The notes below the pieces were generated by a model, which was given only the letters and a program-made list of their open reading frames with translations, searched no databases and had not been told where the DNA came from. This document shows, piece by piece, positions 1-64,000 of a DNA stretch of 64,000 nt. Position numbers and translations under genes: made by a program. Origin of the DNA: Candidatus Woesearchaeota archaeon (GTDB lineage Archaea > Nanobdellota > Nanobdellia > Woesearchaeales > BM511); contig PKTL01000069.1 in NCBI GenBank assembly GCA_002867475.1, positions 9,382 through 73,381 on the forward strand, given 5' to 3'. Position 1 is the first letter of the stretch, and the number at the start of each line of letters is the position of its first letter.

Positions 1-60
1 TTTTCAAATCCCTAATTTATACTCAAAATAAAACAAGAAAAAAACATTTTGGAGGAAAAA

Positions 61-1344
61 ATGGCAGAAAAAACACATATAAACTTAGTATTCATCGGTC
101 ACGTTGACCACGGAAAATCAACATCTGTAGGACGACTTATGTTTGACGCTGGTAACATCGATGAACAGACAATGAGAAAACTAAAAGATAAAGCAGCTCA
201 ACTAGGAAAAGCAGGTTTCGAATTCGCATACGTTATGGATAACCTAAAAGAAGAGCAAGAAAGAGGAGTAACAATCGACCTAGCTCACAAAAAGTTCGAA
301 ACAGATAAGTATTATTTTACAATAATCGACGCTCCAGGACACAAGGACTTTATCAAGAATATGATTACAGGAGCATCACAAGCTGACGCAGCAGTTCTAG
401 TAGTAGCAGCAAACGATGGAATCAACGCACAAACAAAAGAACACGTATTCTTAAGTAAAACACTAGGTGTTGGACAAATGATTGTGGCTATCAACAAGAT
501 GGACTTACAAGACCACGCAGAAGCAAGATTCAATACAGTAAAAGACGAAGTTGGAAAACTACTAGCATCAGTAGGATTCAAAGTTGACGAAGTAACATTC
601 ATCCCAGTAGCGAGCCTACACGGAGAAAACATCGTAAATAAATCAGACAAGATGCCTTGGTACACAGGACCAGTTCTATTAGAAGCAATCAACGCTCTAA
701 AAGAACCAGAAAAACCAACAGACCTACCTCTAAGATTCCCAGTACAGGATGTATACAACATCACAGGAATTGGAGTAGTACCAGTAGGGAGAGTTGAAAC
801 AGGAGTTCTAAAACCAGGAGACAAGATTGTAGCAGTTCCAGGAAGAGAAGGAAAACAAATATCTGCAGAAGTAAAAACTGTAGAGATGCACCACGAACAG
901 TTAAAACAAGCTATCCCTGGAGACAATGTAGGACTATCATGTAAAGGATTCGGTAAAAAAGACCTTGCAAGAGGAGATGTTATCGGACACCCAGACAGTG
1001 TACCTACAGTAGCTGACGAATTCGAAGCACAAATCGTAGTATTGAACCACCCAAGTGTAATCACAGTTGGATACACACCTGTAGTTCACTTGCACACAGC
1101 TCAAGTAGCTATGAGTTTCATAGAAATTGTTAAGAAGATGGATCCAAAATCAGGACAGGAAGTAACAGAAAACAAAGATATCTTAAGAAATGGAGATGCA
1201 GCAATTGTTAAACTAAAACCTGTTCAACCAGTAGTAATTGAAGAAGTTGGGAAAATCCCACAAATGAGCCGATTCGCTATTAGAGATTCAGGTTCAACAG
1301 TTGCAGCTGGAATGGCTAAATCAATTAAACCAAAACCAATGTAA
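61..1344 (+). CDS. tuf: Translation elongation factor EF-1alpha
   Basis: [14 protein letters not shown] and NKMD GTPase motifs; archaeal-type sequence; ATG at 61 after GGAGG. Confidence 0.98.
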
Positions 1345-1442
1345 GTAGATTTTTCTACTTTCTTTTTTTATTATTAATTCTTCTTTAACATTCTTATATC
1401 AAAAGATTTATATAGCATTAGACATCATTTATATTAAAAAAG

Positions 1443-1760
1443 GTGACAATTATGGATAAAGAGGATTTAAGCATCATAATTCTAAATGAGAAGATAGATC
1501 TTATGAAAAGTGAGTTAGAAGAAAACAAGCTATATCTTGAGTTATGTTTTGTTGCTTTACTTATAATCATCTTTGGTTATTTCAAGACAGAACTTGGTCA
1601 ACAAGCGATTTCTAGTGCATCAACAGTTGGGCTTACTATGATAGTTATAGTTCTTGGATTATATGTTGGTATCGTATACTTTTTTTATTCAGTAATCATG
1701 ATAAATAATAAGAATAAGAAATTGATAAATGAAAAGATTGATTTCTTATCAAAGAAATGA
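1443..1760 (+). CDS. Hypothetical two-TM membrane protein
   Basis: ORF with two hydrophobic segments; layout similar to 1893-2204. Confidence 0.6.
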   Translation: MTIMDKEDLSIIILNEKIDLMKSELEENKLYLELCFVALLIIIFGYFKTELGQQAISSASTVGLTMIVIVLGLYVGIVYFFYSVIMINNKNKKLINEKIDFLSKK

Positions 1761-1915
1761 AAAGAAAAGTAGCTATAATACTAATATTATTAGCTGTAGC
1801 AAACATGATTTTGTATGCTGCAAAAAAGATAAATGATCTTACTTTTTGGTTAATGATATTATTGTTATTTATAATAGCTAAATATTTTTACAATGACAAA
1901 AGAAGAAAGAGATGA
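1757..1915 (+). CDS. Small hydrophobic protein (about 52 aa)
   Basis: Read manually; ATGA overlap with the upstream ORF; not in the ORF track. Confidence 0.4.
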   Translation: MKRKVAIILILLAVANMILYAAKKINDLTFWLMILLLFIIAKYFYNDKRRKR

Positions 1916-2204
1916 AATTGACGCGAAGCTTCAACTTTTAAACCATGAGTTATCTGAATCCAGGACTTATTTTAAAGTAGCTTTAGCAACATTATTACTT
2001 ATACTTTTAGCTTTTTTTACTGAGAAAAGTTTCTTATCATACCTTATGGAAAATAAGGTTTTTGCAGTATTTATACTTGTTGTAATCACTTTATTGGTTA
2101 TGTCGCTTGTGTATTTATTGACAAACATATTTCTCTTCAACAAGCATGATAAAGATGAGCTTAATGAAGACGAGAAAGATTCCAATAGAGATTGGACAGA
2201 ATAA
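1893..2204 (+). CDS. Hypothetical two-TM membrane protein
   Basis: ORF with two hydrophobic segments. Confidence 0.6.
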   Translation: MTKEERDEIDAKLQLLNHELSESRTYFKVALATLLLILLAFFTEKSFLSYLMENKVFAVFILVVITLLVMSLVYLLTNIFLFNKHDKDELNEDEKDSNRDWTE

Positions 2205-2207
2205 TCC

Positions 2208-2708
2208 TTAATCTAATTCCATTAAAATTTCTGAAATATTTTTAGAATAATAGATCTTTTCTGCAAAAGCAGGGTCTAAATTAAGGAAACCATCAATTAT
2301 CTGACTGCTTCCGTGAAGATATAAAAGGGGTGTATTATAGTCATTAACAGCAACTATAGATTCTGTTAAAGTTCCTGTTCCTCCTGTCAATGCTAATATT
2401 TTATCTCCTTCTCTTAATTGAAGAATATTTCTTACAGGATAATCTTCATTTGTATAGATTGGTTTATCAGGTTCAACCAATACTTTTTCTCCTATTGATT
2501 CCATTTTATCAAGATCTGGGTAGAATCCTATGAATTGATTTCCTCCAGCTTCCTTGTAATGCTTTGCGACCAAGCCTTGAATACCTGAACTAGGTGAAGC
2601 AACAAGAGAATGTTTTCTTTTTGCAAGATATTTACCAACTATCTGAGCATCTAATTCAAACTGTTTGGAAATGGATTCATTCCAGGTACCTATAACTAGA
2701 ACTTTCAT
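2208..2708 (-). CDS. LOG/SLOG-family nucleotide-binding protein
   Basis: N-terminal Rossmann-like strand, GGTGTLTE motif. Confidence 0.7.
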   Translation of the reverse strand: MKVLVIGTWNESISKQFELDAQIVGKYLAKRKHSLVASPSSGIQGLVAKHYKEAGGNQFIGFYPDLDKMESIGEKVLVEPDKPIYTNEDYPVRNILQLREGDKILALTGGTGTLTESIVAVNDYNTPLLYLHGSSQIIDGFLNLDPAFAEKIYYSKNISEILMELD

Positions 2709-2750
2709 TGTAAATAAAAAAATAAAAAGTTTAGAGAATTATTTCTCTAA

Positions 2751-3938
2751 TTATTCTTCTGTTTCTCCGTTGATGAATATTGGAGCTCTGTTCTTGTTCA
2801 ATACTGTAACTTTTACATGTTGGAATGTGTTATGTGTTTCATCACTTACAGTTATTGTAACAATATATTCTCCTTCATCATCATAGGTTGTTGTGTATGT
2901 GCTTGAAGTCATCCAACCTGAATATCTAAGTGTGATGTCATCACCATCAGGGTCATATGCTATCGGAGTGAATCTTACTGTGTCTCCTTCTTCAACAACC
3001 ATGTCTTCGACTTCTTCAAGAATTGGTGCTTTATTAGCCGGTAATACTTCAACTTCAAAGCTTGCAACGGTTTCATCAACACCATCATATGCTGTGACTG
3101 TGAATTCTGTAATTCCTTCATCTCCAATCTCTGTCATCCATTCACCATTCTCATCTAGAGGTGCACCAAATTCAACTGTTACATCGTCACCGTCAGGATC
3201 ATATGTTTCAATATCAACTGATAAGGTTTCACCTTCAACGAGAACTAAATCTGAAGTAATATTTACTGACGCAGGTCTGTTCACATTATTTATTATTACT
3301 GTAAATGTTTCAGAAACCTTCTCTTTTCCATCGTCTCCAGTTATTGTGACTTCATATATTCCTGCTGATTCATAGTCTAAAGGATATCTTGATCCATAAT
3401 CCCATCCTTCGATGGTATAGACAACTTCGTCCCCATCTTCATCTGTGATGTTGAAAGGGAGTACCATGTTTGTTCCTTCATCAAAATGTGTTGGATCTTC
3501 CATCATAATTATAGGTAGTGCATTTCTTTGAAGAATCTGTATCACTATTTCTTTTGATACTGTTTCGAATCCGTCGCTTGCAAGAACTAAAGTTCTATAG
3601 AACCCGGCATCTCCATCTTCAGTTTGCCAAATCCCATCATCTGTAAAAGGTGATGAGAAATTATATGTTACTATATCTCCATCAGGATCTATTGCTGTGA
3701 CATTAAGGTCTATAAGATCGCCTTCTGTGTATATCAAATTGACTTCAGACTCATTTATTGTCTCGTTCAAATCGACTTTTATTTCTTCAATCTGCTTTTG
3801 CATTTCCATTTCGCAGATGCTTGTAATGTTATCTTTTGGTATGCATATCACTTCACTGTCTTCATTAAAACTAACGTCTTTACATCCTGCAAAGAGCATA
3901 AGTGTGATTGCAATAAGAATTAATGATATTTTCTTCAT
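2751..3938 (-). CDS. Surface (lipo)protein with tandem Ig/cadherin-like repeats
   Basis: Signal peptide with FAGC lipobox; repeated D[P/E]DGD and N..P motifs; acidic. Confidence 0.75.
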   Translation of the reverse strand: MKKISLILIAITLMLFAGCKDVSFNEDSEVICIPKDNITSICEMEMQKQIEEIKVDLNETINESEVNLIYTEGDLIDLNVTAIDPDGDIVTYNFSSPFTDDGIWQTEDGDAGFYRTLVLASDGFETVSKEIVIQILQRNALPIIMMEDPTHFDEGTNMVLPFNITDEDGDEVVYTIEGWDYGSRYPLDYESAGIYEVTITGDDGKEKVSETFTVIINNVNRPASVNITSDLVLVEGETLSVDIETYDPDGDDVTVEFGAPLDENGEWMTEIGDEGITEFTVTAYDGVDETVASFEVEVLPANKAPILEEVEDMVVEEGDTVRFTPIAYDPDGDDITLRYSGWMTSSTYTTTYDDEGEYIVTITVSDETHNTFQHVKVTVLNKNRAPIFINGETEE

Positions 3939-4133
3939 CTTTTTACCACCCTATATTGATTTTGTTTTTATTTTATAGTAATTAAACTTTGTTGTTATTT
4001 CATAATAATTAAATTATTTATAAATCTTGCTATTAAATTTATCTTAATGTCAATAAAATAACTAATCTCATTTATTTCTAAAAGTTTATGAAAGCCTATC
4101 ATATTTAAATATTGATGCAAATCCTTTAAATAT

Positions 4134-4514
4134 ATGAGAAGGGAAATGCCTCAATTAAATGAAGATGATATATCTTATGATTATGTTAATGAGTATGGGT
4201 ATTTATATGGATTAATCACATTATTGAAAAAAGAAGATGTTGATAAATCCAAGATTTCAAGAATTTATGAGGTTTCTGAAGAGGAATATGTATTTAGTAA
4301 GGCTCCAATGTTTTTAACATATACTGAAAGGTATGACACTGCAGATTTCTTTTTCACTATCAATGATAAAAATAGAGAAATAATTGAAAAATTAGATGAT
4401 ATAGCAATTAAAATAAGAAACCATATTGGTGATAAAGGGACTGATTTGGATTATTTAGCAAATCTTTTGAATGAAAGTAATTATTTAATAAAAAAAGAAT
4501 ATTTAAGATTTTAG
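4134..4514 (+). CDS. Hypothetical protein
   Basis: 126-aa ORF with upstream TTTAAATA box. Confidence 0.55.
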   Translation: MRREMPQLNEDDISYDYVNEYGYLYGLITLLKKEDVDKSKISRIYEVSEEEYVFSKAPMFLTYTERYDTADFFFTINDKNREIIEKLDDIAIKIRNHIGDKGTDLDYLANLLNESNYLIKKEYLRF

Positions 4515-4879
4515 AAATCATCATCGAAATCATCGATTTCTTTAAGAAGTCCTTTTTGTCTAAGGACATGAACCTGATTAGGCTTATACTTGAAGATTAT
4601 ATCTCCTTTCTCATCTCCTGAAAATTCCCAAGGTTCAATAAGAACAATATTTCCTTCTCTAACCCATAAACTTCTTTTTAGTCTTCCAGGGATTCGGCAC
4701 ACTCTAACTTTCCCATCAAAGCATCTAATTCGGCACCTTGACCCACCAAGCCTTTGTTCAAGAACACCAAGAACTTGATTATTCCTAGGAAGTCTTACCC
4801 TCCTTATATCTTCTTGTTCTCTTAGCCTTTTAGCTTCAAGTTCAGCCTTTTGTTTTTTTGTTAGATGTTCATCTGCCAT
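4511..4879 (-). CDS. eif1a: Translation initiation factor aIF-1A
   Basis: RLGGSR..CFDGK.R.CRIPGRLK..WVREG motif. Confidence 0.95.
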   Translation of the reverse strand: MADEHLTKKQKAELEAKRLREQEDIRRVRLPRNNQVLGVLEQRLGGSRCRIRCFDGKVRVCRIPGRLKRSLWVREGNIVLIEPWEFSGDEKGDIIFKYKPNQVHVLRQKGLLKEIDDFDDDF

Positions 4880-4960
4880 TTAATAGTGGAGAAAAAGAGG
4901 ATGTTTATAAAACCTTTGATTTCAATAGATTTAAATAAAATTAGACTATAATATCTTTTT

Positions 4961-5302
4961 ATGGGAACCTTATTATTTATTATAATCTTGTTGATTGGTT
5001 TAGCTATTAGTGCTTTGCCATTAAATATAGCTGTACATCTTCTTGGAGGAGATAGTAGCACCATAAAAGTTATAATTGTTAATATTTCTGTAGGTATAGT
5101 TGCTGCATTGATAAATGTGTATGTTAATGTTTATGCAGGCATCGTAGCTTTTATCGCAATGCTTTTCATATATAAGGTTGCTTTTGATCTAGGCTGGATA
5201 AGAGCATTTTTTGCATGGATACTTCAAGGAATCATATTGGCGCTGTTAATATTAGGTCTTATTTTAGTATTTGGTGCAGGAGTATTGACAACATTATTAT
5301 GA
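4961..5302 (+). CDS. Hypothetical membrane protein
   Basis: Highly hydrophobic 113-aa ORF. Confidence 0.65.
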   Translation: MGTLLFIIILLIGLAISALPLNIAVHLLGGDSSTIKVIIVNISVGIVAALINVYVNVYAGIVAFIAMLFIYKVAFDLGWIRAFFAWILQGIILALLILGLILVFGAGVLTTLL

Positions 5303-5340
5303 TATAACTTTTATTTAGAAGTAATTTATTGTTAATTTGA

Positions 5341-5880
5341 TTATTTAACTTTGATCTCTTTGACAAGTTCATCAATCCTAGTTTTTAAGAATTCAATAGT
5401 TCGAGAATTATCTTGTTGATTCATCAGTTCTCCACATTCAGGACATTTAAATTCAAAGTCTACTGCTTTTTCAAACGGCATCCTAGTACATGCGTTCTTG
5501 CACATGAAAAATTGATTATCTTCTTCTTTATGGAGCCTTTCATTAAGTTTTTCTAATTTCGCCTTTTTTTCTTTCATGTAGGCATGATTGATGTTTTCTG
5601 GGTGGTATGTCCAATAGCAAATGTACCAACCTTTGATCTTATCTTTTTTTCTTATGAATGTGGCTATATTGTTATCTAGGAGTCTATAAAGAAGTGTTCT
5701 TGTTTGGTGTATTTCAATATTTAATTTTTCAGCGATTATAAATTCAGATATGTCTTTTTTGCCTTTTAGATATTCAATTATCTTAAGTCCTTCTTCGCCT
5801 GTTAGGTCACCTACAAGCTCTTCCTCTATCTGTTTTTCATCTTTCATTGTTGCTAAAATATTATCTGTTGATTTTTCCAT
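5341..5880 (-). CDS. tfe: Transcription factor E (TFE alpha)
   Basis: Winged helix (R.LLY.L...GWY..YW) plus Zn ribbon (F.CPECG). Confidence 0.92.
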   Translation of the reverse strand: MEKSTDNILATMKDEKQIEEELVGDLTGEEGLKIIEYLKGKKDISEFIIAEKLNIEIHQTRTLLYRLLDNNIATFIRKKDKIKGWYICYWTYHPENINHAYMKEKKAKLEKLNERLHKEEDNQFFMCKNACTRMPFEKAVDFEFKCPECGELMNQQDNSRTIEFLKTRIDELVKEIKVK

Positions 5881-6149
5881 TTTTAAACATTTCCTTTATG
5901 TTCCAAAACAGGTTATTTTTTTGGGTATCTGGTCGAGAATACCTCTTTTTGTATTCCCAAAAACATCTTGCAAAGTTTTTTTTCTTTTGTTCTTTTTATA
6001 AACTTTGCTGAAATGTTGTTTATTACTGTATAATAGTAAATATATAAATCTATCGGTTTTTCAAATTAAAAGTGACAAAATCTTATTGATCACAATAATG
6101 TTTAAAATTATCTAAAGATTTATAAATTCTTAATCGAAATATATCCTAT

Positions 6150-7085
6150 ATGGGGAAATTATTAAAGAAAGATGATTTGAACAGGTTCCTCTACAAATTG
6201 AAACAAAGAGGTGAACTTATAGCTCCAACAAAAGAAAATTCTATTAGTTTTCAAACCATAAAAGACATAAAAAGAATATATTTAGAAGAAATTCCTAATT
6301 TTAGTGCAAAAAAATACTTTTTACCATCAAAATAAGAAATATTATCTTATGAATCACAAAAAGCTTCTCAAGGACCTAAACTTAAAGAAAGAATAATTTT
6401 CGGAATGAGATTATGTGACCTCAACGCTGTTTTAAGGATGGATTCATTATTTCTAGATCCAAAAAATGAAGATTGTTTATATAAGGACAAAAGAAAAAAC
6501 ACAATAATGATTGGTTATAACTGTAAAGAACCAGGACCTTACTGCTTTTGTGATTCTATGGGATTAGAAAATTATCATGATCTCTTTTTCTATGATATGG
6601 GTGAATTTTATTATATCGATGTTGGAAGTGAAAGAGGTATGAAATTAGTGTCAAGACTAAAAGATTATGATTACAAACCTCCTCAAATAAAGTGCGAAAA
6701 GACATTAAATAAGAAATTATTCCTTAAACACTTCAAAAATCCTATTTGGGAAAAATTATCAAAAAACTGCTTAAGTTGTGGAAGATGCAATCTTTTATGC
6801 CCAACTTGTTACTGTTTTACAGTCGAAGATAAACCAGATATGACTCTTACAAAAGGCATAAGAACAAGGGAATGGGACAGTTGTCAATTCAAAGATTTTA
6901 CAAAAGTAGCAGGGGGCTTTGTTTTTAGGGACAAAAGAACTGAAAGACTAAAGCATAGAATATATCATAAATTATTATATTATAGACAAAGATTCAATAA
7001 AGATATGTGTGTCGGATGTGGAAAATGCATCGAACACTGTCCAACAAAGATAGATTTCGTTGAAGCGATAAACAAGATCAAATAA
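6150..7085 (+). pseudogene. hydB: Group 3b hydrogenase beta (4Fe-4S) subunit interrupted by an in-frame TAA at 6333-6335
   Basis: ORFs 6150-6335 and 6405-7085 are in the same frame with one stop between them; CLSCGRC..LCPTCYC and CVGCGKC..HCP motifs. Confidence 0.8.
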
Positions 7086-7086
7086 A

Positions 7087-7914
7087 ATGCCACATACAAA
7101 ATTAAATAAGCTATTAAAACCTGTAAAAAATCTTTATCTTCCAAAAGAAGCAAAGATAGAAAGTGTAGAGAAATTCACAAAAGATACATATCTATTCAAA
7201 GTAAAAAATGTATTAGACCAAAAGATACTTCCCGGCCAATTTATAGAAGTCAGCATATTTGGAATGGGTGAATCTCCAATTAGCGTATGTAGTTATAATG
7301 ATAATCAAATAGAGCTTTTAGTAAGGGATGTTGGAAATGTAACAAGCCATATTTGTAGGTTAAAAGCAAAAGAAAAGATGATGCTAAGAGGTCCGTATGG
7401 TAGAGGATATCCTATGGACGAATTGAAAAATGCCAATATTGTAGTTATTTCGGGAGGGACCGGCACTGCGCCTCCTAGAAGTGTTATCCAATACATTCAA
7501 AAACATAGAAATGACTATAAAGACCTAAACATTTTTTTAGGATTTAGATCGCCAGAAGACATTCTTTTTTCAAAGGATCTATCTAAATGGGAAAAGGAAT
7601 TCAAGACAAAAGTAATAGTCGATAAAGGGAATCCGTCTTGGCAAGGAGAAACAGGTATGATAACTGACCTGTTAGATAAATATAAATTTCCTAAAAAACC
7701 AAAATTTGTGTTATGTGGTCCGCCCATAATGATAAAATTCGTCACTGAAAAGCTTATAAAACATAATTATCCAGAAACAGATATTTATGTAAGTTTTGAA
7801 AGAAATATGAAATGTGGTGTTGGAAAATGCGGACATTGTATGATACATGGGAGATATGTGTGTACTGATGGGCCAGTATTTAGATATGATCTAGCAAAAA
7901 AATTCACTGAATAA
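7087..7914 (+). CDS. hydG: Hydrogenase gamma subunit (FAD/NAD(P)-binding, 2Fe-2S)
   Basis: PGQF, RGPYG, GGTG, CGPP, MKCGVGKCGHC motifs. Confidence 0.9.
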   Translation: MPHTKLNKLLKPVKNLYLPKEAKIESVEKFTKDTYLFKVKNVLDQKILPGQFIEVSIFGMGESPISVCSYNDNQIELLVRDVGNVTSHICRLKAKEKMMLRGPYGRGYPMDELKNANIVVISGGTGTAPPRSVIQYIQKHRNDYKDLNIFLGFRSPEDILFSKDLSKWEKEFKTKVIVDKGNPSWQGETGMITDLLDKYKFPKKPKFVLCGPPIMIKFVTEKLIKHNYPETDIYVSFERNMKCGVGKCGHCMIHGRYVCTDGPVFRYDLAKKFTE

Positions 7915-7942
7915 AAATCAATAAATAATAATTTGAAGAAAA

Positions 7943-8695
7943 ATGAAACCAAAAGTTGCAATACATAGCATAACCGGATGTGCAGGATGCCAATTGACAA
8001 TTTATTTTTTGCAAGACCATTTACTTGACCTACTTTCTAAAATTGACCTTGTTGCTGCACCAATGATTCAATCAAAAAACAGCAAAGGTCCTTATGATAT
8101 CTGTTTTTTAGAAGGAAGTGTTTCCTCCGAAGAAGATCTTGAAAAAGCAAAAGAATATAGGGAAAAGTCAACAGTACTTATAGCATTTGGAACTTGTGCA
8201 GCGTTTGGAAACATGCAAAGTAGTCTAAAATATCATCCTAAAAAGAAAGATATACCTAAAAAAATATATAAAAATGTGGACCATTTAAAGATTGTTGAAT
8301 CTACAAGATTATGTGATCATATAGATATAGATTATACAATTCCTGGATGTCCACCTGATAAAAATGAAGTTTTTAAGTTCATCAAAGACCTTTTGCTTGA
8401 AAAAAAACCATCATTAACAACAAATCCTGTATGTTATTATTGCACGTTGAATGAAAATAATTGCTTGATAGAACAAGGAGTGCCTTGTCTTGGACCTATT
8501 ACCAATGGGGGTTGCAAAGCACTATGCCCTACTAATAATCATGGATGTACTGGTTGTAGAGGACCCATAGATGATATGAATTACACTGCACAAAAAGCTC
8601 TTTTGAAACGAATAGGTGTGAGTGAAGAAGTATTTATACAGAAAGTACAAAAGTTTGCACCGAAAAGATTCGATGAACTTATAAAACGGTTTTAA
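7943..8695 (+). CDS. hydD: [NiFe]-hydrogenase small (delta) subunit, copy 1
   Basis: GCAGC, GTCA, IPGCPP, C-terminal Cys cluster. Confidence 0.9.
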   Translation: MKPKVAIHSITGCAGCQLTIYFLQDHLLDLLSKIDLVAAPMIQSKNSKGPYDICFLEGSVSSEEDLEKAKEYREKSTVLIAFGTCAAFGNMQSSLKYHPKKKDIPKKIYKNVDHLKIVESTRLCDHIDIDYTIPGCPPDKNEVFKFIKDLLLEKKPSLTTNPVCYYCTLNENNCLIEQGVPCLGPITNGGCKALCPTNNHGCTGCRGPIDDMNYTAQKALLKRIGVSEEVFIQKVQKFAPKRFDELIKRF

Positions 8696-8719
8696 CATAT
8701 AGAAATCAAACTAAATAAA

Positions 8720-10000
8720 ATGAGTAAAATAAAGCTAAACCACATATGCAAAATTGAAGGCCATGCCAATCTTGAATTAGAGATAGAAGGTAACACCATA
8801 AAAAAATGCCATTTAGAAGCGGCAGAAGGTGCAAGATTTTTCGAAGGAATAATTATTGGGAAAAAATATGATGAGATCACAGAAATAGTAAGTAGGATCT
8901 GTGGCATATGTAGTGTGGGACACACAGTAACAAGCCTAAAAACTATAGAGACAGCATTTGGGATAAATGTGACAAGACAAACCGAAGTTTTAAGAGAATT
9001 ATTAACTATGGGTGAAAGGATTAGAAGCCACGCAACACACCTATATTTTCTATGTTTGCCAGATTATACGGGGCATAGCAGTGCCATCGAAATGGCATCA
9101 AAATATAAAAAAGAAATAACTAGAGCCTTGAACTTAATAAAAACAGGCAATAAATTGGTTGAGATAATAGGTGGAAGAGAGATGCATCCGTTCACATCAG
9201 TCGTTGGAGGATTTACACGTTCAATTTCGGGTGAAGAAAAAAATAAATTACTGACAATGCTAAAACAAGCATCGTTAGATGCAGCAAAAACTTATGAATT
9301 ATTCTCTAAAATTGTATATCCTTCTTTTGAAAGATACAGAGAAAACATATCTTTAAAGCAATTTGATGGATTTCCATTATTAGAAGGAACTATAATATCT
9401 GATAAAGGAGTTTCTTTACAACCTGATAAGTATCAGGAATTCTTAAAGGAATCTTTCAATATATATTCAACAAGCAAATTTGCGCTGCGAGAAGGTAAGG
9501 AATTTATGGTTGGTGCACTTCCAAGAGTGAATAATAATTTTAAACTTTTATCAGGAAACTGTGAAAGGCTCATAAAGAAAAGTAGGATAAGATTCCCTAG
9601 CAAGAACCCTTTCCACAATCTTATTGCACAAAGTCTCGAATTGGTACATTGGATAGAACATGCTATAGATCTATTAAGCAGAACTGAGTTTTTCAATGAA
9701 GTCCCTGTGGAATTTAAACCTAAGAAATGCAAAGGGATAGCTGCTACGGAAGTTCCAAGAGGCATATTATATCACCATTATGAATTTGACAATAAAGGTT
9801 TTGTCACTAAATCAAATATAATAACTCCAACGGTTCAAAATCTTAAAACCATGGAAAAGGACATAAAAGAATTTGTTCCAAGCTTACTACATAAGAAAAA
9901 AGAAGAAATAATATTGGATATAGAAAAATTGATACGGGCATATGACCCTTGTTTTAGTTGTAGCACGCATTTTCTAAATGTAAATTGGAAAAGGAGTTAA
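8720..10000 (+). CDS. hydA: [NiFe]-hydrogenase large (alpha) subunit, copy 1
   Basis: L1 RICGICSVGH, L2 DPCFSCSTH with C-terminal extension. Confidence 0.95.
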   Translation: MSKIKLNHICKIEGHANLELEIEGNTIKKCHLEAAEGARFFEGIIIGKKYDEITEIVSRICGICSVGHTVTSLKTIETAFGINVTRQTEVLRELLTMGERIRSHATHLYFLCLPDYTGHSSAIEMASKYKKEITRALNLIKTGNKLVEIIGGREMHPFTSVVGGFTRSISGEEKNKLLTMLKQASLDAAKTYELFSKIVYPSFERYRENISLKQFDGFPLLEGTIISDKGVSLQPDKYQEFLKESFNIYSTSKFALREGKEFMVGALPRVNNNFKLLSGNCERLIKKSRIRFPSKNPFHNLIAQSLELVHWIEHAIDLLSRTEFFNEVPVEFKPKKCKGIAATEVPRGILYHHYEFDNKGFVTKSNIITPTVQNLKTMEKDIKEFVPSLLHKKKEEIILDIEKLIRAYDPCFSCSTHFLNVNWKRS

Positions 10001-10006
10001 AATATT

Positions 10007-10777
10007 ATGGGTAAGCAAAAAAAGAGGTTAGGGATATTTTCTCTCACATCTTGTGATGGTTGTCAGATAACTTTTCTTGATATGGATGAAGATTTTTTAG
10101 ATCTACTTGATAATTATGAAGTTATTGATTTTCCTCTTATAAAAGATGGAACTAATCTTTTTGAAGAAGTTGATATAGCTTTTGTAGAGGGAACTCCTGT
10201 AAACGATGAAGAAATAAAAACATTGCAGAAAATAAGAAAACTTTCAAAAAAATTAGTAGCTTTTGGTACTTGCGCAACTTTTGGTGGCGTCACAGCAATA
10301 AAAGATTTTAGTGATGATAAAATAAAAAAAGAAATAAAAAAAGATAATGAGTATCTAAATCTTCATGATAATATAAAAGGAATAGGTGACATTGTCAAAG
10401 TAGATGCATACATAAGAGGATGCCCACCAACAAAATTTGAGATAAAAAACTTGCTTCAAACCTTTTTAGATGGTAAAGAGATTGAACATAGAAAAAGTCC
10501 GGTATGTATCGAATGTAGAAAAAATGGAAATCCTTGCTTTTTGAAAGAAGGAATTGCTTGTATGGGAAGCATAACTTATAGTGGGTGTGATTCCATATGT
10601 ATTAATAATAAATTTCCTTGCTATGGGTGTAGGGGTCCAGTAGAGAAAGCAAACGCAGACAGCTTATTTCTAGTCCTAAAAAACAAGATAGGTATGAATG
10701 ATAAAGAAGTAAAAAATATGTTTATGCTTTATGCAGGAACCAATAAAAGATATTCAAATTTAATAAAAAATGGTTAA
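10007..10777 (+). CDS. hydD: [NiFe]-hydrogenase small subunit, copy 2
   Basis: SCDGC, GTCA, RGCPP, C-terminal Cys cluster. Confidence 0.9.
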   Translation: MGKQKKRLGIFSLTSCDGCQITFLDMDEDFLDLLDNYEVIDFPLIKDGTNLFEEVDIAFVEGTPVNDEEIKTLQKIRKLSKKLVAFGTCATFGGVTAIKDFSDDKIKKEIKKDNEYLNLHDNIKGIGDIVKVDAYIRGCPPTKFEIKNLLQTFLDGKEIEHRKSPVCIECRKNGNPCFLKEGIACMGSITYSGCDSICINNKFPCYGCRGPVEKANADSLFLVLKNKIGMNDKEVKNMFMLYAGTNKRYSNLIKNG

Positions 10778-12038
10778 AAAAATTCAAATAGATTATATAA
10801 CAAAAATAGAAGGCCACGCAAAATTATATGTAAAAATAGATGAGGGTATAGTAAAAGATGTTCGTATGGAAGTTTTTGAAGGTGCAAGACTTTTTGAAAG
10901 CCTTCTCATTGGTAAAAAATATGACGAAGTCCCTATAATAACTTCAAGGATCTGCGGGGTTTGTCCTCAAGCACACAGCATAGCATCAATTGACGCAATC
11001 GAAAAAGCATTTGGTCATGTACCTAATAAATCAATTGAGACACTCAGGGAATTATTATTGATTGGTCAAATAATTAAAAGCCACACATTACATCTTTATT
11101 TTTTAGCTTTACCTGATTTTTTCAATAAGAGAAGTGTAATAGAACTTGCTAAAGAACAAAAAGAAGTGTTGAATCTTGGCATAAGATTGAAGAAATTAAG
11201 TAATGAGATTACAACAATCATTGGTGGAAGAGAGATACATTCAATAACAAATATTCCTGGAGGATTCACAAAAGCGCCAACTGATGAAGAATTGACCACT
11301 CTTCAAAAAAATATAAAATCTTCTTTGGAAGATTCACTTGAAGGAATAAAGCTTTTTTCATCATTTAGCGTTCCTGACTACTCCAATAAAACAGAATATC
11401 TTTATTTGAAAAAAGATGAAAATCCAAATGTTAAAGGGACTGTGATCTGCAGCGATAATATATGTAATTCTGTTGAGAAATATGCTGATTTGATGAATGA
11501 GTTTGTCGAAGAATATAGTAGTGCAAAACATGTCACTATTGGAGAAAAAAGCTTTTTTGTTGGAGCACTTTCAAGAATAAATCAAACACTTATCCCTGAT
11601 GATATTAAAAAAATTCTAGATAAAAATAGTATACTGTTTCCAAGTTATAACCCTTATTACAATAACCTTGCACAATGTATCGAAATCCATATATTACTTC
11701 AAAAAGCTAAAGATCTCATCAAAAAAATTGATGTTGGAGAAGTATTTCATCATAAGATCACTCCAAAGAAAGGAAAGGCAGTAAGTGCATTAGAAGCGCC
11801 AAGAGGGATATTATTTCATGAATATTCATTTGATGATAAGGGTTATGTGACAAAAGCAAATATAATAACTCCAACAACTCAAAATTTAAAGAACATGGAA
11901 AATGACATCATGAAAATATTGCCTTCTCTGCTCGATAAACCTGAAGAAAAGATAAAGTTTGAACTGGAAAAGCTGATTAGAGCATATGATCCTTGTATCA
12001 GTTGCTCAACTCATTTCTTAGATGTCATTTGGGAATGA
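10770..12038 (+). CDS. hydA: [NiFe]-hydrogenase large subunit, copy 2
   Basis: L1 RICGVCPQAH, L2 DPCISCSTH. Confidence 0.95.
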   Translation: MVKKIQIDYITKIEGHAKLYVKIDEGIVKDVRMEVFEGARLFESLLIGKKYDEVPIITSRICGVCPQAHSIASIDAIEKAFGHVPNKSIETLRELLLIGQIIKSHTLHLYFLALPDFFNKRSVIELAKEQKEVLNLGIRLKKLSNEITTIIGGREIHSITNIPGGFTKAPTDEELTTLQKNIKSSLEDSLEGIKLFSSFSVPDYSNKTEYLYLKKDENPNVKGTVICSDNICNSVEKYADLMNEFVEEYSSAKHVTIGEKSFFVGALSRINQTLIPDDIKKILDKNSILFPSYNPYYNNLAQCIEIHILLQKAKDLIKKIDVGEVFHHKITPKKGKAVSALEAPRGILFHEYSFDDKGYVTKANIITPTTQNLKNMENDIMKILPSLLDKPEEKIKFELEKLIRAYDPCISCSTHFLDVIWE

Positions 12039-12218
12039 TTCTAAAATAATTAAAAGAGAAGATCTGCGATGGATTATGAAAATTCATACATATTTTCCAT
12101 TTTTTCAAAATGAAAAACTACAATAAATTCATTTATTGATGAATTTAAGCATCTTTCTCTAAAAGAGAAAGATATATAAATCTAATACTCTATAAAACTA
12201 TTAAAAATAGGTGATTTT

Positions 12219-12875
12219 ATGGCTAATGATTATGCAATTGTTCCTGAAGAAGATTTCTCAAAATTAAAAAATAAGGTTGATAAGATAGAAAGTAACCCCT
12301 TTGGGGAAAGCAAAGAAGGAAAAGAATTAGTAACAACTCTAAAAGACTTAAACTCCTCAATGAGCGGTCTTGTAAACCTTTTCAATACGGCAACTGAAGA
12401 ATTAAAGATTGAAGAACATGATTCGTCTTTAATTGCTGAAAAAGTAGGGCCTTTGTTTGAAAAAATTGAAACTTTGGAATCACAAAATGAAAAGATTGCA
12501 AAAGGAATTGTTGCTGTTGCAGATATGGTAAAAGAATTGAAGATGGAAATCGAAGATGTTAAAAGTCAGATAAAACTAGGGTTTGAATCTAAAACTGAAA
12601 CTCCAAAACCGAAAACTGAATCTTTCAAAACGGAAACAACACAAACTCCTAATTTTCCAGATTCAGGAAACATGAATTTTAATCAACCAAATCAACCAGT
12701 ACCTAACAATAATACTGGGATGAATACAGGTTTTCAAACAAATAATAGCTTAAATGACTCATTTAGTGGACAAAACGGGCAAGGAATGAAACCTTTACCT
12801 ATGGATCCAGCACCAATGCCTCAAATGGGTGAAGAAAAAAATAAGGATTCTAAAAAAGGAATGTTTCATTTTTAA
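12219..12875 (+). CDS. Hypothetical coiled-coil protein with N/P/Q-rich tail
   Basis: ORF with GGTGA RBS. Confidence 0.7.
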   Translation: MANDYAIVPEEDFSKLKNKVDKIESNPFGESKEGKELVTTLKDLNSSMSGLVNLFNTATEELKIEEHDSSLIAEKVGPLFEKIETLESQNEKIAKGIVAVADMVKELKMEIEDVKSQIKLGFESKTETPKPKTESFKTETTQTPNFPDSGNMNFNQPNQPVPNNNTGMNTGFQTNNSLNDSFSGQNGQGMKPLPMDPAPMPQMGEEKNKDSKKGMFHF

Positions 12876-12878
12876 AAA

Positions 12879-13529
12879 ATGAGTGTTGATAGTGCACCAT
12901 CAAATCAAAACAAACCATTACCAGATAATAATCTTTATGGTTCTGTTTTTGAAGGTCAATCACCAAATAATGTAAATTCACAGCCTCATTTATCAAAAAA
13001 TTCTATGAAACGTCTTGTAAAACTGATTTTGAGAACTTATTCGAAGATGAGCAAACAAAAAAAGATAGGTCCTAAAAGAAAAATTAAAGTAGGTAAACCT
13101 TCTGCAGATTCAGAACATCAAAATCTCCATGAAGAGATAACTGCTATAAAAAATAAGCTTAAGCAAAGAGCAGATATAAATAAATTGATTCAAGAACAGA
13201 AAAAAAAAGAATTCTTCGATAAAAAACAAGCTGAAAAAATAGTCGATGAATATCTCGAAAAAGAAGAAGAGAATAAAAAATCACCAGAGCCACAAAAAGA
13301 GATAGAAAAAACTGATACAATTAGCGATGATCTAGTTATCGAAAAGAAAAAGATAGAGTTAGTAGATAAGAAGAAAAAAGAGCTCGAAGAGATAAAAATC
13401 GTACTTAAATCTCTGGAAGAAAAACATAACGAACTAGTTAAAAAGAAACATGATCCTGTAATACTAGTAAGACTTGATGAAAAGATAAACCTTCTTAAAC
13501 GAAGAATAAACCATATTGAAAATGAATAA
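12879..13529 (+). CDS. Hypothetical K/E-rich coiled-coil protein
   Basis: ORF in operon. Confidence 0.65.
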   Translation: MSVDSAPSNQNKPLPDNNLYGSVFEGQSPNNVNSQPHLSKNSMKRLVKLILRTYSKMSKQKKIGPKRKIKVGKPSADSEHQNLHEEITAIKNKLKQRADINKLIQEQKKKEFFDKKQAEKIVDEYLEKEEENKKSPEPQKEIEKTDTISDDLVIEKKKIELVDKKKKELEEIKIVLKSLEEKHNELVKKKHDPVILVRLDEKINLLKRRINHIENE

Positions 13530-13560
13530 GAAACTTATTCGAATTAATTTTGGTGCCAAA

Positions 13561-13851
13561 ATGAATAATGAAGTAACAACCGAAAAACTTGATAATTATT
13601 TCGATGTTAGCAATAGGGCTATAAAAATGGTTGAAGAGAAAGGTTTTGATAAATCTAGAATCGATCAAGCTAAAGATTTTCTTGACATGGCTAAACGTTA
13701 CAATTCAGATGCATATCATTTTAGGGAAAAAGGAGATTATGTATTAGCATTCGCTGCATTGAACTATGCCCATGGGTGGCTTGATGCAGGTGCAAGAATC
13801 GGTTTATTTTTGGTTAAGGATTCAACTCTTTTCACGGTCGATGATGAATGA
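13561..13851 (+). CDS. DUF357-family protein
   Basis: MAKRY.SDA.HF..KGD.VLAFAALNYAHGWLDAG motif. Confidence 0.85.
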   Translation: MNNEVTTEKLDNYFDVSNRAIKMVEEKGFDKSRIDQAKDFLDMAKRYNSDAYHFREKGDYVLAFAALNYAHGWLDAGARIGLFLVKDSTLFTVDDE

Positions 13852-14279
13852 TATTAGTTAATAATTTGATGAATGGAATTCTTTTAGATACTTGCTATTT
13901 GATACATTTAATAAAAAATAACCAATTATACACATTAGAAAAAAAGAAGGCTGATTTTAATATTGGAATAACAAGCTTTAACTTCCACGAATTAGAACGT
14001 AAAACTAAAGAATTATACCTTCATTATGAATTGCCTGAACTTTTCATGGTAAATATCCCTTTTTATCCGGGACACATGATTAACGAAAAAATGTTTGTCA
14101 ATGATGTAGAACCTGAATTATTAGAGGTCATAGACGACCCTTCTAATGCAGTGCTTGCAGCAGCAGCAATCAAGTTTGGTGCAAAAAAGATAATAACTAG
14201 AGATAAACAGCACTTATTAAACAACCATGCTAAGCATTTGATGGAAAAATATAGTATAGAAATAAGCTCAGACCTCTAA
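13848..14279 (+). CDS. PIN-domain protein
   Basis: ILLDT, ITRD motifs. Confidence 0.7.
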   Translation: MILVNNLMNGILLDTCYLIHLIKNNQLYTLEKKKADFNIGITSFNFHELERKTKELYLHYELPELFMVNIPFYPGHMINEKMFVNDVEPELLEVIDDPSNAVLAAAAIKFGAKKIITRDKQHLLNNHAKHLMEKYSIEISSDL

Positions 14280-15352
14280 TCGATTCTTGGATAAGTTCCT
14301 GGTTCCATAAAGACTCTATCGACTTCTACAGCGATTCCTTTACTGTTTTTAATTATGTCTTTAGGAAGGATTTTTAACTTTCCTATTGCTACTAATTCAT
14401 TTTTCAAAGTCATTATAGCAACATCTTCATCAATTTGTATCTCTGTCTCGACCTTGCTAACTCCAGGTATTTTAAGGTTTGACCCATGACAAAGGCTGTT
14501 AACAGTTGAATCAAGAACCCAAATTTTAGGGATGTGACTAACTGCAAACTCGATAGGGAATATATTTTTTCTTATAGCTTTCTCATCTCCATATTCCTTA
14601 TAATAATGAAGGTTATCAGTCAAGGTTTGTAAAGAACATAAAGTTTCTTCATTAAAAGGGCCAACTTTTGTACGTCTAAGTTCAGCCATGTGAGCACCAC
14701 AACCAAATTTTTCACCCATATCATGACATAGTTTTCTTATGTAGGTTCCTGCTTGAGTACCAACTCTAAATAATACATCTTGTCCTTTGACCTCTAAAAT
14801 GTCTATGTAATAGACTTTTCTGTATCTCCATTCACGTTTAATCGCTGACTTGATTGGAGGTAATTGTTTTAATTTGCCAACGAAACCCATCATCACATTC
14901 TTGATTTCATCTTCAGGTAGTTCTTTGTGAATATGTATTAAGCAAACATATTCTTTTCCTGCGCTAAGAAGAGTTTGTACAACTCTTGTGCCTTTTGCTA
15001 ATGCAGTTGGAAGAAGTCCTGTAACTCCTGGATCAAGTGTTCCACTATGTCCTGCTTTGTCAACTCCGAGAATCTCTTTAGTGTAAGCACTAACTTGGTG
15101 GCTTGTAGGCCCAGCAGGCTTATCAATATTGACAATGCCAAAATCAATCAGTTCATCAACAGTCCTGTTCTCTGGCTTTTTACCATATTTTGGGTCTGTA
15201 TCTGCATTTCTTTTGATCAATATTTCTCTTTTGATCTTCTCAAAAGGCAATTGATTCAATGAAGAATTATTTTCTTCATGCTCAAAGACTTTATTTTCAG
15301 AATAGGTTTTGGCATGTTTTTCTCCATTAAGTCTTTGATTCTTTTCTTCCAT
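14276..15352 (-). CDS. cbf5: H/ACA pseudouridine synthase Cbf5/TruB
   Basis: DKPAGPTSH, GHSGTLDP, GTYIRKL, PUA domain. Confidence 0.96.
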   Translation of the reverse strand: MEEKNQRLNGEKHAKTYSENKVFEHEENNSSLNQLPFEKIKREILIKRNADTDPKYGKKPENRTVDELIDFGIVNIDKPAGPTSHQVSAYTKEILGVDKAGHSGTLDPGVTGLLPTALAKGTRVVQTLLSAGKEYVCLIHIHKELPEDEIKNVMMGFVGKLKQLPPIKSAIKREWRYRKVYYIDILEVKGQDVLFRVGTQAGTYIRKLCHDMGEKFGCGAHMAELRRTKVGPFNEETLCSLQTLTDNLHYYKEYGDEKAIRKNIFPIEFAVSHIPKIWVLDSTVNSLCHGSNLKIPGVSKVETEIQIDEDVAIMTLKNELVAIGKLKILPKDIIKNSKGIAVEVDRVFMEPGTYPRID

Positions 15353-15572
15353 GAGATTCTAGAAATTTTGTCTGATTAATAAATGTTTTTAACTTTTAGA
15401 AGCAAAAACTGAATTGTGCACCTGGAAAGAGGCGCGTAATATAAACCAAGCACACATTAGTTCAGTTTAATCATATGAGTTATTCCCCCTTTATAAATTT
15501 GATATTGAAGTAAAAAATGAAGGTTTAATCATAGAAGTTTTTTTAAAGAGAAAAATAAAGAAATCTCCTAGG

Positions 15573-16157
15573 GTGATATCTTTTAATATTAATAGTTTGG
15601 TAATACAATTAAAACCTTTATTTTATTTCATATTAGGTATCGTCTTCTATTCAATATTCATATTCAAGTTCTATAGATTTCTTGCAACTAAAGATCTGTT
15701 GAAGCTTGATCTTGATAGATATAATAATGTTGAACATTCAGGACTCAAGAAATTTATCAAAGCAATACTTTATCCTTTTGAATACATGATAGTGATTCCA
15801 GTATTCATATTTTTTTGGTTCATGGTACTGACAACGCTTTTAGTTTTCCTTGCAAAAAACCCTGTCATAGAAAACATTCTTTTGATATCATTATCTCTTG
15901 TTGCATCTGTGAGAATCACTTCTTATTACGATGAAGATCTCTCTAAAGACCTTGCTAAAATGCTACCTTTCGCGCTTTTAGGTGTCTTCTTGGTTGACGC
16001 GTCTTATTTTTCCTTTTCTGAATCAATAATATTGTTGAAATCTATACCTTCTCACTGGGTTTTATTATTAACATACTTGATGTTTATAGTCATTTTAGAG
16101 TTCATATTAAGAATTATAATCGGCACCTATAATCTCATAGTAGAACGATGGTTTTGA
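15573..16157 (+). CDS. Hypothetical membrane protein
   Basis: Multi-TM ORF. Confidence 0.7.
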   Translation: MISFNINSLVIQLKPLFYFILGIVFYSIFIFKFYRFLATKDLLKLDLDRYNNVEHSGLKKFIKAILYPFEYMIVIPVFIFFWFMVLTTLLVFLAKNPVIENILLISLSLVASVRITSYYDEDLSKDLAKMLPFALLGVFLVDASYFSFSESIILLKSIPSHWVLLLTYLMFIVILEFILRIIIGTYNLIVERWF

Positions 16158-16185
16158 GAAAATTTTAAGAATAAGTATAAGAAAA

Positions 16186-16297
16186 TAGCGGGGAGAGGAT
16201 TTGAACCTCCGACCTCCGGGTTTCTTGATCTCTGATCGAGAATTCGACCTTGGAGATATATGAGCCCGACGGGCACTCCTAGCTGCCCTACCCCGCT
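16186..16297 (-). tRNA. tRNA-iMet(CAT) with 37-nt intron (16222-16258) at 37/38
   Basis: AGCGGGG acceptor, GGG/CCC anticodon stem, CAT at 16260-16262, GGTTCAAATCC T arm. Confidence 0.92.
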
Positions 16298-16430
16298 TTA
16301 TGTAATAAAGAGAAAAAGGTGCCAGTTTATAAACTTTATCCTAAGAAAATACTGAATTCTTAAAAAATATGTACTTTAGATTCATAAATTTTTTAAAGGA
16401 TGCATGTTCCATCAATCTTGGTGGGTACAC

Positions 16431-17420
16431 ATGAATGCAGAAATAAAAAAATTAACAGAAAAATCAGTTAAATATTCTGAGAAAATCAACACTGTAATAA
16501 AAGAGATAGAAAAAGTTATAGTAGGTCAAGAGGACATTATTGAAAAAGTTATGATCTCTTTGATAGCGAAAGGTCACGTGCTTTTAGAAGGTGCACCAGG
16601 ATTAGCAAAGACACTTCTTGTGAAGACCTTGTCAGACACCACAAATCTTGCATTTAAGCGTATACAGTTCACACCAGACTTGCTTCCTGCAGATATTTTA
16701 GGAACAAGAATATATAATCACAAGGAAGCGTCATTTACAACCCAAAAAGGACCTATCTTTGCAAATCTAGTTTTGGCAGATGAGATCAATAGAGCTCCAC
16801 CAAAAGTGCAATCAGCACTACTTGAAAGCATGCAGGAAAAGCAAGTAACAATAGGTAAGGAATCATTCAATCTTGATGAGCCCTTCTTTGTTCTCGCAAC
16901 GCAAAACCCTATCGAGACTGAAGGAACATACAGGCTTCCAGAAGCACAAGTTGATAGGTTCATGTTCAAGTTAATAGTTGATTATCCTAATATAAAAAAC
17001 AGTGTTGAGATCATTGATAGGATGACAAAAAATCATGTTCCCTCCGTGAAAAAGATAATTTCTGATAAAGACTTGACTTCCATCCAATTATTTGCTAAAG
17101 AAATATATGTGGATGAAAAAGTCACAGATTATGTTGCTAGAATAGTTGATGCGACAAGAAACCCTAAAGAATATGATCTGGAAGAGCTAGAAGAACAAAT
17201 AGATTATGGTGCAAGTCCAAGAGCATTGATCTGGTTAATACTTGGTGCTAAAGCTAATGCTCTTTTGAATTCAAGAGGTTTTGTAAAGCCAGAAGACGTG
17301 CTTCACATAGCAAAGGATGTGCTTAGACACAGGATACTAATAAGCTATGAGGCTGAAGCTGAAGATATAACAAGCGATATGATAATTGATAAGATTCTTT
17401 CAAAGGTGAAAATGCCATAA
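16431..17420 (+). CDS. moxR: MoxR-family AAA+ ATPase
   Basis: GAPGLAKT, RIQFTPDLLP, DEINRA, ATQNP. Confidence 0.95.
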   Translation: MNAEIKKLTEKSVKYSEKINTVIKEIEKVIVGQEDIIEKVMISLIAKGHVLLEGAPGLAKTLLVKTLSDTTNLAFKRIQFTPDLLPADILGTRIYNHKEASFTTQKGPIFANLVLADEINRAPPKVQSALLESMQEKQVTIGKESFNLDEPFFVLATQNPIETEGTYRLPEAQVDRFMFKLIVDYPNIKNSVEIIDRMTKNHVPSVKKIISDKDLTSIQLFAKEIYVDEKVTDYVARIVDATRNPKEYDLEELEEQIDYGASPRALIWLILGAKANALLNSRGFVKPEDVLHIAKDVLRHRILISYEAEAEDITSDMIIDKILSKVKMP

Positions 17421-17422
17421 AA

Positions 17423-18289
17423 ATGAAGGAGATAATCAAAAAAGTAAAAAAGATAGAAATATCTACAAGAAACCTTGTTGAAGGACTTCTTCAAGGTGCT
17501 TACCACTCAGTCTTTAAAGGAAGAGGTATAGAGTTTTCTGACGTTCGTGAGTATTCTTATGGTGACGCTATAAAAACAATCGATTGGAATGTTACTGCAA
17601 GGATGGACACTCCTTTTGTCAAAGAATTTGTTGAAGAGCGTGACTTGACAGCGTACATCGTTTTTGATGGGAGTGCCAGTGAATCTTTTGGTTATGAGAA
17701 AGAAAAACGTATGTCTAATATTGAAATAGCAGCATCCATGGTATTTGCAGCGCAAAAAAACAATGACAACATAGGGCTTTTCATATTTACTGATAAGATA
17801 GAAAAATTTATTCCTGCAAGGAAAGGGAAAAGACACGCATTGAAGATCATAAGTGAGCTTGTAAGATTCAAGCCAGAAAGCAAGAAAACAGATGTTTATG
17901 AAGCTTTAAGGAAGATAAATAAAGTTGTTAAACGAAAAAGTATCTTTTTCATAGTTAGTGATTTTGATTCTAATGATTTTGAAAAACCATTTAAGATACT
18001 TAGAAGAAAGCATGAAATCATACCTATTAACGTGTTTGATACGAGAGAGAATCATATTCCTGAAATTGGTTATGTTGAGTTTGAGGATGCTGAGACTGGT
18101 GAGACCTTCTTGATAGATACTAGCGATAAAGATATTATGAAAGCATATTATAAACTTGTTAAGGAAGATAATAAAAAAATAGAAGGATTTTTTAAGAAAA
18201 ATAAGATTGATCAAATAAGGATAAAAACTGATGAGGATTTCTCGATTCCAATAAGGATATTTTTCAAACGAAGGGGGGCAAGAAGATAA
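17423..18289 (+). CDS. DUF58 / VWA-like protein
   Basis: GRGIEF.DVREY..GD....IDWNVTAR. Confidence 0.92.
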   Translation: MKEIIKKVKKIEISTRNLVEGLLQGAYHSVFKGRGIEFSDVREYSYGDAIKTIDWNVTARMDTPFVKEFVEERDLTAYIVFDGSASESFGYEKEKRMSNIEIAASMVFAAQKNNDNIGLFIFTDKIEKFIPARKGKRHALKIISELVRFKPESKKTDVYEALRKINKVVKRKSIFFIVSDFDSNDFEKPFKILRRKHEIIPINVFDTRENHIPEIGYVEFEDAETGETFLIDTSDKDIMKAYYKLVKEDNKKIEGFFKKNKIDQIRIKTDEDFSIPIRIFFKRRGARR

Positions 18290-19254
18290 TGAGATTGACT
18301 TTTCTAAAACCTTTATGGTTACTTGGATTATTATTTGTTCCTTTGGTTTGGTATTGGTATAAGAAAAGATTAGAAGAAAATAAAAATAGAACTTTAGTCT
18401 TTTCAAAACTTGCATTGTTGAAGAAAGCAGCTGAAAATAAGCAGCCTAAATGGAGAAAGAACTTATCTATGATATTGATGCTTATAATATTTTCATCTTC
18501 AATAATTGCTCTTGCAGATCCATATTTTCCATTGAAAAACACGAAGAAAGGTGTAAATGTGATTTTAGCGCTTGATGTTAGTGGGAGTATGCAGGAAACT
18601 GATTTTAGCCCTAATAGGCTTGAAGCAGCAAAAAGAAATACTTTGAATCTTATAGATCAATTGAATCCTAATGATTTAGTTGGTGTAATCACTTTTGGTC
18701 AAGGAGCGACCACTACAAGTTATCTTACCAATATGAAAGAAAGAGCAATTGAAAAAGTTAAAGCTATCAAGATACAAGCGACTCAAAGCTTTTTTGGAGG
18801 TTGTACAGGTCTTGGTTGTGAAACACATATAGGTGTAGGGCTTGCTAGCGCAGTTGACATGGCAACAAGCATTCCAAACAAGAAAAAAGTGATAATTTTT
18901 TTGTCTGACGGCGCAAATAACGGAGGTGTTATAACTCCTGATGAATCAATTGCTTATGCTAAAAGCAATGATATTCAAGTTTTTACTATCGGTATGGGTA
19001 GCAAAAAAACTGATGCATATGGACGAGTTCTTCTCGATGAAGCACTTTTGAAAAAAATAGCAAGTAATACAGATGGTGAATATTTCAATGCAGTTAATGA
19101 TGATACTTTAAAAGATATATATGATAGTCTCAGCGATAAGATAAAAAGAGAAAAAGAAGATGTATCTATCAAGGATCTTTTCATATTTATCTCGCTTATA
19201 TCCTCATTATCCTGGATTTATTTCAATTATGGGAAGCGTTCAATATTAAGGTGA
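18289..19254 (+). CDS. BatA-like VWA membrane protein
   Basis: N-terminal F..P.WL TM, DVSGSM MIDAS, SDG. Confidence 0.9.
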   Translation: MRLTFLKPLWLLGLLFVPLVWYWYKKRLEENKNRTLVFSKLALLKKAAENKQPKWRKNLSMILMLIIFSSSIIALADPYFPLKNTKKGVNVILALDVSGSMQETDFSPNRLEAAKRNTLNLIDQLNPNDLVGVITFGQGATTTSYLTNMKERAIEKVKAIKIQATQSFFGGCTGLGCETHIGVGLASAVDMATSIPNKKKVIIFLSDGANNGGVITPDESIAYAKSNDIQVFTIGMGSKKTDAYGRVLLDEALLKKIASNTDGEYFNAVNDDTLKDIYDSLSDKIKREKEDVSIKDLFIFISLISSLSWIYFNYGKRSILR

Positions 19255-19258
19255 TCTA

Positions 19259-20734
19259 ATGAAAAAAAACATTTTTTTCACAATATTGATTCTTCTGATG
19301 ATCCAAATAGTTTATGCTGAAGATTTAGTTTTTACTGTGAACAGTACAGATTATTATTTTAATGTTGGTCAAGAAGCTATAATTCCCGTATATGTTGAAA
19401 ATGATTATGGTTCTGCTATATCGGGTCAATTGACTTATACCATAACTGAAACTGTGAGTTCTTCAGGTTCATACTATAGTTCCTCAAACACACAAACCCA
19501 AGGCTTTACCATATTAGAAGAGCAAGAAGAACCTATAGCATTTGGAATAGGTACTAGTGATAAAGAATTAGTAAGGGAGTTTGCTTCAAGCTTCAAGTAC
19601 ACTAATGAAGCTGGCGATCAAGTAATTGTAACACTTCCAAAAATAAATATTCATTTCGTTGAAAATAAGGACGAACAAAGTCAAAGCCAAGAAGAACAGC
19701 AACAATCATCTTCAAGCGATGAAGAAGAGCAACAAACTCAAAGCACAAGTGAGACTCAAGAAAATACTGAGCCTTTGAAGTCAGAAGATCAAATGCAGCA
19801 AGATTTGCAGAATAACCAAGCAAGTCAGGATTCAAGCGCTTTAAAGAATCAGATGAATCAAGAAGTGCAAGATAGCCAGCAAAGAGAACAAGAGCAAAAA
19901 GAACAGCTTGAACAAAATAGTGAATATCAAGACATGAAAGAACAGCTTGAAGAGCAAGGATTCAACCAAGAAAATGAGCCTAATTTCGGTTCTGACGAAT
20001 TCTCTCAAGAGTTTACCAATCCTGAAACGGGAGAAAAAGCTTCCCTTTCTGGAAGTATGGATAATAATACTTTTGATGATTTGAAGTCTGAGTTTGAAAG
20101 TGAAAGCTTAGAAAATGATATCTTAAATAATCAGAATAAAACAAATCAAAATTTGAAAAAAGCAATTGAAGACTTAAAAGAAAAGGGTTTTAATGAGTCT
20201 CCGATGAAATTTTCAACAAGCAATAATATGACAACTTTTCAAAAAGAATTTGTTGACGAAAAGAATAACACTGTTGTGATTAAAGGAACACTTGATGATG
20301 AAGAAGTTTTGGAGTTTGATGAAGATAAAGACAGAAATCTATTATTATGGATAATACTAATCATTTTTGCTGTTGCCACTTATTATTTTTATTCTAAATA
20401 TTATAAAAAGGAAAATGCGGTTGAAGAGCCTAAAAAGACACTAAAACCTCTTGATTATAGAAAAGAAGCATTGAAAATATTGAAAGATGCTGAGAAAACT
20501 TATTCAATTGATAAAAAAACTGCTTATGAGCTTTTAGCATACTCTGTTCGATACTTTTATTCTCATAAGAATAAGCTTTCTAAAGAGTTATCTAATGACG
20601 AGTTTAGAAAACAAGTGAAAGATAAAGATTTGAATAGTTTAATACTTGCGTCAGAAATGATCGAGTTCGCTAAAGGAAAAGATAAAGGAGAATTCAATAG
20701 GTTTGTTGACTTTGCTAGAAGATTCATAAAGTAA
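19259..20734 (+). CDS. Membrane-anchored protein with Q/E/S-rich region (Bat operon associated)
   Basis: Signal peptide, low-complexity middle, single TM near C-terminus. Confidence 0.75.
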   Translation: MKKNIFFTILILLMIQIVYAEDLVFTVNSTDYYFNVGQEAIIPVYVENDYGSAISGQLTYTITETVSSSGSYYSSSNTQTQGFTILEEQEEPIAFGIGTSDKELVREFASSFKYTNEAGDQVIVTLPKINIHFVENKDEQSQSQEEQQQSSSSDEEEQQTQSTSETQENTEPLKSEDQMQQDLQNNQASQDSSALKNQMNQEVQDSQQREQEQKEQLEQNSEYQDMKEQLEEQGFNQENEPNFGSDEFSQEFTNPETGEKASLSGSMDNNTFDDLKSEFESESLENDILNNQNKTNQNLKKAIEDLKEKGFNESPMKFSTSNNMTTFQKEFVDEKNNTVVIKGTLDDEEVLEFDEDKDRNLLLWIILIIFAVATYYFYSKYYKKENAVEEPKKTLKPLDYRKEALKILKDAEKTYSIDKKTAYELLAYSVRYFYSHKNKLSKELSNDEFRKQVKDKDLNSLILASEMIEFAKGKDKGEFNRFVDFARRFIK

Positions 20735-20780
20735 AACTTTATAAATTGATTAAATAGATTCTTTAACGGGTGATATTAAA

Positions 20781-21518
20781 ATGGTATTAATTACATATAT
20801 AGCTATATTTGTTCTAGTCTTTATCCTTTCAGGCATAAAGGTAGTGAACCAATATGAAAGAGGAGTTAAATTTACATTAGGTAAATATAGCGGACTTATG
20901 GATCCAGGATTAAGAATAGTTATCCCCTTAATCCAATCATGGCAAAGAATAGATATAAGGGTTAAAGCTGTTGATGTTCCTGATCAAGATTGTATAACAA
21001 AAGATAACATTTCTGTAAATGTGAATGCTATAATATACTATAAGGTTAGTGCTGCAGATAAAGCATTTATCGAAGTTGAAAATTATAGGTTTGCAGTAAG
21101 TCAACTGGCACAAACCACTATGAGAAACATGGTTGGAGAGGTTGATCTTGATGAACTATTGCAACAAAGAGATGAGATTTCAAATAGGATACAAACAATC
21201 ATAGACAAAGCAACAGATCCTTGGGGAATAAAAGTTGATAGCGTAGACTTGAAAGACATCACTTTACCACAAGATATGAAGAGAGTTATTGGTAAGCAAG
21301 CCGAAGCTGAAAGAGAAAAAAGAGCAGTTATCATCAAGGCTGAAGGAGAGGTTGTAGCAGCAAATAATATGGCAAAGGCAGCAAAAACTTTAGCATCTGC
21401 TGATGGAGCACTTCATCTTAGAACTCTTCAAAGCATAAATGATATGAGTAGTGATCAATCGAACACTATTGTTTTCACTATTCCTTTAGAGATCTTAAGG
21501 GCATTCGGCAAGAAATAA
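20781..21518 (+). CDS. SPFH/stomatin (band 7) protein
   Basis: QYERGV.F.LG, ITKDN, AEAERE. Confidence 0.93.
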   Translation: MVLITYIAIFVLVFILSGIKVVNQYERGVKFTLGKYSGLMDPGLRIVIPLIQSWQRIDIRVKAVDVPDQDCITKDNISVNVNAIIYYKVSAADKAFIEVENYRFAVSQLAQTTMRNMVGEVDLDELLQQRDEISNRIQTIIDKATDPWGIKVDSVDLKDITLPQDMKRVIGKQAEAEREKRAVIIKAEGEVVAANNMAKAAKTLASADGALHLRTLQSINDMSSDQSNTIVFTIPLEILRAFGKK

Positions 21519-21603
21519 TCTCGCTTAATTTTCTTTTATTTTTTATCTTTTTCTACTTTAAAATAACAAACTATTTAAACCTATTAATCCAGAAAGTTAT
21601 TGG

Positions 21604-22746
21604 ATGGGTGCAGGGACTAGTATAATTGAAATGTTTCCTTTGACTAAAGAGGAAATAATAATAACCTTATCAGATACATATTCTACTTTTGAAGAACATG
21701 ATTTTGATATATATGAATATCCTTACATAGTTGAAATGTTAAAGAATAGATCTAAAACACAGACATTTGAACTGGATAAAAGATCTATGTTGGATGATAT
21801 TGGTATGTTCGCAAATTACTTGCTTGATGCCCCAAAAAATTATTCCGAAATAATTTCTGATTACTTGAAAAAAGACCATCCTGATTTTGTTCTTAGAAAA
21901 GCGTTAGCTCACATGTTTGCCGCTTCTCTTTACATACAAGATATAAGTAATGAACCTATTCAAGCAGTTGAATTTACACAATTTAATAATCCTGATGATT
22001 TTGATGAAAGATTGCTTGAGGCAAAAATAGTGATTGGAAATCTTGATCGATTTGAAAATGAAAAAAAATTACCTTTTTCCAATTATATTCAAACACTTAA
22101 CACCATACTTGAAAATGAACTTTATCTGCTAACTGGAAGTGATGCAAGAGAATTCTACCTTAGAAAAGCAGAAAGATTGAAAGAAAAAGGGATCTGTACA
22201 TTGTTTGATAAAGAGTTGGAATCTGAAAGCTATCATGAATTCAAGAATGGTGAAATCATTAGAAATGGAAACGATTTTCTCAAACGATATGCTTCAGAGG
22301 ATAGTTGGAATATAAAATCTGAAAATGAGGATGTGGTGCCGCGATTGAAAGAATTATTATTTTCACATTATGAAAACATGGGATGTAACCTTGATAGATT
22401 GGATGATGAAGAAGTTTTTGAATATTATTCTAATTCTGCAAAAGCTTTCTTATTTTTATCAGGATTTGAAAAACGATCAAGTATTGATTCTTATGTTAAA
22501 AGCGCTGAAAAAGCATTGGATGCTATAACTGAAGGGATAAGGTTCAATCCGTTAAGAATGGAATTTTATGATATATTTATCAAGTATAATAAGCTAGGTT
22601 TGCCTATTCCTTATGAGGTTTTGCATGAAGTTGTAGATTCATATGAAGAAGAATTCTCCAATTATGGTTATATGATAACTGATAACAGATCAGCTGATGA
22701 ATTGAAGGATATAGATGAAGGCATAAGATTATTAAAAGAGGCTTAA
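21604..22746 (+). CDS. Hypothetical protein
   Basis: 380-aa ORF, no recognisable motif. Confidence 0.65.
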   Translation: MGAGTSIIEMFPLTKEEIIITLSDTYSTFEEHDFDIYEYPYIVEMLKNRSKTQTFELDKRSMLDDIGMFANYLLDAPKNYSEIISDYLKKDHPDFVLRKALAHMFAASLYIQDISNEPIQAVEFTQFNNPDDFDERLLEAKIVIGNLDRFENEKKLPFSNYIQTLNTILENELYLLTGSDAREFYLRKAERLKEKGICTLFDKELESESYHEFKNGEIIRNGNDFLKRYASEDSWNIKSENEDVVPRLKELLFSHYENMGCNLDRLDDEEVFEYYSNSAKAFLFLSGFEKRSSIDSYVKSAEKALDAITEGIRFNPLRMEFYDIFIKYNKLGLPIPYEVLHEVVDSYEEEFSNYGYMITDNRSADELKDIDEGIRLLKEA

Positions 22747-23328
22747 TAAAGTCAATATCACGCCGCTAATTAAAGGTATACTGAGGTTATCATCTATCCT
22801 GTATTTGAATTCTACAGCTTCTAGAACCATTGCAAATAGGCTTGCTATAAATGCGTGAATCATTGGCACAACAACGCTTGCAGCAAGGGTTGAAAATATG
22901 ATTCCAGCAATTGTTCCTTCAATCAATTTTTTCTCATTGAATATCTTTATTGAAGTCTTTCCATATTTCAATCCTATCAATGGACTTATAGAATCTCCAA
23001 CTGAAAGTATTAGGATGCTTGCAGTAACTATATCTTTATTGAAACCAAATATTATCATCGTCAAAAAGCTGCCGATTAAGAAATTTAAAGCACCAAGGCC
23101 TTCATATTTAATATCTGGTCTTTCAAAATGCCTTATAAAAAAATTGATATATTTGATTTTCTTTTTCTTATGTATAAGTATAACTATTGATGCTGCAATT
23201 ATTGCAAAAAATATGTCTCTTGGCCCGATATGCTCAAAATAATATAAAACTGCCAAGACCAATCCAAACAATAGGTGGAAAATTTGTCTTTTTATTTCCA
23301 GATGTATTTTTCCAGATATTTGAACCAC
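22732..23328 (-). CDS. Dolichol/phytol kinase-like membrane protein
   Basis: RQIFH, GDS.S...G, K..EG, DDN..IP. Confidence 0.85.
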   Translation of the reverse strand: MVQISGKIHLEIKRQIFHLLFGLVLAVLYYFEHIGPRDIFFAIIAASIVILIHKKKKIKYINFFIRHFERPDIKYEGLGALNFLIGSFLTMIIFGFNKDIVTASILILSVGDSISPLIGLKYGKTSIKIFNEKKLIEGTIAGIIFSTLAASVVVPMIHAFIASLFAMVLEAVEFKYRIDDNLSIPLISGVILTLLSLF

Positions 23329-23897
23329 CCATATCTTTTTTCTAGTAATAATATTCCTTCTCCTATAACAAGACCTATAAGAACTCCATATATCACATCA
23401 CTAAAATAATGCACACCTAAATACAATCTTGATAATCCAACCATGACACCAATAAAAATCCATAGACGCTTATGATGTGAAAATGTATTATCAAGTATAG
23501 GTATCATAGCAAATATTATTGCTGTGTGAAGTGAAGGAAAACTATAATCTATAAGATTGAAAAATATGACTAATTCGATCCCGTTTGGTCTAGGTCTCAT
23601 AACAAGAAATTTGAAATAATAAACAACAAGTAACGTCAATATCAATGAAGTTAGTATTGCTATTGACCATTTGTGATCTTTTTTTATCGCAAGCATTGAT
23701 ATAGTCACTACTAATATAAAACCAACAATTATTGAGATATTACTAAAAAAAGAGAATATTATATCAAATAAAGAATTGTGTGTCTTTAGCATTAACTCAC
23801 TTACAACACCATCAAATAAGAATGATAAAGGCGTTAATAATATCGTTGCTAGATAGAAATATTGCTTGTTTTCATTCCTTAAAATGGTTGCGTTCAT
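23292..23897 (-). CDS. PAP2-family phosphatase
   Basis: K....RPRP, SFPS.H, SRLYLGVHY.SD. Confidence 0.9.
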   Translation of the reverse strand: MNATILRNENKQYFYLATILLTPLSFLFDGVVSELMLKTHNSLFDIIFSFFSNISIIVGFILVVTISMLAIKKDHKWSIAILTSLILTLLVVYYFKFLVMRPRPNGIELVIFFNLIDYSFPSLHTAIIFAMIPILDNTFSHHKRLWIFIGVMVGLSRLYLGVHYFSDVIYGVLIGLVIGEGILLLEKRYGWFKYLEKYIWK

Positions 23898-24469
23898 TTT
23901 TCCCTCTTATTATATATGAAATAAACTATTGCGAGTATAATTATTGCTATTATGCTTATGATATTGAAATATTTATCTATGAAATTTTGTATGGCAACGC
24001 CATAAAGCATCAATAGTGTTGCTACTATAAAAAACCTCGCACCTCTGCTGATTGAGCTTACAATGATGAATTTTTTAAAATCTATATAGAAAACCCCTGC
24101 CGAAACAGCAAATAGCTTGTAAGGAAGAGGTGTGAATCCCCCTATAGCCACAGCCAAGGTTTCATATTTCTCATAATAATCATGAACTATATCTATCTTC
24201 TTTTTTGAAAACATCTTTTTTAGTATCGGAAGACCCAAATATTCACCAAGCTTATATCCAACAGCCCCACCTAAAATAGACCCTAGCAAGGTTATGAATG
24301 CAAAAAACAAAGCCATTTCTGGGTTTGCTAAGCAAAGAACTATGAGAAGAAAATCTACAGGAATCGGGAAAAATATTGATTCTATAAATGCCAATATAAA
24401 TAATCCTACAGGACCTAATGGAGCAAATGTATCTTTTGTCCAATCAAGTAAACCATTGACAAATCCCAT
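23894..24469 (-). CDS. DedA/YqaA-family membrane protein
   Basis: AFIESIFFPIP.D, FTPLPYK, RGARF. Confidence 0.9.
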   Translation of the reverse strand: MGFVNGLLDWTKDTFAPLGPVGLFILAFIESIFFPIPVDFLLIVLCLANPEMALFFAFITLLGSILGGAVGYKLGEYLGLPILKKMFSKKKIDIVHDYYEKYETLAVAIGGFTPLPYKLFAVSAGVFYIDFKKFIIVSSISRGARFFIVATLLMLYGVAIQNFIDKYFNIISIIAIIILAIVYFIYNKREK

Positions 24470-25729
24470 TTATAATACCTCTTTTTTTATTGCTTTAACC
24501 CTTTCTTTTACATATGTTTCTTTTATCAAAAAATTTGCTATCTGAAGAGGTTTAATGAATTTCCTTTCAACCTTTGCATAAAATCTTCCATTTCTTACAT
24601 AAACATTGTCATGCTTTGCTCTAAACCTTGTTGAATCTTCAAGTATCTTTGTTGGTGGACCTCTTTTTTCTAATTCTTTTTCTAATTCTTTTCCATCAAT
24701 AAAAAAATAGAAACATACATCTTTTTCTTTATCCCAATTCCAACCTTTCCTTTTGGTCTTGAAATCGTTTCTTTTTAATTCTTTAGCTAGATATTCATAT
24801 ACTTTGACAAGCTTTGCACCGACAACATCAGTTTTTCCAGGTAAAGCCTTTGCATAAAATATTATTATTTTTTCATCGTTAGCTTTCTCTTTTTTTATCT
24901 TATTAAGGTCAAACTTCTTTTTCTTGAAGAATTCTTTACTTGGATTCTTTAGGAACTCTTTTGCTTTTTCCTTGAAAAGATCAAACTTTTCTTCTGAAAG
25001 TGCAGCTGCTGCATTTCTATCTGGTTGTACAGGATCAACAATTATCAAAGGAGATAAAACTTTAGAACTATTAAGATCATTGAAAGGATCATCCAAATGA
25101 TGTTCTATATCTATTATTTCTTTGTCTTTCCAATCTTGAGAAGCATTAAGAACATCTAAAAATGAGCCATAATGGATTGTCATTATATCAATTATGTGTC
25201 CAGAAAAACCACCTATATAGCTTTCAGCACCATAAAGATCATTTGCTTTACAGAATTGTTTTAGAAGTCTTATTTCGGATAAAAGTTTATTATTGCTATT
25301 CTTTTTTACCCACTCTACATGAAAAGGGCTCATATCTGTGACATTTTTTGCCATCTTATAATTATCTATATATAATACTGGCACTAATTCGAATACTAAT
25401 TTTTTATCAGTGATCTGGAAATAATCTCTGCTTCCATGAACTTTTTCATAATCAAAATTTCCTTTGAGCGCTTTTTCAAGCTCTTTACTAATATCTTTAT
25501 TTTCATATTTTTCAAAATTGAACCGTACAAAAAGATCAACATCATGATCATCTTTGATCAAGGTTCCTTTAGCAACGCTTCCACCAGGAACGCAGATTGC
25601 ATCGATTTTTTTTGATGATAATAATTCGTTTAGATCTTTGATGAAAACATTTACCTTCTCAATAAATTTCTTATTGGGTTCAAGTGTTTTCGAAACCTCT
25701 TTCAACATCCCTGCTAGTCCCATAGACAT
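24470..25729 (-). CDS. cca: Archaeal class I CCA-adding enzyme
   Basis: GGSVAKGT....DVD, GAES...GFSG, DPV...RNAAA. Confidence 0.93.
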   Translation of the reverse strand: MSMGLAGMLKEVSKTLEPNKKFIEKVNVFIKDLNELLSSKKIDAICVPGGSVAKGTLIKDDHDVDLFVRFNFEKYENKDISKELEKALKGNFDYEKVHGSRDYFQITDKKLVFELVPVLYIDNYKMAKNVTDMSPFHVEWVKKNSNNKLLSEIRLLKQFCKANDLYGAESYIGGFSGHIIDIMTIHYGSFLDVLNASQDWKDKEIIDIEHHLDDPFNDLNSSKVLSPLIIVDPVQPDRNAAAALSEEKFDLFKEKAKEFLKNPSKEFFKKKKFDLNKIKKEKANDEKIIIFYAKALPGKTDVVGAKLVKVYEYLAKELKRNDFKTKRKGWNWDKEKDVCFYFFIDGKELEKELEKRGPPTKILEDSTRFRAKHDNVYVRNGRFYAKVERKFIKPLQIANFLIKETYVKERVKAIKKEVL

Positions 25730-25839
25730 TTTTGTTAGTGCATCTATTTATATAGTCTTTGAAAATGAACTTATTTCCCTCTTTGCTCCACCAAAAGCTT
25801 TATAAACCAGTAATCATCAAAAATAATCTAGGTGGGAAC

Positions 25840-27252
25840 ATGATAAAAAAGAGCATTCCTTTAATGATATTCTTTCTTTTAATTATGAGTATCTCTTTTG
25901 CAGATGTAAATGTAGAGATAACTCCAATAACTGATGTGATATTTGAAGATGAAGTTGCATTATTTGAGCTTAAGATCATAAATACTGATTCTTTTGAGCA
26001 CTATTTTGAGCGACCTTCAACATATCAAGTCGATTGGGTCACTTACACATCTCCAGGTTCCATAGTTGTTCCTGCAAATAGCATTCAAATATTTAATCTT
26101 ACACTAGATCCTAAAATCACAGTGAGGCCAGGTCAACAAGAAGTCCTTGTGTCATTCAAGTCTCCAAATCTTGATGACTCAATTGATGAGAACATTCTTG
26201 TCCTTGTTAAATCCTTGAATCAAATAGCTCCTGAGTATAAGATATCTATTGCTCTTGGTGCTGATGCCCCTTATGATGTTGATCCTAGAGAAAAGCTTCC
26301 AGTGACTGTTTATTTAAGAAATAGGAATCCCATCAATATAGCTAATCTAACAATCTCTATAAAAAGTGATCTCATTGAGAGAGAAGTAAGTTTTCCATTT
26401 GAACCTATGGAAGAAAAGACTGAGAAGATAATGTTTGATCTTGATAGATATCAAGTGCCTACTGAAGATGAGATTTCTGTTGAAGTTGTCATTAACAATA
26501 AAACTTTCAACCAGAAAACTTTACCTATAAGAGTGATTGAATATTCTGATCTTGAAGAAAAAGTTATTATGAAGGAGTCTTTGTTGAAGACCACTTGGGC
26601 TATAGAATTGACAAATGAAGGTAATGTTGTAAATAATGGAGGGTATCTTTTCCCTGTTACTAAATTAAGTAACCTTTTCACTTCAACAGAGCCTGAGACT
26701 GAACTTATTAAAGGTGATGAGCAATATAGAAATTTTAATCTTGTCTTTGAACCTTTAGACACTCAAACAATATATGTTGAGACTAATTATAGAAGTATAC
26801 TTTATACTCTTATTATTATAATATTGTCTGTGACAGCTTATTACTTGTATAGAAGTCCAATAGTCTTAAAGAAAAGAATCATACCTATACATGGAGAAGA
26901 TGGCGCTGTTAATGAGTTCCACATAAGGCTTCTTGTAATGAACAGGACAAAACAACCTGTTGAGAATATCAGCATTACGGAGATTGTACCAAAGATTGTT
27001 AGTGTGGTAAAAGAGCATGATATCGGAACAATTGAGCCTTCTAAAGTTATCAAGCATGATAAGAAAGGGACATTACTTAAATGGGAGATAAATTATCTTG
27101 AACCTTTTGAAGAAAGGATAATTACTTTCAAGATTATTTCAAAGCTAGGTATTGTTGGAAGTATGGTTCTTCCTAAGACAAAAGCTAAGTTTGAGACAAG
27201 CAAAGGACATCATAGGATAACTTATTCTGGAAAAGAATCATTAAAGATTTAA
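25840..27252 (+). CDS. Secreted/membrane Ig-fold protein
   Basis: Signal peptide, beta-rich ectodomain, one TM. Confidence 0.7.
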   Translation: MIKKSIPLMIFFLLIMSISFADVNVEITPITDVIFEDEVALFELKIINTDSFEHYFERPSTYQVDWVTYTSPGSIVVPANSIQIFNLTLDPKITVRPGQQEVLVSFKSPNLDDSIDENILVLVKSLNQIAPEYKISIALGADAPYDVDPREKLPVTVYLRNRNPINIANLTISIKSDLIEREVSFPFEPMEEKTEKIMFDLDRYQVPTEDEISVEVVINNKTFNQKTLPIRVIEYSDLEEKVIMKESLLKTTWAIELTNEGNVVNNGGYLFPVTKLSNLFTSTEPETELIKGDEQYRNFNLVFEPLDTQTIYVETNYRSILYTLIIIILSVTAYYLYRSPIVLKKRIIPIHGEDGAVNEFHIRLLVMNRTKQPVENISITEIVPKIVSVVKEHDIGTIEPSKVIKHDKKGTLLKWEINYLEPFEERIITFKIISKLGIVGSMVLPKTKAKFETSKGHHRITYSGKESLKI

Positions 27253-27302
27253 TGATACTTTTTTACATAAATTTTTTAAATAGTTCATGTTGAGTAAATC
27301 AT

Positions 27303-27938
27303 ATGGAAAAAATAAAATCATATTATAAAAAAAATAAAGGAAAATCTTTATTGATTGGTCTTTTCATAGTTATTGTTAGCCTTATATTGATCAATAACCT
27401 TGTTAAACCAGCATATCCTGATGTTTATGTACCAAGGCCTGTTGAAGGTAATGCTGACGCGAAAGTTACACTGACAGAATTTAGCGATTATGAATGTCCT
27501 GCGTGTAAAGTTGCTTATTTTGATGTTCAAAGACTTCTTGATGAATATTCTGATGATATCAAGATAGAATACAAGCATCTTCCATTAAGATCGATTCACC
27601 CTTATGCTCAAAAAGCTGCTGAAGCTGCTGAATGCGCTAATGATCAAGGCAAGTTTTGGGAATATACAGACTTATTATTTAAGAATAGTCCTGAGCTTTC
27701 CAAGACACACCTAAAGGTCTATGCTGAAGAGACAGGCTTGAATAAGAGCTTTGAAGCATGTCTTGAGAGTGGTTCGAAGGAAAAGGTTGTAGAAACTGAT
27801 TTTAGGGAAGCTTTACGTCTTGGAATACAAGGAACGCCGACATTCTTTGTGAATGGGGAGCAGATGACTTATGTTAATGGAATGACAAGATATGACATCT
27901 TAAAGAAAATGATCGAGGATGAATTATCTTCATCTTGA
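27303..27938 (+). CDS. DsbA-family thiol-disulfide oxidoreductase
   Basis: FSDYECPAC, GTPTF. Confidence 0.92.
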   Translation: MEKIKSYYKKNKGKSLLIGLFIVIVSLILINNLVKPAYPDVYVPRPVEGNADAKVTLTEFSDYECPACKVAYFDVQRLLDEYSDDIKIEYKHLPLRSIHPYAQKAAEAAECANDQGKFWEYTDLLFKNSPELSKTHLKVYAEETGLNKSFEACLESGSKEKVVETDFREALRLGIQGTPTFFVNGEQMTYVNGMTRYDILKKMIEDELSSS

Positions 27939-28009
27939 TTTATTTTTTGACACTTCTTTAAAGTAGTATAAATAAAAAGATTTATATTAAAGTTATAACT
28001 TGATTACTT

Positions 28010-29014
28010 ATGCAACCAATAACTCAACTAATAGAAACAGCAAAACATTTGTTCGGATCAGGACATGATTCAAAAGAAATACTCCAACTTGAAGATGATA
28101 TTGCTCACATGAAGTCAGCATATGAAAAGACTAATTCTCATGAAGCTAGACGTGCTCAAGCATTAGTACAGATAGCTGAAGATGAACTTATATTCAAGAA
28201 AAGAAATTTTCTTGCATCAAAAGGAAAAAAATATAATGGTCTCGAAACAGTCCTTAAGATGTATGACTTGGGAAACCTTCGAGGCGTGCAAGACCTATTA
28301 TCCATAAATCCTGAAGTTTTTCATTTAGGAACTCGTAGAAATTTTGATCTATATTCAATAGTTGCTAAAGAAAGCCCTCATTTTTTAGAAAACCTTGCAA
28401 AGATGGCAAGTGTTGAAGATTCAGCATTAATAATGGGTATAGATACGGGTTTTGGAAATAGAAAAGAAGAAATCGAAAATGAAGGTTATGAAATTTCTGC
28501 AAGAGATGAAATTTTTCTATCAAGTAGAGAATATGAAAATGTTGATAACTCTCTAGGTTACGCTTTTTGCAGTTTGAAAAAAGTTAAAGGAACTTTTGAC
28601 TATAACAGTAATTCATTAGTGCTTTTAGGAAAGAAAGAAGATCTTACTGACGAACTTTTGTCAGATCACATAGCATTAAGATGGACTGATAAAGAAATTG
28701 AAAATGTTTCTTTCGACAGATTTTTAGGTGAAGAAAAATGGATAACTCCTCCTTCTATAGAAGAAGAAAAAGCGATAATTCAGATGACTGAAGCTTACAC
28801 AGTACATCTTCTACAAAACGGGTATAAAGGAGAAAGAAGAGATCCATTCCAATCAATGATGGATGGAGCTTTTGGAATTAGAAAATACAATCCTCCTAGC
28901 GTTTCAAAAGAAGGAACATATGGCATTAGACTTGATGACGTTAAAGATTTTATAGAAACTATTCATTTGACAAACAAGGTAGTTGACCATCTTAAAAGAT
29001 ATGACGCTATCTAA
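28010..29014 (+). CDS. Hypothetical protein
   Basis: 334-aa ORF. Confidence 0.65.
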   Translation: MQPITQLIETAKHLFGSGHDSKEILQLEDDIAHMKSAYEKTNSHEARRAQALVQIAEDELIFKKRNFLASKGKKYNGLETVLKMYDLGNLRGVQDLLSINPEVFHLGTRRNFDLYSIVAKESPHFLENLAKMASVEDSALIMGIDTGFGNRKEEIENEGYEISARDEIFLSSREYENVDNSLGYAFCSLKKVKGTFDYNSNSLVLLGKKEDLTDELLSDHIALRWTDKEIENVSFDRFLGEEKWITPPSIEEEKAIIQMTEAYTVHLLQNGYKGERRDPFQSMMDGAFGIRKYNPPSVSKEGTYGIRLDDVKDFIETIHLTNKVVDHLKRYDAI

Positions 29015-29091
29015 TTTTTATTTTTTTTATTAAACTTAATTCTCAGTAAATTTTATAAAGGAGATAAATTTCCAAATATTAACATTCACAT

Positions 29092-29201
29092 GCTGCGATG
29101 GGACAATCTGGTACTCCACCGGCCTTGAGATTAAAAACAAGGTTTTTATACGAGTTAGCCGGCTTGCTTTGCATATCCCGGTTCAAATCCGGGTCGCAGC
29201 G
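29092..29201 (+). tRNA. tRNA-Ser(TGA) with 27-nt intron (29130-29156)
   Basis: GCTGCGA/TCGCAGC acceptor, CCGGC/GCCGG stem, TGA at 29126-29128, long variable arm, G discriminator. Confidence 0.88.
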
Positions 29202-29261
29202 CATTTTTTCTAATAATTTAAAATAGAATTTTTTATTAATAACTTAAATAAATTGTATATT

Positions 29262-29720
29262 ATGATTAAGATCAAATATGAAAACATTCTTGTTCCGATC
29301 CTTGTTGGAATTGTAATGAATTTGGTCAATTCAAACTTTTTGAAATTATTGTTTCATTATTTTCCCATAACTTTGGTCTGGACCTTTGGAAAGGGTGCTT
29401 GGTGGCTTTATGTGCCTTGGTACATCCAAATTTTATATGTGGGTATCGCAGCACCCGTGTTTGAAGAGTTGATATTTAGAAATCTTATTTTCAATTGGTT
29501 CTTGAAAAAGAAATATTTCACTTATGGCCTTATTATTTCAAGTGTATTATTTGGCTTTTGGCATATGGTTTCAGGCTGGGGAATCCTTAAAGCTATAGAT
29601 ATGATCTTTGTGGGGATAATATTTGCTTTAATATATAATAAATATGGATTTAAAGGATCTCTAATAGCTCACCTTTCAAATAATTGGTTATCCTTGTTTT
29701 TTTTACTTGTCTTAAATTAG
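29262..29720 (+). CDS. CPBP/CAAX intramembrane metalloprotease
   Basis: EELIFR, FG.WH, H..NN. Confidence 0.88.
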   Translation: MIKIKYENILVPILVGIVMNLVNSNFLKLLFHYFPITLVWTFGKGAWWLYVPWYIQILYVGIAAPVFEELIFRNLIFNWFLKKKYFTYGLIISSVLFGFWHMVSGWGILKAIDMIFVGIIFALIYNKYGFKGSLIAHLSNNWLSLFFLLVLN

Positions 29721-29884
29721 CGAGCCTAACCGAAAAAATTGCAAAAATACGTTTTTAAAAGTTACGCAATGTTTATAAATAAACTTATAAAAAACAGAAA
29801 CCTTTATAAATAATGACATAACTTTCTTTTTAAAAGTTAGGGTTTATAGAGATATAACTCTCTATATTGCAGGGGGTAGCAACC

Positions 29885-30826
29885 ATGTCAAGAGATGATC
29901 ATTACGTAAAAAAATGCCCAGAATGTGGCGGTATAAACTTATTCTGGAACAAAGATAAAGGAGAAATAATCTGTCGAGACTGCGGACTAGTCGTAGAAGA
30001 GAAAATGGTTGAATTCGGCCAGGAATGGAGAGAATTCGACGGAGACGACGCAGACAAGAGAAGAAGAACAGGAGCTCCAATAACATACACTCAATACGAT
30101 AAAGGTTTAGGTACTGAAATAGGAAGAAAAGCAGACCTATATGGCCTAGATGGAAAAGGCAAATCAAAATTCTTTAGATTAAGAAAATGGCAATACAGGA
30201 TAAGTACTGCAATTGAAAGAAATCTAAAACTAGCACTTGCTGAACTAAAAAGAGTCAGTTCATTCTTGAAGATTCCTAAAAGCGTTGAAGAAGAAGCTGC
30301 AAGGATATATACATTAGCTGTTCAAAGAGGACTTGTTAGAGGAAGAAGTATGGAATCTGTTGTTGCAGGAGCACTTTACGCGGCTTGTAGAAGACATGAA
30401 GTTCCAAGAACTCTTGATGAACTAAGCGAATCAAGTGGTATAGAGAAAAAAGAAGTTGGAAGAACATATAGGTTTATCACAAGAGAACTTCAAATCTCAA
30501 TAATGCCAAGTAATCCAGCTGATTACATTCCAAGATTTTCAAGCGCTTTAAAACTTACACCTGAGACTCAAAGTAAATCTATTGAAATTATTGAACAAGC
30601 TCAGATCAAGGAGCTTACTAGCGGTAGAGGTCCAACAGGAATCGCTGCTGCAGGTCTTTACGTTGCAGCTTTGATCAATGGTGAGAAGCGAACACAAAGA
30701 GAAGTTGCTGATGTTGCTGGTGTGACAGAAGTTACTATCAGGAACAGGTATAAGGAACTTCTTGATAAGTTAGATCTTGAGAAAGAGATCAAAAAGACTA
30801 AAAAGCGTAAGAAAGGCGAAGAATAA
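29885..30826 (+). CDS. tfb: Transcription initiation factor TFB
   Basis: Zn ribbon CPECG...CRDCG, EWR.F, two cyclin repeats. Confidence 0.97.
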   Translation: MSRDDHYVKKCPECGGINLFWNKDKGEIICRDCGLVVEEKMVEFGQEWREFDGDDADKRRRTGAPITYTQYDKGLGTEIGRKADLYGLDGKGKSKFFRLRKWQYRISTAIERNLKLALAELKRVSSFLKIPKSVEEEAARIYTLAVQRGLVRGRSMESVVAGALYAACRRHEVPRTLDELSESSGIEKKEVGRTYRFITRELQISIMPSNPADYIPRFSSALKLTPETQSKSIEIIEQAQIKELTSGRGPTGIAAAGLYVAALINGEKRTQREVADVAGVTEVTIRNRYKELLDKLDLEKEIKKTKKRKKGEE

Positions 30827-30835
30827 GCAAGTAAA

Positions 30836-31258
30836 ATGCTGAAAGTCATTCTTGATACTAATTTTCTTTTTATTCCTTTTCAGTTCAATGTCGATATATT
30901 TATTGAGATCGATAGGATTATTGAAGAAAAATATGAATTATTCATATTAAAAGAAACTCTTGATGAGCTTGATTTCTTGATAGAAAAAGAAAAGGGTAAA
31001 AACAAGCAAAATGCGGTGCTTGCAAAGAAACTTGCCATGAGTAAAAACATACCTGTTCTTGACGTGTCAAAACAAAAAGACTTATATATTACTGACATTT
31101 CCAAAAACAATAAAGTAGATGACTTGCTGGTCGCGTTATCCGACAAGGACCACTTGGTGGCTACACTTGATTTAGAACTCAAAAAGAGGATAAGAAAAAA
31201 GGGTTCAAAGATTTTATATTTAAGATCAAAAGATCATCTCGAGATAGGAGGATTATAA
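30836..31258 (+). CDS. PIN-domain (Fcf1/Utp24-like) protein
   Basis: ILDTNFL, VAT.D..LK; conserved position before rpoE. Confidence 0.85.
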   Translation: MLKVILDTNFLFIPFQFNVDIFIEIDRIIEEKYELFILKETLDELDFLIEKEKGKNKQNAVLAKKLAMSKNIPVLDVSKQKDLYITDISKNNKVDDLLVALSDKDHLVATLDLELKKRIRKKGSKILYLRSKDHLEIGGL

Positions 31259-31816
31259 ATGTTTTACAAAACTTTAGTAAAGGATCATATAAGGGTTTCA
31301 CCTGAATTGTTTGCAAAACCTACAAAGGATGCAATCACAGAAGAGATCAAAAAACAATATGAAGGTTTCATCAATAAGGACATGGGAGTCGTAATTGATG
31401 TATATGATATCAGCAAGATCGATGAAGGCGTTGTCATCCCAGGTGATGGTGCTGCTTATTTTGATACAGAATTTACACTTATTACTTATAAACCTGAACT
31501 TCAGGAAGTGATTCCTGGACAGATAAAGGATATCGCTGACTTTGGTGCTTTCATAACAATGGGTCCTCTCGATGGTATGATTCATATATCTCAGACAATG
31601 GATGACTTCGTATCATTTAGCAAGGACAAAGTACTTCTTGGTAAAGAATCAAAAAGAAACCTAAAAGTTAATGATAAATGTAAAGCTAGAATAATCGCAG
31701 TTAGCTATAAAGACATAGCAAATCCAAAAATAGGACTTACTATGAGACAAGAGCAACTTGGAAAGCTTGAATGGATTGAAGAGACAAACCAAAAGAAAGC
31801 TGCTAAAAAAGAATAG
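31259..31816 (+). CDS. rpoE1: RNA polymerase subunit Rpo7 (E')
   Basis: PGDGA, GP.DG.IHISQ. Confidence 0.95.
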   Translation: MFYKTLVKDHIRVSPELFAKPTKDAITEEIKKQYEGFINKDMGVVIDVYDISKIDEGVVIPGDGAAYFDTEFTLITYKPELQEVIPGQIKDIADFGAFITMGPLDGMIHISQTMDDFVSFSKDKVLLGKESKRNLKVNDKCKARIIAVSYKDIANPKIGLTMRQEQLGKLEWIEETNQKKAAKKE

Positions 31817-31825
31817 GTGATCATT

Positions 31826-32011
31826 ATGAAGAAAAAAGCATGTAAGAAATGCAAAATCTTAGTTGAAGGTAATGAATGTCCAATCTGTAAGAAAAATCAA
31901 TTCTCAACAAACTGGCAAGGACAGATTGTAGTGATAGACACTGTAAAAAGTGAGATTGCTAAAGTTATGGGTTATGAGCATAAAGGAGATTATGCCATTA
32001 AAGTTAGGTAA
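31826..32011 (+). CDS. spt4: Transcription elongation factor Spt4 (RpoE'')
   Basis: AC..C...CP.C...W.G, S.IAK, YAIKVR. Confidence 0.93.
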   Translation: MKKKACKKCKILVEGNECPICKKNQFSTNWQGQIVVIDTVKSEIAKVMGYEHKGDYAIKVR

Positions 32012-32059
32012 TTAATCATATTAACCAATTTTTAATTTAAAAAAACGGTGAAGCAAAAA

Positions 32060-32458
32060 ATGGAATTAAACATATTAAAAGAAAAGGAAATACCTCTTCT
32101 TGAGCGAAAAAGAGTTACAGCAACAATCGCTTCGCAGGAAGGAAAAACGCCTTCTAGAGTTGATGTAATAAAAGCAGTAGCAAAAAAGCTTAAGACTAAA
32201 GAGGAAAATATTGTAGTTAGGCACATATATTCAAAGTTTGGTAGTGGCATAGCTAAAGCTATCATGCATGTATACAATGATGCGAAAACAAAAGTGAAGT
32301 TTGAAAGGAAAGGTCTTCTTGAGAAGCATGTGATTCCTGTAGAAGCTCCAAAGGAAGAAGAAAAAGCGCCTGAAGCTGCACCAGTAGAAGAAGCTCCTAT
32401 AGAGGAAGCAGAACCTGTTGCTACTGAAGAAAAAGCTGAAGAACCTAAGGAGGAATGA
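32060..32458 (+). CDS. rps24e: 30S ribosomal protein S24e
   Basis: PLLERK, TPSR motifs; operon position. Confidence 0.9.
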
Positions 32459-32460
32459 AG

Positions 32461-32616
32461 ATGGGAAAAAAATCATTCGCAAATAAAGCACATACCATGT
32501 ATGAAGATGGTAAAGCTAAAAATAAGCCATGCCCTAAATGTGGTGATGGAATATTCTTAAGCGAACATAAGGACCGAAGGACTTGTGGTAAGTGCAAATA
32601 TATGGAAAAGAAGTAA
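32461..32616 (+). CDS. rps27ae: 30S ribosomal protein S27ae
   Basis: Manual translation: [22 protein letters not shown]; not in the ORF track. Confidence 0.92.
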
Positions 32617-32634
32617 ATATTTTTTCTATTTTAA

Positions 32635-32949
32635 TTATTTTTCTTTATAATTTTCTTTGATTATTTCTGCAATAGAATCTATAAAACTTCTATATCCAAC
32701 ATCAGTTATATCTTTTCTGTTTTGATTATCCAAAAACCATTTTTCTTTTTTATCATTTAATTTAGAATATAATTCACTTAAGACATCTTTTCTTTTTTCA
32801 CCATCTTTAATCTGCCACTTATAATCTTGATACATCGGCTTTATCTTGAAGAATTCAAAATGAGATTTTGAAGTTTTAGCACCATATGCAGCCGCAGCAG
32901 TCAATCCGACTGAAAAAGAAGCGATCTCAATCATAGTTTCTAAAACCAT
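32635..32949 (-). CDS. Hypothetical protein
   Basis: 104-aa ORF. Confidence 0.55.
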   Translation of the reverse strand: MVLETMIEIASFSVGLTAAAAYGAKTSKSHFEFFKIKPMYQDYKWQIKDGEKRKDVLSELYSKLNDKKEKWFLDNQNRKDITDVGYRSFIDSIAEIIKENYKEK

Positions 32950-32968
32950 ATGTGAGAATATCTTATTT

Positions 32969-33592
32969 CTATATATTAATCTTTTGGAGTCTCCAGCAAC
33001 CGACTCTTATTCTTTGGATTTTTTTCTTGTGATAATCCATTGTTTGTTTTAGTGGAAAATCAAACTCGAAAAGATTTGTGACTTCAAAACCTTCATCTTC
33101 ACTTAATGCATTTATAAAGCCTTTTGATTCAAGCTTGTGAAATGAATATATAACTTTTCCTGTCTTGAATGCTTTGAGTAAAAATCTTCTGTCAGCATGA
33201 TCATCCTTAACACCGAAAGGAGGGTTTTGAAGAACAATATCTGCTGATAACTCGAGATCTTCAATATTTGAATTTATGAACTCATATTCTCCAACTACAT
33301 ACTCTTCTTCTACTTTTTTTAGGTTCTCTTTCGCAATATTTATTGCTGAACTATCTATATCTATAAAATAAACTTTCTTTGCACCTGCTATCAATGCACC
33401 TATACCTAGGATTCCTGTGCCACAACCTAAGTCAGCAATTATCTTATCTTTGAAATCACCGACTATGTTTGCGTGCCAGATTATATCTGCAGCTATTTCA
33501 CTGTCCGTTGGGTATTGTTCAAGCTTCCATTTAGGATTTTCAAAGACTTTTAAATGGCTTAAGTATACACCTAATTCTTTTTTTGTACGCAT
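32969..33592 (-). CDS. METTL5-like SAM-dependent methyltransferase
   Basis: LEQYPT, DLGCGTG, NPPFG. Confidence 0.9.
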
Positions 33593-33694
33593 AGATATTA
33601 GTTACTATAAATAGTATAAAAAATATACTATTACTAGAATATAGAAAAGTATATAAACACATTTTTGATTTTAATTTTTAGGGGTTGAAAATTG

Positions 33695-34228
33695 ATGTTT
33701 GATATTCAAAGCAAGACAGTTAAAAAAATTGAAAATGGACTGAAAGATTCTTTTTCTAAAATTCGTGAAGAGATGGATATCCACTTAGACACCATCAATG
33801 AAAACACCAATGAACTTGCTGCAAATTATGATTATATGATGAAGCTTGAAGGAAAGATAGACAAGCTAAATGAAAGAATTGATGAACTCACTATAATGAT
33901 GGAAGAGTTTGTAGGTATGCCTAAAAAGATTGGTTACAAAGAGCAGTTTGAAAACATAGTTCTTAGCAATAGAGAACAAGAAGTTTTTTTAGTATTATAT
34001 TCTTCACAAACAGACCTTTCCCATAATGAGATTGCGAGAAAATTAGGACTTACTATCCAATTGGTCGATCAGAACATTGATGGGATGATCTCAAAAGGAG
34101 TTCCTATAATAAAAAGATATAATGAAGGTAAAGTCACTTTAAAAGTTGATGATGACTTCAAGAGTCTTCAGGCAAAAGAGAACATACTTAATATTAACGA
34201 AGCAATTGTTACGAGCATCATGCAATAA
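33695..34228 (+). CDS. Coiled-coil plus winged HTH protein
   Basis: N-terminal coiled coil, LS.REQEVF..LY HTH-like segment. Confidence 0.7.
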   Translation: MFDIQSKTVKKIENGLKDSFSKIREEMDIHLDTINENTNELAANYDYMMKLEGKIDKLNERIDELTIMMEEFVGMPKKIGYKEQFENIVLSNREQEVFLVLYSSQTDLSHNEIARKLGLTIQLVDQNIDGMISKGVPIIKRYNEGKVTLKVDDDFKSLQAKENILNINEAIVTSIMQ

Positions 34229-34238
34229 ATTTTTCTTT

Positions 34239-34407
34239 GGACTTGTAGCTCAGCCTGGTATGAGCGCTCGGTTGGCATATGAAAAGTCAAGCTTTTCGAG
34301 TTTGGTTTGAAATCCGAAAATCGAAAGGCCATGGGTTCACACTAAAATTCTTCTAGAATTTTGTGCACAAAAGAGCTTGACTTTTTTAGTGAATTCCACA
34401 GAGTCCA
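34239..34407 (+). tRNA. Degenerate tRNA-Ala(GGC)-like gene with two insertions (anticodon loop and T loop)
   Basis: TAGCTCAGCCTGGTATGAGC D arm, TTGGCA loop, AGGCC variable loop, GAGTCCA 3' end; several stem mismatches. Confidence 0.65.
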
Positions 34408-34443
34408 TAAAATATAAAAAGGATGTATTAATAAGGATTTATT

Positions 34444-34923
34444 ATGAGAATAGCTATAATTTCAGACACTCATGAAAATGAAGCAGCATTATTGAAAGCT
34501 GTAAGCATGATAAAAAAAGAAGGGATAAAGACAGTCCTTCATTGTGGTGATCTGATAAGTCCCCCTATGCTTGATTACTTTAAAGGTTTTGATTTCAGGT
34601 TTGTTTTTGGTAATAATGATGGAGAACATAATGGATTAGTTAATACTTGTAAAAAGTTAGGTTTTGAAAAACCAGAAATTGCAAAATCTTTAATCCTTGA
34701 AGGTAAGAATATATTCATGTGTCATGAAAAGCCGGATTGTGAGGAAGCTATAAATTCACAAAAGTTTGATTATATATTTTTTGGCCATAGTCATTCTACT
34801 TACGATGAAAAAATAGGGAACACAAGAGTTATTAATCCTGGTGCATTATTTAGGGCTTCTATCTATACTTTCGCAATCCTTGACCTAAAAACAGATAGTC
34901 TAGAATTCCTTAGAGTTTTTTAA
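34444..34923 (+). CDS. YfcE/MJ0936-family metallophosphoesterase
   Basis: SDTH, HCGD, GNND, GHSH, NPG. Confidence 0.92.
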   Translation: MRIAIISDTHENEAALLKAVSMIKKEGIKTVLHCGDLISPPMLDYFKGFDFRFVFGNNDGEHNGLVNTCKKLGFEKPEIAKSLILEGKNIFMCHEKPDCEEAINSQKFDYIFFGHSHSTYDEKIGNTRVINPGALFRASIYTFAILDLKTDSLEFLRVF

Positions 34924-34967
34924 CTAAGGTACTGGAATAGTTTAACTCTTCAAAGATTATAGAGTTC

Positions 34968-35738
34968 TTATCTAGATAAGTGCTTACTGCTTATTGTTGA
35001 AAGATCAGTAGTCTTATCTATTTCAAGTATTGCGTTTGCTAGTTGCTTTCCACCAACCACTTCTGGCATCACAACTATTTGCGCACCAACTTTATGAAGT
35101 CTTCCAACACTTTCTTCATCGCTTGCTTTTGCAGCAATTATCAAATTAGGATTCAGCTCTGATGCTGTCATGACCACATAGATATTATCGCTATTTTCCC
35201 TTAAAGTTGAAACTAAAACTTTCGCTTGTTTAATATTTGCTTTCTCCAATATGTGTGGATCCATAGCATTTCCTTGGATAACTTGTTCTCCTTTATCAAG
35301 AAGTCTTTGTACAACGTCTGGATCTTTTTCTATTATGATATATTTTTTTGTGTCTTTCTTTAAGTTTTCAAGAGTGTATTTTCCTATCATCCCATAACCG
35401 CACACAATGATATGATTCTTTTCTTTTTTCATTCTGATGATTCCTCCTTTGAGCCCTTTAATGAGTAAATTTGTTTGAGTTTCTATTACCATGCTTGCAA
35501 AAGCTGTTGCCGTATATAACACGGCACCCATACCTAGATATATTGATATGACTGCAATCAATTTTCCAAAGGGTGTTTCTGGTTTGAAAAGTATATCTAC
35601 TGTCAAAAACATTAGAAATGTGGAGTAGATAGCATCATAGAAGGGGATTCCTTCTACCATTGTCAGAAGCGATGCGCTAAAACTCGCAACTGATATAAAA
35701 AATAACACTCCAAAAAAAATACTTTTTTTATGTACCAA
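34968..35738 (-). CDS. Potassium channel-like protein with TrkA-N (RCK) domain
   Basis: Two TM + PET..GK, HIIVCGYG; selectivity filter divergent. Confidence 0.82.
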   Translation of the reverse strand: MVHKKSIFFGVLFFISVASFSASLLTMVEGIPFYDAIYSTFLMFLTVDILFKPETPFGKLIAVISIYLGMGAVLYTATAFASMVIETQTNLLIKGLKGGIIRMKKEKNHIIVCGYGMIGKYTLENLKKDTKKYIIIEKDPDVVQRLLDKGEQVIQGNAMDPHILEKANIKQAKVLVSTLRENSDNIYVVMTASELNPNLIIAAKASDEESVGRLHKVGAQIVVMPEVVGGKQLANAILEIDKTTDLSTISSKHLSR

Positions 35739-35864
35739 TAACCCACCTCTTTTAGTCTATAAATTGGTCTTTTCTTATTTAAAGGTTTTTATTTTTTTAA
35801 TGATTAAATAAGATTTATACTATTAAACCATGTTTTTATAAAATATATTTTTTTATCAAATCCT

Positions 35865-36269
35865 ATGGAAGAGGTTAATTTAGCACATGTTCTTATCTGT
35901 AACAATCGTTATGAAGTCATTGCTGGACTGCATAAAAGTAGGAATGATCTGACACTGCCTGGCGGAAAAGTGGAAGAATATGAAAGTTTTACAGATGCTG
36001 CCAAAAGAGAAACCAAGGAAGAAACTGGAATAATCTTAAATTCCTTAGAGATCTTGCTTTATGAAGCTAGAATACCTAAAGAAGATAAAATATTCAATGT
36101 GAAAACTTTTTTTGCAACAACAGACAAAAAACCTCGTAACCTCTTAAAAGATGAACATGGGTTCATGAAATTTTTACCATATGAAACCCTTTTTAAGTAT
36201 CCTAGAGCATTTTATATAGAGCAACCAATAATAGATTTCTATAATATTAACAATGTATCAAATTTTTAA
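35865..36269 (+). CDS. Nudix hydrolase
   Basis: PGGKVE..ES...AAKRETKEETG. Confidence 0.9.
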   Translation: MEEVNLAHVLICNNRYEVIAGLHKSRNDLTLPGGKVEEYESFTDAAKRETKEETGIILNSLEILLYEARIPKEDKIFNVKTFFATTDKKPRNLLKDEHGFMKFLPYETLFKYPRAFYIEQPIIDFYNINNVSNF

Positions 36270-37223
36270 GAACTTAAAATCTTTCAATTCTTCAAAATTC
36301 AAGAAATTGTAGTTCTTGTTTTCTTTTATGAATTCTTCAATCTCTTCTTTTTCGAGAATATCCTGTTTTGACAAGTATACATGAATCGGTTTATGAAGCT
36401 TTTTTACGTTATCATAAAGCTTTTTTTGCTTCTCAATAGGATAAGTTTCTGTAAGATCAATAATAAAAAGTATGGAGTCTGCAACGTAACGCATAGCTAG
36501 ATATGCTTGGATCTCTACAGAATTCATCTTTTCTACTCTGTTTAGAGTTCCAGGAGTATCTATTAATTGTATCTTGTTATATGATTTTTTCATATATCCA
36601 ACATTAAGTTTTTTTGTTGTGAAAGCATAACTGTTTATCTCTGGAGTGCTTGTTGTAAGTTTTGATAAAAGCGTGCTTTTTCCCACGTTTGGAAAACCTG
36701 CTATAGCGACAGTTTTTAATCCTGTTTTAATACTTGGATAGTTCTTCATTGTTATTCTTGCTTGTTCTAAGTATTTCAACTCGTTTCTTATTTGTTTTGG
36801 AACACTGCTTATTCTTCCTAAAAATTCCCTTACAAGCTTATTTATTAGTATAAGCTCTTTTGCTGATTTTATCTTTTTCACATAATCATTTGTAAGTTTT
36901 GATGTCTGTTTAGTTGCCCAATTCAAAGATGCGAGACTTTTTTTCAATAAGTCGATTTCTAAAGTAAGATTTAGTAATTGTTTGTAAAACTCGCTCAATT
37001 CATCGAAACTTGGATAGGATTTGATAATCTTACCATACTGACTATTTATGGATTTTTCAATAACTCTTATCTTTTCTATCTCGATAGTTTTACTCTTTTG
37101 CATCCTTGTCAATTTGCTTGAAAGACTGCTTCTTATCTCTGTAGCGTGCTTTTTTCCTCTTTTTATAGCTACATCTAGATAAAAGTCAGGTGTTTCAATC
37201 TTCTGCAATCCTTGAAAGTTCAT
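36258..37223 (-). CDS. NOG1-family GTPase
   Basis: GFPNVGKS, YAFTT, DTPG. Confidence 0.9.
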   Translation of the reverse strand: MNFQGLQKIETPDFYLDVAIKRGKKHATEIRSSLSSKLTRMQKSKTIEIEKIRVIEKSINSQYGKIIKSYPSFDELSEFYKQLLNLTLEIDLLKKSLASLNWATKQTSKLTNDYVKKIKSAKELILINKLVREFLGRISSVPKQIRNELKYLEQARITMKNYPSIKTGLKTVAIAGFPNVGKSTLLSKLTTSTPEINSYAFTTKKLNVGYMKKSYNKIQLIDTPGTLNRVEKMNSVEIQAYLAMRYVADSILFIIDLTETYPIEKQKKLYDNVKKLHKPIHVYLSKQDILEKEEIEEFIKENKNYNFLNFEELKDFKFLKI

Positions 37224-37260
37224 AGATATTTAGAAATGGTTGCTTCTTTTTAAATAGATA

Positions 37261-38043
37261 CTATTTATTAAACCATTCTTGCATTTTGATTGCATCGTTT
37301 AATGGTTCAGGAGATTCATTGATTATTGTAATATTGTAACCTTTATCTCCATATTCTTGTAGCTTTTTTATTAATGGTTCTGCGAATTCCTTGCTTGTTA
37401 GAATATGGTTTCTTTCTCCTTTATCTGTGTATTCAATGCCTGAGAAATGTGCGTGGAAAGTTTTTGGAAGTTTCTTAAATACTTCACCATAATCAATCTT
37501 TCCTATATTTCTAGCATAGATATGGCTAAAATCGACAGTTATTGAGATTCCCAATTCTTCTCTTAATCTCAATAGTTCGTCTAAATCTCCAAACTGACTT
37601 GCCTTCCCAGTAGTTTCAGGTGCTAAAATCTTCTTATCCCAACAATTTTCTTCCATTATTTGGATTATATCTTCTATTTCTTCTTTAATTATTTCATAGA
37701 CTTCTTCTTTGTCCTGTTTTTGGTAGAATCCTGGGTGAAAGACAACATACTTCGCGTTTAAATGAATTGCTCGTTCAACAGAGTCTAATATTCTTTTTTT
37801 GCTTGCTTCTCTCTTTATTTTTTCTGGACTTGCAAGGTTTATGAAATAAGGCGCGTGAATAGTTAAAATTACACCTTGTTCTTTTGCTAATTCGCCCAGT
37901 ATTTTTGCTTTCTCATTTGATACATTTACACCATGGGTGAATGGCATCTCTAGAATCTTCAAACCATTGTTTTTTACATTAGGTATTCCTTTCTCGTAGC
38001 CTAAACCATCTGTTCCTGCCGGACCTATAATTACATTATCCAT
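37261..38043 (-). CDS. nfo: Endonuclease IV / AP endonuclease family 2
   Basis: HAPYFINL, FHPG, ETTGK, D..H, HFSGI. Confidence 0.9.
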   Translation of the reverse strand: MDNVIIGPAGTDGLGYEKGIPNVKNNGLKILEMPFTHGVNVSNEKAKILGELAKEQGVILTIHAPYFINLASPEKIKREASKKRILDSVERAIHLNAKYVVFHPGFYQKQDKEEVYEIIKEEIEDIIQIMEENCWDKKILAPETTGKASQFGDLDELLRLREELGISITVDFSHIYARNIGKIDYGEVFKKLPKTFHAHFSGIEYTDKGERNHILTSKEFAEPLIKKLQEYGDKGYNITIINESPEPLNDAIKMQEWFNK

Positions 38044-38107
38044 AATAAGAAAATTAAAAGTTCCTTTTTTTAAGGGTTTTGTTTAAAAAAAAAAGAAAAA
38101 GAAGAAT

Positions 38108-38353
38108 TTATTCATCTCCAGACCAATCAGGCCTTTCATCACAGATAGGACCTCTACATGTTGGTCTTACTGGTTCATTAGGTCTTTCCATTAATGTTAA
38201 TGGGTCATCTATATCTGAATTTTCTGTTGGTGGTTCGAAAGATGGATCGAATCCCCACTCATTATAAACATTGTCAGCAAATACACTGACACTCCCAATT
38301 ATTGTTAAAACTAAAATCGAAGTCAACAATAAAATTTTTATTTTTCTTTTCAT
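38108..38353 (-). CDS. Small secreted protein
   Basis: Signal peptide; GAGGTG RBS. Confidence 0.6.
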   Translation of the reverse strand: MKRKIKILLLTSILVLTIIGSVSVFADNVYNEWGFDPSFEPPTENSDIDDPLTLMERPNEPVRPTCRGPICDERPDWSGDE

Positions 38354-38365
38354 CTTATTCCACCT

Positions 38366-38620
38366 CTATTCATCCATTGAATTTCTTATAGTGTTATTTA
38401 TTCTTGAGCCTGTTTCATCAGGATATCCTGAGTAATCAACTAAACTATCTGCACCATATTCTGGTTCAAATTCTGTTCCTTCTCCACTATGGACTCTTTC
38501 TTCATTTCCGGGCCACGTTTCCGGGTCATACATCGGATTTAAATGGTGTGCGCTAACACTCGCAACTAACATTGTCATTAATGCTAGTACCATCAAAATA
38601 CTCATTGTTTTTCTTTTCAT
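38366..38620 (-). CDS. Small secreted protein
   Basis: Signal peptide MKRK...ASVSA. Confidence 0.6.
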   Translation of the reverse strand: MKRKTMSILMVLALMTMLVASVSAHHLNPMYDPETWPGNEERVHSGEGTEFEPEYGADSLVDYSGYPDETGSRINNTIRNSMDE

Positions 38621-38646
38621 ACATACCACCTTTTATTTTTTATTTT

Positions 38647-38841
38647 TTATATCATCTCACCGATCTCAACATATTCATCTTCTAGGAATCCATCTTCTAG
38701 ATCGCTGATTACTTTTTCATCCTCAAATACTGCGTTACCTGTTGTTACTGAAATATCTTTTTCTTCGTTTGTTGAAACTTCTGTATTAGTACATGCAGTA
38801 AAAGCTAAAGCAAGAACCAATAAAACCATTAAATATTTCAT
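38647..38841 (-). CDS. Small lipoprotein
   Basis: FTAC lipobox, C-terminal EIGEMI. Confidence 0.65.
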   Translation of the reverse strand: MKYLMVLLVLALAFTACTNTEVSTNEEKDISVTTGNAVFEDEKVISDLEDGFLEDEYVEIGEMI

Positions 38842-39788
38842 CAGTAAACACCTCCTTTAACACCTGTTTCTTCGCTGCTAGCTGAAGGTTCTTTAGGTGC
38901 TGTAGTTGCACTTTCAGTTGGTGCTTCATCACTGTTTGAATCTTCTGAATTATCGCTTGATTGCTCTCCAGTTACGGTTACTGAATTACTATCTTCATTG
39001 CTTGGTGCTGAATCAAAATTTGGTTCTTCATTCTTGTTTTCGAATGTTGATTCCACTTGCACTTTCAGTTCTGTCTCTGCTGCTTTGTTCTGTATGCTTG
39101 TGCTTACCGCTTCTTCTATCACTCTTTTTGCTGCAGTTTCTTTTTCTTCACCGCTCATCTTTGAATAAACATCACTTAAGAATGTTTTTGCTCCATCAAC
39201 TGTTGCAGAACCACTTTTTATTTGTTGTACTGCTTCAGGATTTTCTAATCCTAATAATGCGAGCTTACTTTGAAATTGTAAAGCGTTGTACTCATTCTTT
39301 TTCTTTTGAATCTCTGTTTCAAGTGCTTTTACCTGTTCTTTTTCCTGATTTTTTATCTGTTCTTTTATACTATTTTTTACTGCTTCCTCTGTTACGACTT
39401 CGCTTACTGTTTGTCTGAATTCAGTTATGAGATCTCTTGATTCTGCTTTTATTGAAAGATAAACTTCACTTAGATAAGTTGTGTTTGAATCTAAATTAAT
39501 ATTTTGTAGTTCTTCTAGTAAAACTTCGAGTTCGGATAAAATTTCACCCATTCTTGTTGTGTTAAAAGCTGGATACTCCTTATTTATCTCTTCAATTATC
39601 AGGTTTCCATCAATTATTTTGTCTGTAAGATCTTGCTCTAACTCTAAGAATCTTACTTCTCCACCATATTCATTATTGAATGCTGAGACTTCTGATAAGT
39701 CTTCAACTAGTACTTCTGGCTCTGCAAAACCTATACCCATTAGGAATATTGCAAAGATTGCCAAAAACATTATTTTTTTTGTTTTCAT
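38841..39788 (-). CDS. Secreted coiled-coil protein
   Basis: Signal peptide MKTKK..., GGAGG RBS. Confidence 0.7.
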   Translation of the reverse strand: MKTKKIMFLAIFAIFLMGIGFAEPEVLVEDLSEVSAFNNEYGGEVRFLELEQDLTDKIIDGNLIIEEINKEYPAFNTTRMGEILSELEVLLEELQNINLDSNTTYLSEVYLSIKAESRDLITEFRQTVSEVVTEEAVKNSIKEQIKNQEKEQVKALETEIQKKKNEYNALQFQSKLALLGLENPEAVQQIKSGSATVDGAKTFLSDVYSKMSGEEKETAAKRVIEEAVSTSIQNKAAETELKVQVESTFENKNEEPNFDSAPSNEDSNSVTVTGEQSSDNSEDSNSDEAPTESATTAPKEPSASSEETGVKGGVY

Positions 39789-39877
39789 ATTATTGCCTCC
39801 CAGTTTTTTGTAAATAGTATTAAGATGGAACAAGATATTAATTTTTACCGGAACTAAGCGGAACTACCGGTGAGAAA

Positions 39878-40576
39878 TCAGTTTTTTAAGGTTAATCTGT
39901 TACTCATCCCGACCTTTTCTTTTGAGATGATGTCTTTTCTTACCATTGACTCAATGTTTCTTGAAACACTGCTTTTTGGAAGGTTTGTCTTTTCTTCTAT
40001 ATATTTTTGAGTTAATGGTTTTTTGCTCTTTTTTAGAATATCATAAATTATCTTTTGCCTTTCAGTTAGAAAAGCTGGGTCTATTCTTTTTGTTTTCTTT
40101 TTCTTATGAAAAAAGAAGAAATATGCTGCAAGTAAAATCAAGATTATAATTGATAAGAAAATAGAGATTAAGTAATTATTGTTTTCAAGCCTGTTTATTG
40201 AGTATTGAACTAGGATAACCAAACTTTCATCTCTTCCAGTACCAATAACTGTTATTGAATCATCTTGATCTATTCTTGAGAGATGTCTTGTTTTTAGATA
40301 ATTGATGTCCAAATCCTTTGGCATGTGAAGCCTGTATATGAACTCATCAAACGTTTCATCCATTGTCATATTGAAAAGCCAATATTTGCCTTTTTTAGAA
40401 GTGTAATTAGGGTTTGGTTGTTCAGTTAATAAATTTGGATAATTCGAGATTCCTTCAATTATCACATTGCCATCATCTTCTAAGAATATATCAATATCTG
40501 CATAATATCCAGCAAATACAGAGTTTATCATAAGAATAAATACTGTTAAACATAAGAATATGTTCTTAGATCTCAT
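39878..40576 (-). CDS. Membrane-anchored protein with C-terminal winged HTH
   Basis: Signal peptide, TM, LTQ..I...TNLPKSSVSR....GMSN. Confidence 0.8.
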   Translation of the reverse strand: MRSKNIFLCLTVFILMINSVFAGYYADIDIFLEDDGNVIIEGISNYPNLLTEQPNPNYTSKKGKYWLFNMTMDETFDEFIYRLHMPKDLDINYLKTRHLSRIDQDDSITVIGTGRDESLVILVQYSINRLENNNYLISIFLSIIILILLAAYFFFFHKKKKTKRIDPAFLTERQKIIYDILKKSKKPLTQKYIEEKTNLPKSSVSRNIESMVRKDIISKEKVGMSNRLTLKN

Positions 40577-40733
40577 AATTATACTAAGTTCTGGTTAAAT
40601 AAAAAGCTTTTGTCTTTGAAAACTTTTTTATAATATTGTTTTCATATAATCATTTATGGATAGCTATTATTTAAATCTTTCGATTATTTTGTCTTTCATT
40701 AGTAGTAACATAAAAGACTTGATTTCGAATTGT

Positions 40734-40753
40734 AACTAACATCGCTGTTACAT
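40734..40753 (-). repeat. Site S1, collapsed attC-like mini-site
   Basis: AACTAAC-ATCGCT-GTTACAT. Confidence 0.7.
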
Positions 40754-40917
40754 ACCCCGAAACAAAGTTTATGATTGACTTTAGTCCAATCAATAAACGA
40801 CTTGAGAGTGCAACGAGGTCGACTGAAGGGAGAAGTTTTAGAGCCCGAAAAAGAGTTAGTTTTTCAAAGTAGTGACAAACCGTAAGATTTATATTTAATT
40901 TAATCGTGCTTTTTATT

Positions 40918-41283
40918 ATGTCAAAAAATAACGAAAAAAATTTATCAACTATAATGTATCTTGCAGAACAACTTGGTATTAATCTTGATGATAAAAGAAC
41001 TGCTATTGCTACACCTGAAGAAATGAGCACAGCAAGAATGTATGATGGTTCTTTAGAAGCTAGAGTAATTCCTAATTCTAGACCTGCTGTTGAAATTGAA
41101 ACTCCAAGAGGTCCAGGAATTTGGATAGAATTAGTTGACCACACTAGAGATTTAGCTCCAGAAGGAGCAATATATCAAATAAGAACTTACGTACCTAAAG
41201 AAGATCATAAAGAAGGTTTAACTGGAGATGTTTATTCTGTTTATGTTGGGAAAACTGGAATTATGCTTGATTTGCCAAAATAA
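40918..41283 (+). CDS. Hypothetical protein (cassette A cargo)
   Basis: ORF filling the cassette; TTTATA box at about 40888. Confidence 0.7.
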   Translation: MSKNNEKNLSTIMYLAEQLGINLDDKRTAIATPEEMSTARMYDGSLEARVIPNSRPAVEIETPRGPGIWIELVDHTRDLAPEGAIYQIRTYVPKEDHKEGLTGDVYSVYVGKTGIMLDLPK

Positions 41284-41321
41284 GTTGATAATTCTGCATT
41301 GAAATAGGGCTCTAAAATTGT

Positions 41322-41341
41322 ATGTAACATCGCTGTTAAAT
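41322..41341 (-). repeat. Site S2, collapsed attC-like mini-site
   Basis: ATGTAAC-ATCGCT-GTTAAAT. Confidence 0.7.
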
Positions 41342-41497
41342 ACTCCGAGTCCGAGTTTAACTTGAACTTTAGTTCTAAGATTAAACGAAACGAGAGCGCA
41401 ACGGGACAAGGAGCGACTAGCGACGCAGAGTAAATTAGAGTCTTATTCTTCAAAAGAGTGAAACGATGCATTGAAGCTAACTTAAAAGGGCAATTTT

Positions 41498-41800
41498 TTA
41501 TTCAAATTTGATATTTTCATATTTTTTAAGATGTTTAGAACTATGCTTATATACAACATCATGATGTTCATAATCAACAAAAAATACGGTTCCGTCATCT
41601 CCAAAAAATAAAATTACATAAGAATTATTCACATGAACACGTTTAAATTTCTTTAAATCTTATGAAAGATTTTTATAATGATATAAATTATCTGAATTTA
41701 GAATTTCATCTCTTTTATTAAGAATATTTTGAAGCTCTTTTCCTTTAAGCTTCTTAAGAGCTTTCTTGAAAAGATTGCCATATTTTCTTTTTCTCATCAT
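41498..41800 (-). pseudogene. relE: RelE-family toxin with premature TAA at 41660-41662 (cassette B)
   Basis: Manual translation MMRKRKY...HYKNLS*DLKKFKRVHV...YVILF...DYEHHD.VY; similar to 42512-42775. Confidence 0.8.
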
Positions 41801-42045
41801 AAATTAGCTCTATCTTTAAGTTCCTTTTCAAAGATATCAGCTTCTTCGTCTGATAAAAAAGAATTAGCATCTTTACTATTCAATCTTTCTAAATATTCTT
41901 CTCTTACTTTGAAATTATCAAAGATTTTTTCACGTGCAGCTTCACGCATGAATTCTTGAACATTCAAAAAACCATGATTTTTAGCATATTCTTTAGCTTG
42001 TTCTAAAAAATCTTCAGATAATCTTAGATTTATTTGCGTAGTCAT
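41797..42045 (-). CDS. RHH antitoxin (cassette B)
   Basis: MTTQINLRL..QEFMREAAREK; overlaps the toxin start. Confidence 0.8.
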   Translation of the reverse strand: MTTQINLRLSEDFLEQAKEYAKNHGFLNVQEFMREAAREKIFDNFKVREEYLERLNSKDANSFLSDEEADIFEKELKDRANL

Positions 42046-42133
42046 AATATTATATGATATTACATAATATTTAAAACTATCGCTTAATCTTAAAAAATTG
42101 CCCATTTTCAAAAAAAAGACTCTAATTTATTGT

Positions 42134-42159
42134 ATTTAACATCAGGATCGTTGTTAGTC
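42134..42159 (-). repeat. Site S3, short attC-like site
   Basis: ATTTAAC-ATCAGGATCGTT-GTTAGTC. Confidence 0.65.
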
Positions 42160-42287
42160 AGTGAGTCTGCAAGACGAACGAAGGAGCGAATAGCGACTGA
42201 CAGTATGACGCAGAGAGCCGAACGGGCTTAAACGTAAAATTTATATATGATTAAATAACATTAAATAATATTATTTAAGGTGATAAA

Positions 42288-42515
42288 ATGAGTATAAAAT
42301 CTTTTAACGTCGATGAAGACACATATGGGAAATTTTCCTCTTATTGTAAAGAAAATGGGATAAGTATGAGTAAACAAGTGGAAACCTTCATGAAATCAAT
42401 GATTGAAGAAGATCCACAAGTGAAACAAGAATACCTAGAAAAATTAGAAAGAATAAGAAAAGGAAAATTCGTAAAAGTAAACAACTTTGCTGAGAGATAT
42501 GGATTAAAAGAATGA
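42288..42515 (+). CDS. RHH antitoxin (cassette C)
   Basis: KSFNVD...F..YC...G..MSKQVE; ATGA overlap with the toxin. Confidence 0.8.
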   Translation: MSIKSFNVDEDTYGKFSSYCKENGISMSKQVETFMKSMIEEDPQVKQEYLEKLERIRKGKFVKVNNFAERYGLKE

Positions 42516-42775
42516 GTTATGAACTTGAAATCCATGAAGATTTAGATAGAACTTTTTCTAAACTTTCAAAGAAAAATAAGAAACAATTAGAAATAATCTT
42601 CAAAAAAGTTGATGAAATTCTAAAAAATCCATATCATTACAAACCTCTTCGTGGAGACATGAAAGGTTCAAGAAGAGTTCATATCGATAAACACTTCGTT
42701 CTAATATATGAAATTCTTAAAGAATCAAAAGTTGTTCGATTACTAGACTATAATCATCACGACAAAGTTTACTAG
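42512..42775 (+). CDS. relE: RelE/YafQ-family toxin (cassette C)
   Basis: NP.HYKPLRGDMKG.RRVHI...VLIY...HHDKVY. Confidence 0.9.
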   Translation: MSYELEIHEDLDRTFSKLSKKNKKQLEIIFKKVDEILKNPYHYKPLRGDMKGSRRVHIDKHFVLIYEILKESKVVRLLDYNHHDKVY

Positions 42776-42797
42776 TTCGGCTCTTGAGTAATATTGT

Positions 42798-42886
42798 AAC
42801 TAACATCGCTGTTAAATGAGGTTTTCTGATAAGAAAATCTGGAAGAGCGCCGAGCCGAGGCGCGAATCATTTAATCGCTGTTAGAC
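42798..42886 (-). repeat. Site S4, full attC-like hairpin (89 bp)
   Basis: TAAC-A-TC-GC..TTAAATGA...TCATTTAA..GC-T-GTTA with two internal sub-hairpins. Confidence 0.85.
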
Positions 42887-43007
42887 GACCCGAACCATAC
42901 AAAGTGAAGGTGAGAGCGCAGCGTGGCAAGAAAATCTATGATTTTCGCAGAGTTCTTTTGTTTGCCCGTACATAAATTTAAATAGTTACTTTGAATTAAT
43001 AATTATA

Positions 43008-43850
43008 ATGGTTTCACTTAATAAATATCTTAATATTCTTCAAAGAGGAATTGATAACTTTATTAGTTTTGAATCTAATTCAATTTTAGAGAAAAAACAA
43101 TTCCAAGCTAATTTTAATAGTGATGAAATTGAAAAAATCATCGAAGTAATTGAAAATCAAATCAAAATCATAAAAAAAGCGATTAAGCATGCAGATTTTT
43201 ATCGAATTCATCTTGAAGTTATGAATAATAAAGAACTTGTTGCATACATGGAAATTAACAAGAGAGTTCCATATTTTGAGTTCCGTTATAATCAAGTTTT
43301 TTCTCAACAAAAAAAAGTGATGGAGAAAAGATTAAAAGAATTAAGTAAAGAACAATCTAAAGCAATCAGTTCATGGAATTCAATAATAGGAATCTTTAAT
43401 ATATTCTGCAACGAATCATTACATTTACTAAAAAAACAAAGAAGATATTTAGAAAAATATGAAAAAAATCCTGCAAAATATACAAAGAAAAGTTTGGGAA
43501 ATAAAATGAGGAAATTTCTTAAAAATGACTTTGAAGGATTATTAAAAATTGAGGAAAAATTATTTTTAACTGTTCTTTATTCAAGTAAAAAAGAATCAGA
43601 GAATTTGAGAGAATTTGGTAAGGAAATTGAAAAATTATTACATTTAGAGGAATTCAAAATGTATCCTCATATCCCTGGTTTAGTCCTAAACATTTTTCCT
43701 GAGGCAGGTTTATCAGATATAGCATCTGCACCATTTCATGCAGCAGGATTTTTTCTTAGTATAATTCAAAGAACCAACAAATATTACAAAGAGTGGAACG
43801 AATTCATTAAAGATAATGCTTTAAAGAGCAAACAAAAGAATTTTGTCTAA
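43008..43850 (+). CDS. Hypothetical helical protein (cassette D cargo)
   Basis: 280-aa ORF whose TAA stop lies in the GTCTAAC core. Confidence 0.75.
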   Translation: MVSLNKYLNILQRGIDNFISFESNSILEKKQFQANFNSDEIEKIIEVIENQIKIIKKAIKHADFYRIHLEVMNNKELVAYMEINKRVPYFEFRYNQVFSQQKKVMEKRLKELSKEQSKAISSWNSIIGIFNIFCNESLHLLKKQRRYLEKYEKNPAKYTKKSLGNKMRKFLKNDFEGLLKIEEKLFLTVLYSSKKESENLREFGKEIEKLLHLEEFKMYPHIPGLVLNIFPEAGLSDIASAPFHAAGFFLSIIQRTNKYYKEWNEFIKDNALKSKQKNFV

Positions 43851-43933
43851 CATCGCGATTAAGAGAAGTTATTTTGCAAAAATAATTTGGATGAGGGCGC
43901 TGCAAGGCCCGAATCTCTTAATCGCTGTTACAT
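43845..43933 (-). repeat. Site S5, full attC-like hairpin (89 bp)
   Basis: TAAC-A-TC-GCGATTAAGAGA...TCTCTTAATCGC-T-GTTA. Confidence 0.88.
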
Positions 43934-44043
43934 ACCCCGAAACAAAGCTTAACTTGTCGAAGACTAAGATTAAGCGACTTGAGAGTGCAACGAGGTCGAG
44001 AATTTATGAAATAAATTCGAAGAAGTTTTGTTTTTAGCGCCGT

Positions 44044-44298
44044 TTACAATTTCTTGTAAACCTTGCTTCGATGATCTGCATGAATGACATATATAATCAA
44101 TTTATTATCTTCAATGTCAGCGATTACTCTGTAATCTCCAACTCTTAATTTATATTCAGAACGACTTGATAATTTTACAAAGTAATGATGAGGGTTTTCT
44201 TTTGTTTCTTGAAGCTTCTTAAAAATTCTTTGAGAAATGTCTTTAGGTAATTTTTCTAAATATGTTGATACTTTTTCATCGAAAACTAATTCATACAT
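44044..44298 (-). CDS. relE: RelE/ParE-family toxin (cassette E)
   Basis: ENP....KL....YKLRVGDYRVI...HR..VY. Confidence 0.92.
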   Translation of the reverse strand: MYELVFDEKVSTYLEKLPKDISQRIFKKLQETKENPHHYFVKLSSRSEYKLRVGDYRVIADIEDNKLIIYVIHADHRSKVYKKL

Positions 44299-44299
44299 T

Positions 44300-44539
44300 T
44301 TACAATCCTAATCTTTTAGACATTTCTGCTTCAGAAACTAAATTTCCTTGTTTGATACGTGCTCTTGCTGCTTCAATAGCTTCAATAGTTTCTTTACTAA
44401 GCTCAGGTTCATCTTTAACATGTTTTACAATATGAACTAGTTTAGTAATCACTTCATCATAACTTTCATTACGATATTCTCTAAATTTATCAAGTTCGGA
44501 CTTTGTCCCGTCATGAATTTTAATAGTTGTCGCAGTCAT
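44300..44539 (-). CDS. Antitoxin (cassette E)
   Basis: TTIKI...K..L...ESYDEVI..L; directly upstream of relE. Confidence 0.8.
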   Translation of the reverse strand: MTATTIKIHDGTKSELDKFREYRNESYDEVITKLVHIVKHVKDEPELSKETIEAIEAARARIKQGNLVSEAEMSKRLGL

Positions 44540-44626
44540 TTTATATCACCTTTGAGTTTACTTCAGTATACCATAGTAAACTAAAGTATATAAATGTATG
44601 CTTTAAGGCGCTAAAAACAAAATTGT

Positions 44627-44688
44627 ATGTAACTTCGGGTTTTGACGAAGTTTTTCGTCAGAAAAATTTTGTTTAAACCCTGTTACGC
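44627..44688 (-). repeat. Site S6, attC-like hairpin (62 bp)
   Basis: GTAAC-T-TC-GGGTTT...AAACCC-T-GTTAC. Confidence 0.8.
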
Positions 44689-44969
44689 GAACCGAAAGCC
44701 TTTTGCTGAGGGAAGTTTTTGCTCGTGCTAATCTTAGTCAGACATACAATAATATATTATTATACTATGTATAATATATTATGTATGGTCTAGACTATCA
44801 AGATTAGTAGCACAGGAGTCAAACCTCCTTAGCACACAAAAAGTCTTAGTTCGAGCTCCACAGGGCTTGAATTTCGTAAAAAACTTTTTACGATGACTAT
44901 TTGCTTCTGAAATCGAAGCAGGCAAAAGCTATGCTGCTATTTTGTGCTAGAGCAAAAATTTTGCGTAAC
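44682..44969. other. Gene-less, highly structured cassette F
   Basis: No ORF in the track; nested inverted repeats across its length. Confidence 0.75.
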
Positions 44970-45056
44970 ATCGCGATTAAGAGAAGTTATTTTGGAACAA
45001 AATAATTTGGATGGAAAAGTCTGCAAGACTTTGGAATCTCTTAATCGCTGTTAGTT
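44963..45056 (-). repeat. Site S7, full attC-like hairpin (94 bp), close relative of S5
   Basis: Same outer stem as S5; different inner hairpin (AAAGTCTGCAAGACTTT). Confidence 0.88.
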
Positions 45057-45137
45057 TCTTCTGATAAGAACGAGGAATAACTGCAAGTGGTTTTTGACGA
45101 AGTCAAAAAATTCCGAAGAGTAATTTTTAGCCCCCAT

Positions 45138-45557
45138 TCAATATCTTTTAGTAATATAAAGAGTAGCTTTAAAATTATCAATATCTCCAGTTGAAAGAAA
45201 TCTACTTTCTAAACTTGGACCTAAGTATAAATTAGAAGTTTTATCAGCAGTAAAATTAGGCACTGGCATAATTCCTGCACACCCCATATACCCATCTTTT
45301 AGCTTTAATAATAAATCTTCTTCAGGTTCATCAAATTCAACCCCTGTTTGACTTAACATAAAATCAACTGGCGTAGAATAATTTTCTGCAAGTGAATATA
45401 ATCCTCTTCCAACAATAAAAATTGGACCTGTCATCACGATATGTTGAGGATTAAAAGGCATATCCTCTCCAGACATCATTCTTTGTGAGATTTCATTTCT
45501 CATAGATTCAATTGCAGCTTCAACAAAACCCATATGAATTGCGTTATTATCTTTCAT
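45138..45557 (-). CDS. Hypothetical protein (cassette G cargo)
   Basis: 139-aa ORF filling the cassette. Confidence 0.7.
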   Translation of the reverse strand: MKDNNAIHMGFVEAAIESMRNEISQRMMSGEDMPFNPQHIVMTGPIFIVGRGLYSLAENYSTPVDFMLSQTGVEFDEPEEDLLLKLKDGYMGCAGIMPVPNFTADKTSNLYLGPSLESRFLSTGDIDNFKATLYITKRY

Positions 45558-45622
45558 AAAAAGTGTAACTACTAAATAGTTTATATACTTTTCTTTTTTT
45601 AAAGGGGGCTAAAAATTATTGT

Positions 45623-45708
45623 AACTAACATCGGAATTTAACGAAGTCGCCGAAGGCGATTTGGGAAAAATGCGAGCCGAGCATTTTTCCGTTAAATTCC
45701 TGTTAGCC
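45623..45708 (-). repeat. Site S8, full attC-like hairpin (86 bp)
   Basis: CTAAC-A-TC-GGAATTTAACG...CGTTAAATTCC-T-GTTAG. Confidence 0.88.
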
Positions 45709-45941
45709 GACCCGCAGCTACGAGCGATGTTTTGAGCGGAGTGGCAAGGGCAAGGTTTAACTTGCTTGCAAGATTAAACCGCAGAGTTTTCTTACTGCCG
45801 AGAACTAGATAGGTGCCGTAGTTTTAACTTACTTTAGAAAAATCCTATACATAACGAGTGAAACGAGACAAATTAGTTCGCTAGAACTGGGGGCGTTCTT
45901 AAAAAAAATATTTTATGTTTAATAATTCATGAATTATTTTA

Positions 45942-47402
45942 TTAACATTTAATTGTGAATTTAATATTTATTGTTGAAGGGATATCTATTTCTATAAAAT
46001 CTGCTCGTAAAATTCCATTTTCTTCTATTCGAAATTGTGCATTAATTATATCATCATACTTATTTTGACCTAATTCAATACCACATTCTTTATCATCGCA
46101 CCATGAAGTATCTCTTTGAATATTTGTTGTGGTGTTTAAAGCATTTAATTCCATAAAACATTTTGATAAATTGTATTTATTTTCTTCCAATCTATATATG
46201 TATTCCCTATAATGTCCTACTGAATAATTTAATTTATTATTAATATAAATGCTTACTTTACAAGTATTATTTTCACAAGTTGTTAAATCATCATATTCAT
46301 ATCTTTTATTTCTATCTTCTTTAACAAAACCTTTAAGGATTAATTTTGAAATATTTTGATCTTTAATTTTAAATTTATTAAATTTTAATAGAATCATACC
46401 TTTATTTTCATTTAGCAAAATTTTTTCAAATCCGAATCTATCGAAAGAATCTTTTAAATTATTGTTTGAAATATCATAAAACCCATCAATTATTTTATTA
46501 TTTTTATCTGTTAATAATTCAAATTTATCATCATGATCCGCACTAGTATCTATATTATATTTTCCATAATTTATAGGTATTAGAGGTATAGTACTTGTCA
46601 TTAATCCAAAATTATTTTTGATTTTAATGGGGACTTCAATATTTCTATAAATATATTCACTATTGCCATGGTCAATATAATAATTTACTAATTTTTCATC
46701 ACCATATGAAAAAAATGGAATAGATATTATTGTTGATATTATACCTAATAAAATTATAATAGGAATTGCATAAATAATAAATTTTTTAGTATTAAAATTT
46801 TTTGCTAATTTTTCATTTTTATCCTTTTTTAGAAATTCCTTGATTGATTTATCAAAATTATTAAATATTGATTTGAAATAAACATTATAAATAATAAAAC
46901 AAATCATCAAAAGCATTAAAAAGAGTATAAATAATATGATTCCCTCAGCCAAAAATTCATGTAAATAAGGAATTAATGCAATAATAATAATATTTTTGAT
47001 GAGAATTATTAGAAAAAATAATTGGATAAATAATAAAGATATAAACCAATTTCCTAAATCTTTTTTTGAACATTTATGTTTGTTACGATAAATTATAAAA
47101 AAAATAAAAATAAAACCTATTCCTGCAAAAATAATCCCTAATTGTGTGATTTCCCAAGACTTAGAAATGTCAAAATCTAAATTAAACCTATTGCTAAAAT
47201 AAGTTCCTAAAAAGAAAGTAAATAAAGCAGTTATAAATAAAAAAAGCCAAATAACTATTAAATCAATTACAGAATTAGAATTATTCAATTTGAATTTTCC
47301 TTTATTTTGGAATTTTGACCATAGTAAAAAAGTTAATAATATTGAAACTACTAAATACCCAGGCATATTAACCAAAAGATCAAATAGATTTTCCCAACCC
47401 AT
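45942..47402 (-). CDS. Multi-TM membrane protein with soluble C-terminal domain (cassette H)
   Basis: 486 aa, very AT-rich, several TM segments. Confidence 0.7.
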   Translation of the reverse strand: MGWENLFDLLVNMPGYLVVSILLTFLLWSKFQNKGKFKLNNSNSVIDLIVIWLFLFITALFTFFLGTYFSNRFNLDFDISKSWEITQLGIIFAGIGFIFIFFIIYRNKHKCSKKDLGNWFISLLFIQLFFLIILIKNIIIIALIPYLHEFLAEGIILFILFLMLLMICFIIYNVYFKSIFNNFDKSIKEFLKKDKNEKLAKNFNTKKFIIYAIPIIILLGIISTIISIPFFSYGDEKLVNYYIDHGNSEYIYRNIEVPIKIKNNFGLMTSTIPLIPINYGKYNIDTSADHDDKFELLTDKNNKIIDGFYDISNNNLKDSFDRFGFEKILLNENKGMILLKFNKFKIKDQNISKLILKGFVKEDRNKRYEYDDLTTCENNTCKVSIYINNKLNYSVGHYREYIYRLEENKYNLSKCFMELNALNTTTNIQRDTSWCDDKECGIELGQNKYDDIINAQFRIEENGILRADFIEIDIPSTINIKFTIKC

Positions 47403-47539
47403 AAAATTATTTATTAAATCTTTTATTTAAAAAGCTTTCTTGTGAGTTTGCAAAGATTGGGATAAATTTCTCAATTATTTATCCCAAGACAGCGTTTAAA
47501 AAAGAAAGAGTTATATAATTAAATAATAAATTGAAATAG

Positions 47540-48205
47540 ATGTCAGAAAAATTAACAGGTTCAGAAATTGAAAAAAAAGTATATGAACACATTATAAAAA
47601 GTGTTGGTATGGGTTATACTACTGACTTTAATCCTTTAAATTTATCTACAGAAGGGATTGCTGATTGTCTTGGTTTATCAATGGAAGAAGTTGAAGAAGC
47701 AATCAACAAACTAAAAGGTGAAGGTGAATCAACCAATATTGAGAGAATAGAATCTGTGAAACCTAAATTTGAAATTTGGTTACCTAAAACTAAAAAAGGT
47801 AAAGAAGTTTTAGATGAATTATGTAATTCAGGCGTTGCTATTAAAGGTTCAATGCAATGGTTTTACACTTTTTTACTTTTGGCAGCTTCATATATTTTCA
47901 CATTTGAAAAACCATACTTAGCAAATGTGTTAGAATTAAAATCATTTAATGAGTATTTTGTATGGGCTGTTATTTTTACAGGGATTTCATCATACTTTGG
48001 AAGTTATTTGGCTCATAAATGGCATCAAATAAATTATGAAATGGAAAGAATAAAAGGCGGCAAATATTACATTTATGCATTTATATTATTGATTTCAGGA
48101 ATAATATATAGTTGGATGAAAGAAATAGATGTTGCACTTATCATTACAAGTGTAGGAACAATAGCAAATTTGGTATTAGTAATATATCAAATCATAAAAA
48201 AATAA
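47540..48205 (+). CDS. HTH-like N-terminus plus TM protein (cassette H)
   Basis: STEGIADCLGLSMEEVEEAI segment followed by TMs. Confidence 0.65.
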   Translation: MSEKLTGSEIEKKVYEHIIKSVGMGYTTDFNPLNLSTEGIADCLGLSMEEVEEAINKLKGEGESTNIERIESVKPKFEIWLPKTKKGKEVLDELCNSGVAIKGSMQWFYTFLLLAASYIFTFEKPYLANVLELKSFNEYFVWAVIFTGISSYFGSYLAHKWHQINYEMERIKGGKYYIYAFILLISGIIYSWMKEIDVALIITSVGTIANLVLVIYQIIKK

Positions 48206-48206
48206 A

Positions 48207-48917
48207 ATGGCAAAGAAAAAATCATATGAAGAAGGGAGTATTGCAGATTTTGCAGCTCAGGGATTAAAAAATATTAAGAAATTATCAGGAAGTTCTTTAA
48301 TGAGTGAAAAATTAGTTGGTTTAAGCACATTTTTATTTTCATTGGTATTTACCTTTAGTTTCGGTAAATGGTTAATACAACCCGAACAGTTATATGAAAT
48401 AAGTTCAGTAGTTATTTTAATTTTAGGATTAATGATTGGTCTAGGATTATCTTCAGGTTATTCATTTATATTGTTAGCAATTTCAGACTTTGCAAAAGAT
48501 AAAATTCAAAGTTTAAGATTAGGAATTGTTTTCTTATTTATTTCAATTCCTTTGTCAATAGCGGGATTAGCATTAAATTCAAACTTTTTCATAGCTTCTA
48601 GTTGGATATTAATTGTTGTTCAACTTGCATTAATCTTGTTAAGTTTCTTTTTTAGCTTTTCATCTCAGAGCATTCCAGATATTAAAGTAAATGCTTCAGG
48701 TATATGGAAATCTATAGGTAGAGCTGGGTCAATTGCAAGTATATTAGGTTTAGTATTGGCTGTTTTAGTAATACTCGCACCACAATATTTCGGACAAACA
48801 TTATACCAATGTATTGATGGAACTGTTCAAAAAAGTTTAGAAGCATGTCCAAATATAAAAGAATATTTAGTCACATTTGCTAAAGAACAAGGATATAATT
48901 TAACTAATATTAACTAA
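48207..48917 (+). CDS. Membrane protein (cassette H)
   Basis: Multi-TM ORF. Confidence 0.65.
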   Translation: MAKKKSYEEGSIADFAAQGLKNIKKLSGSSLMSEKLVGLSTFLFSLVFTFSFGKWLIQPEQLYEISSVVILILGLMIGLGLSSGYSFILLAISDFAKDKIQSLRLGIVFLFISIPLSIAGLALNSNFFIASSWILIVVQLALILLSFFFSFSSQSIPDIKVNASGIWKSIGRAGSIASILGLVLAVLVILAPQYFGQTLYQCIDGTVQKSLEACPNIKEYLVTFAKEQGYNLTNIN

Positions 48918-48944
48918 ATTAAAAAATATGGGGAAAAAATAAAA

Positions 48945-49250
48945 ATGGAAAATAAAGAAATATTTATTCAAGCTATAAATGAAAAAAAGAAAGTGAAAGT
49001 GAAAATCAATACTGATGAAAAAGGAATTATTATAAGAGATTGTATTCCTTTTGATTTCGGAACTGGTAAATTGCCAGGAATCAGATATCATTTTCTCGAT
49101 TTAACTAGTCCTGATGGACCTCACAATTTATCTGTTTTACCTAATAAATTATTAGAAATTGAAATTTTAGATGAAACATTTAATCCTGCTGATTACATTA
49201 AATGGAAACCTAATTGGAAATTAGCAAGAGATTGGGGAGAATTTTCTTAG
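48945..49250 (+). CDS. Hypothetical protein, possibly WYL-like fold (cassette H)
   Basis: AI..KK.V.....R.C.P.DFG....I.IL.ETF.P pattern resembles stand-alone WYL-like proteins. Confidence 0.55.
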   Translation: MENKEIFIQAINEKKKVKVKINTDEKGIIIRDCIPFDFGTGKLPGIRYHFLDLTSPDGPHNLSVLPNKLLEIEILDETFNPADYIKWKPNWKLARDWGEFS

Positions 49251-49496
49251 ATTTTAAGAACGCCCCTTTTTATTTTCTTTTTTTTCTAAAGTAAGTTAAA
49301 ATTTGGGTGGAGTGCGAGGTTTTCTCGTGCGTAACCGTTAAACATTTGTTAGATACAATCTTTCCAATGTATATTATACGAAGTTTTTTCTAAGCCTTCT
49401 CCTCTATGAGAAGAGCTTTCCCTTTTAACGAAGGCACCTACCTTTTTAGATTCCCGGGCACGTTTTGTCGTCTACAAAAGGCAGTAAGAAAATTTT

Positions 49497-49540
49497 GGCT
49501 AACATCTTTTAGGTGAATTTTTATGAGAATAAAAGATGTC
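49497..49540 (-). other. Candidate attI-like primary recombination site
   Basis: Minus strand CACCTAAAAGAT-GTTAGCC; last core before the integrase, with no closing GTTA box. Confidence 0.6.
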
Positions 49541-49596
49541 TTTTATTTTTAAGTTAAAACCCAGTTTTAGGTTTTGATATGTTTTTTGCTAAAGAC

Positions 49597-49797
49597 TTAT
49601 TTGTCTTTAGCGTGGCTGAGAAGCTCTTCATGGAGAAGCTCAAGCTTTTCAATTGTTCTTATGTGCATGTCTTTCATGACTGCGAACTGATATTTTTTAC
49701 TATTGTCTTTTTTTAGTAGCCAGTTCAACTTATTTGATAATCCTATTATTAGATCTTCATATTGTGTTAAGAGTTCGATTGCTTGTTTTTTATTCAT
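49597..49797 (-). CDS. Small hypothetical protein pointing into the array
   Basis: 66 aa, GAGGTGAT RBS at 49803-49810. Confidence 0.6.
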   Translation of the reverse strand: MNKKQAIELLTQYEDLIIGLSNKLNWLLKKDNSKKYQFAVMKDMHIRTIEKLELLHEELLSHAKDK

Positions 49798-49824
49798 TTT
49801 ATATCACCTCGATATGGCTAAATT

Positions 49825-49950
49825 CACTGGACAAGACAGCTCATGTAACCTTCGATTATGAAATAATCGATTGGTTCAATGAATGTTGTTGCAGTCCTGC
49901 TTTGTTATCGAGGTGAATTGAATAAAAATAGAGGCAGTGGACACTGGACA
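49825..49950. repeat. CA(C/G)TGGACA repeats, left cluster (49825, 49935, 49942)
   Basis: Same motif as the 51974-52042 cluster. Confidence 0.6.
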
Positions 49951-50014
49951 TAGTCAAATGAGATTTAAAAATCATAGATAACATTTAAATAATATGAGTG
50001 GCTATAAATTGAAT

Positions 50015-50233
50015 ATGACAAAATACACGGCATTTATACAAAAAGATGAAGATATGTATGTTGCTACATGTGTAGAACTTGGCACGGTTAGTCAAGGATA
50101 CACGGTTGAAGAAGCATTAGATAATCTAAAAGAAGCAACCGAACTTTACCTTGAAGAAATGCCAGGAGAAGAAGTTTCTGATTATTCTTTTACTACCACT
50201 TTTGAAGTTGGTGGTAAAAGTGTTAAAGCTTAA
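50015..50233 (+). CDS. hicB: HicB-family antitoxin
   Basis: YVA.C.EL...SQG.T.EEAL.NL.EA.ELYLE. Confidence 0.9.
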   Translation: MTKYTAFIQKDEDMYVATCVELGTVSQGYTVEEALDNLKEATELYLEEMPGEEVSDYSFTTTFEVGGKSVKA

Positions 50234-50450
50234 AAAAATTTCTGGAAAAAACTGTGTTAAACTAATTTGTAATAAGTTCAGTTTTAAATATGTTAGGCAA
50301 TCTGGAAGTCATATAATTCTTAAAAAAATAAGTGGAGATACCACAATTACTTGTGTTGTTCCTAATCATTCTGAAATTAAAATTAACACTCTGAAAGGAT
50401 TATTAAAACAAGCAAAAATTAGACAAGAGGATTTTATAAAATATCAATAG
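50220..50450 (+). CDS. hicA: HicA-family toxin
   Basis: RQSGSH....VVPNH.EI...TL...LKQA; GTG start after GGTGG. Confidence 0.88.
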   Translation: MLKLKKISGKNCVKLICNKFSFKYVRQSGSHIILKKISGDTTITCVVPNHSEIKINTLKGLLKQAKIRQEDFIKYQ

Positions 50451-50460
50451 AGGTGATAAA

Positions 50461-51237
50461 ATGAATGTGTCAAAAATAATATTTGATAAATTGTTTATTC
50501 AAGGTTGTAGTATGAAAACCATAACTGCTTATGAATTGCAGCTAGAAAAGTTTCTTGAGTGGGTTGATAAGCCTCCATTAAAAGTCAAACAAAAAGATAT
50601 TGAAGAGTATACCAAATATCTAAGAAGAAATGATTATGCCCATTCAAGTATTAGGCTTTCCCTTAATGCTATCAAATATTATTTTGTGAAAATAATGAAG
50701 AGAAGGTTTGAGATTTCCATGCCTAAAAAACATGAGAAACACACAGGCGTTTGTGATAGAAATGAGATTGTTGAAGCAATTGATAATTTAAGAAATCCAA
50801 AGCACAAATTACTTCTTGCATTGCTATATGGTTCTGGTGTTCGTGTTAGTGAAGCTGTAAAGATTAGGCATGATGATATTTTTGATGATTATGCAGTTAT
50901 CAGGCAAGGTAAAGGAAGTAAAGATAGAAAGATAATAGTTTCTGATATTTTTCTAGAATTATATGAACCTTTTAAAAAAAGAAAAGGTTTTGTTTTTAAT
51001 GGTAGAAATTCTCATTTGACTGTTAGAAGTGTTCAAGAGATAGTTAAAAAAGCGTTTAAGGATAGACATGTTCATCCTCATATGTTAAGAGCAAGTTTTG
51101 CAACGCACCTTTACGAGTCAAGTGTTGATAAGCATAAGATCCAAAGATTACTTGGTCATAAGGATGTGAGAACTGTTGAAGTTTATACTAAGTATTCAAA
51201 GTTCGATCCAGAAGTTAAAAGCCCTTTAGATATTTAA
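50461..51237 (+). CDS. Tyrosine recombinase, integron-integrase-like but without the IntI-specific insertion
   Basis: LLYGSGVRVSE, GKGSKDR, HMLRASFATH, LLGH, VYT; C-terminal KSPLD. Confidence 0.93.
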   Translation: MNVSKIIFDKLFIQGCSMKTITAYELQLEKFLEWVDKPPLKVKQKDIEEYTKYLRRNDYAHSSIRLSLNAIKYYFVKIMKRRFEISMPKKHEKHTGVCDRNEIVEAIDNLRNPKHKLLLALLYGSGVRVSEAVKIRHDDIFDDYAVIRQGKGSKDRKIIVSDIFLELYEPFKKRKGFVFNGRNSHLTVRSVQEIVKKAFKDRHVHPHMLRASFATHLYESSVDKHKIQRLLGHKDVRTVEVYTKYSKFDPEVKSPLDI

Positions 51238-51289
51238 AACATTTAAAAAAACAATAAATTTAAATATTTAGATTATCTAAATGTTTGCT

Positions 51290-51553
51290 ATGGGAACTAT
51301 AACTGTAAATGTATCGGACGAGACTGAAAAAATGTTTAGAGAAGCTGTAAAACAAAATATTGGAATAGGAAAGGGGGTCCTCGGAAAAGCTATAGGCGAA
51401 GCTATGAATATGTGGGCTGAAGAAAAAGAAAGAGAAGAAAGAAGAAGAAAAGCTATTGAAAGACTTGAGAAAGGATTTGATTTAGGGAATTTTTCTTATA
51501 AGAATAGAGAGGAATTATATGGAGATAGATTTAAAAAGTGGGATAAAAAATAA
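51290..51553 (+). CDS. VapB-like antitoxin
   Basis: MGTIT.NV...E..FR...W; GF.LG...REELY; upstream of the PIN gene. Confidence 0.75.
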   Translation: MGTITVNVSDETEKMFREAVKQNIGIGKGVLGKAIGEAMNMWAEEKEREERRRKAIERLEKGFDLGNFSYKNREELYGDRFKKWDKK

Positions 51554-51971
51554 TATTGAGAAAAAAGTTTTTATTGACACTAATATTTTTATTTATGCTT
51601 ATAATAATGAGAATTCTAAAAGAAATATTTGCTTGCAGATTGTTAAAAACTTATTTAAAAATAAAATTTCATATATAAGTATTCAAACATTAAGTGAACT
51701 TTCTAATGTTCTATTACACAAAATGAAATTATCCAACTTGGATTTAAATGAAGTTATATATGAATTGGTCGAATTTGGAAATCTTTGTGAAATTAAATCA
51801 AGCACAATTATTAAAGCAATAGATATACATAAAAAATTTAAGATTCATTTTTTCGATGCACAGATTGTTGCTACTATGATTCAAAATGGTGTTGATACAA
51901 TATATACTGAAAATGTGAAGGATTTTTCTAAAGTTCCTTTTATTAAAGCTATTAACCCTTTAGATATTTAA
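51519..51971 (+). CDS. vapC: VapC PIN-domain toxin
   Basis: FIDTNIFIY, FFDA.I.A, IYTEN.KDF, NP. Confidence 0.88.
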   Translation: MEIDLKSGIKNNIEKKVFIDTNIFIYAYNNENSKRNICLQIVKNLFKNKISYISIQTLSELSNVLLHKMKLSNLDLNEVIYELVEFGNLCEIKSSTIIKAIDIHKKFKIHFFDAQIVATMIQNGVDTIYTENVKDFSKVPFIKAINPLDI

Positions 51972-51972
51972 G

Positions 51973-52042
51973 CCACTGGACACTGGACACAACGAAGAAA
52001 TTGTTTCTTCGAGCATCCACTGGACAAAAAGTCCACTGGACA
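51973..52042. promoter_or_regulatory. ORB-like repeats (TCCACTGGA/CACTGGACA x4) upstream of cdc6, candidate oriC
   Basis: Copies at 51974, 51981, 52018, 52034; the core resembles the archaeal ORB TCCAnTGGA. Confidence 0.55.
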
Positions 52043-52151
52043 TTCACGCTTAAGCCTTTTAAACTGTTTTTCCCATAAATGAAATTATGATTAAAAATTT
52101 CAATCAATTATTAAAGCAAATTTTATATATGAGGCGATAAAAATGAAAACT

Positions 52152-53222
52152 ATGGGAATGTTTGATGACATGTTAAAGCAAGGAGAATCCTTGTTCAAGG
52201 ACGCAGTAGCATTAGATTATGATTATATTCCCAAACTTGTTCCTTTCAGAGAGACTCAACAAAGGTTTGTTGCTGAAAGCATTAAACCATTATTTAGTCA
52301 GAGAAACGGCAAGAACATGCTTATTCATGGACCGCCAGGAATCGGTAAGACTGTTGCTGTAAGACATCTTCTAAAAGAGTTAGAAGAAAAAACTGATGAA
52401 ATAGTTCCAATTTATGTTAATTGTTGGCAGAAAAATACCACTTTCAAGATACTGATGGAGATCTGTGACCAGTTAGGATACAAGTTCACACATAATAAGA
52501 AAACGGATGATCTTTTCAAGATAATTGAAGACTACTTAAACAAAGATAGTGTTGTTTTCGTCTTTGATGAAGTTGATAAGCTTGAAGATGAAGATTTCTT
52601 ATATATGATATTAGAAAAGATTTACAGAAAAACAATATTGTTGATTACGAATTATCAAGAATGGCTTGTGAATCTTGATGAGAGAATCAGAAGCAGACTT
52701 ACTCCTGAACTTTTAGAGTTCAAGAAGTATAATGGTAACGAGATAAAAGGAATACTTAAACAAAGATTAAATTATGCTTTTGTCGATGGAGCACTCCAAG
52801 ATGATGCTTTTAATGAGATTGCTAAAAAAACTATTGAGATGAGTGATATAAGACAAGGTCTTTACATGCTAAAAGAAGCTGGAAATATTGCTGAAAGCAA
52901 GTCTAGTAAATCTATTTGTTTAGAACACGCAACTGAAGCTATTAAGAAATTAGAAGAATTTACGATAAAGAAAACCGATGATTTGGAGACTGAAGAAAGA
53001 GTTATATTAAACATTGTGAAAACTAATCCTGGTAAAAAGATTGGTGAGCTTTTTGAGATCTATCAATCTAATGGAGGAGTTGGAGTGTATAAGACTTTTC
53101 AAAGGAAGATAAAAAAGCTTGCCGATAACAGATTCTTACATGTGAAAAAGGTTACTGGTGGAAAGGATGGCACAACAACTATTGTGAATACTCCCCAAAG
53201 TACTAAATTAACTGATTTTTAA
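52152..53222 (+). CDS. cdc6: Orc1/Cdc6 replication initiator
   Basis: L..DY.P...P.RE, GPPGIGKT, VNC, DEVD, RIRSRL. Confidence 0.92.
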   Translation: MGMFDDMLKQGESLFKDAVALDYDYIPKLVPFRETQQRFVAESIKPLFSQRNGKNMLIHGPPGIGKTVAVRHLLKELEEKTDEIVPIYVNCWQKNTTFKILMEICDQLGYKFTHNKKTDDLFKIIEDYLNKDSVVFVFDEVDKLEDEDFLYMILEKIYRKTILLITNYQEWLVNLDERIRSRLTPELLEFKKYNGNEIKGILKQRLNYAFVDGALQDDAFNEIAKKTIEMSDIRQGLYMLKEAGNIAESKSSKSICLEHATEAIKKLEEFTIKKTDDLETEERVILNIVKTNPGKKIGELFEIYQSNGGVGVYKTFQRKIKKLADNRFLHVKKVTGGKDGTTTIVNTPQSTKLTDF

Positions 53223-53243
53223 AAAAATAAGAAAAGAAAAAAA

Positions 53244-53510
53244 TTATTCTTTAGTTTCTTCTAAAGCTTCTTCTGCTTGTTCAGCTCCTTCTTCAGCGTT
53301 TTCTGTTTGAGTTTCTTCTTTAGCTACCTCTTTCTCTGCTTCTTTAGCAGCTTGCTTAGCTCTAGTTTTCCCAGCTTCAAACTTCTTCTTCAACGCTTCT
53401 TCTTTTATCTTAACACCTGCACTAGACCTATTACAATCTCTACACATACGAGTATAGTTCAAGAATTTTGTTGCACCACATAATTTGCATTTATCATATA
53501 TTTTAGCCAT
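53244..53510 (-). CDS. Small Zn-finger-like protein with acidic tail
   Basis: CKLC...CRDC; GAGG RBS. Confidence 0.65.
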   Translation of the reverse strand: MAKIYDKCKLCGATKFLNYTRMCRDCNRSSAGVKIKEEALKKKFEAGKTRAKQAAKEAEKEVAKEETQTENAEEGAEQAEEALEETKE

Positions 53511-53610
53511 TTTAATCCTCCAAAAAAGGGTTCTAACCTATACTTAATTGGTTTGATGTTTATATATGTTTAGGACAAAGTTAATAAAGGACCAATACCA
53601 AGATTTCGTG

Positions 53611-54114
53611 ATGATAGAAATAGATAAAAAAGATGTTTTCAAAATGATAAGACCTTACCCTCTAGTTTTTGTCATGACTATTGATGGTGAAGGCAAACCT
53701 ACAGGCATGGCTTGCGGGTGGCATATGAAATGCAGTTTGAATCCTCCTCTTTACGCTGTCGCGTTGAAAAAAGGAAAATATACTCATGAAATGATTAAGA
53801 ATTCTAAAGAGTTTGTTGTTGCTTTTCCAAGTCATGAACTCGAAAAAGAGATTGAATATTTTGGAACCCGTAGCGGAAAAGAGTTCGATAAATTTAAAAA
53901 AACAGATATAAAAACTAGAGAATCAACATATCTTCGTGTGCCTCTTGTAGAAAAAGCAAGTATCAACATGGAATGTTTTCTTCAGGATACTTTTGAGACA
54001 AGCGATCATACAGTCTTTGTGGGAAAGGTTGTCTCAGCACATTATAAGCCAGGACAAAAATTGCTTTTTTATCTTGGTCAAAAAGAAGGTGTAAGAGAAT
54101 TCAAAGAACTGTGA
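53611..54114 (+). CDS. Flavin reductase family protein
   Basis: P.P, S..PP, G..SG...DKF, DH.VFVG.V. Confidence 0.88.
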   Translation: MIEIDKKDVFKMIRPYPLVFVMTIDGEGKPTGMACGWHMKCSLNPPLYAVALKKGKYTHEMIKNSKEFVVAFPSHELEKEIEYFGTRSGKEFDKFKKTDIKTRESTYLRVPLVEKASINMECFLQDTFETSDHTVFVGKVVSAHYKPGQKLLFYLGQKEGVREFKEL

Positions 54115-54156
54115 CTATTCAAAAGTTATAAAAATAAAGACATTTTTCTTTTTCAT

Positions 54157-54855
54157 ATGAAATTTAGAAGTACTCCAAGTGGAAGAAAATCCCCAGTGAG
54201 AAGAGTGTATGGCGGTTGGGATGAAAAAGGTAGTGAAAAACCTTTAAGACAGATCATAGAAGAATCAAGTGGAACATCCAGTAATAACCCCTCAAATATT
54301 AAAATTGATGAAAATAATAGACCCTATAAAAAAATATTAGAAGAAGTATCAAAAAGATTAAAAGTACCTTATAATGGTATACTTGTTAATTATTCTGATG
54401 ATCAAATATATTTTAGAGCAAAAGTAAGAAGAGATAGTGAGACTAGCAAATTAGTTTTCACATATATTTGGGAATCAGTTGAAAGCAATACTCAAAATCA
54501 AGATTTAACTTATTTAAACAATGCGATCTTAAAAATAACCCCTAATGAAGAAACATCTCTTTTAAATTCAACACATTATTATGAAGAAAAAGCAAATACA
54601 TTAACAGAGGATAACTTTTCAAAAGTAGATATTGAAGGACTAGAAAGTTTATTATTGACCACTGCAGCGCACATTGTTGGAGTGCCCGAACTGAAAAAAG
54701 AATTAGCATATTCATGTCAAGATATCTATCAAGGTCTGACAATTCCAAAAATTAAAGAAAAAAAAGAAATGGTTCAAAGAGCGATCTTGAAAAAAAAAGA
54801 ATTAGAAAAAATGACAGGTTTTGACCCTGAAAAAGATCTTAAAAGTTTATATTAA
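54157..54855 (+). CDS. Hypothetical protein
   Basis: 232-aa ORF. Confidence 0.6.
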   Translation: MKFRSTPSGRKSPVRRVYGGWDEKGSEKPLRQIIEESSGTSSNNPSNIKIDENNRPYKKILEEVSKRLKVPYNGILVNYSDDQIYFRAKVRRDSETSKLVFTYIWESVESNTQNQDLTYLNNAILKITPNEETSLLNSTHYYEEKANTLTEDNFSKVDIEGLESLLLTTAAHIVGVPELKKELAYSCQDIYQGLTIPKIKEKKEMVQRAILKKKELEKMTGFDPEKDLKSLY

Positions 54856-54858
54856 AAA

Positions 54859-55803
54859 TCACATAGCTTTTAATCTCTCAATCCTATCATCAATTGGTGG
54901 GTGAGTGCTAAAAAGGTTGCTCCAAAACCTACCCGTCTTGGTTTTCTTTCTTCTAAAAGGATTATTGATAAATAAGTGCGCTGTTGCTTTATTAGCATGG
55001 TCGACCAATGGATCAGGATCCCCTTTTATCTTTTCAAGCGCGCTAGCAAGTCCTTTTGGATATCTTGTAAACATAGCACCTGATGCGTCTGCTAAGTATT
55101 CTCTTTTCCTACTCATTGCAAGCTTGAACAATAGAGTGAAAAATGGGGCGATGATAGCAAAAAGCAACCATAAAAGAAGTGCTATAGCTTTAAATTTGCC
55201 ATCATCCCTACTGCTTGACCTTGTTATAGCTATGTAATAGAACACGGTTCCAAGAAGTGTAAAAACACCTAATAAACCGGCAACATAAAGCATTAGCTTG
55301 ATATCTTGGTTTTTTATGTGAGCTAATTCATGAGCAACAACACCTTCTAATTCTTGTCTGTTCAACTTTTCCATCAACCCAGTTGTTACAACAATATATG
55401 ATTTTTCTGGCTTAAAACCTGTAGCATAAGCATTGAGCGCTGTGTCCTTGATCACATAGCATTTTGGAACTGCTTTTAGTCCTGCTGCTATACTTAAACC
55501 TTCCACTGTGTGAAAGAGGTGAGGATAATTTTTCCGTGAAACTTCATGTGCTCCTGTCGCGCTAAGGATCATCTTGTCACCTTTGCTCAAAAAATAAAAT
55601 AAATATCCAAGGATTACTAATAAGGTGATAGGATAATAAAAATAAAAATTTGAAAGAGTCTGTTCAGTATTGAAATTTGATGTAACACCTGCAATCAGAT
55701 AAGTTGCAATTGCAAATATCAAACTAGAAAAAAGAAAAAAAGCTGTTAGAACAAGCATTGATTTTCTCTGATTGCTTCTTATCTCATCAAACATGTTACG
55801 CAT
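54859..55803 (-). CDS. htpX: HtpX-family M48 metalloprotease
   Basis: NAYATG, HELAH, REY.AD, STHP. Confidence 0.93.
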   Translation of the reverse strand: MRNMFDEIRSNQRKSMLVLTAFFLFSSLIFAIATYLIAGVTSNFNTEQTLSNFYFYYPITLLVILGYLFYFLSKGDKMILSATGAHEVSRKNYPHLFHTVEGLSIAAGLKAVPKCYVIKDTALNAYATGFKPEKSYIVVTTGLMEKLNRQELEGVVAHELAHIKNQDIKLMLYVAGLLGVFTLLGTVFYYIAITRSSSRDDGKFKAIALLLWLLFAIIAPFFTLLFKLAMSRKREYLADASGAMFTRYPKGLASALEKIKGDPDPLVDHANKATAHLFINNPFRRKKTKTGRFWSNLFSTHPPIDDRIERLKAM

Positions 55804-55832
55804 TTTAAATTACCTATTATTCATTTCTTTTT

Positions 55833-55963
55833 TAATATTTGTTAGGGCACGGCGCCTTAGAAAATTTCAAACACTAAAAGCAAAAAATTGCTTTTTTGCA
55901 CAGAAGTTTGATAAACTTCTTGTGAATGAAATTTTGCGCCTCATTTGGCGCTAACAAATATTA
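55833..55963. repeat. Intergenic multi-hairpin (REP/MITE-like) element
   Basis: Outer IR TAATATTTGTTAG/CTAACAAATATTA with internal hairpins. Confidence 0.6.
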
Positions 55964-55972
55964 TAAAAAAGA

Positions 55973-56533
55973 TTAAAATTCGACTTTCACATTCTTTTTT
56001 TCTTCAGCTGTTGCTTCAAAGCTTTCTTCAGCCTTAAAATTGAAGATTCCTGCAAAGATATTATTTGGAACTGTTTCTATTTTAGTATTGTACACCATTA
56101 CCATATCGTTATAATGTTGCCTAGCATAACTTATTTTATTCTCAGTTCCGGTTATTTCTTCTTGTAATTGCATGAAGTTTTGATTAGCTTTTAGATCTGG
56201 ATAATTTTCACTTACTGCAAATAAGCTTTTCAACGCTCCACTAAGAACATTGCTAGTTTCTGCTTTTTCACCTATTGTTTGTGCACCCATCATAGCAGTC
56301 CTTGCTTTAGTAACGTTTTCCAATAATTCCTTTTCATGCTTAGCATAACCTTTAACAGTATTTACAAGGTTAGGTATAAGATCACTTCTTCTTTTTAGCT
56401 GAACATCTATTTGAGCCCAACTATTTTTAACTTGATTTCTCAATCTAATAATACTATTGTAGATACCTATTACAACTACTAAAATCACTACCGCGCCTAT
56501 AATAGTAATGATCAATCCAATTCCTAATGCCAT
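55973..56533 (-). CDS. lemA: LemA-family protein
   Basis: [22 protein letters not shown]. Confidence 0.95.
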
Positions 56534-56684
56534 AATTTATCACCTTTTATTAATGATTCAGCCTACAAAGAATGTATATATAAAGTTTTCTTATAAAACA
56601 TAATACCAATCAATTTGAGTATATAACCTGTAAGATTAATTCTTAGAATTCATAGTTTAATATAAAAAAAAAAATATGAAAGCC

Positions 56685-56876
56685 TTAATTTTTATTTTGT
56701 CCATTTATCCAATTTACTCCAATAAGTATCCCACAAAATATACCAATGACAAATAAAAGAGCTTCAGGAGCTTTATGTCTTGACAATAATACTGCAAGGA
56801 TTCCAATTGCTGGAGCAATACCAATCAAGGCTTTTTTTGGAATATTAATAAAATTTTTGTTTGATTTCTGTTCCAT
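56685..56876 (-). CDS. Small membrane protein
   Basis: Two hydrophobic segments. Confidence 0.5.
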   Translation of the reverse strand: MEQKSNKNFINIPKKALIGIAPAIGILAVLLSRHKAPEALLFVIGIFCGILIGVNWINGQNKN

Positions 56877-57041
56877 GATTGAAAACAGGAGAATTGGATA
56901 TAAAAAACTTTCTAGAAGACAAAATAAATTAAAAACTTGTTTTGATTAAATTTTAATTGATTGATTTTGATTATTGTGAATATGGTTGATTAAACGAATT
57001 ATTTATAATTAATAAAAACAATATATTGTTTGGTGGTATGA

Positions 57042-57206
57042 ATGATAACTAATCTGTCAAAAGATGAAAAAAGATTTTTGAGATATGCAACAAGAAGACA
57101 CATATTAGAAGTGGAGAAAAATATGAATATGGGTGAACCCTTATTTCAGTTCACAAGCGAAGAAAAATATGTTGAATTCTTAGAGAAACTTATGAAAAAA
57201 TTATAA
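57042..57206 (+). CDS. Small hypothetical protein (54 aa)
   Basis: Read manually; GGTGG RBS and TTTATA box upstream. Confidence 0.4.
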   Translation: MITNLSKDEKRFLRYATRRHILEVEKNMNMGEPLFQFTSEEKYVEFLEKLMKKL

Positions 57207-57230
57207 GATAAAAAAATTAAATAAGAAAAC

Positions 57231-58327
<1,097 letters not shown>

Positions 58328-58370
58328 CAATGATCACCTCAATTTATAATTAAGAAAATAATAAAGGAGT

Positions 58371-59465
58371 TTATAACTTTTTCGAAGAGTAAACATCTTC
58401 AAGAAATTGTTCATATTGATTGATGATAGGTGTTGTTCTTTCACTTACCTCTAACTTATTAAGCATATCTATACCAGCTTGAAATAAAGGTTTTATCTTA
58501 TTTTTTATATGGATAAAAGTTCTTTCTTCAATACTTTCTTTAGAAGATTCTAAAAGATCATATATTTCAACACAATTATTAGCAAGATATGATAGAAGTT
58601 GAGTAGATGGCTCTTTTTTTCGAACAATGTTTTCTGTCAACATCAAAATATCTTCATTGAATCCTTCTATATACCATTCTAATGAAGTGTTAAAAATCTC
58701 TTTTTCTTCATAATATTTGCTTATCGCTTTCGCTTTTCTTGCTAAATGACCTGATTGCCTGAAAGACTTACCGTATGAAAAATCTTTTTTTATACGTTTT
58801 TCAAGTTTGTAAGATTTTAATAATAGATTTATATCTTCCCGACCCTCATCACTATTCTTATCGCATAAAAGAGATAATTTTTTTGTATAGAGCATCACGA
58901 CTTTTCTTTTTGTATCTATATTTATCACAGTTTTATCCATTAAATCATAAGCTTTATCCAAGTGATACATCAATTTTTCATCCCATTTCATGAATTCTTT
59001 TGATTTTTTATTTTTTCCTTCACGTACAAAATTATCAAGTATTGTTTCTATCTTCCCGCAAGATAAGTAATGTGCAAAGAAAAGAGTTTTTTTATCAGCT
59101 GTTTTTTCAACTGATACCTGTAAAGACCTATATGATTCTCTAAGAAAGCCCAAATCGCCAGTTTTTCTATACATAATATTTTCAAAGTTTGATTTTGTAA
59201 AATTAAGATTTGCTATGTCTTGATGATAGCTAAATTTAGAAGGTTCTTCAACCATAAGATTTTTTAGTTTTTCATTAGCAATATCTGTAGCTTTAACCAA
59301 TGATTCCAATAATTCATCAGAGATATCCTTATAATTCTTATTTTTTACTTCTCTTGAGTGTTCTCTAATAACTCCAAGTGCTTGACCTATATTATCATAA
59401 TCTTCATTTAATATATCATCTAAGTTTCTTGTTCTTGTATCTGAAGCTGAACTTGATCGACTCAT
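58371..59465 (-). CDS. Hypothetical helical protein
   Basis: 364-aa ORF. Confidence 0.65.
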   Translation of the reverse strand: MSRSSSASDTRTRNLDDILNEDYDNIGQALGVIREHSREVKNKNYKDISDELLESLVKATDIANEKLKNLMVEEPSKFSYHQDIANLNFTKSNFENIMYRKTGDLGFLRESYRSLQVSVEKTADKKTLFFAHYLSCGKIETILDNFVREGKNKKSKEFMKWDEKLMYHLDKAYDLMDKTVINIDTKRKVVMLYTKKLSLLCDKNSDEGREDINLLLKSYKLEKRIKKDFSYGKSFRQSGHLARKAKAISKYYEEKEIFNTSLEWYIEGFNEDILMLTENIVRKKEPSTQLLSYLANNCVEIYDLLESSKESIEERTFIHIKNKIKPLFQAGIDMLNKLEVSERTTPIINQYEQFLEDVYSSKKL

Positions 59466-59603
59466 AATTATTAGAATGAGACTTATATTAATAAATCTTA
59501 CTCTAAAATATTACTATTTAGTAGTAAAATTATTCAAACAAATTCTTATTTTCAGACATTTTCAAACAATAACTTTTTAAATCTGCAGATTCCCATAAAA
59601 ATT

Positions 59604-60470
59604 ATGGAAGAGCTTCTACTTGGCGGACAGGCTGTTATTGAAGGTGTGATGATGAAAGGAAAAAATCATTACGCTGTTGCGGTCAGAAAAAATGATGGAG
59701 AGATATTAGTAGATCATAACATATGGGATTCTTTAACACAGAAACTAAAAATATTCAGTTTCCCAATAATTAGAGGAGTTGTCAGCCTTGTTGAAATGAT
59801 GGTATTGGGAATAAGAACATTAACATATAGTGCTAATGTAGCCGCAGAAGATATGGATGAAAATCTTAGTGGAACAGAGATCTTTTTTACGATACTTGTA
59901 TCTTTGCTTTTCTCTGCACTTCTTTTCATATTACTTCCATTATTCCTATCAGGACTCATCATAAATAATAACAATATTTGGTTTAACATACTTGATGGAG
60001 TTTTAAGGATCTTAATATTTATAGGATATGTTCTTGCTATTGGAATGATGAATGATGTAAAAACATTATTTGAATATCATGGCGCTGAACATAAAACTGT
60101 TCATGCTTATGAAGCTAAAGTTCCTTTAACAGTAAAGAATGTGAAAAAATATAGCACTTTACACCCTCGATGCGGCACTAGTTTTGTTTTCATAGTTCTT
60201 ATTGTTTCAATCATTGTTTTTAGTCTTGTAAGGCCTGAAACGTTTTTGATGAAACTTGTTTCTCGATTGACATTGATACCTTTGATTGCTGGAATATCTT
60301 ATGAGATCTTAAAGATCAGCGCCAAGAAAAAAGATAGTTTTTTGTTCAAACTTATTGTTCTTCCAGGTTTAGGAGTTCAAAAGCTTACAACACGAGAACC
60401 AAGCAATAAACAATTAGAAGTTTCTATTGAATCTATAAAGAAAGTCATCGCGCTTGAAGCAAAAAAATAG
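59604..60470 (+). CDS. DUF1385-family membrane protein
   Basis: GGQAVIEGVMM, YHGAEHK, HPRCGTSF, T.EP. Confidence 0.92.
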   Translation: MEELLLGGQAVIEGVMMKGKNHYAVAVRKNDGEILVDHNIWDSLTQKLKIFSFPIIRGVVSLVEMMVLGIRTLTYSANVAAEDMDENLSGTEIFFTILVSLLFSALLFILLPLFLSGLIINNNNIWFNILDGVLRILIFIGYVLAIGMMNDVKTLFEYHGAEHKTVHAYEAKVPLTVKNVKKYSTLHPRCGTSFVFIVLIVSIIVFSLVRPETFLMKLVSRLTLIPLIAGISYEILKISAKKKDSFLFKLIVLPGLGVQKLTTREPSNKQLEVSIESIKKVIALEAKK

Positions 60471-60499
60471 ATAGAAAATTTCTTTTAATGTTTACCTTT

Positions 60500-60922
60500 T
60501 TAAGTTCTGTTGTTTATCTCTTCAATCAACAATTTTTTGAATCTATCTCTTGTAACAAGACCTTCAACTTTCCAACCGTCTAGTTTTGATAAAGATTCTT
60601 CTTTCTCATTGTTTTTTGCTGCATCCTTAAACTTACTAATTATACTTTGCATATGATTAAGATCAGATGATAATATTTTGGCTAATGATTCAACCTCTAA
60701 CTTAAGGTCTTCAATTCCTTTTTCAAAACTTGAAATAGATCCATCCCAACTTTCATCACGAACAACCATAGAGTTATTTACTTCTTCAAACTTATCTTCC
60801 ATGTTTTTGAATCGTCGAGAGATTCCTTTAATCTGTTTTTGAACATCTTCTAGAAAAATCATTTCATTATGGATTTTTTCCATCTCTTTTTTCTTATCAG
60901 AACCTAAATTGATTTCCATCAA
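60500..60922 (-). CDS. Hypothetical coiled-coil protein
   Basis: 140-aa ORF. Confidence 0.6.
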   Translation of the reverse strand: MMEINLGSDKKKEMEKIHNEMIFLEDVQKQIKGISRRFKNMEDKFEEVNNSMVVRDESWDGSISSFEKGIEDLKLEVESLAKILSSDLNHMQSIISKFKDAAKNNEKEESLSKLDGWKVEGLVTRDRFKKLLIEEINNRT

Positions 60923-61155
60923 TACACTAATAATCTGAGAGGTATTTAAATTTTTGTCTTTACTTATTTTAACAACACATCAAAAAACGAAATTTGATAA
61001 AAAAAGAATATCCTAACAATTTTTACTGAATAAGAACTCTTTTTAAAATTTTTTATCATTTTATAATTACAAAAAAACTTTATAAATATTAGTAATACTA
61101 GAAGGTATACGAATCGTAATTAAATTACTTTAAAGTAACATAAAGAGGGGTATTC

Positions 61156-64000
61156 ATGGATAATAAGGGGGACTTGGACCAGATAATTCTAAAAGATGCT
61201 AAGCATCCATTTTGGCTTGGAGGAAAAAAACCAATAAATAATCTTCTCGAGCTTAAATCAACACTAGAAGAAATAGATGAAAATTCTTTTTCTAATCATG
61301 TAAATAGTAAGAAACATGATTTTGCAACTTGGATCAAACATAGCTTAGATAATCATGAACTTGCTGAAGTGATTTCAAAAATAGATAACAAGCAAGATCT
61401 TATAATTTTCCTTGATTCATATGGACAATCAAGTTTTGAAGAGAAAGACACTACTAAAAATGAAGATGTGAATAAAAAAATATCTGATGATAAGGAAGAT
61501 GATAGCGAAAATTTCCTTAGCGAAATAGAAAAAGAACGTGAAAAACTTGAAAAATTGATTCCAGAAGGAAATAATGATTCAAAAGATGATACTCCTAAAA
61601 AAGATGAAAAAATTGAATCTGAGCTTCCTCCTATAGAAAGTCCTGAAAATCTTTTCAATGTTCCAGAAGGGGAAAAAGAAGAAGATAATAATTTTATGAA
61701 TCAAGATGAAGAAAATGCTAATTTTGAAATTCCTGAATCTAGCAATCTTTTTACGGATAAAAATGAAGGAAGCATTAAAGATTCAAGTACCCAGAAAAAT
61801 GATGCTATCAATCATATGAATGAAGAGACTCCTGAACTTTTTATTCCTAAACCTGAAGATCCAAGTGATATGAAAGTTGCAGAAAAAAATGTTGCGAAAC
61901 CTAAAGGTTTTTTAGCAAGATTATTCAAGAAAAAACAAAAAGAAGAAAAGGTTGAACCTTCACCCGTTGATCAAACAGAAGATCAATCAAATCGTAAGAT
62001 GGCTCCGCAATTACCATCTGATTCCAATCCAGATGAATCTTCTCAAGACATATTTAGTTATAATCCTGAAAAAGATTTAGGTCAAACTCCTGAAGAAATC
62101 CCTCAATTAGGTATTGAAGATATCAAAGAAGGATTAAATGAGATTGATATTCCTAAACCTGAAGATTTTGAAAACAAAGATAAAAAAGAAGAGGAAGAAA
62201 TGACTCCCCCTTCCATCGAAAATGTTAACCTTGGAGAACCTTCATTATTCCAAGAAGAAAAAATAAATGATAAACCTTCAGAAGATCAAACAGAAAACCA
62301 AGATATTTTTGAACAAAAAGAAGAAGAGATTCAACCTCCTAGTTTAGAAAAACCGATTCTCCCTTCAAAAGATGAATTTTTTCATACTGATGAAGATAAT
62401 AAACCTTCAGAGGATGTATCAAAAGATAATCAAAATGATGATTCGGCAAATATAGGTGAAAACATTATTGATTCTGAAAATGTTTTTGTTATGGACGATA
62501 AACCTGTAATGGAAAATTCTAAAGAAAATGAGGAAGATCATAAATCAAATCAAGAACAAGATTCCCCAAGTAATAGCAAAAATCTTTTTGAAAATGTTGA
62601 GGAAACAAAACAAAATGAAGAAATAAATGATGCAAATAAAGAAACTGAAATCATTGAAGAATCACCAAAAATTGAAGATTCTAATAAGCTAATGGAAGAT
62701 ATTCCTATCCCACAAGAACAAACTGAAGAAACACCAAAAATTGAAGAATCAACTGATTCAGCTGAACCAATTGAAGCTCCGGTTCCCGAGCAAGCTGATC
62801 TTGAACAAAAACCTGAAGAAAATGTTGAAAATACTGATTCCGTAGATGATCTAAAAGATCTTGTGGGTAAAAATTCTGATGATATTGAAAAAATTGTTAA
62901 TGAGTTAGAAGATAAGAATAAAGAGATTGAAAGTTTGAAGGAAACTATTGAAAATCTTAAATCTGAAAAAAATAGTAATAATGATCTTTTCGAAAAAACT
63001 AAAGAGGATCTTGCTAAAAAAGAGCAAGATTTTATTGAACTAGAAAATGATTTTGATAATAAAAAAATTGAGCTTGAAAAAGAGCTTAATGAACTATCCT
63101 CTCAAAAAGTGGATATGGAATCATTAGATAATAAAAGAAAAGAGCTTGAAGATCTTGAGAATAAGAAAAAAGAGCTTGATGAAGCTAATAAGAATCTTGA
63201 AGCTGAGAAAAATAGCTTATCTATAAAATCTGATCTATTGCAGAAGAATAAGGACGCATATGAGAACCTTAAAAGAAAGCTTGATAATGAGATTCGTGAA
63301 AGAGAAGAAAGACTAAAAGAACTTGAAGCTGATTTTTCTAAAAAGAATGAATTTGCTGAGAAAAAGATTGCAGAACTAAAAACCCTTGAGCTTGAGCTAG
63401 AATATAAAGAAAAAGAACTTAAGGAAAAAGAGAAAGTTGTTGAAAAGGACAGATTTCAATTATCTGATAAGGAAATCAGTATAAATTCTAAAGAAGATAG
63501 ATTGAATACATTGTATGATGAGTATGATCAAAAGCAAAAAGAGCTTGATAAAAAGGAAGAAGATCTTGTAAAGCTCATAAAAGATGCTGAATTAGATAAA
63601 GAGACCTTGAAGAAAGATAAGGAAGAGTTAAGCTCTAAACAAAAACAGTTTGATGAAAATATAAAAAATCAAAAAGATGAGATAGAATCCTTAAAGAAAG
63701 ATCTTGAGAAAAGAAAAAATGAGCTTGACTTAAAAGAAAAAGAACTTAACATGGCAGATAACGCACTTGATTATGCTATGAAAGAATATAATGAGAAAAA
63801 AGATGATCTTGATGATGATGAATTCCATAAATATCTTCATGATAAATTGAATGAACTTTCCAACCATGATGATGTTATGAAGACTGCTTCAAAGAATTTC
63901 AATGTAAATGATAAATATGTAAGTGAAATTCAAAAGATTAATAATCAAATTGACTCATGTAGAACTCTTATTGGTAAAAAAGATTTTGATAGTGCTAAAG
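61156..64000 (+). CDS. Large acidic/coiled-coil protein, truncated by the window end
   Basis: ATG at 61156 after GAGGGG; frame appears open to the end; N-terminal PFW..HV...KHDFA.WI domain, E/D/P-rich middle, long heptad region. Confidence 0.8.
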   Translation, partial: MDNKGDLDQIILKDAKHPFWLGGKKPINNLLELKSTLEEIDENSFSNHVNSKKHDFATWIKHSLDNHELAEVISKIDNKQDLIIFLDSYGQSSFEEKDTTKNEDVNKKISDDKEDDSENFLSEIEKEREKLEKLIPEGNNDSKDDTPKKDEKIESELPPIESPENLFNVPEGEKEEDNNFMNQDEENANFEIPESSNLFTDKNEGSIKDSSTQKNDAINHMNEETPELFIPKPEDPSDMKVAEKNVAKPKGFLARLFKKKQKEEKVEPSPVDQTEDQSNRKMAPQLPSDSNPDESSQDIFSYNPEKDLGQTPEEIPQLGIEDIKEGLNEIDIPKPEDFENKDKKEEEEMTPPSIENVNLGEPSLFQEEKINDKPSEDQTENQDIFEQKEEEIQPPSLEKPILPSKDEFFHTDEDNKPSEDVSKDNQNDDSANIGENIIDSENVFVMDDKPVMENSKENEEDHKSNQEQDSPSNSKNLFENVEETKQNEEINDANKETEIIEESPKIEDSNKLMEDIPIPQEQTEETPKIEESTDSAEPIEAPVPEQADLEQKPEENVENTDSVDDLKDLVGKNSDDIEKIVNELEDKNKEIESLKETIENLKSEKNSNNDLFEKTKEDLAKKEQDFIELENDFDNKKIELEKELNELSSQKVDMESLDNKRKELEDLENKKKELDEANKNLEAEKNSLSIKSDLLQKNKDAYENLKRKLDNEIREREERLKELEADFSKKNEFAEKKIAELKTLELELEYKEKELKEKEKVVEKDRFQLSDKEISINSKEDRLNTLYDEYDQKQKELDKKEEDLVKLIKDAELDKETLKKDKEELSSKQKQFDENIKNQKDEIESLKKDLEKRKNELDLKEKELNMADNALDYAMKEYNEKKDDLDDDEFHKYLHDKLNELSNHDDVMKTASKNFNVNDKYVSEIQKINNQIDSCRTLIGKKDFDSAK

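What the first reader, a model, noticed from the sequence alone, without database searches (positions are those of the whole stretch)
40734..51971. Non-canonical archaeal integron-like system: eight self-complementary cassettes, atypical attC-like sites and an IntI-like recombinase
Seen on the + strand: each unit starts with a GTTA core and ends with its own reverse complement. A and E: GTTACATAC/GTATGTAAC; B: GTTAAATAC/GTATTTAAC; C: GTTAGT/ACTAAC; D: GTTAGAC/GTCTAAC; F: GTTACGC/GCGTAAC; G: GTTAGTT/AACTAAC; H: GTTAGCC/GGCTAAC. The two cores within one junction usually match only over the TAAC/GTTA part. Known: this is the signature of integron cassettes inserted from circles by recombination in the GTT core. 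The array ends at an attI-like site divergent from a tyrosine recombinase. GNA-triloop mini-hairpins (GTC-GAA-GAC, GAC-GAA-GTC, GCC-GAA-GGC, GTCT-GCA-AGAC) lie on the + strand, which marks it as the attC bottom strand. Archaeal integrons have been reported, but the site, integrase and cassette-end architecture here differs from the canonical model, so this may be an undescribed class (inference).
Basis: partly seen in the sequence, partly recalled or inferred. Interest (0 to 1): 0.95.

Follow-up and report, generated by a model that had tools for sequence, protein, structure and literature searches.

The report
Archaeal integron-like array with Xer-type recombinase
A small archaeon carries a row of eight swappable gene cassettes separated by DNA hairpin sites, like a bacterial integron, but the recombinase beside it is a Xer-type enzyme lacking the domain thought to define integron integrases.

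Summary
Eight units (40747-49503) each start with GTTA+3-5 letters and end with the exact reverse complement (runs 9,9,6,7,9,7,7,7; 4 of 40320 pairings reach this). Five junctions hold an attC-like hairpin, three are collapsed to TAAC-6/12 nt-GTTA, and one simpler hairpin ends the array. In 60 sites from the window and 21 loci of the same order the fold is 97.2% paired with 15 compensatory pairs. The + strand is the folded one (G.T wobble in 59 of 60 sites; GNA triloops 78 vs 8). The 258-aa recombinase (50461-51237) matches the integron-integrase model only outside the IntI-specific insert. None of 401 genomes of the order has a canonical IntI. All 17 array-linked recombinases lie downstream on the folded strand, in a clade (SH-aLRT 97) that excludes the 8 copies with a dif-like palindrome upstream. 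Best reading: a chromosomal integron analogue of Woesearchaeota-type DPANN archaea, run by a Xer-derived paralog. Recombination itself is not shown. Archaeal attC arrays are published, mostly without integrase (Ghaly 2022). Five literature searches found no report of this recombinase linkage or site architecture. New variant of a known kind.

The parts
40730..40746 (+). Distal boundary: R-box half TTGTAACTAAC plus spacer ATCGCT (junction J1, no hairpin)
   Evidence: Read; weak collapsed match to model R1 (20.8 bits)
40747..41328 (+). Cassette A (ends GTTACATAC/GTATGTAAC); cargo is a 125-aa ORF on + with no Pfam family; same shell type as E
41335..42140 (+). Cassette B (GTTAAATAC/GTATTTAAC); on the - strand an RHH/CopG-like antitoxin (41797-42111) and a ParE/RelE-like toxin frame broken by one in-frame stop (41498-41803)
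42153..42804 (+). Cassette C (GTTAGT/ACTAAC); antitoxin 42288-42515 and ParE-family toxin 42512-42775 on +
42794..42891 (+). attC-like hairpin J4
   Evidence: R1 72.7 bits; DNA fold -15.3 kcal/mol, z -3.16
42880..43851 (+). Cassette D (GTTAGAC/GTCTAAC); 280-aa ORF on +, no Pfam family
43841..43938 (+). attC-like hairpin J5
   Evidence: R1 84.1 bits on +, 21.3 on -; fold -17.4 kcal/mol, z -4.64
43927..44633 (+). Cassette E (GTTACATAC/GTATGTAAC); ParE toxin 44044-44298 and antitoxin 44300-44539 on -
   Evidence: Homologous cargo (82% nt) sits in a cassette with other end letters in another genome
44623..44693 (+). Short, degenerate attC-like hairpin J6
   Evidence: R1 31.6 bits; fold z -2.78
44682..44969 (+). 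Cassette F (GTTACGC/GCGTAAC); 288 nt, no ORF, a long internal palindrome ('empty shell')
   Evidence: two alleles of its right end in the source metagenome
44959..45061 (+). attC-like hairpin J7 (89% like J5)
   Evidence: R1 82.1 bits; fold -19.4 kcal/mol, z -6.84; repeat family D1
45050..45629 (+). Cassette G (GTTAGTT/AACTAAC); 139-aa ORF on -, no Pfam family
45619..45713 (+). attC-like hairpin J8
   Evidence: R1 81.2 bits; fold -22.5 kcal/mol, z -5.99
45702..49503 (+). Cassette H (GTTAGCC/GGCTAAC); 3.8 kb with four ORFs (486 aa on -; 221, 236 and 101 aa on +) and nested terminal inverted repeats. The shell ends recur in other genomes with other cargo
   Evidence: (I22)
41318..41346 (+). Collapsed junction J2: GTATGTAAC-ATCGCT-GTTAAATAC, geometry 11-6-11 like a dif site
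   Evidence: R1 22 bits
42130..42164 (+). Collapsed junction J3: TAAC-12 nt-GTTA
   Evidence: R1 19.8 bits
49493..49541 (+). Terminal, recombinase-proximal site: TTTTGGCTAAC followed by the hairpin ACATCTTTTA..TAAAAGATGT; candidate attI equivalent
   Evidence: the same site type lies 100-260 nt upstream of the recombinase gene in other genomes
49825..49950 (+). Two CACTGGACA words upstream of the hicBA-recombinase block
   Evidence: such words lie upstream of 12 of 29 array-clade recombinase genes against 1 of 25 others
49994..50450 (+). HicB-like antitoxin and HicA toxin
50461..51237 (+). Tyrosine recombinase, 258 aa, Xer/IntI group, without the IntI-specific insert; R, K, HxxR, H and Y motifs present
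51281..51971 (+). Putative antitoxin (no family) and PIN-domain (VapC-like) toxin

Best explanation
This is a chromosomal, integron-type gene-cassette platform of a Woesearchaeota-type (DPANN) archaeon. Its parts are an array of eight cassettes, structured recombination sites between them, a simpler terminal hairpin next to the recombinase block, and a dedicated tyrosine recombinase. That recombinase is a paralog of archaeal XerA and not a canonical IntI. Inferred mechanism: the + strand (the sense strand of the recombinase gene) folds as single-stranded DNA. The fold is a 5-bp R stem (TAACA/TGTTA), a 2-nt TC bulge, an 11-12-bp L stem, and two mini-hairpins (GNA triloops). The R arm, an approximately 6-nt spacer and the L arm together mimic a Xer-type core site. 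The recombinase exchanges strands inside the conserved TAAC/GTTA core. Each cassette therefore keeps one half of its own R box at each end, which explains the cassette-specific complementary ends. Shown here: the anatomy, the fold with its covariation, the strand bias, the linkage of sites with one recombinase clade, and the absence of canonical IntI in the sample. Inferred: that this recombinase acts on these sites, the crossover position, single-strand chemistry, and present-day activity.
For: Cassette signature: the cognate ends are complementary and the result is significant. In two other genomes the same shell carries different end letters, and these still match their own far end (L033 GTTAAGTT with AACTTAAC; L039 GTTATATT with AATATAAC). 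Fold: 30 sites gave 24 predicted pairs, 14 of them with compensatory changes. In 60 sites, 97.2% of cells pair, 15 pairs change on both sides, 0 of 500 shuffles reach this, and slid partners give 28-50% (that alignment was fitted to the model). Strand: an invariant G.T pair in 59 of 60 sites can form only on +. The + strand is more stable in 58 of 60 sites, C-GNA-G occurs 78 times against 8, and T-GCA-A 40 against 8. The model scores 72-84 bits on + and about 20 on -. Recombinase: PF00589 at 6.9e-30. It matches TIGR02249 only at model positions 7-168 and 242-313. Its best solved relatives are P. abyssi XerA (98 bits, one stretch) and V. cholerae IntI4 (91.8 bits, two stretches). Linkage: the sites lie upstream of a homologous recombinase gene, on its sense strand, in 17 of 17 loci that hold both. 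In named MAG loci, 13 of 13 recombinase genes are on the same strand and 12 of 13 are downstream. Paralogy: all 17 fall in a 29-row clade (SH-aLRT 97), and all 8 copies with a dif-like palindrome CGTATAA-N6-TTATACG upstream fall outside it. Eleven genomes have a copy in the clade and a copy outside it. No canonical IntI: 0 of 401 genomes of the order exceed the TIGR02249 cut-off, and the listed matches break near model position 180. The site word TAACATCGCKRTTA is in 59 of 401 genomes. The terminal-site motif tracks the recombinase subclade: A.CTATTA-like in 7 loci, T.TTTATATAC-like in 5. The hairpin co-segregates with the cassette on its 3' side on the + strand: for pairs with core identity of at least 0.9, the right flank is at least 0.8 identical in 6 of 6 and the left flank in 1 of 6. 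Some of these pairs are tandem copies.
Against: No recombination product, circle or alternative cassette order was seen, and no whole cassette is shared between the arrays of 24 loci (only one 255-nt shell piece at 93%). Mobility therefore rests on anatomy alone. Bacterial IntI has a specific domain for its specialised single-strand pathway (abstract of PMC4792948), and this enzyme lacks it. The array clade shows no insert or diagnostic residue of its own against the dif-type copies. Three of eight junctions have no hairpin. By my recollection of the canonical attC model, which was not tested here, the bulge lies on the opposite arm from the canonical extrahelical bases. In the window about 960 nt with a HicAB pair separate the terminal site from the recombinase gene. 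Of 11 pattern-anchored loci with enough downstream sequence, 4 show no recombinase within 6-10 kb. Twelve members of the clade have no detected site upstream; 7 of these have under 1.3 kb of upstream sequence. The tree was a quick search with no outgroup, and the AU test did not finish. An RNA fold cannot be excluded.
Confidence: 0.62

Rival explanations
1. It is an ordinary integron remnant: a cluster of attC sites lacking an integrase (CALIN) of the kind already reported in Archaea. It would be serviced in trans by canonical IntI enzymes of other cells or be inactive, and the Xer-like gene would be a bystander.
For: Most published archaeal integrons are CALINs: only six IntIs for 539 attC sites (PMC9668308, Results read). 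The sites here keep the AAC/GTT cores and the R/L palindrome logic. Archaeal attCs are reported to be recombined by bacterial IntI1 (same paper).
Against: A bystander does not explain 17 of 17 loci with the same strand and position and 13 of 13 on the same strand in named MAG loci. It also does not explain the separate clade or the terminal-site motif that follows the recombinase subclade. No canonical IntI exceeded the cut-off in 401 genomes of the order.
Confidence: 0.1
2. The units are Xer-dependent modules, like IMEX elements or Acinetobacter pdif modules. They would be exchanged as double-stranded DNA at dif-like core sites (11-nt arm, 6-nt spacer, 11-nt arm), and the hairpins would serve another purpose.
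For: The collapsed junctions J1 and J2 read TTGyyyyTAAC-ATCGCT-GTTAyyyy, the 11-6-11 geometry given for dif in bacteria and archaea (PMC8371274, passage seen). The enzyme is a simple Xer-type recombinase. In this genome it is the only full-length Xer-like gene. Deleting a hairpin between its two flanking half-sites would give exactly the J1/J2 sequence (inference).
Against: The L stems covary and the invariant G.T pair and GNA loops are strand-specific, which points to a single-strand fold under selection. The linked enzymes are not the dif-linked XerA copies. The cassette-specific complementary letters have no role in a purely double-stranded reaction.
Confidence: 0.13
3. The units are foldback (MITE-like) elements or structured-RNA genes that pile up in one hotspot, with no integron-type cassette exchange.
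For: Every unit has long imperfect terminal inverted repeats. F is an ORF-less palindrome. Shell ends are conserved across genomes while the cargo differs. An RNA reading of the fold is not excluded.
Against: A transposase-type element would have the same end letters in every copy, whereas here they are unit-specific and self-complementary. The arrays are single-locus (4 strong hits, all in this array) and polar with respect to a recombinase gene. Rfam reports no family here.
Confidence: 0.07

Closest known systems
Integrons (IntI / attI / attC), including the archaeal integrons and CALINs of Ghaly et al. 2022 (PMC9668308)
   Same: A tandem array of short cassettes rich in toxin-antitoxin genes. 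The sites are imperfect palindromes with conserved ..AAC and GTT.. cores and a single-strand fold. Each cassette start is complementary to its own far R box. The recombinase gene sits at one end, with its sense strand equal to the folded strand. attC sites are homogeneous within an array.
   Different: The recombinase has no IntI-specific insert. The R and L stems are joined by a paired spacer with one 2-nt bulge rather than an unpaired spacer plus extrahelical bases (the canonical form is recalled, not tested). Two GNA-triloop mini-hairpins lie inside the site. A further conserved 60-140-nt element and an inner inverted repeat flank the cargo. Three junctions lack the hairpin. ORFs run in both directions. 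The terminal site is itself a hairpin.
Archaeal XerA / dif chromosome-dimer resolution system
   Same: A simple two-domain tyrosine recombinase, with XerA as best family (171.8 bits) and P. abyssi XerA as best solved relative. The core geometry is arm, about 6 nt, arm. In this order the dif-like palindrome also sits just upstream of its xerA gene.
   Different: The score is below the XerA family cut-off (220). The gene lies in a clade separate from the dif-linked copies. It has many sites in an array instead of one dif. No dif-type palindrome with fewer than 2 mismatches was found anywhere in this genome.
Xer-exploiting modules (IMEX elements; pdif modules of Acinetobacter plasmids, e.g. PMC7399989, seen as a search listing only)
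   Same: Discrete gene modules bounded by Xer-type sites, with toxin-antitoxin cargo common (recalled). The collapsed junctions here look like such sites.
   Different: Those use the host's housekeeping XerC/D on double-stranded sites. Here a dedicated paralog is linked to structured, strand-biased hairpin sites in a polar array.

Membership tests
Integron (canonical) | Integrase of the IntI family carrying the IntI-specific additional domain | tested here: not met
   TIGR02249 gives 132.1 bits against a cut-off of 265, in two stretches. Model positions 169-241 are unmatched. 0 of 401 genomes of the order exceed the cut-off. The protein is 258 aa.
Integron (canonical) | attC sites: R''-L''...L'-R' imperfect palindromes with conserved AAC/GTT that fold as single strands | tested here: met
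   Alignment, RNAalifold and pair counts; DNA folds with z -2.8 to -6.8
Integron (canonical) | Unpaired central spacer and extrahelical bases in the canonical positions of the bottom strand | tested here: inconclusive
   The sites have one 2-nt bulge (TC) between the R and L stems, on the 5' arm of the folded strand. The canonical positions are recalled from the literature and were not checked against a model here.
Integron (canonical) | Crossover in the R box, so that each cassette start is complementary to its own inverse core | tested here: met
   Runs of 6-9 for 8 of 8 cassettes; 4 of 40320 permutations reach the sum
Integron (canonical) | attI site next to the integrase gene; array polar with respect to it | tested here: inconclusive
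   The polarity is met. A conserved terminal site exists, but its function is untested. In the window it lies about 960 nt from the gene.
Integron (canonical) | Called by IntegronFinder / HattCI | not testable with these tools
   These programs are not on hand. Rfam has no attC family (one search returned only a tRNA).
Integron (canonical) | Cassette excision and insertion observed | tested here: inconclusive
   Only assembled contigs of one run were available, and they show no cassette-boundary joints. Contigs drop rare variants.
XerA/dif | Orthology with the dif-linked XerA of the lineage | tested here: not met
   The tree of 55 recombinases puts the window's protein in the array-linked clade (SH-aLRT 97), with the 8 dif-linked copies outside
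XerA/dif | A single 28-bp dif site (11-6-11) | tested here: not met
   No CGTATAA-N6-TTATACG-type site with fewer than 2 mismatches in the genome. Instead there are nine related sites in one array.
XerA/dif | Simple tyrosine recombinase with an intact active site | tested here: met
   PF00589 plus an N-terminal SAM-like domain. The RVSE, GKGxKDR, HxLR, LLGH and Y motifs are conserved in both clades (the motif names are recalled).

The most novel reading that the evidence does not exclude
DPANN archaea evolved an integron-type gene-capture machine of their own. In this reading a XerA paralog with no IntI-specific domain recombines folded single-stranded hairpin sites that mimic a dif-like core. 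The IntI insert would then not be a prerequisite for integron-style cassette capture. The system would be widespread: the site word is present in 59 of 401 sampled genomes of the order and in at least 120 species-level records. Most published archaeal 'integrase-less' arrays of this lineage would in fact have their integrase next door.
Probability: 0.45. Interest if true: 0.9.

Novelty: new variant of a known kind. Interest (0 to 1): 0.8.

Why it matters
Integron integrases are defined by an extra domain held to be essential for recombining folded attC sites. Archaeal cassette arrays have been reported almost entirely without an integrase. This finding offers a natural system with integron anatomy that is consistently linked to a plain Xer-type recombinase. 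If that enzyme is the recombinase, three things follow. It would give a second and probably independent route from chromosome-dimer resolution to gene capture. It would explain who services the archaeal arrays. It would provide a minimal enzyme and site pair for studying how tyrosine recombinases come to read DNA structure instead of sequence. The claim can be tested directly with the published conjugation and suicide-vector assays.

Tried and rejected
Reads: the look-up of sequencing runs found one holder (X1, probably the source sample) plus two runs of the same study with next to none of the words. Laying X1's contigs showed continuous cover of the array at depth about 12-17. It showed a two-allele bubble at 44823-44966 and loose ends at 45089/45121 from other cassette-like sequence. 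The two joints seen (46480>46807, 49834>49905) do not coincide with cassette boundaries. Contigs cannot show rare circles, so this says nothing either way.

Close relatives: a scan of metagenome contigs with the recombinase found no relative. The A/E shell word found nothing there. The attC word found nothing in viral contigs.

Same-genus comparison: the recombinase locus of G139, same genus as G006, shares no DNA with G006's array locus and has no sites. No strain-level comparison of cassette order was therefore possible.

Whole-cassette sharing: megablast among 24 array loci found only one 255-nt piece.

Cargo: homologs of cargo B, C and E are common in the order (137 of 401 genomes matched the array DNA). 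Only a few sit in cassette form: a loose end-pair test scored 6 of 29, and several of those 6 are A/T-rich chance pairs. That count is not a measure of arrays.

Outgroups: tblastn against plasmids gave 770 records of Xer-like genes and no IntI1-type hit among the 40 listed rows, so no bacterial IntI was added to the tree. The AU test of monophyly did not finish in time.

An idea I dropped: that the word CACTGGACA marks only the replication origin. It also lies upstream of array-type recombinase genes in loci where tblastn with the window's Cdc6 found no match.

Orientation: my first guess was + = top strand, with the hairpin belonging to the cassette on its left. I gave it up.

Scripts: one search used end coordinates that were off by 1-2 bases for some units. 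Its start/end matrix was wrong and was redone; its inner-repeat search tolerates that offset. In one search the minus-strand rows were taken from the wrong side; this was redone.

Supplements of PMC9668308 (attC and IntI lists) are closed, so I could not check whether this genome or these sites are in their data.

Unpublished genomes: the tallies include genomes flagged unpublished (G183 and G245 among the 59). L072 (G206) is a row in the trees and in the alignment.

Full report
**What is there.** The window is part of a 73.6-kb contig of a 1.67-Mb genome in 84 contigs, 95% complete, with about 31% G+C. It is archaeal: an Orc1/Cdc6 gene lies at 52143-53222 (TIGR02928, 187 bits, over its cut-off). 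Between 40730 and 49541 the + strand reads as eight units. Each begins GTTA plus 2-5 variable letters and ends with the exact reverse complement. I located the ends by script. Only 4 of 40320 ways of pairing starts with ends reach the same total, and those four are the swaps of the identical ends of A/E and C/G. The two cores that face each other in a junction match over only 4-5 bases. Each unit also has an inner inverted repeat of 9-16 nt that hugs the cargo (8 of 8; non-cognate pairings give mean 6.7, max 12). The junction words occur nowhere else in the genome as exact matches.

**The junctions.** There are three kinds.

- Five junctions (J4-J8) hold a 56-103-nt element reading TTGyyyyTAAC ATCGCG ATTAAGAGA AGTT[hairpin 1]AATTTGGR..[hairpin 2]..GAA TCTCTTAAT CGCT GTTAyyyy.
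- Three junctions (J1-J3) are collapsed to TAAC-ATCGCT-GTTA, or to a 12-nt spacer in J3.
- After the last unit comes a simpler hairpin, ACATCTTTTA..TAAAAGATGT.

As DNA, the four long elements J4, J5, J7 and J8 fold into a 5-bp R stem (TAACA/TGTTA), a 2-nt bulge, a 12-bp L stem and two internal mini-hairpins. Energies are -15 to -22.5 kcal/mol and z-scores -3.2 to -6.8. J6 folds more weakly and its TAAC/GTTA ends stay unpaired (-10.4 kcal/mol, z -2.8).

**The same element elsewhere.** The 14-mer TAACATCGCKRTTA is present in 59 of 401 sampled genomes of the same order, mostly in 1-5 copies. The reversed control word is rare. A 23-mer of the site occurs in at least 120 species-level records, because the scan stopped at its limit. 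By title, 96 of these are archaeal and 60 are named Woesearchaeota, Pacearchaeota or Nanoarchaeota. Twenty-four are titled bacterial, and I did not check these for mis-binning. Thirty full sites from the window and 14 other genomes align with a shared structure of 24 predicted pairs, 14 with compensatory changes. A covariance model built from them (R1) finds the four long sites J4, J5, J7 and J8 at 72-84 bits, J6 at 31.6 bits, and the collapsed junctions at about 20 bits. It finds no other site in the genome at E <= 0.001. On 60 matches from 22 sources, 97.2% of cells pair and 15 pairs change on both sides. None of 500 shuffles reaches this, and sliding the partners drops pairing to 28-50%. 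That alignment was fitted to the model, which favours it.

**Which strand folds.** One pair of hairpin 1's stem is G.T in 59 of 60 sites, and on the other strand it would be C.A. The + strand, as oriented by the model, is more stable in 58 of 60 sites with DNA parameters. C-GNA-G occurs 78 times on it against 8 on the other strand, and T-GCA-A 40 times against 8. GCGAAGC-type GNA triloops are, to my recollection, unusually stable in DNA, which favours a DNA fold over an RNA fold. That point is recalled and not tested.

**The recombinase.** ORF 50461-51237 (+, 258 aa) has a phage-integrase catalytic domain and an N-terminal SAM-like domain. Its best NCBIfam family is archaeal XerA (171.8 bits, cut-off 220). 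The integron-integrase model matches in two pieces, model positions 7-168 and 242-313, so the IntI-specific insert is missing. Its best solved relatives are P. abyssi XerA (98 bits, one stretch) and V. cholerae IntI4 (91.8 bits, two stretches). The genome has two other tyrosine recombinases, and neither is a full XerA. Across 401 genomes of the order, no match exceeds the IntI cut-off, and the listed matches stop near model position 180. Homologs of the window's protein are in 280 of 401 genomes, in 1-3 copies.

**Linkage.** Wherever a site and a Xer-like homolog lie on one fetched locus, the sites are upstream of the gene and on its sense strand. This holds in 17 of 17 loci:

- the window and 7 of 20 loci fetched around the site word;
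- 4 of 20 loci fetched around recombinase genes;
- 5 of 20 loci of a second batch of recombinase copies, L242 only weakly at 26.3 bits.

Among the 20 loci anchored on the site word, 6 are cut by a contig or locus end downstream. Four have 6-10 kb downstream with no recombinase, so linkage is 7 of 11 informative loci. In 120 named MAG loci of at most 8 kb, 13 hold a homolog. All 13 are on the same strand and 12 of 13 are downstream.

**Two paralogs.** Some recombinase genes have a dif-like palindrome, CGTATAA-N6-TTATACG, within 300 nt upstream (8 loci). In a tree of 55 proteins, all 17 site-linked Xer-like proteins fall in one clade of 29 (SH-aLRT 97), and all 8 dif-linked ones fall outside it. 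Label clustering was matched in 0 of 500 shuffles. Eleven genomes have one copy in the clade and one outside (quick search, midpoint root, no outgroup, AU test unfinished). The two clades have the same length (medians 278 and 273 aa) and the same catalytic motifs, with no clade-specific insert. The window's genome has only the array-type copy and no dif-type palindrome with fewer than 2 mismatches.

**Orientation and cassette limits.** Reading along the folded strand the order is array, then terminal site, then recombinase gene in sense. That is the layout of a canonical integron read along its bottom strand; the canonical layout is recalled. Site pairs with nearly identical hairpin cores share their 3' flank and not their 5' flank. 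For core identity of at least 0.9, the right flank is at least 0.8 identical in 6 of 6 pairs and the left flank in 1 of 6. Some of these pairs are tandem copies. The hairpin therefore belongs to the cassette on its right on the + strand, and the crossover is best placed in the 5' TAAC of the folded strand. The terminal site, TTGyyyyTAAC followed by A.CTATTA or a short perfect hairpin, recurs 100-260 nt upstream of the gene in other genomes. Its motif differs in one recombinase subclade, where it reads T.TTTATATAC. In the window a HicAB pair lies between the terminal site and the gene, and a PIN toxin pair follows the gene.

**Non-canonical features.**

- There is no IntI insert.
- The spacer is paired, with one bulge on the 5' arm.
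- Two conserved mini-hairpins lie inside the site.
- A conserved element follows the GTTA core: the motif GYGCARYG or GTATGACRCAG lies within about 110 nt in 32 of 58 sites and in 0 of 58 on the opposite strand.
- Inner inverted repeats flank the cargo.
- The shells are conserved while the cargo differs. A and E share a shell. H's ends recur in three or more other genomes, yet its four proteins have no homolog in any fetched locus.
- ORFs run in both directions.
- Three junctions lack a hairpin. Their 11-6-11 geometry equals that given for dif (PMC8371274, passage seen).

**Cargo.** It is typical of chromosomal integrons. There are two ParE-family pairs, an RHH antitoxin with a toxin frame broken by one stop, several ORFs with no family, and one empty palindromic unit.

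**What is known.**

- Ghaly et al. 2022 (PMC9668308; I read the Results and the detection method) report integrons in 75 archaeal MAGs. Most are CALINs. They found six IntIs, all said to carry the IntI-specific domain. Nanoarchaeota is among the phyla listed. Xer appears only as a tree outgroup.
- Smyshlyaev et al. (PMC8138268, passages seen) say the IntI insert is essential for integron function.
- Escudero et al. (PMC4792948, abstract) say IntI has a specific domain for its single-strand pathway.
- Five literature searches found no paper linking archaeal cassette arrays to a Xer-type recombinase or describing this site architecture.

**Verdict.** The array is an integron-type platform. Its probable recombinase is a XerA-derived paralog rather than an IntI. 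Activity, crossover point and single-strand chemistry remain inferences. I rate it a new variant of a known kind, interest 0.8.

Noticed in passing
window 49825, 49942, 51974, 52018, 52034 (+): The word CACTGGACA, similar to an archaeal origin-recognition box as I recall it, brackets the hicBA-recombinase-vapBC block and abuts the orc1/cdc6 gene. The genome has 26 copies, several in pairs on other contigs (C16, C21, C30, C63); my rough hand estimate of chance is about 4. The 8-base core ACTGGACA, on either strand, also lies within 400 nt upstream of 12 of 29 array-clade recombinase genes against 1 of 25 others. It could be an origin box, an operator, or an accessory recombinase-binding repeat.
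   Followed up: partly
window 52143-53222 (+): An Orc1/Cdc6 gene lies immediately after the recombinase block, so the array may sit beside a replication origin in this genome. tblastn with this protein found no match in the other fetched loci.
   Followed up: partly
window 41498-41803 (-): The ParE/RelE-like toxin frame of cassette B is split by a single in-frame stop at 41659/41660, while its RHH antitoxin (41797-42111) is intact.
   Followed up: yes
window 44823-44966: The source metagenome's contigs hold two alleles of the right end of the ORF-less cassette F, at depth 10.8 and 7.2, differing by 10 substitutions and 3 indels.
   Followed up: no
window 16186-16297 (-): Rfam calls a 112-nt tRNA (46.3 bits) that ARAGORN does not report. 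It is probably an intron-bearing archaeal tRNA.
   Followed up: no
window 46001-47000: G+C falls to 20% inside cassette H, over the 486-aa membrane-protein gene. That gene has no Pfam family and no homolog in any fetched locus.
   Followed up: partly
G000:C16:25930-26503: A 68%-identical copy of the cargo of cassette B lies elsewhere in the same genome, outside the array. Cassette cargo seems to be drawn from the lineage's own toxin-antitoxin stock.
   Followed up: no
L060, L063, L064, L070, L073, L224, L235, L241 (upstream of recombinase genes): A dif-like palindrome CGTATAA-N6-TTATACG lies within 300 nt upstream of the non-array XerA copies of this order. The arrangement recalls XerS/difSL, as I remember it.
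   Followed up: partly
L195 (G041:C55), about 600 nt after a cassette end: A very divergent tyrosine recombinase (tree branch length 3.5-4) follows a terminal cassette that carries a homolog of cassette E's cargo. Other recombinase types may also sit at array ends.
   Followed up: no
one search list of recombinase matches: Many recombinase homologs on the + strand start within 100-2000 nt of a contig start, as if assemblies break just upstream of the gene. That fits a repetitive or strain-variable array there, but at least one dif-type copy (L070) shows the same pattern.
   Followed up: no

Follow-up and report, generated by a model that had tools for sequence, protein, structure and literature searches.

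Cassette-specific inverted repeats in an archaeal integron-like array as the probable closing stem of a folded recombination element

Introduction

Two questions about integrons are open: how their cassettes are made, and how recombination of a folded single strand originated from Xer-type recombination of duplex DNA. The array described here, from a Woesearchaeota archaeon, adds the question of what is achieved by inverted repeats that lie just inside the two ends of each cassette and bring them together by a sequence peculiar to that cassette. To our knowledge, sub-terminal, cassette-specific inverted repeats are not known from classical integrons; the literature that we searched on integrons yielded no description of cassette-end repeats of this kind, in line with the original prediction, which likewise knew of none in canonical cassettes.

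Anatomy of the array

In the window (the whole stretch of 64,000 nucleotides that was analysed), an integron-like cassette array occupies positions 40737-49540 of the + strand, with a tyrosine recombinase gene at its fixed end (50461-51237). The host archaeon has a small, AT-rich genome. Nine attC-type sites (junctions J0 to J8) lie on a single strand at spacings below 1.1 kb, except for 3.9 kb across cassette H; judged from anatomy only, this is the arrangement asked of an integron: two or more attC sites of like orientation, spaced by less than 4 kb. No core motif was found elsewhere in genome G000, outside the array. The parts are as follows.

40729-40750, + strand: junction J0, ATTG-TAAC-TAAC-ATCGCT-GTTA, short 14-nt site at the array end farthest from the recombinase
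40751-40835, + strand: module of cassette A, GC-rich, with hairpins, ending in GAGAAG
40836-40846, + strand: left arm of A, 11 nt
41307-41317, + strand: right arm of A, flush to TTG
41317-41338, + strand: junction J1, short site, ATTG-TATG-TAAC-ATCGCT-GTTA
41339-41430, + strand: module of cassette B, ending in GCAGAG
41431-41444, + strand: outer left arm of B, 14 nt (25 nt if 3 mismatches are allowed)
41488-41500, + strand: inner (nested) left arm of B, 13 nt
42091-42103, + strand: inner right arm of B
42116-42129, + strand: outer right arm of B, flush to TTG
42129-42156, + strand: junction J2, minimal hairpin form, 20 nt, TAACATCAGGATCGTTGTTA
42157-42213, + strand: module of cassette C
42214-42223, + strand: left arm of C, 10 nt, overlapping AGAG of the purine motif
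42775-42784, + strand: right arm of C, 9 nt from TTG, the exception
42793-42883, + strand: junction J3, attC-type hairpin with two inner hairpins; TAAC at 42801, closing GTTA at 42880-42883
42884-42952, + strand: module of cassette D, ending in GCAGAG
42953-42965, + strand: left arm of D, 13 nt
43828-43840, + strand: right arm of D, flush to TTG
43840-43930, + strand: junction J4, long attC-type hairpin: TAACA/TGTTA, TC bulge, 12-bp perfect stem and three-way interior
43931-44025, + strand: module of cassette E, homologous to the A module (82 nt, 83% identity)
44026-44041, + strand: left arm of E, 16 nt
44607-44622, + strand: right arm of E, flush to TTG
44622-44685, + strand: junction J5, attC-type hairpin with GGGTTT/AAACCC stem
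44686-44715, + strand: module of cassette F, the shortest
44716-44724, + strand: left arm of F, 9 nt
44950-44958, + strand: right arm of F, flush to TTG
44958-45053, + strand: junction J6, long attC-type hairpin, L stem as in J4
45054-45120, + strand: module of cassette G
45121-45135, + strand: left arm of G, 15 nt
45604-45618, + strand: right arm of G, flush to TTG
45618-45705, + strand: junction J7, long attC-type hairpin, L stem of 11 bp
45706-45786, + strand: module of cassette H
45787-45799, + strand: outer left arm of H, 13 nt
45822-45842, + strand: middle nested left arm of H, 21 nt
45890-45904, + strand: inner nested left arm of H, 15 nt
49252-49266, + strand: inner right arm of H
49281-49301, + strand: middle right arm of H
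49480-49492, + strand: outer right arm of H, flush to TTG
49493-49540, + strand: junction J8, site nearest the recombinase, TAACATCTTTTA..., 10-bp hairpin
50461-51237, + strand: XerA-like tyrosine recombinase, 258 aa, without the IntI additional domain

Long hairpins make up 29 of 73 cores and consist, in order, of 5 bp (TAACA/TGTTA), a net 2-nt bulge on the 5' arm (TC in 23 of them) and a perfect stem of 6-12 bp, with neither an unpaired central spacer nor single bulged (extrahelical) bases in any of the 29. The conserved ATTG has no pairing partner. GNA triloops favour the array strand over the opposite one (7 vs 0 in the window and 78 vs 4 at 78 junctions of other loci, against a background of 10 vs 4), and in all six loci that hold both, the recombinase gene is found on the array strand, downstream of the array.

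This neighbouring XerA-like recombinase is the likely enzyme for the array. Its closest solved relative is the XerA-like protein of P. abyssi (4a8e), to which it aligns in one stretch; against VchIntIA (2a3v) the alignment falls into two blocks (query 17-170 with chain 19-180, and query 186-245 with chain 246-305), leaving about 50 residues of the 2a3v chain without counterpart. Assignment as an IntI-type integrase was rejected, the I2 domain (around patch III) being missing and the TIGR02249 score being 132.1 bits against a cut-off of 265, as was assignment as a XerA equivalog: NF040815 is the best profile match, yet it reaches 171.8 bits against a cut-off of 220. At the recombinase end of the array, J8 has the form TAACATCTWTTA, and because this form recurs beside the recombinase gene in five other genomes, 137-817 nt upstream of it, sites of the J8 type are candidate attI sites.

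Cassette-specific pairing in the window and its relatives

All nine repeats quoted in the original prediction (A, B1, B2, C, D, E, F, G and H) are present at the left-hand positions it gave, with exact reverse complements at the right-hand ones. The right copy, said to nearly abut the core except in C, ends directly before the TTG of the conserved ATTG-xxxx-TAAC in seven of the eight cassettes and lies 9 nt further in in C. The left copy follows a purine motif (GAGAAG, GCAGAG, GAAGAG, GGGAAG and similar); in the window, the stretch from the closing GTTA to this copy measures 34-99 nt, close to the 25-90 nt claimed.

The same pattern was sought in homologous arrays, using the 48 cassettes with two well-formed bounding cores in the window and in loci L021-L052 (32 loci of relatives). 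With the right arm forced against TTG, and the search for its complement confined to the cassette's own first 500 nt, an exact flush repeat of at least 11 nt was found in 23/48 cognate but only 8/2256 non-cognate pairings, and one of at least 9 nt in 25/48 and 41/2256, respectively. Unanchored local alignment placed 21 of the 48 cassettes beyond the 99th percentile of 500 non-cognate pairs, and an equal-sized control region downstream of each core gave repeats of 10 nt at most. Repeat-positive cassettes occur in at least 12 genomes. That every cassette has a repeat is therefore true of the window (8/8) and not of the family, where 23/48 lack a flush repeat of at least 9 nt; part of these are probably mis-delimited.

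The idea that pairing rather than sequence is conserved largely stands. Among 25 arms, pairwise identity has a median of 0.38, with 2 of 300 pairs at 0.8 or above; the arms are, however, compositionally constrained, with T as first base in 25/25 and C as last base in 20/25, a GC content of 12% in the outer and 45% in the inner half, and TTAG in 7/25 (shuffled mean 1.5). Related shells remain perfectly paired despite changes in both arms (A vs E, and two cassettes of L036), and 24 of 25 stems are perfect, free of wobble pairs and abruptly ended. Such sharply bounded stems fit recent generation or homogenisation by some mechanism as well as they fit selection. Two or three repeat pairs are nested in B, in H and in cassettes of G009.

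Pairing of the cassette ends starts at the R boxes. The boxes read xxxTAAC and GTTAxxx, with an exact match to RYYYAAC/GTTRRRY in some only, and complementarity between the left GTTA-xxx(x) and the right xxx(x)-TAAC of the same cassette, which is the classical R'/R'' relation of integrons, was found in 29/48 cognate and 318/2256 non-cognate pairings. In the window, own R-box pairing amounts to 9, 9, 6, 7, 9, 7, 7 and 7 bp in A to H. This complementarity of each cassette's own ends, read from the sequences, shows the putative crossover position to be the TAAC/GTTA R box, as in integrons. In an array, the four variable bp of R' need not match R'', according to Loot 2017 (PMC5371416). Cognate R boxes accompany the repeat in 22 of the 25 repeat-bearing cassettes; an L021 cassette (11405-12299) has kept its repeat (17 nt with 1 mismatch, by eye) with R boxes that are not cognate.

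A probable closing stem for the recombination element

On balance, the cassette repeats are probably the outermost helix of a large, cassette-borne folded recombination structure. In the circular cassette, the + strand, which would be the strand made to fold as single-stranded DNA, would run through the right arm, ATTG, xxxx-TAAC, TC bulge, attC-type hairpin, GTTA-xxxx, the module (30-130 nt, with small hairpins and a purine run at its end) and the left arm, so that the two arms would close an element of 115-221 nt via a perfect stem of 9-16 bp. Strand exchange would take place inside this element, at the TAAC box, and for that reason one end of the integrated cassette would keep about 20-27 nt, made up of an R-box remnant, ATTG and an arm, and the other end all that remains; in the array, the split element would appear as a sub-terminal inverted repeat flanking the cargo. 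The stem would form in vivo and may serve the recombinase, by lengthening the duplex beside the R box or by clamping the site off from the cargo, and it could make the circle a better substrate than the hybrid sites of the array.

When the cassette ends were rejoined in silico and folded to minimum free energy with DNA parameters, the whole repeat stem was predicted in 8/8 cassettes, closing a multiloop that holds the hairpins of attC and module; with the cognate arm, the predicted fold was 6-13 kcal/mol better than with a non-cognate one. The hairpins in the module of cassette G show compensatory changes in its homologues in G009 and G353. J0 is J4 without its hairpin interior, and A and E have hairpin, R' and module in common, which indicates that these parts move together; hairpin 3' half, R' and module are likewise conserved between G353 and G023. 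The clamp can be judged more closely: when the right arm was scrambled in a partition-function model, R-box pairing was predicted to be unchanged in seven of the eight cassettes and higher in D, so that a clamp stabilising the R box is without thermodynamic support. The modelled gain of R-box pairing in the circle comes from R-box extension, and the module breaks the helix on one strand between R box and stem.

Alternative readings of the repeats

The original prediction had the single-stranded cassette fold into a panhandle with the cargo in its loop, which could synapse the cores for excision, stabilise the circle or record how cassettes are built. What stood is that the cassette-specific end pairing is real and kept across genomes; what did not is that it starts at the repeats rather than at the cassette's own R boxes. 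In the closed circle, moreover, the arms lie about 100-220 nt apart, with the attC hairpin and the module between them, and one contiguous element with a closing stem is thus a simpler reading than a panhandle that loops out the cargo. A panhandle acting in excision, in which arms and own R boxes pair across the cargo of the single-stranded array and favour or template excision, be it by synapsing both flanking sites or by displacing the neighbour's R-box half, is compatible with the closing stem; we consider it unlikely. Both arms and own R boxes are complementary, own R boxes pair over 7-9 bp where hybrid array sites reach about 4-5 bp, the four variable bp have a higher predicted pairing in the circle (0.33-0.98) than in the array form (0.00-0.59), and the GNA loops are on the folding strand. 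The arms are, however, 220-3700 nt apart in the array, so that their pairing requires long single-stranded stretches, no excision or insertion joints were seen in the single read run containing the window stretch, and the circular cassette explains the same anatomy without long-range pairing.

The proposal that the repeats record how cassettes are built is kept alive by end-shells that are shared around unrelated cargo. Homologous shells, nested repeats included, surround unrelated cargo in A and E, in two cassettes of L036 and in L047/L051, with no cargo homology among the 48 cassettes. The repeats could be a footprint of construction, cargo having been put into the stem loop of an ancestral cargo-less element (R-box half, hairpin, purine run to GAG, small stem-loop, short linker, R-box half) whose stem halves now flank it. 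The interior of long attC hairpins repeats the part order of a cassette (AAGTT, hairpin, ATTTGG..GAG, GC-rich stem with GNA loop, GAA), with a TTTGG/TTGGG motif in 26 of 29, and the perfect, sharply bounded stems and the two or three nested pairs also point this way; cassette genesis is 'largely unknown' according to Loot 2017 (PMC5371416). We nevertheless regard such a footprint as quite improbable: homologous shells are to be expected of an element that is unbroken in the circle, where shared ends need no loop insertion, the self-similarity of hairpin interior and cassette is a by-eye reading of sequences, and no insertion enzyme is in view, a reverse transcriptase not having been found in genome G000 (95% complete).

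Two further readings carry little weight with us. Homology between related modules ends exactly at the purine run, with different arms after it (a loose end at 45121), cargo faces either way (19 along the array strand and 27 against it) and one cassette combines a repeat with non-cognate R boxes, all of which would suit terminal inverted repeats that bound independent units of cargo, whether like those of transposons or as sites at which cargo is inverted in a fixed scaffold. This is very improbable, since arms so unlike between cassettes could be read by no single transposase; in addition, 14 bp is below the length of a full tyrosine-recombinase core site, cognate R boxes go with nearly all of the repeats, and there are no transposase genes within the cassettes. 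An RNA-level role, in which the arms would join within one transcript, be it to bring mRNA ends together or to form a processing stem of the kind known from archaeal rRNA operons, is scarcely credible. In some relatives, T runs often come after the inner nested arms and TATA-like stretches before them (by eye), but cargo occurs on both strands with respect to the shell, the hairpin loops are GNA triloops, none of the 15 tetraloop hairpins listed for the window junctions being of the GNRA type, no Rfam family was matched at E<=1 within the array (the single weak match in the 18 kb searched lies at 49576-49701), and a search for RNA read runs found none.

Comparison with known systems

Bacterial integrons and the window array share tandem cassettes split by imperfect-palindrome sites with RYYYAAC-like and GTTRRRY-like boxes, first bases that complement the cassette's own R'', one folding strand, a recombinase gene at the fixed end and toxin-antitoxin cassettes (here ParE twice, with HicAB adjoining the array). 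Unlike in bacterial integrons, end pairing in the window extends past the 7-bp R box into a cassette-specific stem of 9-16 bp, a module of 30-130 nt lies on one strand between R box and stem, a 2-nt bulge followed by a perfect stem stands in the hairpins where bacterial attC has an unpaired central spacer and extrahelical bases, the recombinase lacks the IntI domain and cargo orientation is mixed.

Archaeal metagenome genomes, including DPANN, contain attC arrays, with 6 IntI genes per 539 attC sites in 75 genomes, and these arrays are reported to have the same structure as bacterial ones (Ghaly et al. 2022, PMC9668308). Like the window array they are attC arrays in archaea, mostly without detectable IntI; the main text of that report contains neither the term 'inverted repeat' nor end-pairing repeats or a XerA-like neighbour, and its data files may list related arrays. 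The CTX-phi attP hairpin, recombined by XerCD, is a folded single strand that imitates a duplex core site, has no extrahelical bases and is acted on by a Xer-type enzyme without an I2-like domain (Escudero et al. 2016, PMC4792948), as would hold for the window array too; CTX-phi, however, is a phage integrating at dif via host enzymes, whereas the window has a many-cassette array and a linked recombinase gene. Archaeal XerA/dif involves the same recombinase family (Cortez et al. 2010, PMC2958812), and the short junctions of the window can be read as dif-like, with two inverted arms of about 11 nt and a 6-nt centre (TAAC-ATCGCT-GTTA). In Thermococcales, dif is present once per chromosome and not beside xerA (Cortez et al. 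2010, PMC2958812), whereas the window sites are many, direct, tandem and gene-linked, mostly with a long hairpin insertion in the centre. A chromosome dimer resolution site (a single, unlinked 11-6-11 bp dif) was ruled out, the sites being multiple, tandem and beside the gene.

Implications

Of 401 genomes of the order, 183 carry the core motif (177 of 395 once six unpublished ones are set aside), and this integron-like family comprises hundreds of candidate arrays. It stands out by its Xer-like recombinase, by hairpins that lack the features read by the IntI domain, and by an element larger than attC whose cassette-specific closing stem would have its halves land at opposite cassette ends. 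More tentatively, and as a possibility that we rate as doubtful, the arrays may be a Xer-based 'proto-integron', in which a XerA-type enzyme without I2 acts on duplex-mimicking hairpins devoid of extrahelical bases, each cassette carries a palindromic element of about 115-220 nt closed by its own stem, and genes are put into the loop of a pre-existing unit. If true, the arrays would stand midway from CTX-like Xer recombination of hairpins to true integrons, as an intermediate of the kind speculated about by Escudero et al. 2016 (PMC4792948), and the cargo-less mini-units inside hairpins and the shells around unrelated cargo would show how cassettes are made.

The repeats also provide a sequence signature by which cassettes can be delimited and their ends matched in fragmented metagenome assemblies. 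Even if the stem should prove dispensable, the shells shared around unrelated cargo constrain models of cassette genesis, and the family bears on both the origin of cassettes and the evolution of integrons from Xer recombination at duplex sites.

Architecture of the array and its cargo

Between 40.7 and 49.5 kb, eight cassettes (A-H) lie in tandem on the + strand, and the nine junctions that delimit them (J0-J8, the recombination sites, with J0 furthest from the recombinase gene) are built to one common plan. Read on the + strand, a junction starts with the right repeat arm of the cassette before it, (A)TTG, four variable bases and TAAC; its middle is a hairpin closed by (T)GTTA and followed by 3-4 variable bases; and it ends with a GC-rich module with a terminal purine run (GCAGAG, GAAGAG, GAGAAG or similar), after which the left arm of the next cassette begins. 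The GC content is 46% in the modules and 30% in the genome around the array.

Features of the array and its surroundings (window coordinates)
40737-40750, 41325-41338, 42137-42156, 42801-42814, + strand: junction sites of minimal form, 14 or 20 nt
41500-42111, 42288-42775, 44044-44539: cargo, comprising two ParE-type pairs and the ribbon-helix-helix gene of cassette B
44716-44958: cassette F, 243 nt arm to arm
49493-49540, + strand: J8, the site closest to the recombinase, of the form TAACATCTWTTA and unlike the inter-cassette sites
49994-50450: hicB/hicA, directly upstream of the recombinase gene
50461-51237, + strand: recombinase gene, 258 aa

The cargo is typical for integron arrays and includes two ParE-type toxin-antitoxin pairs, one ribbon-helix-helix protein and several ORFs that match no Pfam family; no intact toxin ORF of at least 50 aa was listed alongside the ribbon-helix-helix gene of cassette B on the same strand. 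Cargo orientation is mixed, with 19 on the array strand and 27 on the opposite one. A NOG1-type GTPase and DUF7343/TrmB-type regulators are encoded near the array and point to an archaeal genome. In the genome holding the window (1.67 Mb, 84 contigs, 95% complete), the array motif has no further occurrence outside the array. An Rfam search of 36-54 kb gave no match within the array, the sole match in that range being a weak one to STnc210 (49576-49701, E 0.57), and a search for tRNA genes gave none.

Two cassettes stand apart. Cassette F lacks an ORF of at least 50 aa, and contains a long imperfect hairpin at about 44725-44815 (read by eye). In the sequencing run that holds the window, another contig gives a variant of 44853-44936 that differs by 10 substitutions and 3 insertions. 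The unit may represent a non-coding element, of RNA or of DNA. Cassette H is composite: its repeats form three pairs nested in one another (of 13, 21 and 15 nt, in 45787-45904 and 49252-49492), and its four ORFs are spread over both strands. A minus-strand core-like site (TTGTATCTAAC...) lies in the right spacer, with a module-like stretch after it, so that H looks, from its sequence, as if an inverted cassette lay within an outer shell (the cassette end parts around the cargo).

Among 73 cores from the window and its relatives, 29 have long hairpins of the type TAACA/TGTTA, with a net 2-nt bulge in the 5' arm and a perfect stem of 6-12 bp free of single bulged bases. Inside, these hairpins form three-way junctions in which the pattern AAGTT ... 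ATTTGG is conserved, and 26 of the 29 contain a TTTGG/TTGGG motif. A 20-nt minimal form recurs in 10 of the 73 cores and, since it is found repeatedly in relatives, is perhaps more than a product of decay.

Cassette-specific inverted repeats

According to the original prediction, every cassette has its own sub-terminal inverted repeat, and all nine repeat strings that it listed are exact at the coordinates given. The right arm lies near the core, as claimed, abutting TTG in seven of the eight cassettes (a 'flush' position) and standing 9 nt off in C; the left arm directly follows the purine run on its 3' side, in a register that is fixed across the cassettes of the window. We found the core motif ATTGNNNNTAACATCRS in 183 of 401 sampled genomes of the order (177 of 395 without the six unpublished genomes G211, G184, G245, G134, G374 and G337, all of which matched), and a reversed control pattern is rare. 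We analysed 32 loci of relatives beside the window, none of them from those six genomes, taking as a cassette any stretch between consecutive well-formed cores on one strand, 200-6000 nt apart; this gave 48 cassettes including those of the window, among which cassette H is not counted because its right core fails the core expression.

In an anchored test, the right arm was forced flush to TTG and its exact complement was sought in the first 500 nt of the cassette. Repeats of at least 11 nt were found for 23 of 48 cognate pairs (both ends of one cassette) and 8 of 2256 non-cognate pairs (ends of different cassettes), and repeats of at least 9 nt for 25 of 48 and 41 of 2256, respectively. With a looser core definition the figures at 11 nt or more are 28 of 76 against 58 of 5700, and in an unanchored alignment 21 of the 48 cassettes exceed the 99th percentile of the null. 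The 25 flush stems measure 9-16 bp (mode 14), and 24 are perfect with abrupt ends. Their first base is T in all 25 and their last base C in 20; the outer part is AT-rich and the cargo side GC-rich, and otherwise they are mutually dissimilar. Nested repeat pairs are present in cassettes B and H and in the genome of one relative (G009).

The cassettes with flush repeats come from 12 genomes. That every cassette carries a repeat holds for the eight of the window but not for the relatives, about half of whose cassettes are without a flush repeat, partly because some of the delimited 'cassettes' contain unrecognised sites; in one unit of locus L029 the true right end lies inside the delimited stretch. 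The left arm of the cassette at 4376 in locus L047 has no partner of at least 9 nt anywhere in its 20-kb locus. A hairpin motif, TTCTTTTTCTAAAAGAA, occurs near cassette right ends, 5' of the repeat arm, in several genomes (L021 10330-10399, L029, L047).

A proposed structured element in the circular cassette

Joining the two ends of a window cassette in silico, as in a circle, gives a site region of 115-221 nt that folds with a complete repeat stem in all eight cases, whichever exchange point is chosen. In the predicted fold, the attC hairpin and the module hairpins sit in a multiloop closed by the repeat stem, and the R box of the rejoined site is lengthened to 7-10 bp; folds with the cognate arm are 6-13 kcal/mol better than those with a non-cognate arm. 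We lean, by a modest margin, towards the view that the repeats are the closing stem of a recombination element larger than attC, which is split by integration. In a circular cassette, the two arms would become neighbours and bound a single contiguous structured element, and integration would divide it between the two ends of the cassette, since only about 11 nt separate the exchange point from one of the arms.

A contiguous element in the circle would be expected to leave homologous shells at both ends of unrelated cargo, and such shells are seen in cassettes A and E, in two neighbouring cassettes of locus L036 and between loci L047 and L051, with blastn matches confined to the ends and nothing from tblastx in the cargo interior. 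Both between A and E and in the L036 pair, the arms have changed on both sides and pairing is still perfect, and the modules show compensatory changes between genomes. All-against-all blastn and tblastx searches of the 48 cassettes found no cargo homology, only end-shells matching, and a search of 300 other genomes from the order with the cassette G protein as query gave no hit at E<=1e-8. Because homology is restricted to the end-shells, whether homologous cassettes keep the pairing could be asked for shells alone, and there (A/E and the L036 pair) it is kept. Overall, the predicted observation was borne out and extended to other genomes, while its interpretation found partial support.

The exchange point and the R boxes

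Within each cassette, the left GTTA-xxx complements the right xxx-TAAC, over 9, 9, 6, 7, 9, 7, 7 and 7 bp in A-H. Such complementarity is found for 29 of 48 cognate and 318 of 2256 non-cognate pairs of ends, and 22 of the 25 repeat-bearing cassettes have cognate R boxes. This agrees with the classical integron rule; in the portions of Loot et al. (2017, PMC5371416) consulted, the variable part of R' in a classical array attC is described as that of the next cassette. Cassettes A and E have the R' box, module and R'' box in common, and J0 corresponds to J4 minus the hairpin interior, lost between two ATCGC repeats. One junction hairpin of genome G353 (L047 76-235) is a hybrid with two arms that are not complementary. 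The 3' half matches genome G023 (L029), as do the R' box and the module behind it, and the 5' half does not; this pattern points to a putative exchange within a hairpin or homologous recombination between sites. By both lines of evidence, a hairpin is inherited with the module on its right, which places the + strand exchange point at the TAAC box. Contigs of the single run that holds the window, which may be the source of the sequence, show neither excision nor deletion joints at the borders of cassettes, which is uninformative either way.

What the repeats may do

A partition-function model predicts far better R-box pairing for the circle than for the array form in seven of eight cassettes, a gain that stems from the cognate R-box bases. 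The repeat as a stabiliser of the R box is not supported by this model, as scrambling one arm left the predicted pairing unchanged in seven of eight cassettes and raised it in D. A role as a substitute for a missing L box is likewise unsupported: repeats accompany 12 of 18 long left hairpins and 13 of 30 that are short or unparsed, and are no commoner where the hairpin is minimal. G.T versus A.C mismatches were uninformative as a test of the strand, there being just three internal mismatches, all in cassette B. The minimal-hairpin result, the mixed cargo orientation and the half of cassettes without a flush repeat allow more than one function of the repeats. There is room for the view that they are a footprint of cassette construction: the stems are perfect with sharp ends, repeat pairs are nested in B, H and G009, and the order of parts within the hairpins resembles that of a cassette. 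A reverse-transcriptase route to cassettes was set aside, as RVT_1 was not found in the genome holding the window, which is 95% complete.

The recombinase and a candidate attI

The recombinase matches Pfam Phage_integrase (7e-30). Its highest score is against the model of archaeal XerA, yet lies under the cut-off of that model, and it falls far short of the integron-integrase cut-offs. It aligns in one piece with the P. abyssi XerA-like protein 4a8e and in two pieces with VchIntIA, with about 50 residues missing at the IntI-specific domain. In the genome holding the window, the protein matches only itself at E<=1e-5. In all six loci that contain an array and a recombinase gene (the window, L021, L022, L037, L050 and L051), the gene, which encodes a XerA-like enzyme lacking the IntI additional domain, follows the array in the downstream direction and on the same strand. 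When the opposite strand is read, the order is that of a classical integron: integrase, attI, cassettes. The TAACATCTWTTA form of J8 also precedes the recombinase gene in five other genomes (L055, L061, L070, L074, L078), and we regard it as a candidate attI.

Across the order, many such recombinase genes begin 200-2700 nt from a contig start, as expected if repeat arrays break assemblies. A single clade of array-linked recombinases is not supported: a 34-row tree requires 9 changes of the label, a result equalled by 90 of 500 shuffles, with labels that are crude, one 'none' row having an array 1.5 kb upstream.

Comparison with known systems

Integrons in archaea are already known, with 539 attC sites and six IntI genes described from 75 genomes in the parts seen of Ghaly et al. 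(2022, PMC9668308). The main text of that paper does not contain the term 'inverted repeat', and our search of the literature on cassettes found no panhandle or similar feature. For DPANN integron recombinases, literature from 2022 on gave nothing beyond the same paper, whose supplements may list these arrays. Together with the classical attC dimensions (57-141 bp, R box of 7 bp) in the sections consulted of Loot et al. (2017, PMC5371416), these negatives are the basis for saying that classical cassettes are not known to carry such repeats.

The I2 domain of IntI and the extrahelical bases are described as co-evolved by Escudero et al. (2016, PMC4792948, in the parts consulted). Both are defining features of integrons, and both are missing here. 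The same parts of that paper describe the hairpin of CTX-phi, a mimic of duplex DNA on which XerCD acts with no I2-like domain; by this description the present system is similar, but it has cassette arrays. With both defining features missing, the evidence speaks more for a system that works like an integron than for one that is an integron. We describe it as a variant of the integron type, with a proposed recombination element that extends beyond attC, a split cassette-specific closing stem and, as its likely enzyme, a Xer-like recombinase.

The putative folding strand

Small loops bear on which DNA strand folds. Counting hairpins with a stem of at least 4 bp and a three-base loop, GNA triloops (GAA, GCA, GTA) number 7 on the array strand and 0 on its complement in the window. 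Across 78 junctions from other loci the numbers are 78 and 4, or 85 against 4 with the window; background sequence gives 10 against 4. Among the window-junction loops listed, none is a GNRA tetraloop. d(GNA) triloops form unusually stable DNA mini-hairpins and, with this excess in view, the + strand is read as the putative folding ('bottom-like') DNA strand, with which the position of the recombinase gene agrees. The bias towards GAA, GCA and GTA loops would offer a simple marker of the folding strand for these attC-type sites.

Follow-up and report, generated by a model that had tools for sequence, protein, structure and literature searches.

The cassettes of an integron-like array in a Candidatus Woesearchaeota archaeon carry, at their start, a module of three small hairpins beside the recombination site. 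The evidence supports this module as a real, covarying, structured element that lies outside the canonical R''-L''...L'-R' hairpin and always sits at a cassette junction; it is not a free-standing repeat. It is linked to a recombinase gene, holds a fixed position, is asymmetric between strands and spans archaea and bacteria. At a probability of about one in two, we read it as a single-stranded DNA structural domain, or scaffold, of an extended cassette recombination site, and most likely it would help the single-stranded site fold or be recognized. The folded molecule is probably DNA, the module may be read by the recombinase or a partner, and it may affect recombination. Among the functions offered by a sequence-only reading of this DNA, an accessory recognition element fits best because of the fixed 9-nt distance from GTTA, the one-strand specificity and the cross-domain conservation; single-strand priming and an RNA motif are less favored, the RNA motif least.

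The array spans 40.7 to 49.5 kb of the window (the whole 64-kb stretch analyzed), with attC-like hairpins (TAAC...GTTA) and nine junctions counted between 40737 and 49500. As in integrons, the cassettes lie in tandem, attC hairpins bearing AAC/GTT R boxes separate them, and crossover at G|TT has left hybrid junctions; L boxes are absent from three of the junctions, which are "mini" sites. The cargo includes toxin-antitoxin genes and lies on the + strand in cassettes A, C and D and on the - strand in B, E and G. The 258-aa product of the neighboring XerA-like tyrosine recombinase gene (Table 1) was matched best by the archaeal XerA model NF040815 (171.8 bits against a cut-off of 220), while the NCBIfam integron integrase model TIGR02249 reached 132.1 bits (cut-off 265), in two stretches. 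The solved IntI4 aligns to residues 17-170 only, and XerA 4a8e to residues 11-246. With TIGR02249 below its cut-off and the XerA model the better one, we did not place the recombinase in the IntI family, with its IntI-specific additional domain. Nor is the canonical layout present, in which intI adjoins attI at the array start and is transcribed away from the array, with most cassette genes in a single orientation, given a recombinase gene that follows the last junction on the array's strand and cargo on both strands. By coordinates, the same recombinase-after-array layout is found at loci L011, L015 and L228. Recombinase homologs with 34-42% identity adjoin arrays in 12 fetched loci, and a split match of 30% identity lies 3 kb from a module on a contig titled Kerfeldbacteria.

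After GTTA, the module comprises in order a 9-nt R' arm, CCC-GA, the P2 hairpin, GAGA, a mini-hairpin G-Y-GCA-R-C, G-NGG, the P3 hairpin and AG (Table 1). The sequence-only reading had ascribed such a module to most cassettes. The full grammar is present in four of the eight window cassettes (A, B, D and E), whereas the module of H is degenerate and those of C, F and G are reduced or different; the type in G recurs in locus L011. The three two-bulge hairpins described earlier in A, B and E, and the single-bulge variant in H, are all present. Cassettes A and E are indeed nearly identical outside the hairpin (97% for 40741-40771 against 43921-43951 and 97% for 40794-40822 against 43971-43999), the differences falling in its stem. 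Two extrahelical bases are not a general feature: the long bulged hairpin pattern matched 4 of 401 genomes of the order, and its place in cassette modules was confirmed for only two, this genome and G031. The two-bulge hairpin turns out to be an uncommon extended tip of P2 (in cassette H, of P3) at a place where most modules have a 7- to 17-nt mini-hairpin.

Table 1. Coordinates of the array features in the window
Feature	Position	Strand	Details
R' arm of cassette A (GTTA + 5 nt)	40747..40755	+	9/9 complementary to own R'' arm, 41320-41328
Module of cassette A	40756..40835	+	CCC 40756-58; GA 40759-60; P2 40761-40803
Cassette A, distal two-bulge hairpin of P2	40767-40798	+	
Cassette A, core GAGAGTGCAACG	40804-15	+	mini-hairpin 40808-14; then AGG 40816-18
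Cassette A, P3	40819-33	+	then AG 40834-35, start of clamp helix
Left clamp repeat of cassette A	40834..40846	+	partner is 41307-41319
Far end of cassette A	41307..41338	+	right clamp repeat 41307-19; R'' arm 41320-28
Junction 2	within 41307..41338	+	6-nt loop of "mini" attC, then GTTA
Cassette B, R' arm and module	41335..41430	+	P2 two-bulge hairpin 41355-41386; P3 and GCAGAG at end
Cassette B, core	41392-41403	+	mini-hairpin has C·A, as in one other of the 49
Cassette C leader, divergent module	42153..42223	+	GCA-/GAA-type small hairpins; GCAGAG end; exact core motif not found in this interval
Cassette D, R' arm and module	42880..42950	+	P2 42894-42911; core 42912-42923; P3 42927-42948
Full attC-like hairpin of junction 5 (TAACATC...TGTTA)	43848..43930	+	two inner sub-hairpins, GCA loops
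Cassette E, R' arm and module	43927..44025	+	P2 two-bulge hairpin 43947-43975; core 43981-43992
Cassette E, P3 hairpin	44000-44018	+	tail GAAGAAG
Cassette F leader, reduced module	44682..44714	+	ACC-GA, single hairpin, GA-GGG-AAG
Cassette G leader, second module type	45050..45120	+	GGAAT / AACTGCAAGTGG / GAA-loop hairpin / ATTCC / GAAGAG
Cassette H, R' arm and degenerate module	45702..45786	+	single-bulge hairpin 45755-45779, at P3 position
XerA-like tyrosine recombinase	50461..51237	+	after last junction; same orientation as array

The window contains four exact copies of GAGAGYGCARCG (at 40804, 41392, 42912 and 43981), all on the + strand and inside the array, and the whole 1.67-Mb genome holds no exact copy beyond these. 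Allowing up to two mismatches gave 10 matches in the window against 3.19 expected, a number reached in 0 of 100 shuffles.

Covariation establishes the structure of the module. The covariation claimed for the two-bulge hairpin was confirmed in an alignment of four sequences (window cassettes A, B and E and one copy from another genome): 52 of 52 cells are in standard pairs, both sides have changed in 7 of 14 pairs, and the covariation score was 0.667, compared with 0.219 for shuffled sequences (0/500) and 0.000-0.083 with partners slid. The module as a whole was examined in a larger alignment. A covariance model, R1, run at E ≤ 0.01 over 79 sources (619 kb in total), matched 73 modules from 48 of the sources; the sole window copy recovered was that of cassette D (26.5 bits, E 0.00039). 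In this alignment, which was fitted to the model's own structure so that pair counts are biased towards it, 89.1% of 846 cells were paired (65.0% when shuffled), both sides had changed in all 13 pairs, and the Y:R pair of the mini-hairpin was C-G 51 times, U-A 20 times and never unpaired. The covariation score was 0.507 versus 0.163 (0/500 shuffles), falling to 0.007-0.094 with slid partners. When 49 distinct modules were parsed independently, the Y:R pair was C-G 36 times, T-A 11 times and C·A twice. In the same parse, P2 is a symmetric hairpin that fills the entire CCCGA-GAGAG interval, and its inner two pairs were 92.6% paired versus 62.1% in shuffles (0/2000). P1 has only two nearly invariant pairs, a third being unpaired in 51 of 71 modules.

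A module pattern with 23 specified bases has exact matches on at least 127 contigs in public databases, whose titles name DPANN archaea, CPR and other bacteria. Where other genomes carry homologous cargo, the modules beside it cannot be aligned, and therefore no single module sequence is required. That modules turn over faster than cargo could be taken to mean that they are functionless by-products, either decayed or duplicated attC pieces or palindromes spread by recombination between cassettes; the core AGTGCAACG is also found within some full attC hairpins, hairpin types shift between the P2 and P3 positions, and the "mini" attC sites are evidence that deletions happen. We consider this origin highly unlikely, given that modules retain the order of their parts, their spacing and their junction sequences in 172 of 401 genomes of the order and on at least 127 public contigs, that every stem has compensatory changes, and that decay would not maintain 89% pairing. 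Promoters, terminators and primases differ between archaeal and bacterial hosts, whereas the recombinase type is common to the hosts of the module.

The position of the module is tied to the crossover. The R' arm is exactly 9 nt long in 40 of 48 modules. In seven of the eight window cassettes, the bases that follow GTTA at the cassette start complement those that precede TAAC at the cassette's own end. From this, the crossover falls at G|TT, and the module belongs to the cassette on the right of the crossover. Among 21 machine-parsed cassettes, R''/R' pairing was complete over nine positions (nine matches, or eight plus a G·T wobble) in 11 and failed in 10, at least one of the failures being a parsing error. 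When the joined cassette ends (the circle form) of five window cassettes were folded with RNA and DNA parameters, all five gave a clamp helix of 12-18 bp followed by an R helix of 8-10 bp. The R'' strand left at most 2-3 bases unpaired between the two helices, and on the opposite strand the module folded into local stems between clamp and R helix. Relative to a cassette with 80%-identical cargo in another genome, the clamp shows two compensatory changes (AGCGCC/GGCGCT versus AGTGTC/GACACT), and the clamp helix is under selection. Inspected cassettes have a G·T wobble (AG/TT) at the start of this helix; for all 31 machine-found clamp pairs, the AG/TT start was the selection rule. The purine run noted earlier at the module's end exists but is not single-stranded filler, as part of it closes P3 and the last AG pairs with the TT before R''.

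These features make it very improbable that the module is a promoter, leader or terminator for the cargo gene. By eye, a purine run followed by a T/A-rich stretch resembles an archaeal BRE/TATA or an oligo-T terminator. However, the module invariably occupies the R' side and the + strand irrespective of the strand of the cargo gene, it is common to archaea and bacteria, whose promoters differ, and its purine tail is base-paired in the fold; such a role also leaves the hairpin covariation unexplained.

The loops distinguish the two strands. GNA triloops, which are typical of DNA and not of RNA, where GNRA or UNCG tetraloops are usual, cap 51 of 73 P2 hairpins and 38 of 73 P3 hairpins and are accompanied by tandem G·A flanks, a signature of stable DNA mini-hairpins that is restricted to the top strand. 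The tips of P2, core and P3 include GCGAAGC, GCGCAGC, GCGTAGC and CCGAAGG, which have the form of DNA mini-hairpins (GCGNAGC / GCGNNAGC: two G-C pairs closing a GNA or GNNA loop). Predicted folding energies were not unusually low, with mean z values of -0.32 (RNA parameters) and -0.74 (DNA parameters) for the module and about the same for the bottom strand (-0.41 and -0.92), and the top strand was the more stable in only 35-37 of 49 modules. The energy models used lack bonuses for GNA-type loops. Given the weak z-scores, it is covariation and loop chemistry, the latter outside the energy models, that carry the case.

This chemistry bears on the possibility that each cassette start encodes a structured RNA, whether a small RNA, an element for processing or insulation, or a self-cleaving ribozyme built on a three-way junction. 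Strong covariation, a compact junction, conserved purine-rich joining strands, cross-domain conservation, the excess of G·T (G·U in RNA) over A·C in stems (33 versus 15) and a T-rich stretch that frequently follows the module tail would all suit an RNA, which we nevertheless regard as improbable. The T-run is not constant, and A·C occupies 15 of 775 stem cells, more than would be expected of a functional RNA. A promoter would have no constant place, since the sequence that precedes the module varies between a 14-nt mini site and a 90-nt attC. The attC sub-hairpins, which are part of a DNA recombination site, have the same GNA loops in place of GNRA or UNCG tetraloops. Searching Rfam with the whole window at gathering score returned one tRNA and no module match, and a search of 40000-46500 at E up to 10 returned nine weak snoRNA-, miRNA- or sRNA-type matches, all below gathering score and none a module. 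According to PMC13037366, GCGNAGC-type DNA mini-hairpins melt near 80 C, whereas the RNA form r(GCGAAAGC), far less stable, melts at 39 C.

The same loops would also suit a single-strand initiation signal, in which mini-hairpins exclude SSB from the excised single-stranded circle and mark a start for primase. We regard this role, which is compatible with a scaffold, as unlikely. Contigs titled as archaea and contigs titled as bacteria share the module sequence, yet the primases of the two domains are unrelated; a priming signal does not require a fixed 9-nt spacing to the crossover; and no array-linked primase gene was seen among the loci inspected. On the other side, the fold is top-strand specific and modules contain CCGAAGG, GCGAAGC and GCGCAGC; according to PMC13037366, SSB binds such mini-hairpins poorly, GCGAAAGC sits at the primase site of the phage G4 complementary-strand origin, and CCGAAGG sits in ssiA, bound by the RepB' primase.

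For the scaffold reading, we propose that the top strand, once single-stranded and with its cassette ends joined as in an excised circle, would fold into a four-way junction. In the first arm, the R helix, the R'' arm NNNNNTAAC would pair over 9 bp with the R' arm GTTANNNNN, include the crossover G|TT and run into the attC hairpin. P1 (CC/GG), the second, would enclose GA-P2-GAGA-mini-hairpin-G; P3 would be the third; and the fourth would be the cassette-specific clamp helix (AG plus left repeat with right repeat plus TT), abutting the R''/R' helix. A three-hairpin bulge from one strand would thus be placed at the end of the recombinase-bound R box, where it might hold the box in a set geometry, keep cargo from pairing with it, and mark the strand and crossover side for the array's XerA-like recombinase, much as extrahelical bases and the variable terminal structure do in canonical attC sites. 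Several observations weigh against a scaffold: the "mini" sites lack L boxes although two recombinase monomers have to bind, the folding z-scores are weak and about equal on the bottom strand, cassettes C, F and G (three of eight in the window) have reduced or different modules, and the structured strand is the conventional top strand, unlike canonical integrons, in which the folded, recombined strand is the bottom strand.

Among known systems, small three-way-junction ribozymes such as the hammerhead are like the module in that they occur across domains and pack short helices into a compact junction linked by conserved purine-rich strands. However, the joining strands GA / GAGA / G do not fit the hammerhead core, the triloops are of the DNA type, and no Rfam ribozyme model matched the modules, either in the window at gathering score or in 40000-46500 with E as high as 10. 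At the CTX-phage attP(+), XerC/XerD act on single-stranded phage DNA that forms a forked hairpin. This is likewise a site folded from one DNA strand for Xer-type tyrosine recombinases, but it is one imperfect hairpin that mimics dif, without a cassette array, accessory hairpin domain or clamp. The phage G4 origin, RSF1010 ssiA and the phage N4 early promoters share the GNA-loop GCGNAGC/CCGAAGG mini-hairpins, a likeness of motif only; those hairpins act on single-stranded DNA (PMC13037366), recruit primase or RNA polymerase and adjoin no recombination crossover. With integron attC sites the array shares AAC...GTT R boxes in cassette arrays, a crossover that leaves TTRRRY at the start of the next cassette, unpaired bases between R and L boxes, structure kept while sequence varies, and toxin-antitoxin cargo. 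Archaeal cassette arrays of this general kind have been published (PMC9668308); the module, clamp, top-strand structure, two-way cargo and recombinase layout do not appear in the available portion of that paper, and to that extent the module is not described for integrons. A canonical attC site is bounded by R''/R' and ends at R', whereas here a three-hairpin domain of 45-100 nt and a cassette-specific clamp of 12-18 bp extend beyond the R box, both covarying and folding continuously with the R helix. In further contrast to canonical integrons, the structured strand is the "top" strand, cargo runs both ways, and the recombinase gene is found at the array's R' end, pointing the same way as the array.

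The window's integron-like array lies in AT-rich archaeal DNA (G+C of ~31%), whose archaeal origin is supported by an intron-bearing tRNA gene. Nine junctions of the form TAAC(A/T)TC...TGTTA separate its units between 40737 and ~49510, and the units carry small genes on both strands, including ParE-like, RHH and other toxin-antitoxin pairs. Five of the nine junctions are hairpins of 55-95 nt that each enclose two sub-hairpins, three are "mini" sites (14-32 nt), and the ninth and last lacks GTTA. In the full attC hairpins of the window and of loci L011-L016 from other genomes, a conserved (A)TTTGGR stands between the two sub-hairpins and GAAG stands ahead of the first, echoing the cargo flanks, which read ...GAAG, then the clamp (a cassette-specific inverted repeat), then TTG...; the mini junction form, which may be an active site or a deletion scar, is seen again in L016. 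The last junction, which may be an array boundary or the attI-like side, neighbors HicAB (49994-50450) and a tyrosine recombinase. This recombinase is nearest to archaeal XerA and falls under the cut-offs of XerA and integron-integrase models alike. Its linkage to arrays recurs elsewhere: homologues adjoin arrays in 12 fetched loci, and on a contig titled Kerfeldbacteria 3 kb separate a module from a split match. Where coordinates were checked (window, L011, L015, L228), the recombinase sits at the R' end of the array and in the same orientation, unlike the intI-attI layout of integrons. Loci L020, L039, L063, L065 and L094, from five other genomes, have a conserved copy of the left end of the large cassette H (GTTAGCCGACCCG...TTTTCTTACTGCCGA...); cassette H may be a conserved platform, not an ordinary cassette.

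Features of the array, its surroundings and related loci (window positions unless a locus is named)
Feature	Position	Strand	Remarks
tRNA gene	16186-16297	-	39-nt insertion (intron) after anticodon loop
Mini junctions	40737-40750, 41325-41338, 42137-42156		R'' + R', 6-12-nt loop, no L boxes
Clamp pair	40834-40846/41307-41319
Clamp pair	41429-41442/42118-42131
Clamp pair	42949-42965/43828-43844
Clamp pair	44024-44041/44607-44624
Clamp pair	45119-45135/45604-45620
Clamp pair	45785-45799/49480-49494
attC centers with (A)TTTGGR	43883-43890, 45003-45010, 45664-45671		examples
Cassette H	45702-49510		3.8 kb, four ORFs
Nested inverted-repeat pairs of cassette H	45786/49480, 45822/49281, 45889/49254		three pairs
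Last junction	49500-49545		R'' + hairpin; ends GTC TTTT, not GTTA; no module behind
Tyrosine recombinase	50461-51237		258 aa, downstream of last junction
Cdc6/Orc1 gene	52143
Short XerA-like recombinase beside arrays	window; L011, L014, L015, L017, L018, L021, L024, L055, L058, L080, L084, L094, L228
Shared cassette start	L073:10168-12708; L104, L105, L108, L112, L136, L164		first 100 nt past module

A folded module follows the GTTA of the junctions. Parsing 49 distinct modules gave the grammar GTTA plus 5 nt, CCC-GA, hairpin P2, GAGA, the mini-hairpin G-Y-GCA-R-C, G-NGG, hairpin P3 and AG. P2 is a symmetric hairpin of set classes that fills its interval, for example GC-GAA-GC, GCC-GAA-GGC, C-GA-NN-GAA-N'N'-GA-G or NN-GNA-NN-GNA-N'N'-GNA-N'N'. 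The core GAGAGYGCARCG has four exact copies in the window, all within the array and on the + strand, and the 1.67-Mb genome holds no other exact copy. Across genomes of the same order, the core motif is present in 172 of 401 (five unpublished genomes among the 172), and a reversed control pattern is rare. When 40 distinct matches were viewed in context, ~11 were chance occurrences in coding sequence or tRNA, and most of the remainder came after GTTA-N5-CCCGA. Loci for the module counts were picked by core-motif match, which under-samples motif-less modules such as the types in cassettes C, F and G. The sequence-only reading had placed the module in most cassettes; the full grammar is present in four of the eight, the copy in H is degenerate, and C, F and G are different.

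That reading had also singled out a long hairpin with two extrahelical bases in cassettes A, B and E and a single-bulge variant in H. All positions and sequences reported for it were correct, and A and E are indeed identical outside the hairpin. The covariation described for it was borne out in a set comprising the three window copies and one from another genome: 52 of 52 cells are paired, 7 of 14 pairs are changed on both sides, and the score was reached by 0 of 500 shuffles. The long bulged hairpin extends P2 distally in A, B, E and one other genome; in H and two other loci it extends P3 in this way. Such hairpins are rare, with six matches in 4 of the 401 genomes of the order and confirmation as cassette modules in only two (G083 was dropped as seemingly coding sequence, and the confirmed count is without G325). 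By eye, the bulged A beside the basal GTTTAA/TTAAAC stem is kept in 7 of 7 copies viewed. A contig from sequencing run X1 shares only 45089-45121, in module G, with the window and diverges on both sides, so in that sample the same hairpin type belongs to another cassette context.

Covariation persisted on a larger scale. Run on 79 sources, a covariance model with six seeds located 73 modules in 48 of them; in the alignment of these modules, 89.1% of 846 cells are paired, versus 65.0% after shuffling, the covariation score is 0.507, versus 0.163 shuffled and 0.007 to 0.094 with partners slid, and both-side changes occur in 13 of 13 pairs. This alignment leans towards structure because it was fitted to the covariance model; the hand parse of 49 modules, which is independent of it, agrees with the structure. 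Support for P3 is taken from the larger alignment. Automatic P3 detection selects for pairing by construction, which makes its shuffle control unfair, and no evidence was taken from it. Energy z-scores of the 49 modules against shuffles were weak on both strands, and folding energy was therefore not used as evidence. We consider it very improbable that a module with these paired changes is a functionless by-product.

The hairpins have a distinctive chemistry and a strand bias. GNA triloops cap 51 of 73 P2 and 38 of 73 P3 hairpins, the short stems are flanked by tandem G·A, and the attC sub-hairpins have the same loops. Module stems contain 33 G·T and 15 A·C, and on the bottom strand the GNA-loop and G·A features turn into pyrimidine mismatches. 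The energy z-scores, weak on either strand, speak against this chemistry and strand argument. According to PMC13037366, the DNA mini-hairpins GCGNAGC and GCGNNAGC melt near 80 C, against 39 C for the RNA form r(GCGAAAGC). No Rfam family matched the modules at gathering or permissive thresholds. The module could in principle be a structured RNA whose stems covary; with the melting values and the Rfam result beside it, we regard this as unlikely. Resemblance to a hammerhead-like core was rejected, with no Rfam ribozyme match, and resemblance to the 8-17 DNAzyme was rejected, its stems and loops being different.

By record title, the spread of the module crosses domains. The pattern GTTA-N5-CCCGA-N5-20-GAGAGYGCARCG-NGG occurs in at least 127 stretches of a species-representative genome collection; with 23 specified bases, we estimate that ~1 chance match would be expected. 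By depositors' record titles, the matches listed include Woesearchaeota, Pacearchaeota and Nanoarchaeota; Kerfeld-, Magasanik-, Uhr-, Gracili-, Peregrini- and Saccharibacteria; and Omnitrophota, Desulfobacteria, Bacillota, Ignavibacteria and others. Many of these contigs are short and come from bins, so some labels may be wrong; the pattern is also found on contigs of 78-823 kb. The attC and module layout of the bacterial copies matches that of archaeal ones, and a viral contig collection yielded one match only. DNA mini-hairpins of this type are naturally found at single-strand initiation sites and single-stranded promoters (PMC13037366, PMC3201870), settings akin to a priming signal; conservation across domains counts against host-specific roles such as a primase site, and we think priming improbable. 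The same conservation argues against a host-specific promoter or terminator, and the module is independent of cargo orientation, which speaks against a cargo leader; regulation of the cargo is thus a reading to which we give very little credence. The start of one cassette, GTTATACGC... module ...TTCAAAAAATATTTTTCG..., hardly differs between records titled Kerfeldbacteria, Omnitrophota, Desulfobacteraceae, Chlorobium, Ignavibacteria and Chitinispirillaceae and a DPANN genome; its cargo in L073 is an ORF of 747 aa that, by eye, resembles UvrA in its first residues.

The cassette borders fix the position of the module. Seven of the 8 window cassettes begin, just behind GTTA, with bases whose reverse complement precedes TAAC at the far end of that same cassette; these bases are not complementary to the junction that holds them. 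Such an arrangement marks a crossover at G|TT like that of integrons, and it puts the module inside the right-hand cassette. The complementary arms (R' at the start, R'' at the far end) are 9 nt long; of 21 cassettes parsed by machine across loci, 11 are completely paired (9 matches, or 8 matches and one G·T wobble), with a parsing error behind at least one miss. On both sides of every cargo lies the clamp, of 12-18 bp, with AG at its start and TT at its end, which form one A-T pair and one G·T wobble. By eye, every cassette inspected has the AG that closes the purine run paired with the TT ahead of R'', and the wobble is present on the top strand only. A machine search gave 209 clamp candidates, a noisy set in AT-rich DNA, from which 31 with AG.../...TT flanks were kept and are hence preselected for this pairing. 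A homologous cassette in another genome, with 80% identical cargo, has two compensatory clamp changes, a sign of selection for clamp pairing; the module and attC of that cassette cannot be aligned. An archaeal bulge-helix-bulge processing site at the clamp was rejected, as opposed 3-nt bulges are absent.

Joining cassette ends in silico gave, in 5 of 5 cases, a 12-18-bp clamp helix and then an 8-10-bp R helix; at most 2-3 bases of the R'' strand stay unpaired between the two helices. Beyond the R helix come the attC stems, and on the opposite strand the module folds into local stems. With P1 (the CC/GG pairing) and an end-anchored P3 added, the modeled fold is a predicted four-way junction without linker bases. 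A search for sequencing runs that contain this DNA listed none of RNA. Contigs from runs X1-X3 (one DNA run, which may be the source sample, and two of the same study) showed no joined form at cassette borders when compared with 39800-50600; being contigs and not reads, they are silent on excision. They contain two joints, 46480/46807 and 49834/49905, neither at a junction.

Our main reading, to which we assign a probability of about one-half, is that in an extended recombination site the module serves as a scaffold of single-stranded DNA. This scaffold would sit at the end of the R-box-bound recombinase, fix the geometry of the site and mark the strand. The analysis shows the module's structure, its position, its strand bias, its link to the recombinase gene and its spread; we infer that DNA is the acting molecule, that the recombinase reads the module and that recombination is affected. 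More tentatively, these sites may be a class common to DPANN archaea, CPR and other bacteria, in which the excised top strand would be a purpose-built four-way DNA junction read by a short XerA-like recombinase; its arms would be the R helix, the cassette-specific clamp and two mini-hairpins in which GNA triloops and tandem G·A abound. In the boldest version, the module would itself be catalytic or be cut by a junction-specific nuclease to resolve single-strand exchange.

The textbook example of a recombination site made by folding a single DNA strand comes from integrons, and that site is thought to stop at the R boxes. The present system resembles integrons in its cassettes, folded attC and G|TT crossover and differs in lacking the IntI additional domain, the integrase position and a site bounded by R'. 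Archaeal integrons have been reported (PMC9668308); we found no mention of the module or clamp in the sections of that paper covered here, its supplements may show such sites, and a literature search for the module found no description. A conserved, covarying domain and a clamp beyond the R box, from DPANN to CPR and other bacteria, would imply a large unstudied branch of cassette systems with extra DNA architecture. They offer a handle on strand and orientation choice in cassette recombination, on how cassettes cross domains and on how short Xer-like enzymes can run cassette arrays. The combined sequence and structure model also locates cassette starts, which attC-only searches leave unmarked. 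If the four-way-junction reading is true, this would be an integron-like system in which strand and enzyme lineage differ and the accessory DNA fold is new.

Follow-up and report, generated by a model that had tools for sequence, protein, structure and literature searches.

Hairpin sites of a probable integron-like cassette array upstream of a XerA-like recombinase gene

Introduction

Integron recombination is thought to need a domain specific to IntI that reads the extrahelical bases of attC. The array reported here resembles integrons, as these are described in excerpts of two papers (PMC9668308; PMC8946536), in its tandem cassettes and in its sites, which are imperfect palindromes of the plan R''-L''...L'-R' with AAC/GTT cores. 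As in attC, R' is part of the following cassette, the arms differ in length, and the terminal structure is variable. Toxin-antitoxin cargo is common, as in integron cassettes, and the array is found upstream of a tyrosine recombinase gene, by a distinct putative primary site.

Val et al. reportedly described in 2005 a CTX-phi-type integration in which Xer acts on a folded single-stranded hairpin. The pdif sites of Acinetobacter are duplex XerC/D sites that are found in alternating orientation on plasmids, whereas the sites of the present array are direct, folded, and chromosomal. According to excerpts of a preprint (bioRxiv 10.1101/2024.04.09.588662), the pdif modules are, like the present cassettes, discrete units between Xer-type sites that often carry toxin-antitoxin or accessory genes. 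IMEX elements in general integrate by Xer recombinases (PMC5357621, in excerpt). The predicted similarities of the present array to CTX-phi-type IMEX are an Xer-family enzyme, a folded strand that mimics a two-arm core with a non-canonical centre, and the exchange of one strand; however, the latter are phage genomes that enter bacterial dif via XerC/D, whereas the present cassettes are small, carry promoters, and form long tandem arrays with a single archaeal Xer. XerS/difSL and some archaeal xerA/dif pairs also have the site immediately upstream of a lone Xer gene, and one arm of difSL is a base longer, which has been tied to a cleavage bias, but in the excerpted descriptions these are single duplex sites for chromosome dimer resolution, neither arrays nor hairpins (PMC5357621; Cortez et al., 2010, PMC2958812).

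A description of this Xer-linked cassette system was not found in the literature. We analyzed a window of 64,000 nucleotides (contig PKTL01000069.1) from what is probably a small archaeal genome of the Woesearchaeota/DPANN, in which an earlier note, made from the sequence alone, had described five attC-like hairpins, here called S4 to S8. In our judgment, these are probably the recombination sites of an integron-like cassette array that is anchored upstream of a XerA-like recombinase gene. The array would follow the integron principle, but it differs in its enzyme and in the grammar of its sites, and we regard it as a new variant.

Results

Nine sites on the + strand (S1 to S9, 40734-49540) partition the region into cassettes; besides S4 to S8, these are S1, S2, S3, and the terminal S9. 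The array-distal S1 (40734-40753, AACTAAC-ATCGCT-GTTACAT) and S2 (41322-41341, ATGTAAC-ATCGCT-GTTAAAT) are reduced sites without a hairpin, which consist of exactly two inverted arms flanking a 6-bp spacer. S3 (42134-42159) is a short site of 20 nt with an interior of 12 nt, and also does not form a usable hairpin. The interiors of reduced sites range from 6 to 13 nt, and these sites have the appearance of deletion products. The hairpin sites S4 to S8 are 62-94 nt long, within the 50-150 nt of attC sites, and have TAAC/GTTA cores, while the xer-proximal S9 (49497-49540) forms a hairpin without a bulge, ACATCTTTTA...TAAAAGATGT, whose TC is paired and which has GTCT instead of GTTA. Of 11 occurrences of the flank motif TT[GT]T[AG]NNTAAC[AT]TC[GA] in the 1.67-Mb assembly, eight are at S1 to S8, and the array elements are confined to one locus and not dispersed. 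The genome has 30% GC; the elements are rich in GC, fold well, and lie between genes. The number of TAACWWCG...CTGTTA matches expected from shuffled sequences was 0.00, and therefore a chance origin of the sites is excluded.

Folded as single-stranded DNA, S4 to S8 proceed on both strands from TAAC(A)/(T)GTTA via a two-base bulge into a long stem. In the + strand, TC is bulged on the 5' arm, and in the - strand, GA is bulged on the 3' arm. Each site was compared with 200 dinucleotide shuffles, and the z-scores (+ strand/- strand) were -3.75/-4.23 for S4 (42798-42886), -4.04/-4.12 for S5 (43845-43933), -3.33/-2.51 for S6 (44627-44688), -6.20/-6.85 for S7 (44963-45056), and -6.78/-6.87 for S8 (45623-45708). 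The fold TAAC-W-[TC]-stem...stem-T-GTTA, which the earlier note had proposed, was thus recovered on both strands with z-scores from -2.5 to -6.9, and the arm pairs that it quoted are exact. Its further observations, that the long sites S4, S5, S7, and S8 terminate in two sub-hairpins and that the TAA-TTA distance in these sites is 8 nt on one side and 6 nt on the other, were reproduced as well. All five sites carry the TC, but they differ in detail: the L stem of S4 is imperfect with two mismatches, that of S5 is GCGATTAAGAGA, S6 is a short site with the arms GGGTTT/AAACCC and a T.T mismatch that adjoins the TC, S7 is of the same type as S5, and the S8 stem is GGAATTTAACG.

Comparison of 40 unique related sites from 29 loci revealed that the L stem covaries. 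Its 11 positions are 95.9% Watson-Crick paired without a bulge, in contrast to 20-40% in slid controls, and at least two pair types occur at 10 of the 11 positions. The spacer is also paired, as had been claimed: all 40 sites have an A-T pair, followed by three pairs that are of the Watson-Crick type in 34, 38, and 40 sites, respectively. In attC, the spacer that separates the R box from the L box is unpaired (PMC8946536, in excerpt), and the asymmetry is due to extrahelical G/T bases of the bottom strand, within the L box or beyond it. Here, the TC in the spacer constitutes the sole extra bases of the site and the asymmetry. The conserved core is also longer than that of attC, namely ATTG-N4-TAACATCG...CTGTTA. 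The TC had been called invariant, and this does not hold, because relatives have CA, TAT, or TCC instead. Moreover, the sites counted for TC had been collected with a pattern that itself includes ATCG; only 8 of the 46 are free of this bias, and five of the eight have ATC. A bulged TC is the rule, with exceptions, and it could plausibly act as a strand selector.

In contrast to integron cassettes, each cassette contains a GC-rich module and a stem of its own. Read on the xer-sense strand, the order is hairpin site, GC-rich module (present behind every site), one strand of the stem P1, cargo ORF or ORFs, and the other P1 strand. The cassette ends with ATTG-xxxx-TAAC, and the variable bases complement those after the GTTA of the upstream site, i.e., the sequence that follows one GTTA is reverse-complementary to the sequence that precedes the next TAAC. 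At eight junctions in the window, which were read by eye, complementarity of this kind holds for 35 of the 40 variable positions. In the relatives, 19 of 26 consecutive site pairs agree at four or more of five positions, compared to 200 of 2000 random pairings. P1 is a further stem of 12-17 bp, which can only form in a circularized cassette. The R stem and P1 were present in the circular-junction folds of all seven window cassettes tested, and in relatives a complementary run of at least 10 nt was found in 22 of 32 cognate pairs, but only in 17 of 600 non-cognate pairs. While the sites indeed bound cassettes and the attC-like plan R''-L''...L'-R' with TAAC/GTTA is upheld, their extent had been set too small: the hairpins stand as described, yet the true site is larger and extends over P1 and the module.

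The module behind S4 (42887-42965, + strand) ends with CGCAGAG followed by the 3' strand of P1 (42951-42965), which pairs with 43828-43841 before S5. The corresponding + strand features are 43934-44041 behind S5, with the P1 strand 44024-44041 pairing with 44608-44625 before S6, 44689-44728 behind S6, with 44714-44728 pairing with 44944-44959 before S7, 45057-45135 behind S7, with 45119-45135 pairing with 45604-45618 before S8, and 45709-45799 behind S8, with 45785-45799 pairing with 49480-49494 before S9. The cassette between S6 and S7 has no ORF. The cargo comprises an antitoxin-like ORF and a ParE-family toxin (42288-42775, + strand), a 280-aa ORF without a Pfam match (43008-43850, + strand), a ParE-family toxin with a DUF7557 antitoxin-like ORF (44044-44539, - strand), and a 139-aa ORF without a Pfam match (45138-45557, - strand). 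The sites are all on one strand, the cargo ORFs are found in both directions, and an orientation bias was not detected among 51 cargo ORFs (30 versus 21). In this respect the array differs from classical integrons, the ORFs of which have a common orientation.

The gene for a Xer-type tyrosine recombinase of 258 aa (50461-51237, + strand) is located 960 bp beyond S9, with hicAB in between. In contrast to integrons, the recombinase is Xer-like and its gene is co-oriented with the bulge strand. A PF00589 search of the 95%-complete assembly retrieved three tyrosine recombinase genes, and none of the three encodes an IntI. With the XerA model, the gene in the window scored 171.8 bits, compared to 89.9 and 66.2 bits for the other two, and it is the sole Xer-like gene found in the assembly. 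Its product is, by these scores, the best XerA candidate of the genome, although the 171.8 bits with the curated XerA equivalog model NF040815 are below the cut-off of 220. TIGR02249 matched the protein in two stretches with 132 bits, below the cut-off of 265. The best solved relative is XerA of P. abyssi (4A8E), with a collinear alignment over residues 11-246. In the alignment with VchIntIA (2A3V), the 15 residues 171-185 are opposite to the 65 IntI residues 181-245, and thus the IntI insertion is missing, in agreement with the earlier suggestion of an integrase without the I2 helix. The CACTGGACA repeats around xer were considered as its att sites and rejected; they are dispersed genome-wide and not specific for this locus.

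The strict site pattern is present in 117 of 401 genomes of the order Woesearchaeales, compared to the six genomes of this order in the attC screen of Ghaly et al. (2022, PMC9668308, in excerpt). The arrays are located upstream of xer, on its coding strand, and are closed by a conserved bulge-free terminal hairpin. Seven of 20 array loci fetched with the pattern have a xer homolog with the array upstream on its coding strand. Twelve have no xer within the DNA covered, and many of them reach contig ends; in one locus, G037, the site lies 15 kb from xer on the opposite strand. For an independent count of the flank motif, 29 loci were selected by Xer similarity alone. Upstream of xer it occurs 13 times on the same strand and never on the opposite strand in 29.0 kb, and downstream four times in 43.5 kb. 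All 10 terminal-type sites found in 598 kb are located 94-962 nt upstream of xer. The loops of terminal hairpins have 6 to 26 nt. The same position and strand relation of array and xer thus recurs in unrelated genomes. A looser flank pattern, applied to 61 genomes, was too unspecific for array counts. A contig scan with ATTGTANNTAACATCG yielded, among the matches listed, one real site in 120 stretches, for 80 of which the flanking DNA was examined; this site is in a Candidatus Woesearchaeota MAG, while the other matches are chance occurrences in bacteria. Viral contigs contained 23 matches to the pattern, and because neither hairpin nor flank motif accompanied any of the 23, they are regarded as chance matches and a viral vehicle is without support.

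Discussion

The sites might belong to an ordinary integron cassette cluster (CALIN), the true partner of which would be an IntI elsewhere, encoded in the unassembled 5% of the genome or by another organism, with the Xer as a bystander. The R''/R' plan with TAAC/GTTA fits the attC consensus, toxin-antitoxin cargo is usual in cassettes, and the excerpts of Ghaly et al. (2022, PMC9668308) report six Woesearchaeales genomes with 2-12 attCs but no IntI, as well as archaeal attCs that can be used by IntI1. However, the 95%-complete assembly has no IntI among its three tyrosine recombinases, the array-to-xer arrangement recurs in unrelated genomes, and the unpaired spacer and the L-box extrahelical bases, both of which define attC, are missing, so that we regard this explanation as quite unlikely. 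Another explanation would be double-stranded Xer/dif-type modules, similar to tandem IMEX or the Acinetobacter pdif modules, with TAAC-ATCGCT-GTTA as the duplex site, the terminal site as dif, and the hairpins as incidental or decaying palindromes. Xer/dif consists of a single duplex site with two inverted arms of ~11 bp around a 6-bp spacer; S1 and S2 have this form, but the array has nine sites. The only XerA candidate is next to the array, and XerS/difSL and some archaeal xerA/dif pairs are also adjacent (PMC5357621, in excerpt). Yet the variable arm bases and P1 strands covary without being conserved, for which a duplex site would have no need, the L stem covaries as well, and the reduced sites, with their range of interiors, resemble deletion products. 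The variable loops of the terminal hairpins do not leave a constant duplex spacer at the centre of the palindrome, and a duplex dif at this position was rejected for this reason. Taken as a whole, the double-stranded explanation is unlikely.

It would be very improbable that the elements are structured RNAs or REP-like intergenic hairpins, i.e., regulatory or terminator elements or targets of HUH transposases, unrelated to cassette exchange. Their GC content, folding, and intergenic position in a genome of low GC content would fit this explanation. However, a search of Rfam, which has no attC family, gave no relevant match at E values up to 1; the lone weak match was STnc210 (24.5 bits compared to a gathering threshold of 100, E 0.3) at 49576-49701, outside of all sites. 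In addition, all sites are on a single strand in spite of cargo ORFs in both directions, the elements are found at one genomic locus instead of being scattered, and the pairings that span cassettes as well as the linkage to xer would be left unexplained.

Several observations speak against an integron-like array served by the neighboring recombinase, namely its score below the XerA cut-off, the hicAB genes and 960 bp between S9 and xer, the G037 locus, the pattern-fetched loci without a xer, the lack of an orientation bias of the cargo, and the absence of a usable hairpin in S1 to S3; the recombinase may be no more than a housekeeping XerA with a fortuitous position beside the array. For such an array, the following mechanism can be envisaged. 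Cassettes would exit and enter as circles, one strand of which would fold into P1, a 9-bp R stem, and the hairpin. In this fold, the R box (xxxxTAAC/GTTAxxxx) and the L box (NTTWA) would be occupied by two recombinase monomers, and the boxes would take the place of the arms that a normal duplex core site has. If the two extra bases are looped out, the distance between the R and L boxes would be 5 bp, the same as in the terminal site. A single strand would then be exchanged with the fixed bulge-free terminal hairpin by xer, comparable to attC x attI. Because the extra bases are present on one arm only, the two possible folds are not equivalent, and this is likely to be the basis of strand choice and of exchange of only one strand.

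A more specific version, which we put forward tentatively and which could well be wrong, is that in a large order of DPANN archaea the lone housekeeping-type XerA also serves as integrase for an integron-like platform of gene capture. The primary site, which might even be dif, would be the conserved hairpin without a bulge that is found about 100 nt upstream of xerA, the cassettes would recombine as folded single strands, and strand choice would be governed by a bulge of two nucleotides, located two bases away from the scissile phosphate, instead of the IntI code of I2 helix and extrahelical bases. If true, this system would have solved the integron problem independently, or would represent the ancestral solution. 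More generally, the cassette logic of integrons, here beside a plain Xer-type enzyme and with another asymmetry mark, is widespread in one archaeal order. If confirmed, this would provide a second, simpler model of structure-specific recombination and would bear on the question of whether integrons originated from Xer/dif, and it suggests that a major route by which DPANN archaea exchange genes would escape standard attC/IntI searches.

On the xer-sense strand, the crossover may be located at the TAAC side (TAA|C). The type of hairpin shows no linkage to R'' (4 of 97 pairs) or to R' (6 of 97), and therefore the assignment of the crossover side is based on three cases only. The boundaries of a second shared cassette, common to L034 and L192, have decayed. 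In the duplicated units of L195 and L189 the identity spans from TAAC through the module, and in a cassette common to two genomes the homology ends directly after TAACAT.

Structure of the nine sites

The window, which has a GC content of about 30%, contains nine recombination-type sites in total (S1 to S9, 40734 to 49540), all of them on the + strand. An earlier note had described five of them, S4 to S8 (between 42798 and 45708), as attC-like hairpins, and single-stranded DNA folding of both strands recovered all five at these positions and with the predicted fold. In each, TAAC(A) pairs with (T)GTTA, followed by a two-base bulge and then by a stem of 6–12 bp; the bulge is TC on the 5' arm of the + strand and GA on the 3' arm of the − strand. 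S4, S5, S7, and S8 end in two sub-hairpins, and the fold z-scores against shuffled sequences range from −2.5 to −6.9. The stem of S4 has two mismatches, and in S6 a T.T mismatch adjoins the bulge. S1 (40734) and S2 (41322) retain no more than TAAC-ATCGCT-GTTA, S3 (42134) has an interior of 12 nt, and the terminal site S9 (49497–49540) is a bulge-free hairpin of a different type, with its TC paired. Upstream of each site stands ATT(G/T)-xxxx, and downstream comes a module, a GC-rich stretch of 45–95 nt with small hairpins and CG(A/C)AGAG at its end. The flank motif has 11 matches in the whole assembly, eight of which are S1 to S8, and a genome-wide motif search revealed no site copies beyond S1 to S9.

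Three-base loops of GCA or GAA cap many small stems in the modules and in the sub-hairpins of S5, S7, and S8; examples are GTCT-GCA-AGAC, GCC-GAA-GGC, and GAC-GAA-GTC (e.g., 45016–45026 and 45646–45656). GNA triloops give rise to unusually stable DNA mini-hairpins, and such loops would be more in keeping with folding as DNA than as RNA.

The recombinase and the terminal site

A PF00589 search of the assembly retrieved three genes, two of which encode phage-type integrases of 226 and 391 aa (89.9 and 66.2 bits on the XerA model). The third, the Xer-type ORF xer (50461–51237, + strand, 258 aa), is separated from S9 by 960 bp that include hicAB. On the archaeal XerA model it scored 171.8 bits, under the curated cut-off of 220, and on the integron-integrase model 132 bits, split over two pieces. 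The protein aligns collinearly with XerA of Pyrococcus abyssi (4A8E, residues 11–246), and the alignment to known structures indicates that the catalytic-motif residues are kept. Opposite VchIntIA (2A3V) it has 15 residues where IntI has 65; therefore, the IntI-specific insertion is absent, as had been anticipated for the neighboring integrase. None of the three PF00589 genes of the assembly (1.67 Mb, 95% complete) encodes an IntI.

The neighbors of xer are hicAB and, on the opposite side, a PIN (VapC-like) gene preceded by a small ORF (49994–50450 and 51281–51971), and no cassette-type site was recognized between xer and either of them. Six copies of the motif CACTGGACA bracket this hicAB-xer-vapBC block. 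The motif was rejected as a locus-specific feature because its 31 copies are dispersed over many contigs of the assembly (window 49825–49950 and 51974–52042 and 25 other places); it is often doubled as CACTGGACACTGGACA, followed by TTGTC...TGAG, and represents a repeat or a regulatory box.

Terminal sites of the type ATTG-xxxx-TAACA(C/T)(C/G)T(A/T)T... occurred 10 times in 598 kb of sequence, always upstream of xer, on the same strand, and 94–962 nt away (seven within 235 nt). They form symmetric hairpins in which the bases of the cassette bulge are paired (...GATGTTA or ...GGTGTTA). The gap between TAAC and TTAA is 5 nt in both arms, compared to 7 nt in the 5' arm and 5 nt in the 3' arm of cassette sites.

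A xer homolog was present in eight of 20 array loci of relatives fetched by the site pattern; the remaining 12 mostly reach contig ends. In seven of the eight, and in the window, the array is upstream of xer and the TC strand is the coding strand of xer. At the eighth locus (G037) the sole site is truncated and lies on the opposite strand, 15 kb from xer. A further sample comprised 29 loci selected by Xer similarity alone. Upstream of xer, the flank motif was found 13 times on the same strand in 29.0 kb (11 loci; about three of the 13 look spurious) and never on the opposite strand; downstream it was found four times in 43.5 kb. In 14 of the 29 loci the contig ends less than 900 nt upstream of xer, which is expected if repeats break the assembly there. 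At locus L186 (G243:C19, 11995–12093) an N run lies between two copies of one site start, immediately ahead of the terminal hairpin; this run marks an assembly gap inside the array, and therefore the last cassette there is uncertain.

Conservation of the site grammar

Of 401 genomes sampled from the same order, 117 contain the strict pattern TAACATCG-N9-GAAGT; three genomes flagged as unpublished are included in these tallies, and far fewer places matched the pattern read backwards. Among the matches listed for a collection-wide pattern scan, one is a genuine site, in a Candidatus Woesearchaeota MAG. A few L-arm sequences recur in distant families, among them CGATTAAGA, GAATTTAAC, and GGCTTAAGG. 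Watson-Crick pairing of the 11-bp L stem reaches 95.9% over 40 unique sites from 29 loci, versus 20–40% in slid controls, with two to four pair types at 10 of the 11 positions, and the A-T pair and three spacer pairs are kept in 34–40 of the sites. Hence both the paired spacer and the covariation of the arms, as proposed in the earlier note, extend to the relatives.

The claim that the TC is invariant did not hold. ATC follows TAAC in 43 of 46 unique hairpin sites chosen by their upstream flank only, and the 5' arm is two bases longer than the 3' arm in 43, with 38 of the 46 matching the seed pattern, which itself contains ATCG; among the eight sites outside it, ATC is found in five and the two-base asymmetry in six. 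Among the 46, the exceptions are found in L186 (a CA bulge, and the terminal site) and L026 (a TAT bulge), with one mis-paired call in addition; L206 has a TCC variant. These variants and the ATCG-seeded sample mean that the TC bulge is the rule, but is not invariant.

Predicted cassette folds and the proposed crossover side

Each GTTA is followed by bases that are reverse-complementary to those 5' of the next TAAC, e.g., GTTACATAC after S5 and GTATGTAAC before S6. Read from the sequence, 35 of 40 positions agree over the eight junctions of the window. In the arrays of relatives, four or five of five positions agree in 19 of 26 consecutive site pairs, versus 200 of 2000 random pairings, a count in which S4 was mis-parsed and S6 missed, so that the window rows are worse there than in truth. 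Further outward, the 12–17 nt just 5' of ATTG-xxxx-TAAC pair with the stretch after the module of the previous site, forming a cassette-specific stem, P1. When the ends were joined in silico, all seven window cassettes formed P1, a 9-bp R stem, and the hairpin. Across genomes, an exact complementary run of at least 10 nt was found in 22 of 32 cognate pairs versus 17 of 600 non-cognate pairs. Because these sequences vary between cassettes and yet remain complementary, the predicted pairings argue for a folded single strand of a circular cassette, and against a duplex site. P1 probably acts as an insulator between the fold and the cargo.

The folded single strand would present R (xxxxTAAC/GTTAxxxx) and L (NTTWA) as duplex boxes, which would take the place of both arms of an ordinary Xer core site. 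Action of Xer enzymes on a folded phage strand is a known phenomenon. With the TC looped out, R and L would be 5 bp apart, like in the terminal site. As the extra bases are confined to one arm, the two complementary folds differ, and this asymmetry could set the productive fold and could block a second strand exchange. Three cases tip the balance slightly toward a crossover on the TAAC side of the xer-sense strand: the terminal hairpin keeps its place beside xer and its left flank varies as a cassette end does; the copies of the duplicated units in loci L195 and L189 match exactly from TAAC to the module end and differ before TAAC; and a cassette common to two genomes loses homology directly after TAACAT. 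No linkage of hairpin type to either flank was observed. With this crossover the xer-sense strand would correspond to the integron bottom strand, and the bulge would lie on the arm that is cleaved, at a distance of two bases from the cut. The bulge is a testable candidate for the strand selector.

Cargo ORFs are oriented both ways (30 versus 21 of 51 intervals, some spurious), which makes expression from a shared promoter unlikely. The S6–S7 cassette lacks an ORF and carries an AT-rich, near-perfect palindrome of about 90 nt (44729–44860). At 41469–41505 and 42095–42112, the S2–S3 cassette contains a second R''-like box (ATTGAAGCTAAC) and a nested inverted repeat, GGGCAATTTTTT / AAAAAATTGCCC, which encloses the TA genes, suggesting a composite or decayed double cassette.

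Comparison with known systems

The plan and the logic resemble those of integrons (Ghaly et al., 2022, PMC9668308; available part of PMC8946536), but three defining integron features are absent, namely, the unpaired spacer, the extrahelical bases of the L box, and an IntI with the insertion. In classical attC sites, as covered in that part of PMC8946536, the extrahelical bases are on the other arm than the bulge on the proposed cleaved arm here. The system is the integron principle in a new variant form, and the earlier interpretation of a different strand-selection code is partly right. Data S1 of Ghaly et al. (2022; PMC9668308) include six Woesearchaeales genomes with 2–12 attCs and no IntI, and thus some arrays of the present type may have been filed as CALINs; none of the site motifs was found, on the strand searched, among the attC_seq sequences listed from their Data S9. 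Xer enzymes with a site adjoining the gene include XerS/difSL and some archaeal xerA/dif pairs (available part of PMC5357621), and no description of Xer-linked cassette arrays was found in the literature searched.

Other features of the window

At 55836–55960, 4.6 kb beyond xer, AATATTT-GTTAGGGC ... GCGCTAAC-AAATATT resembles a permuted pair of cassette ends, with GTTA leading and TAAC trailing, separated by about 110 nt that include small hairpins; this is possibly an empty cassette that sits alone at a secondary site. A tRNA gene at 16186–16297 (− strand; 46.3 bits on the Rfam model, no ARAGORN match) probably contains an intron, given its length of 112 nt; such an intron fits an archaeon.
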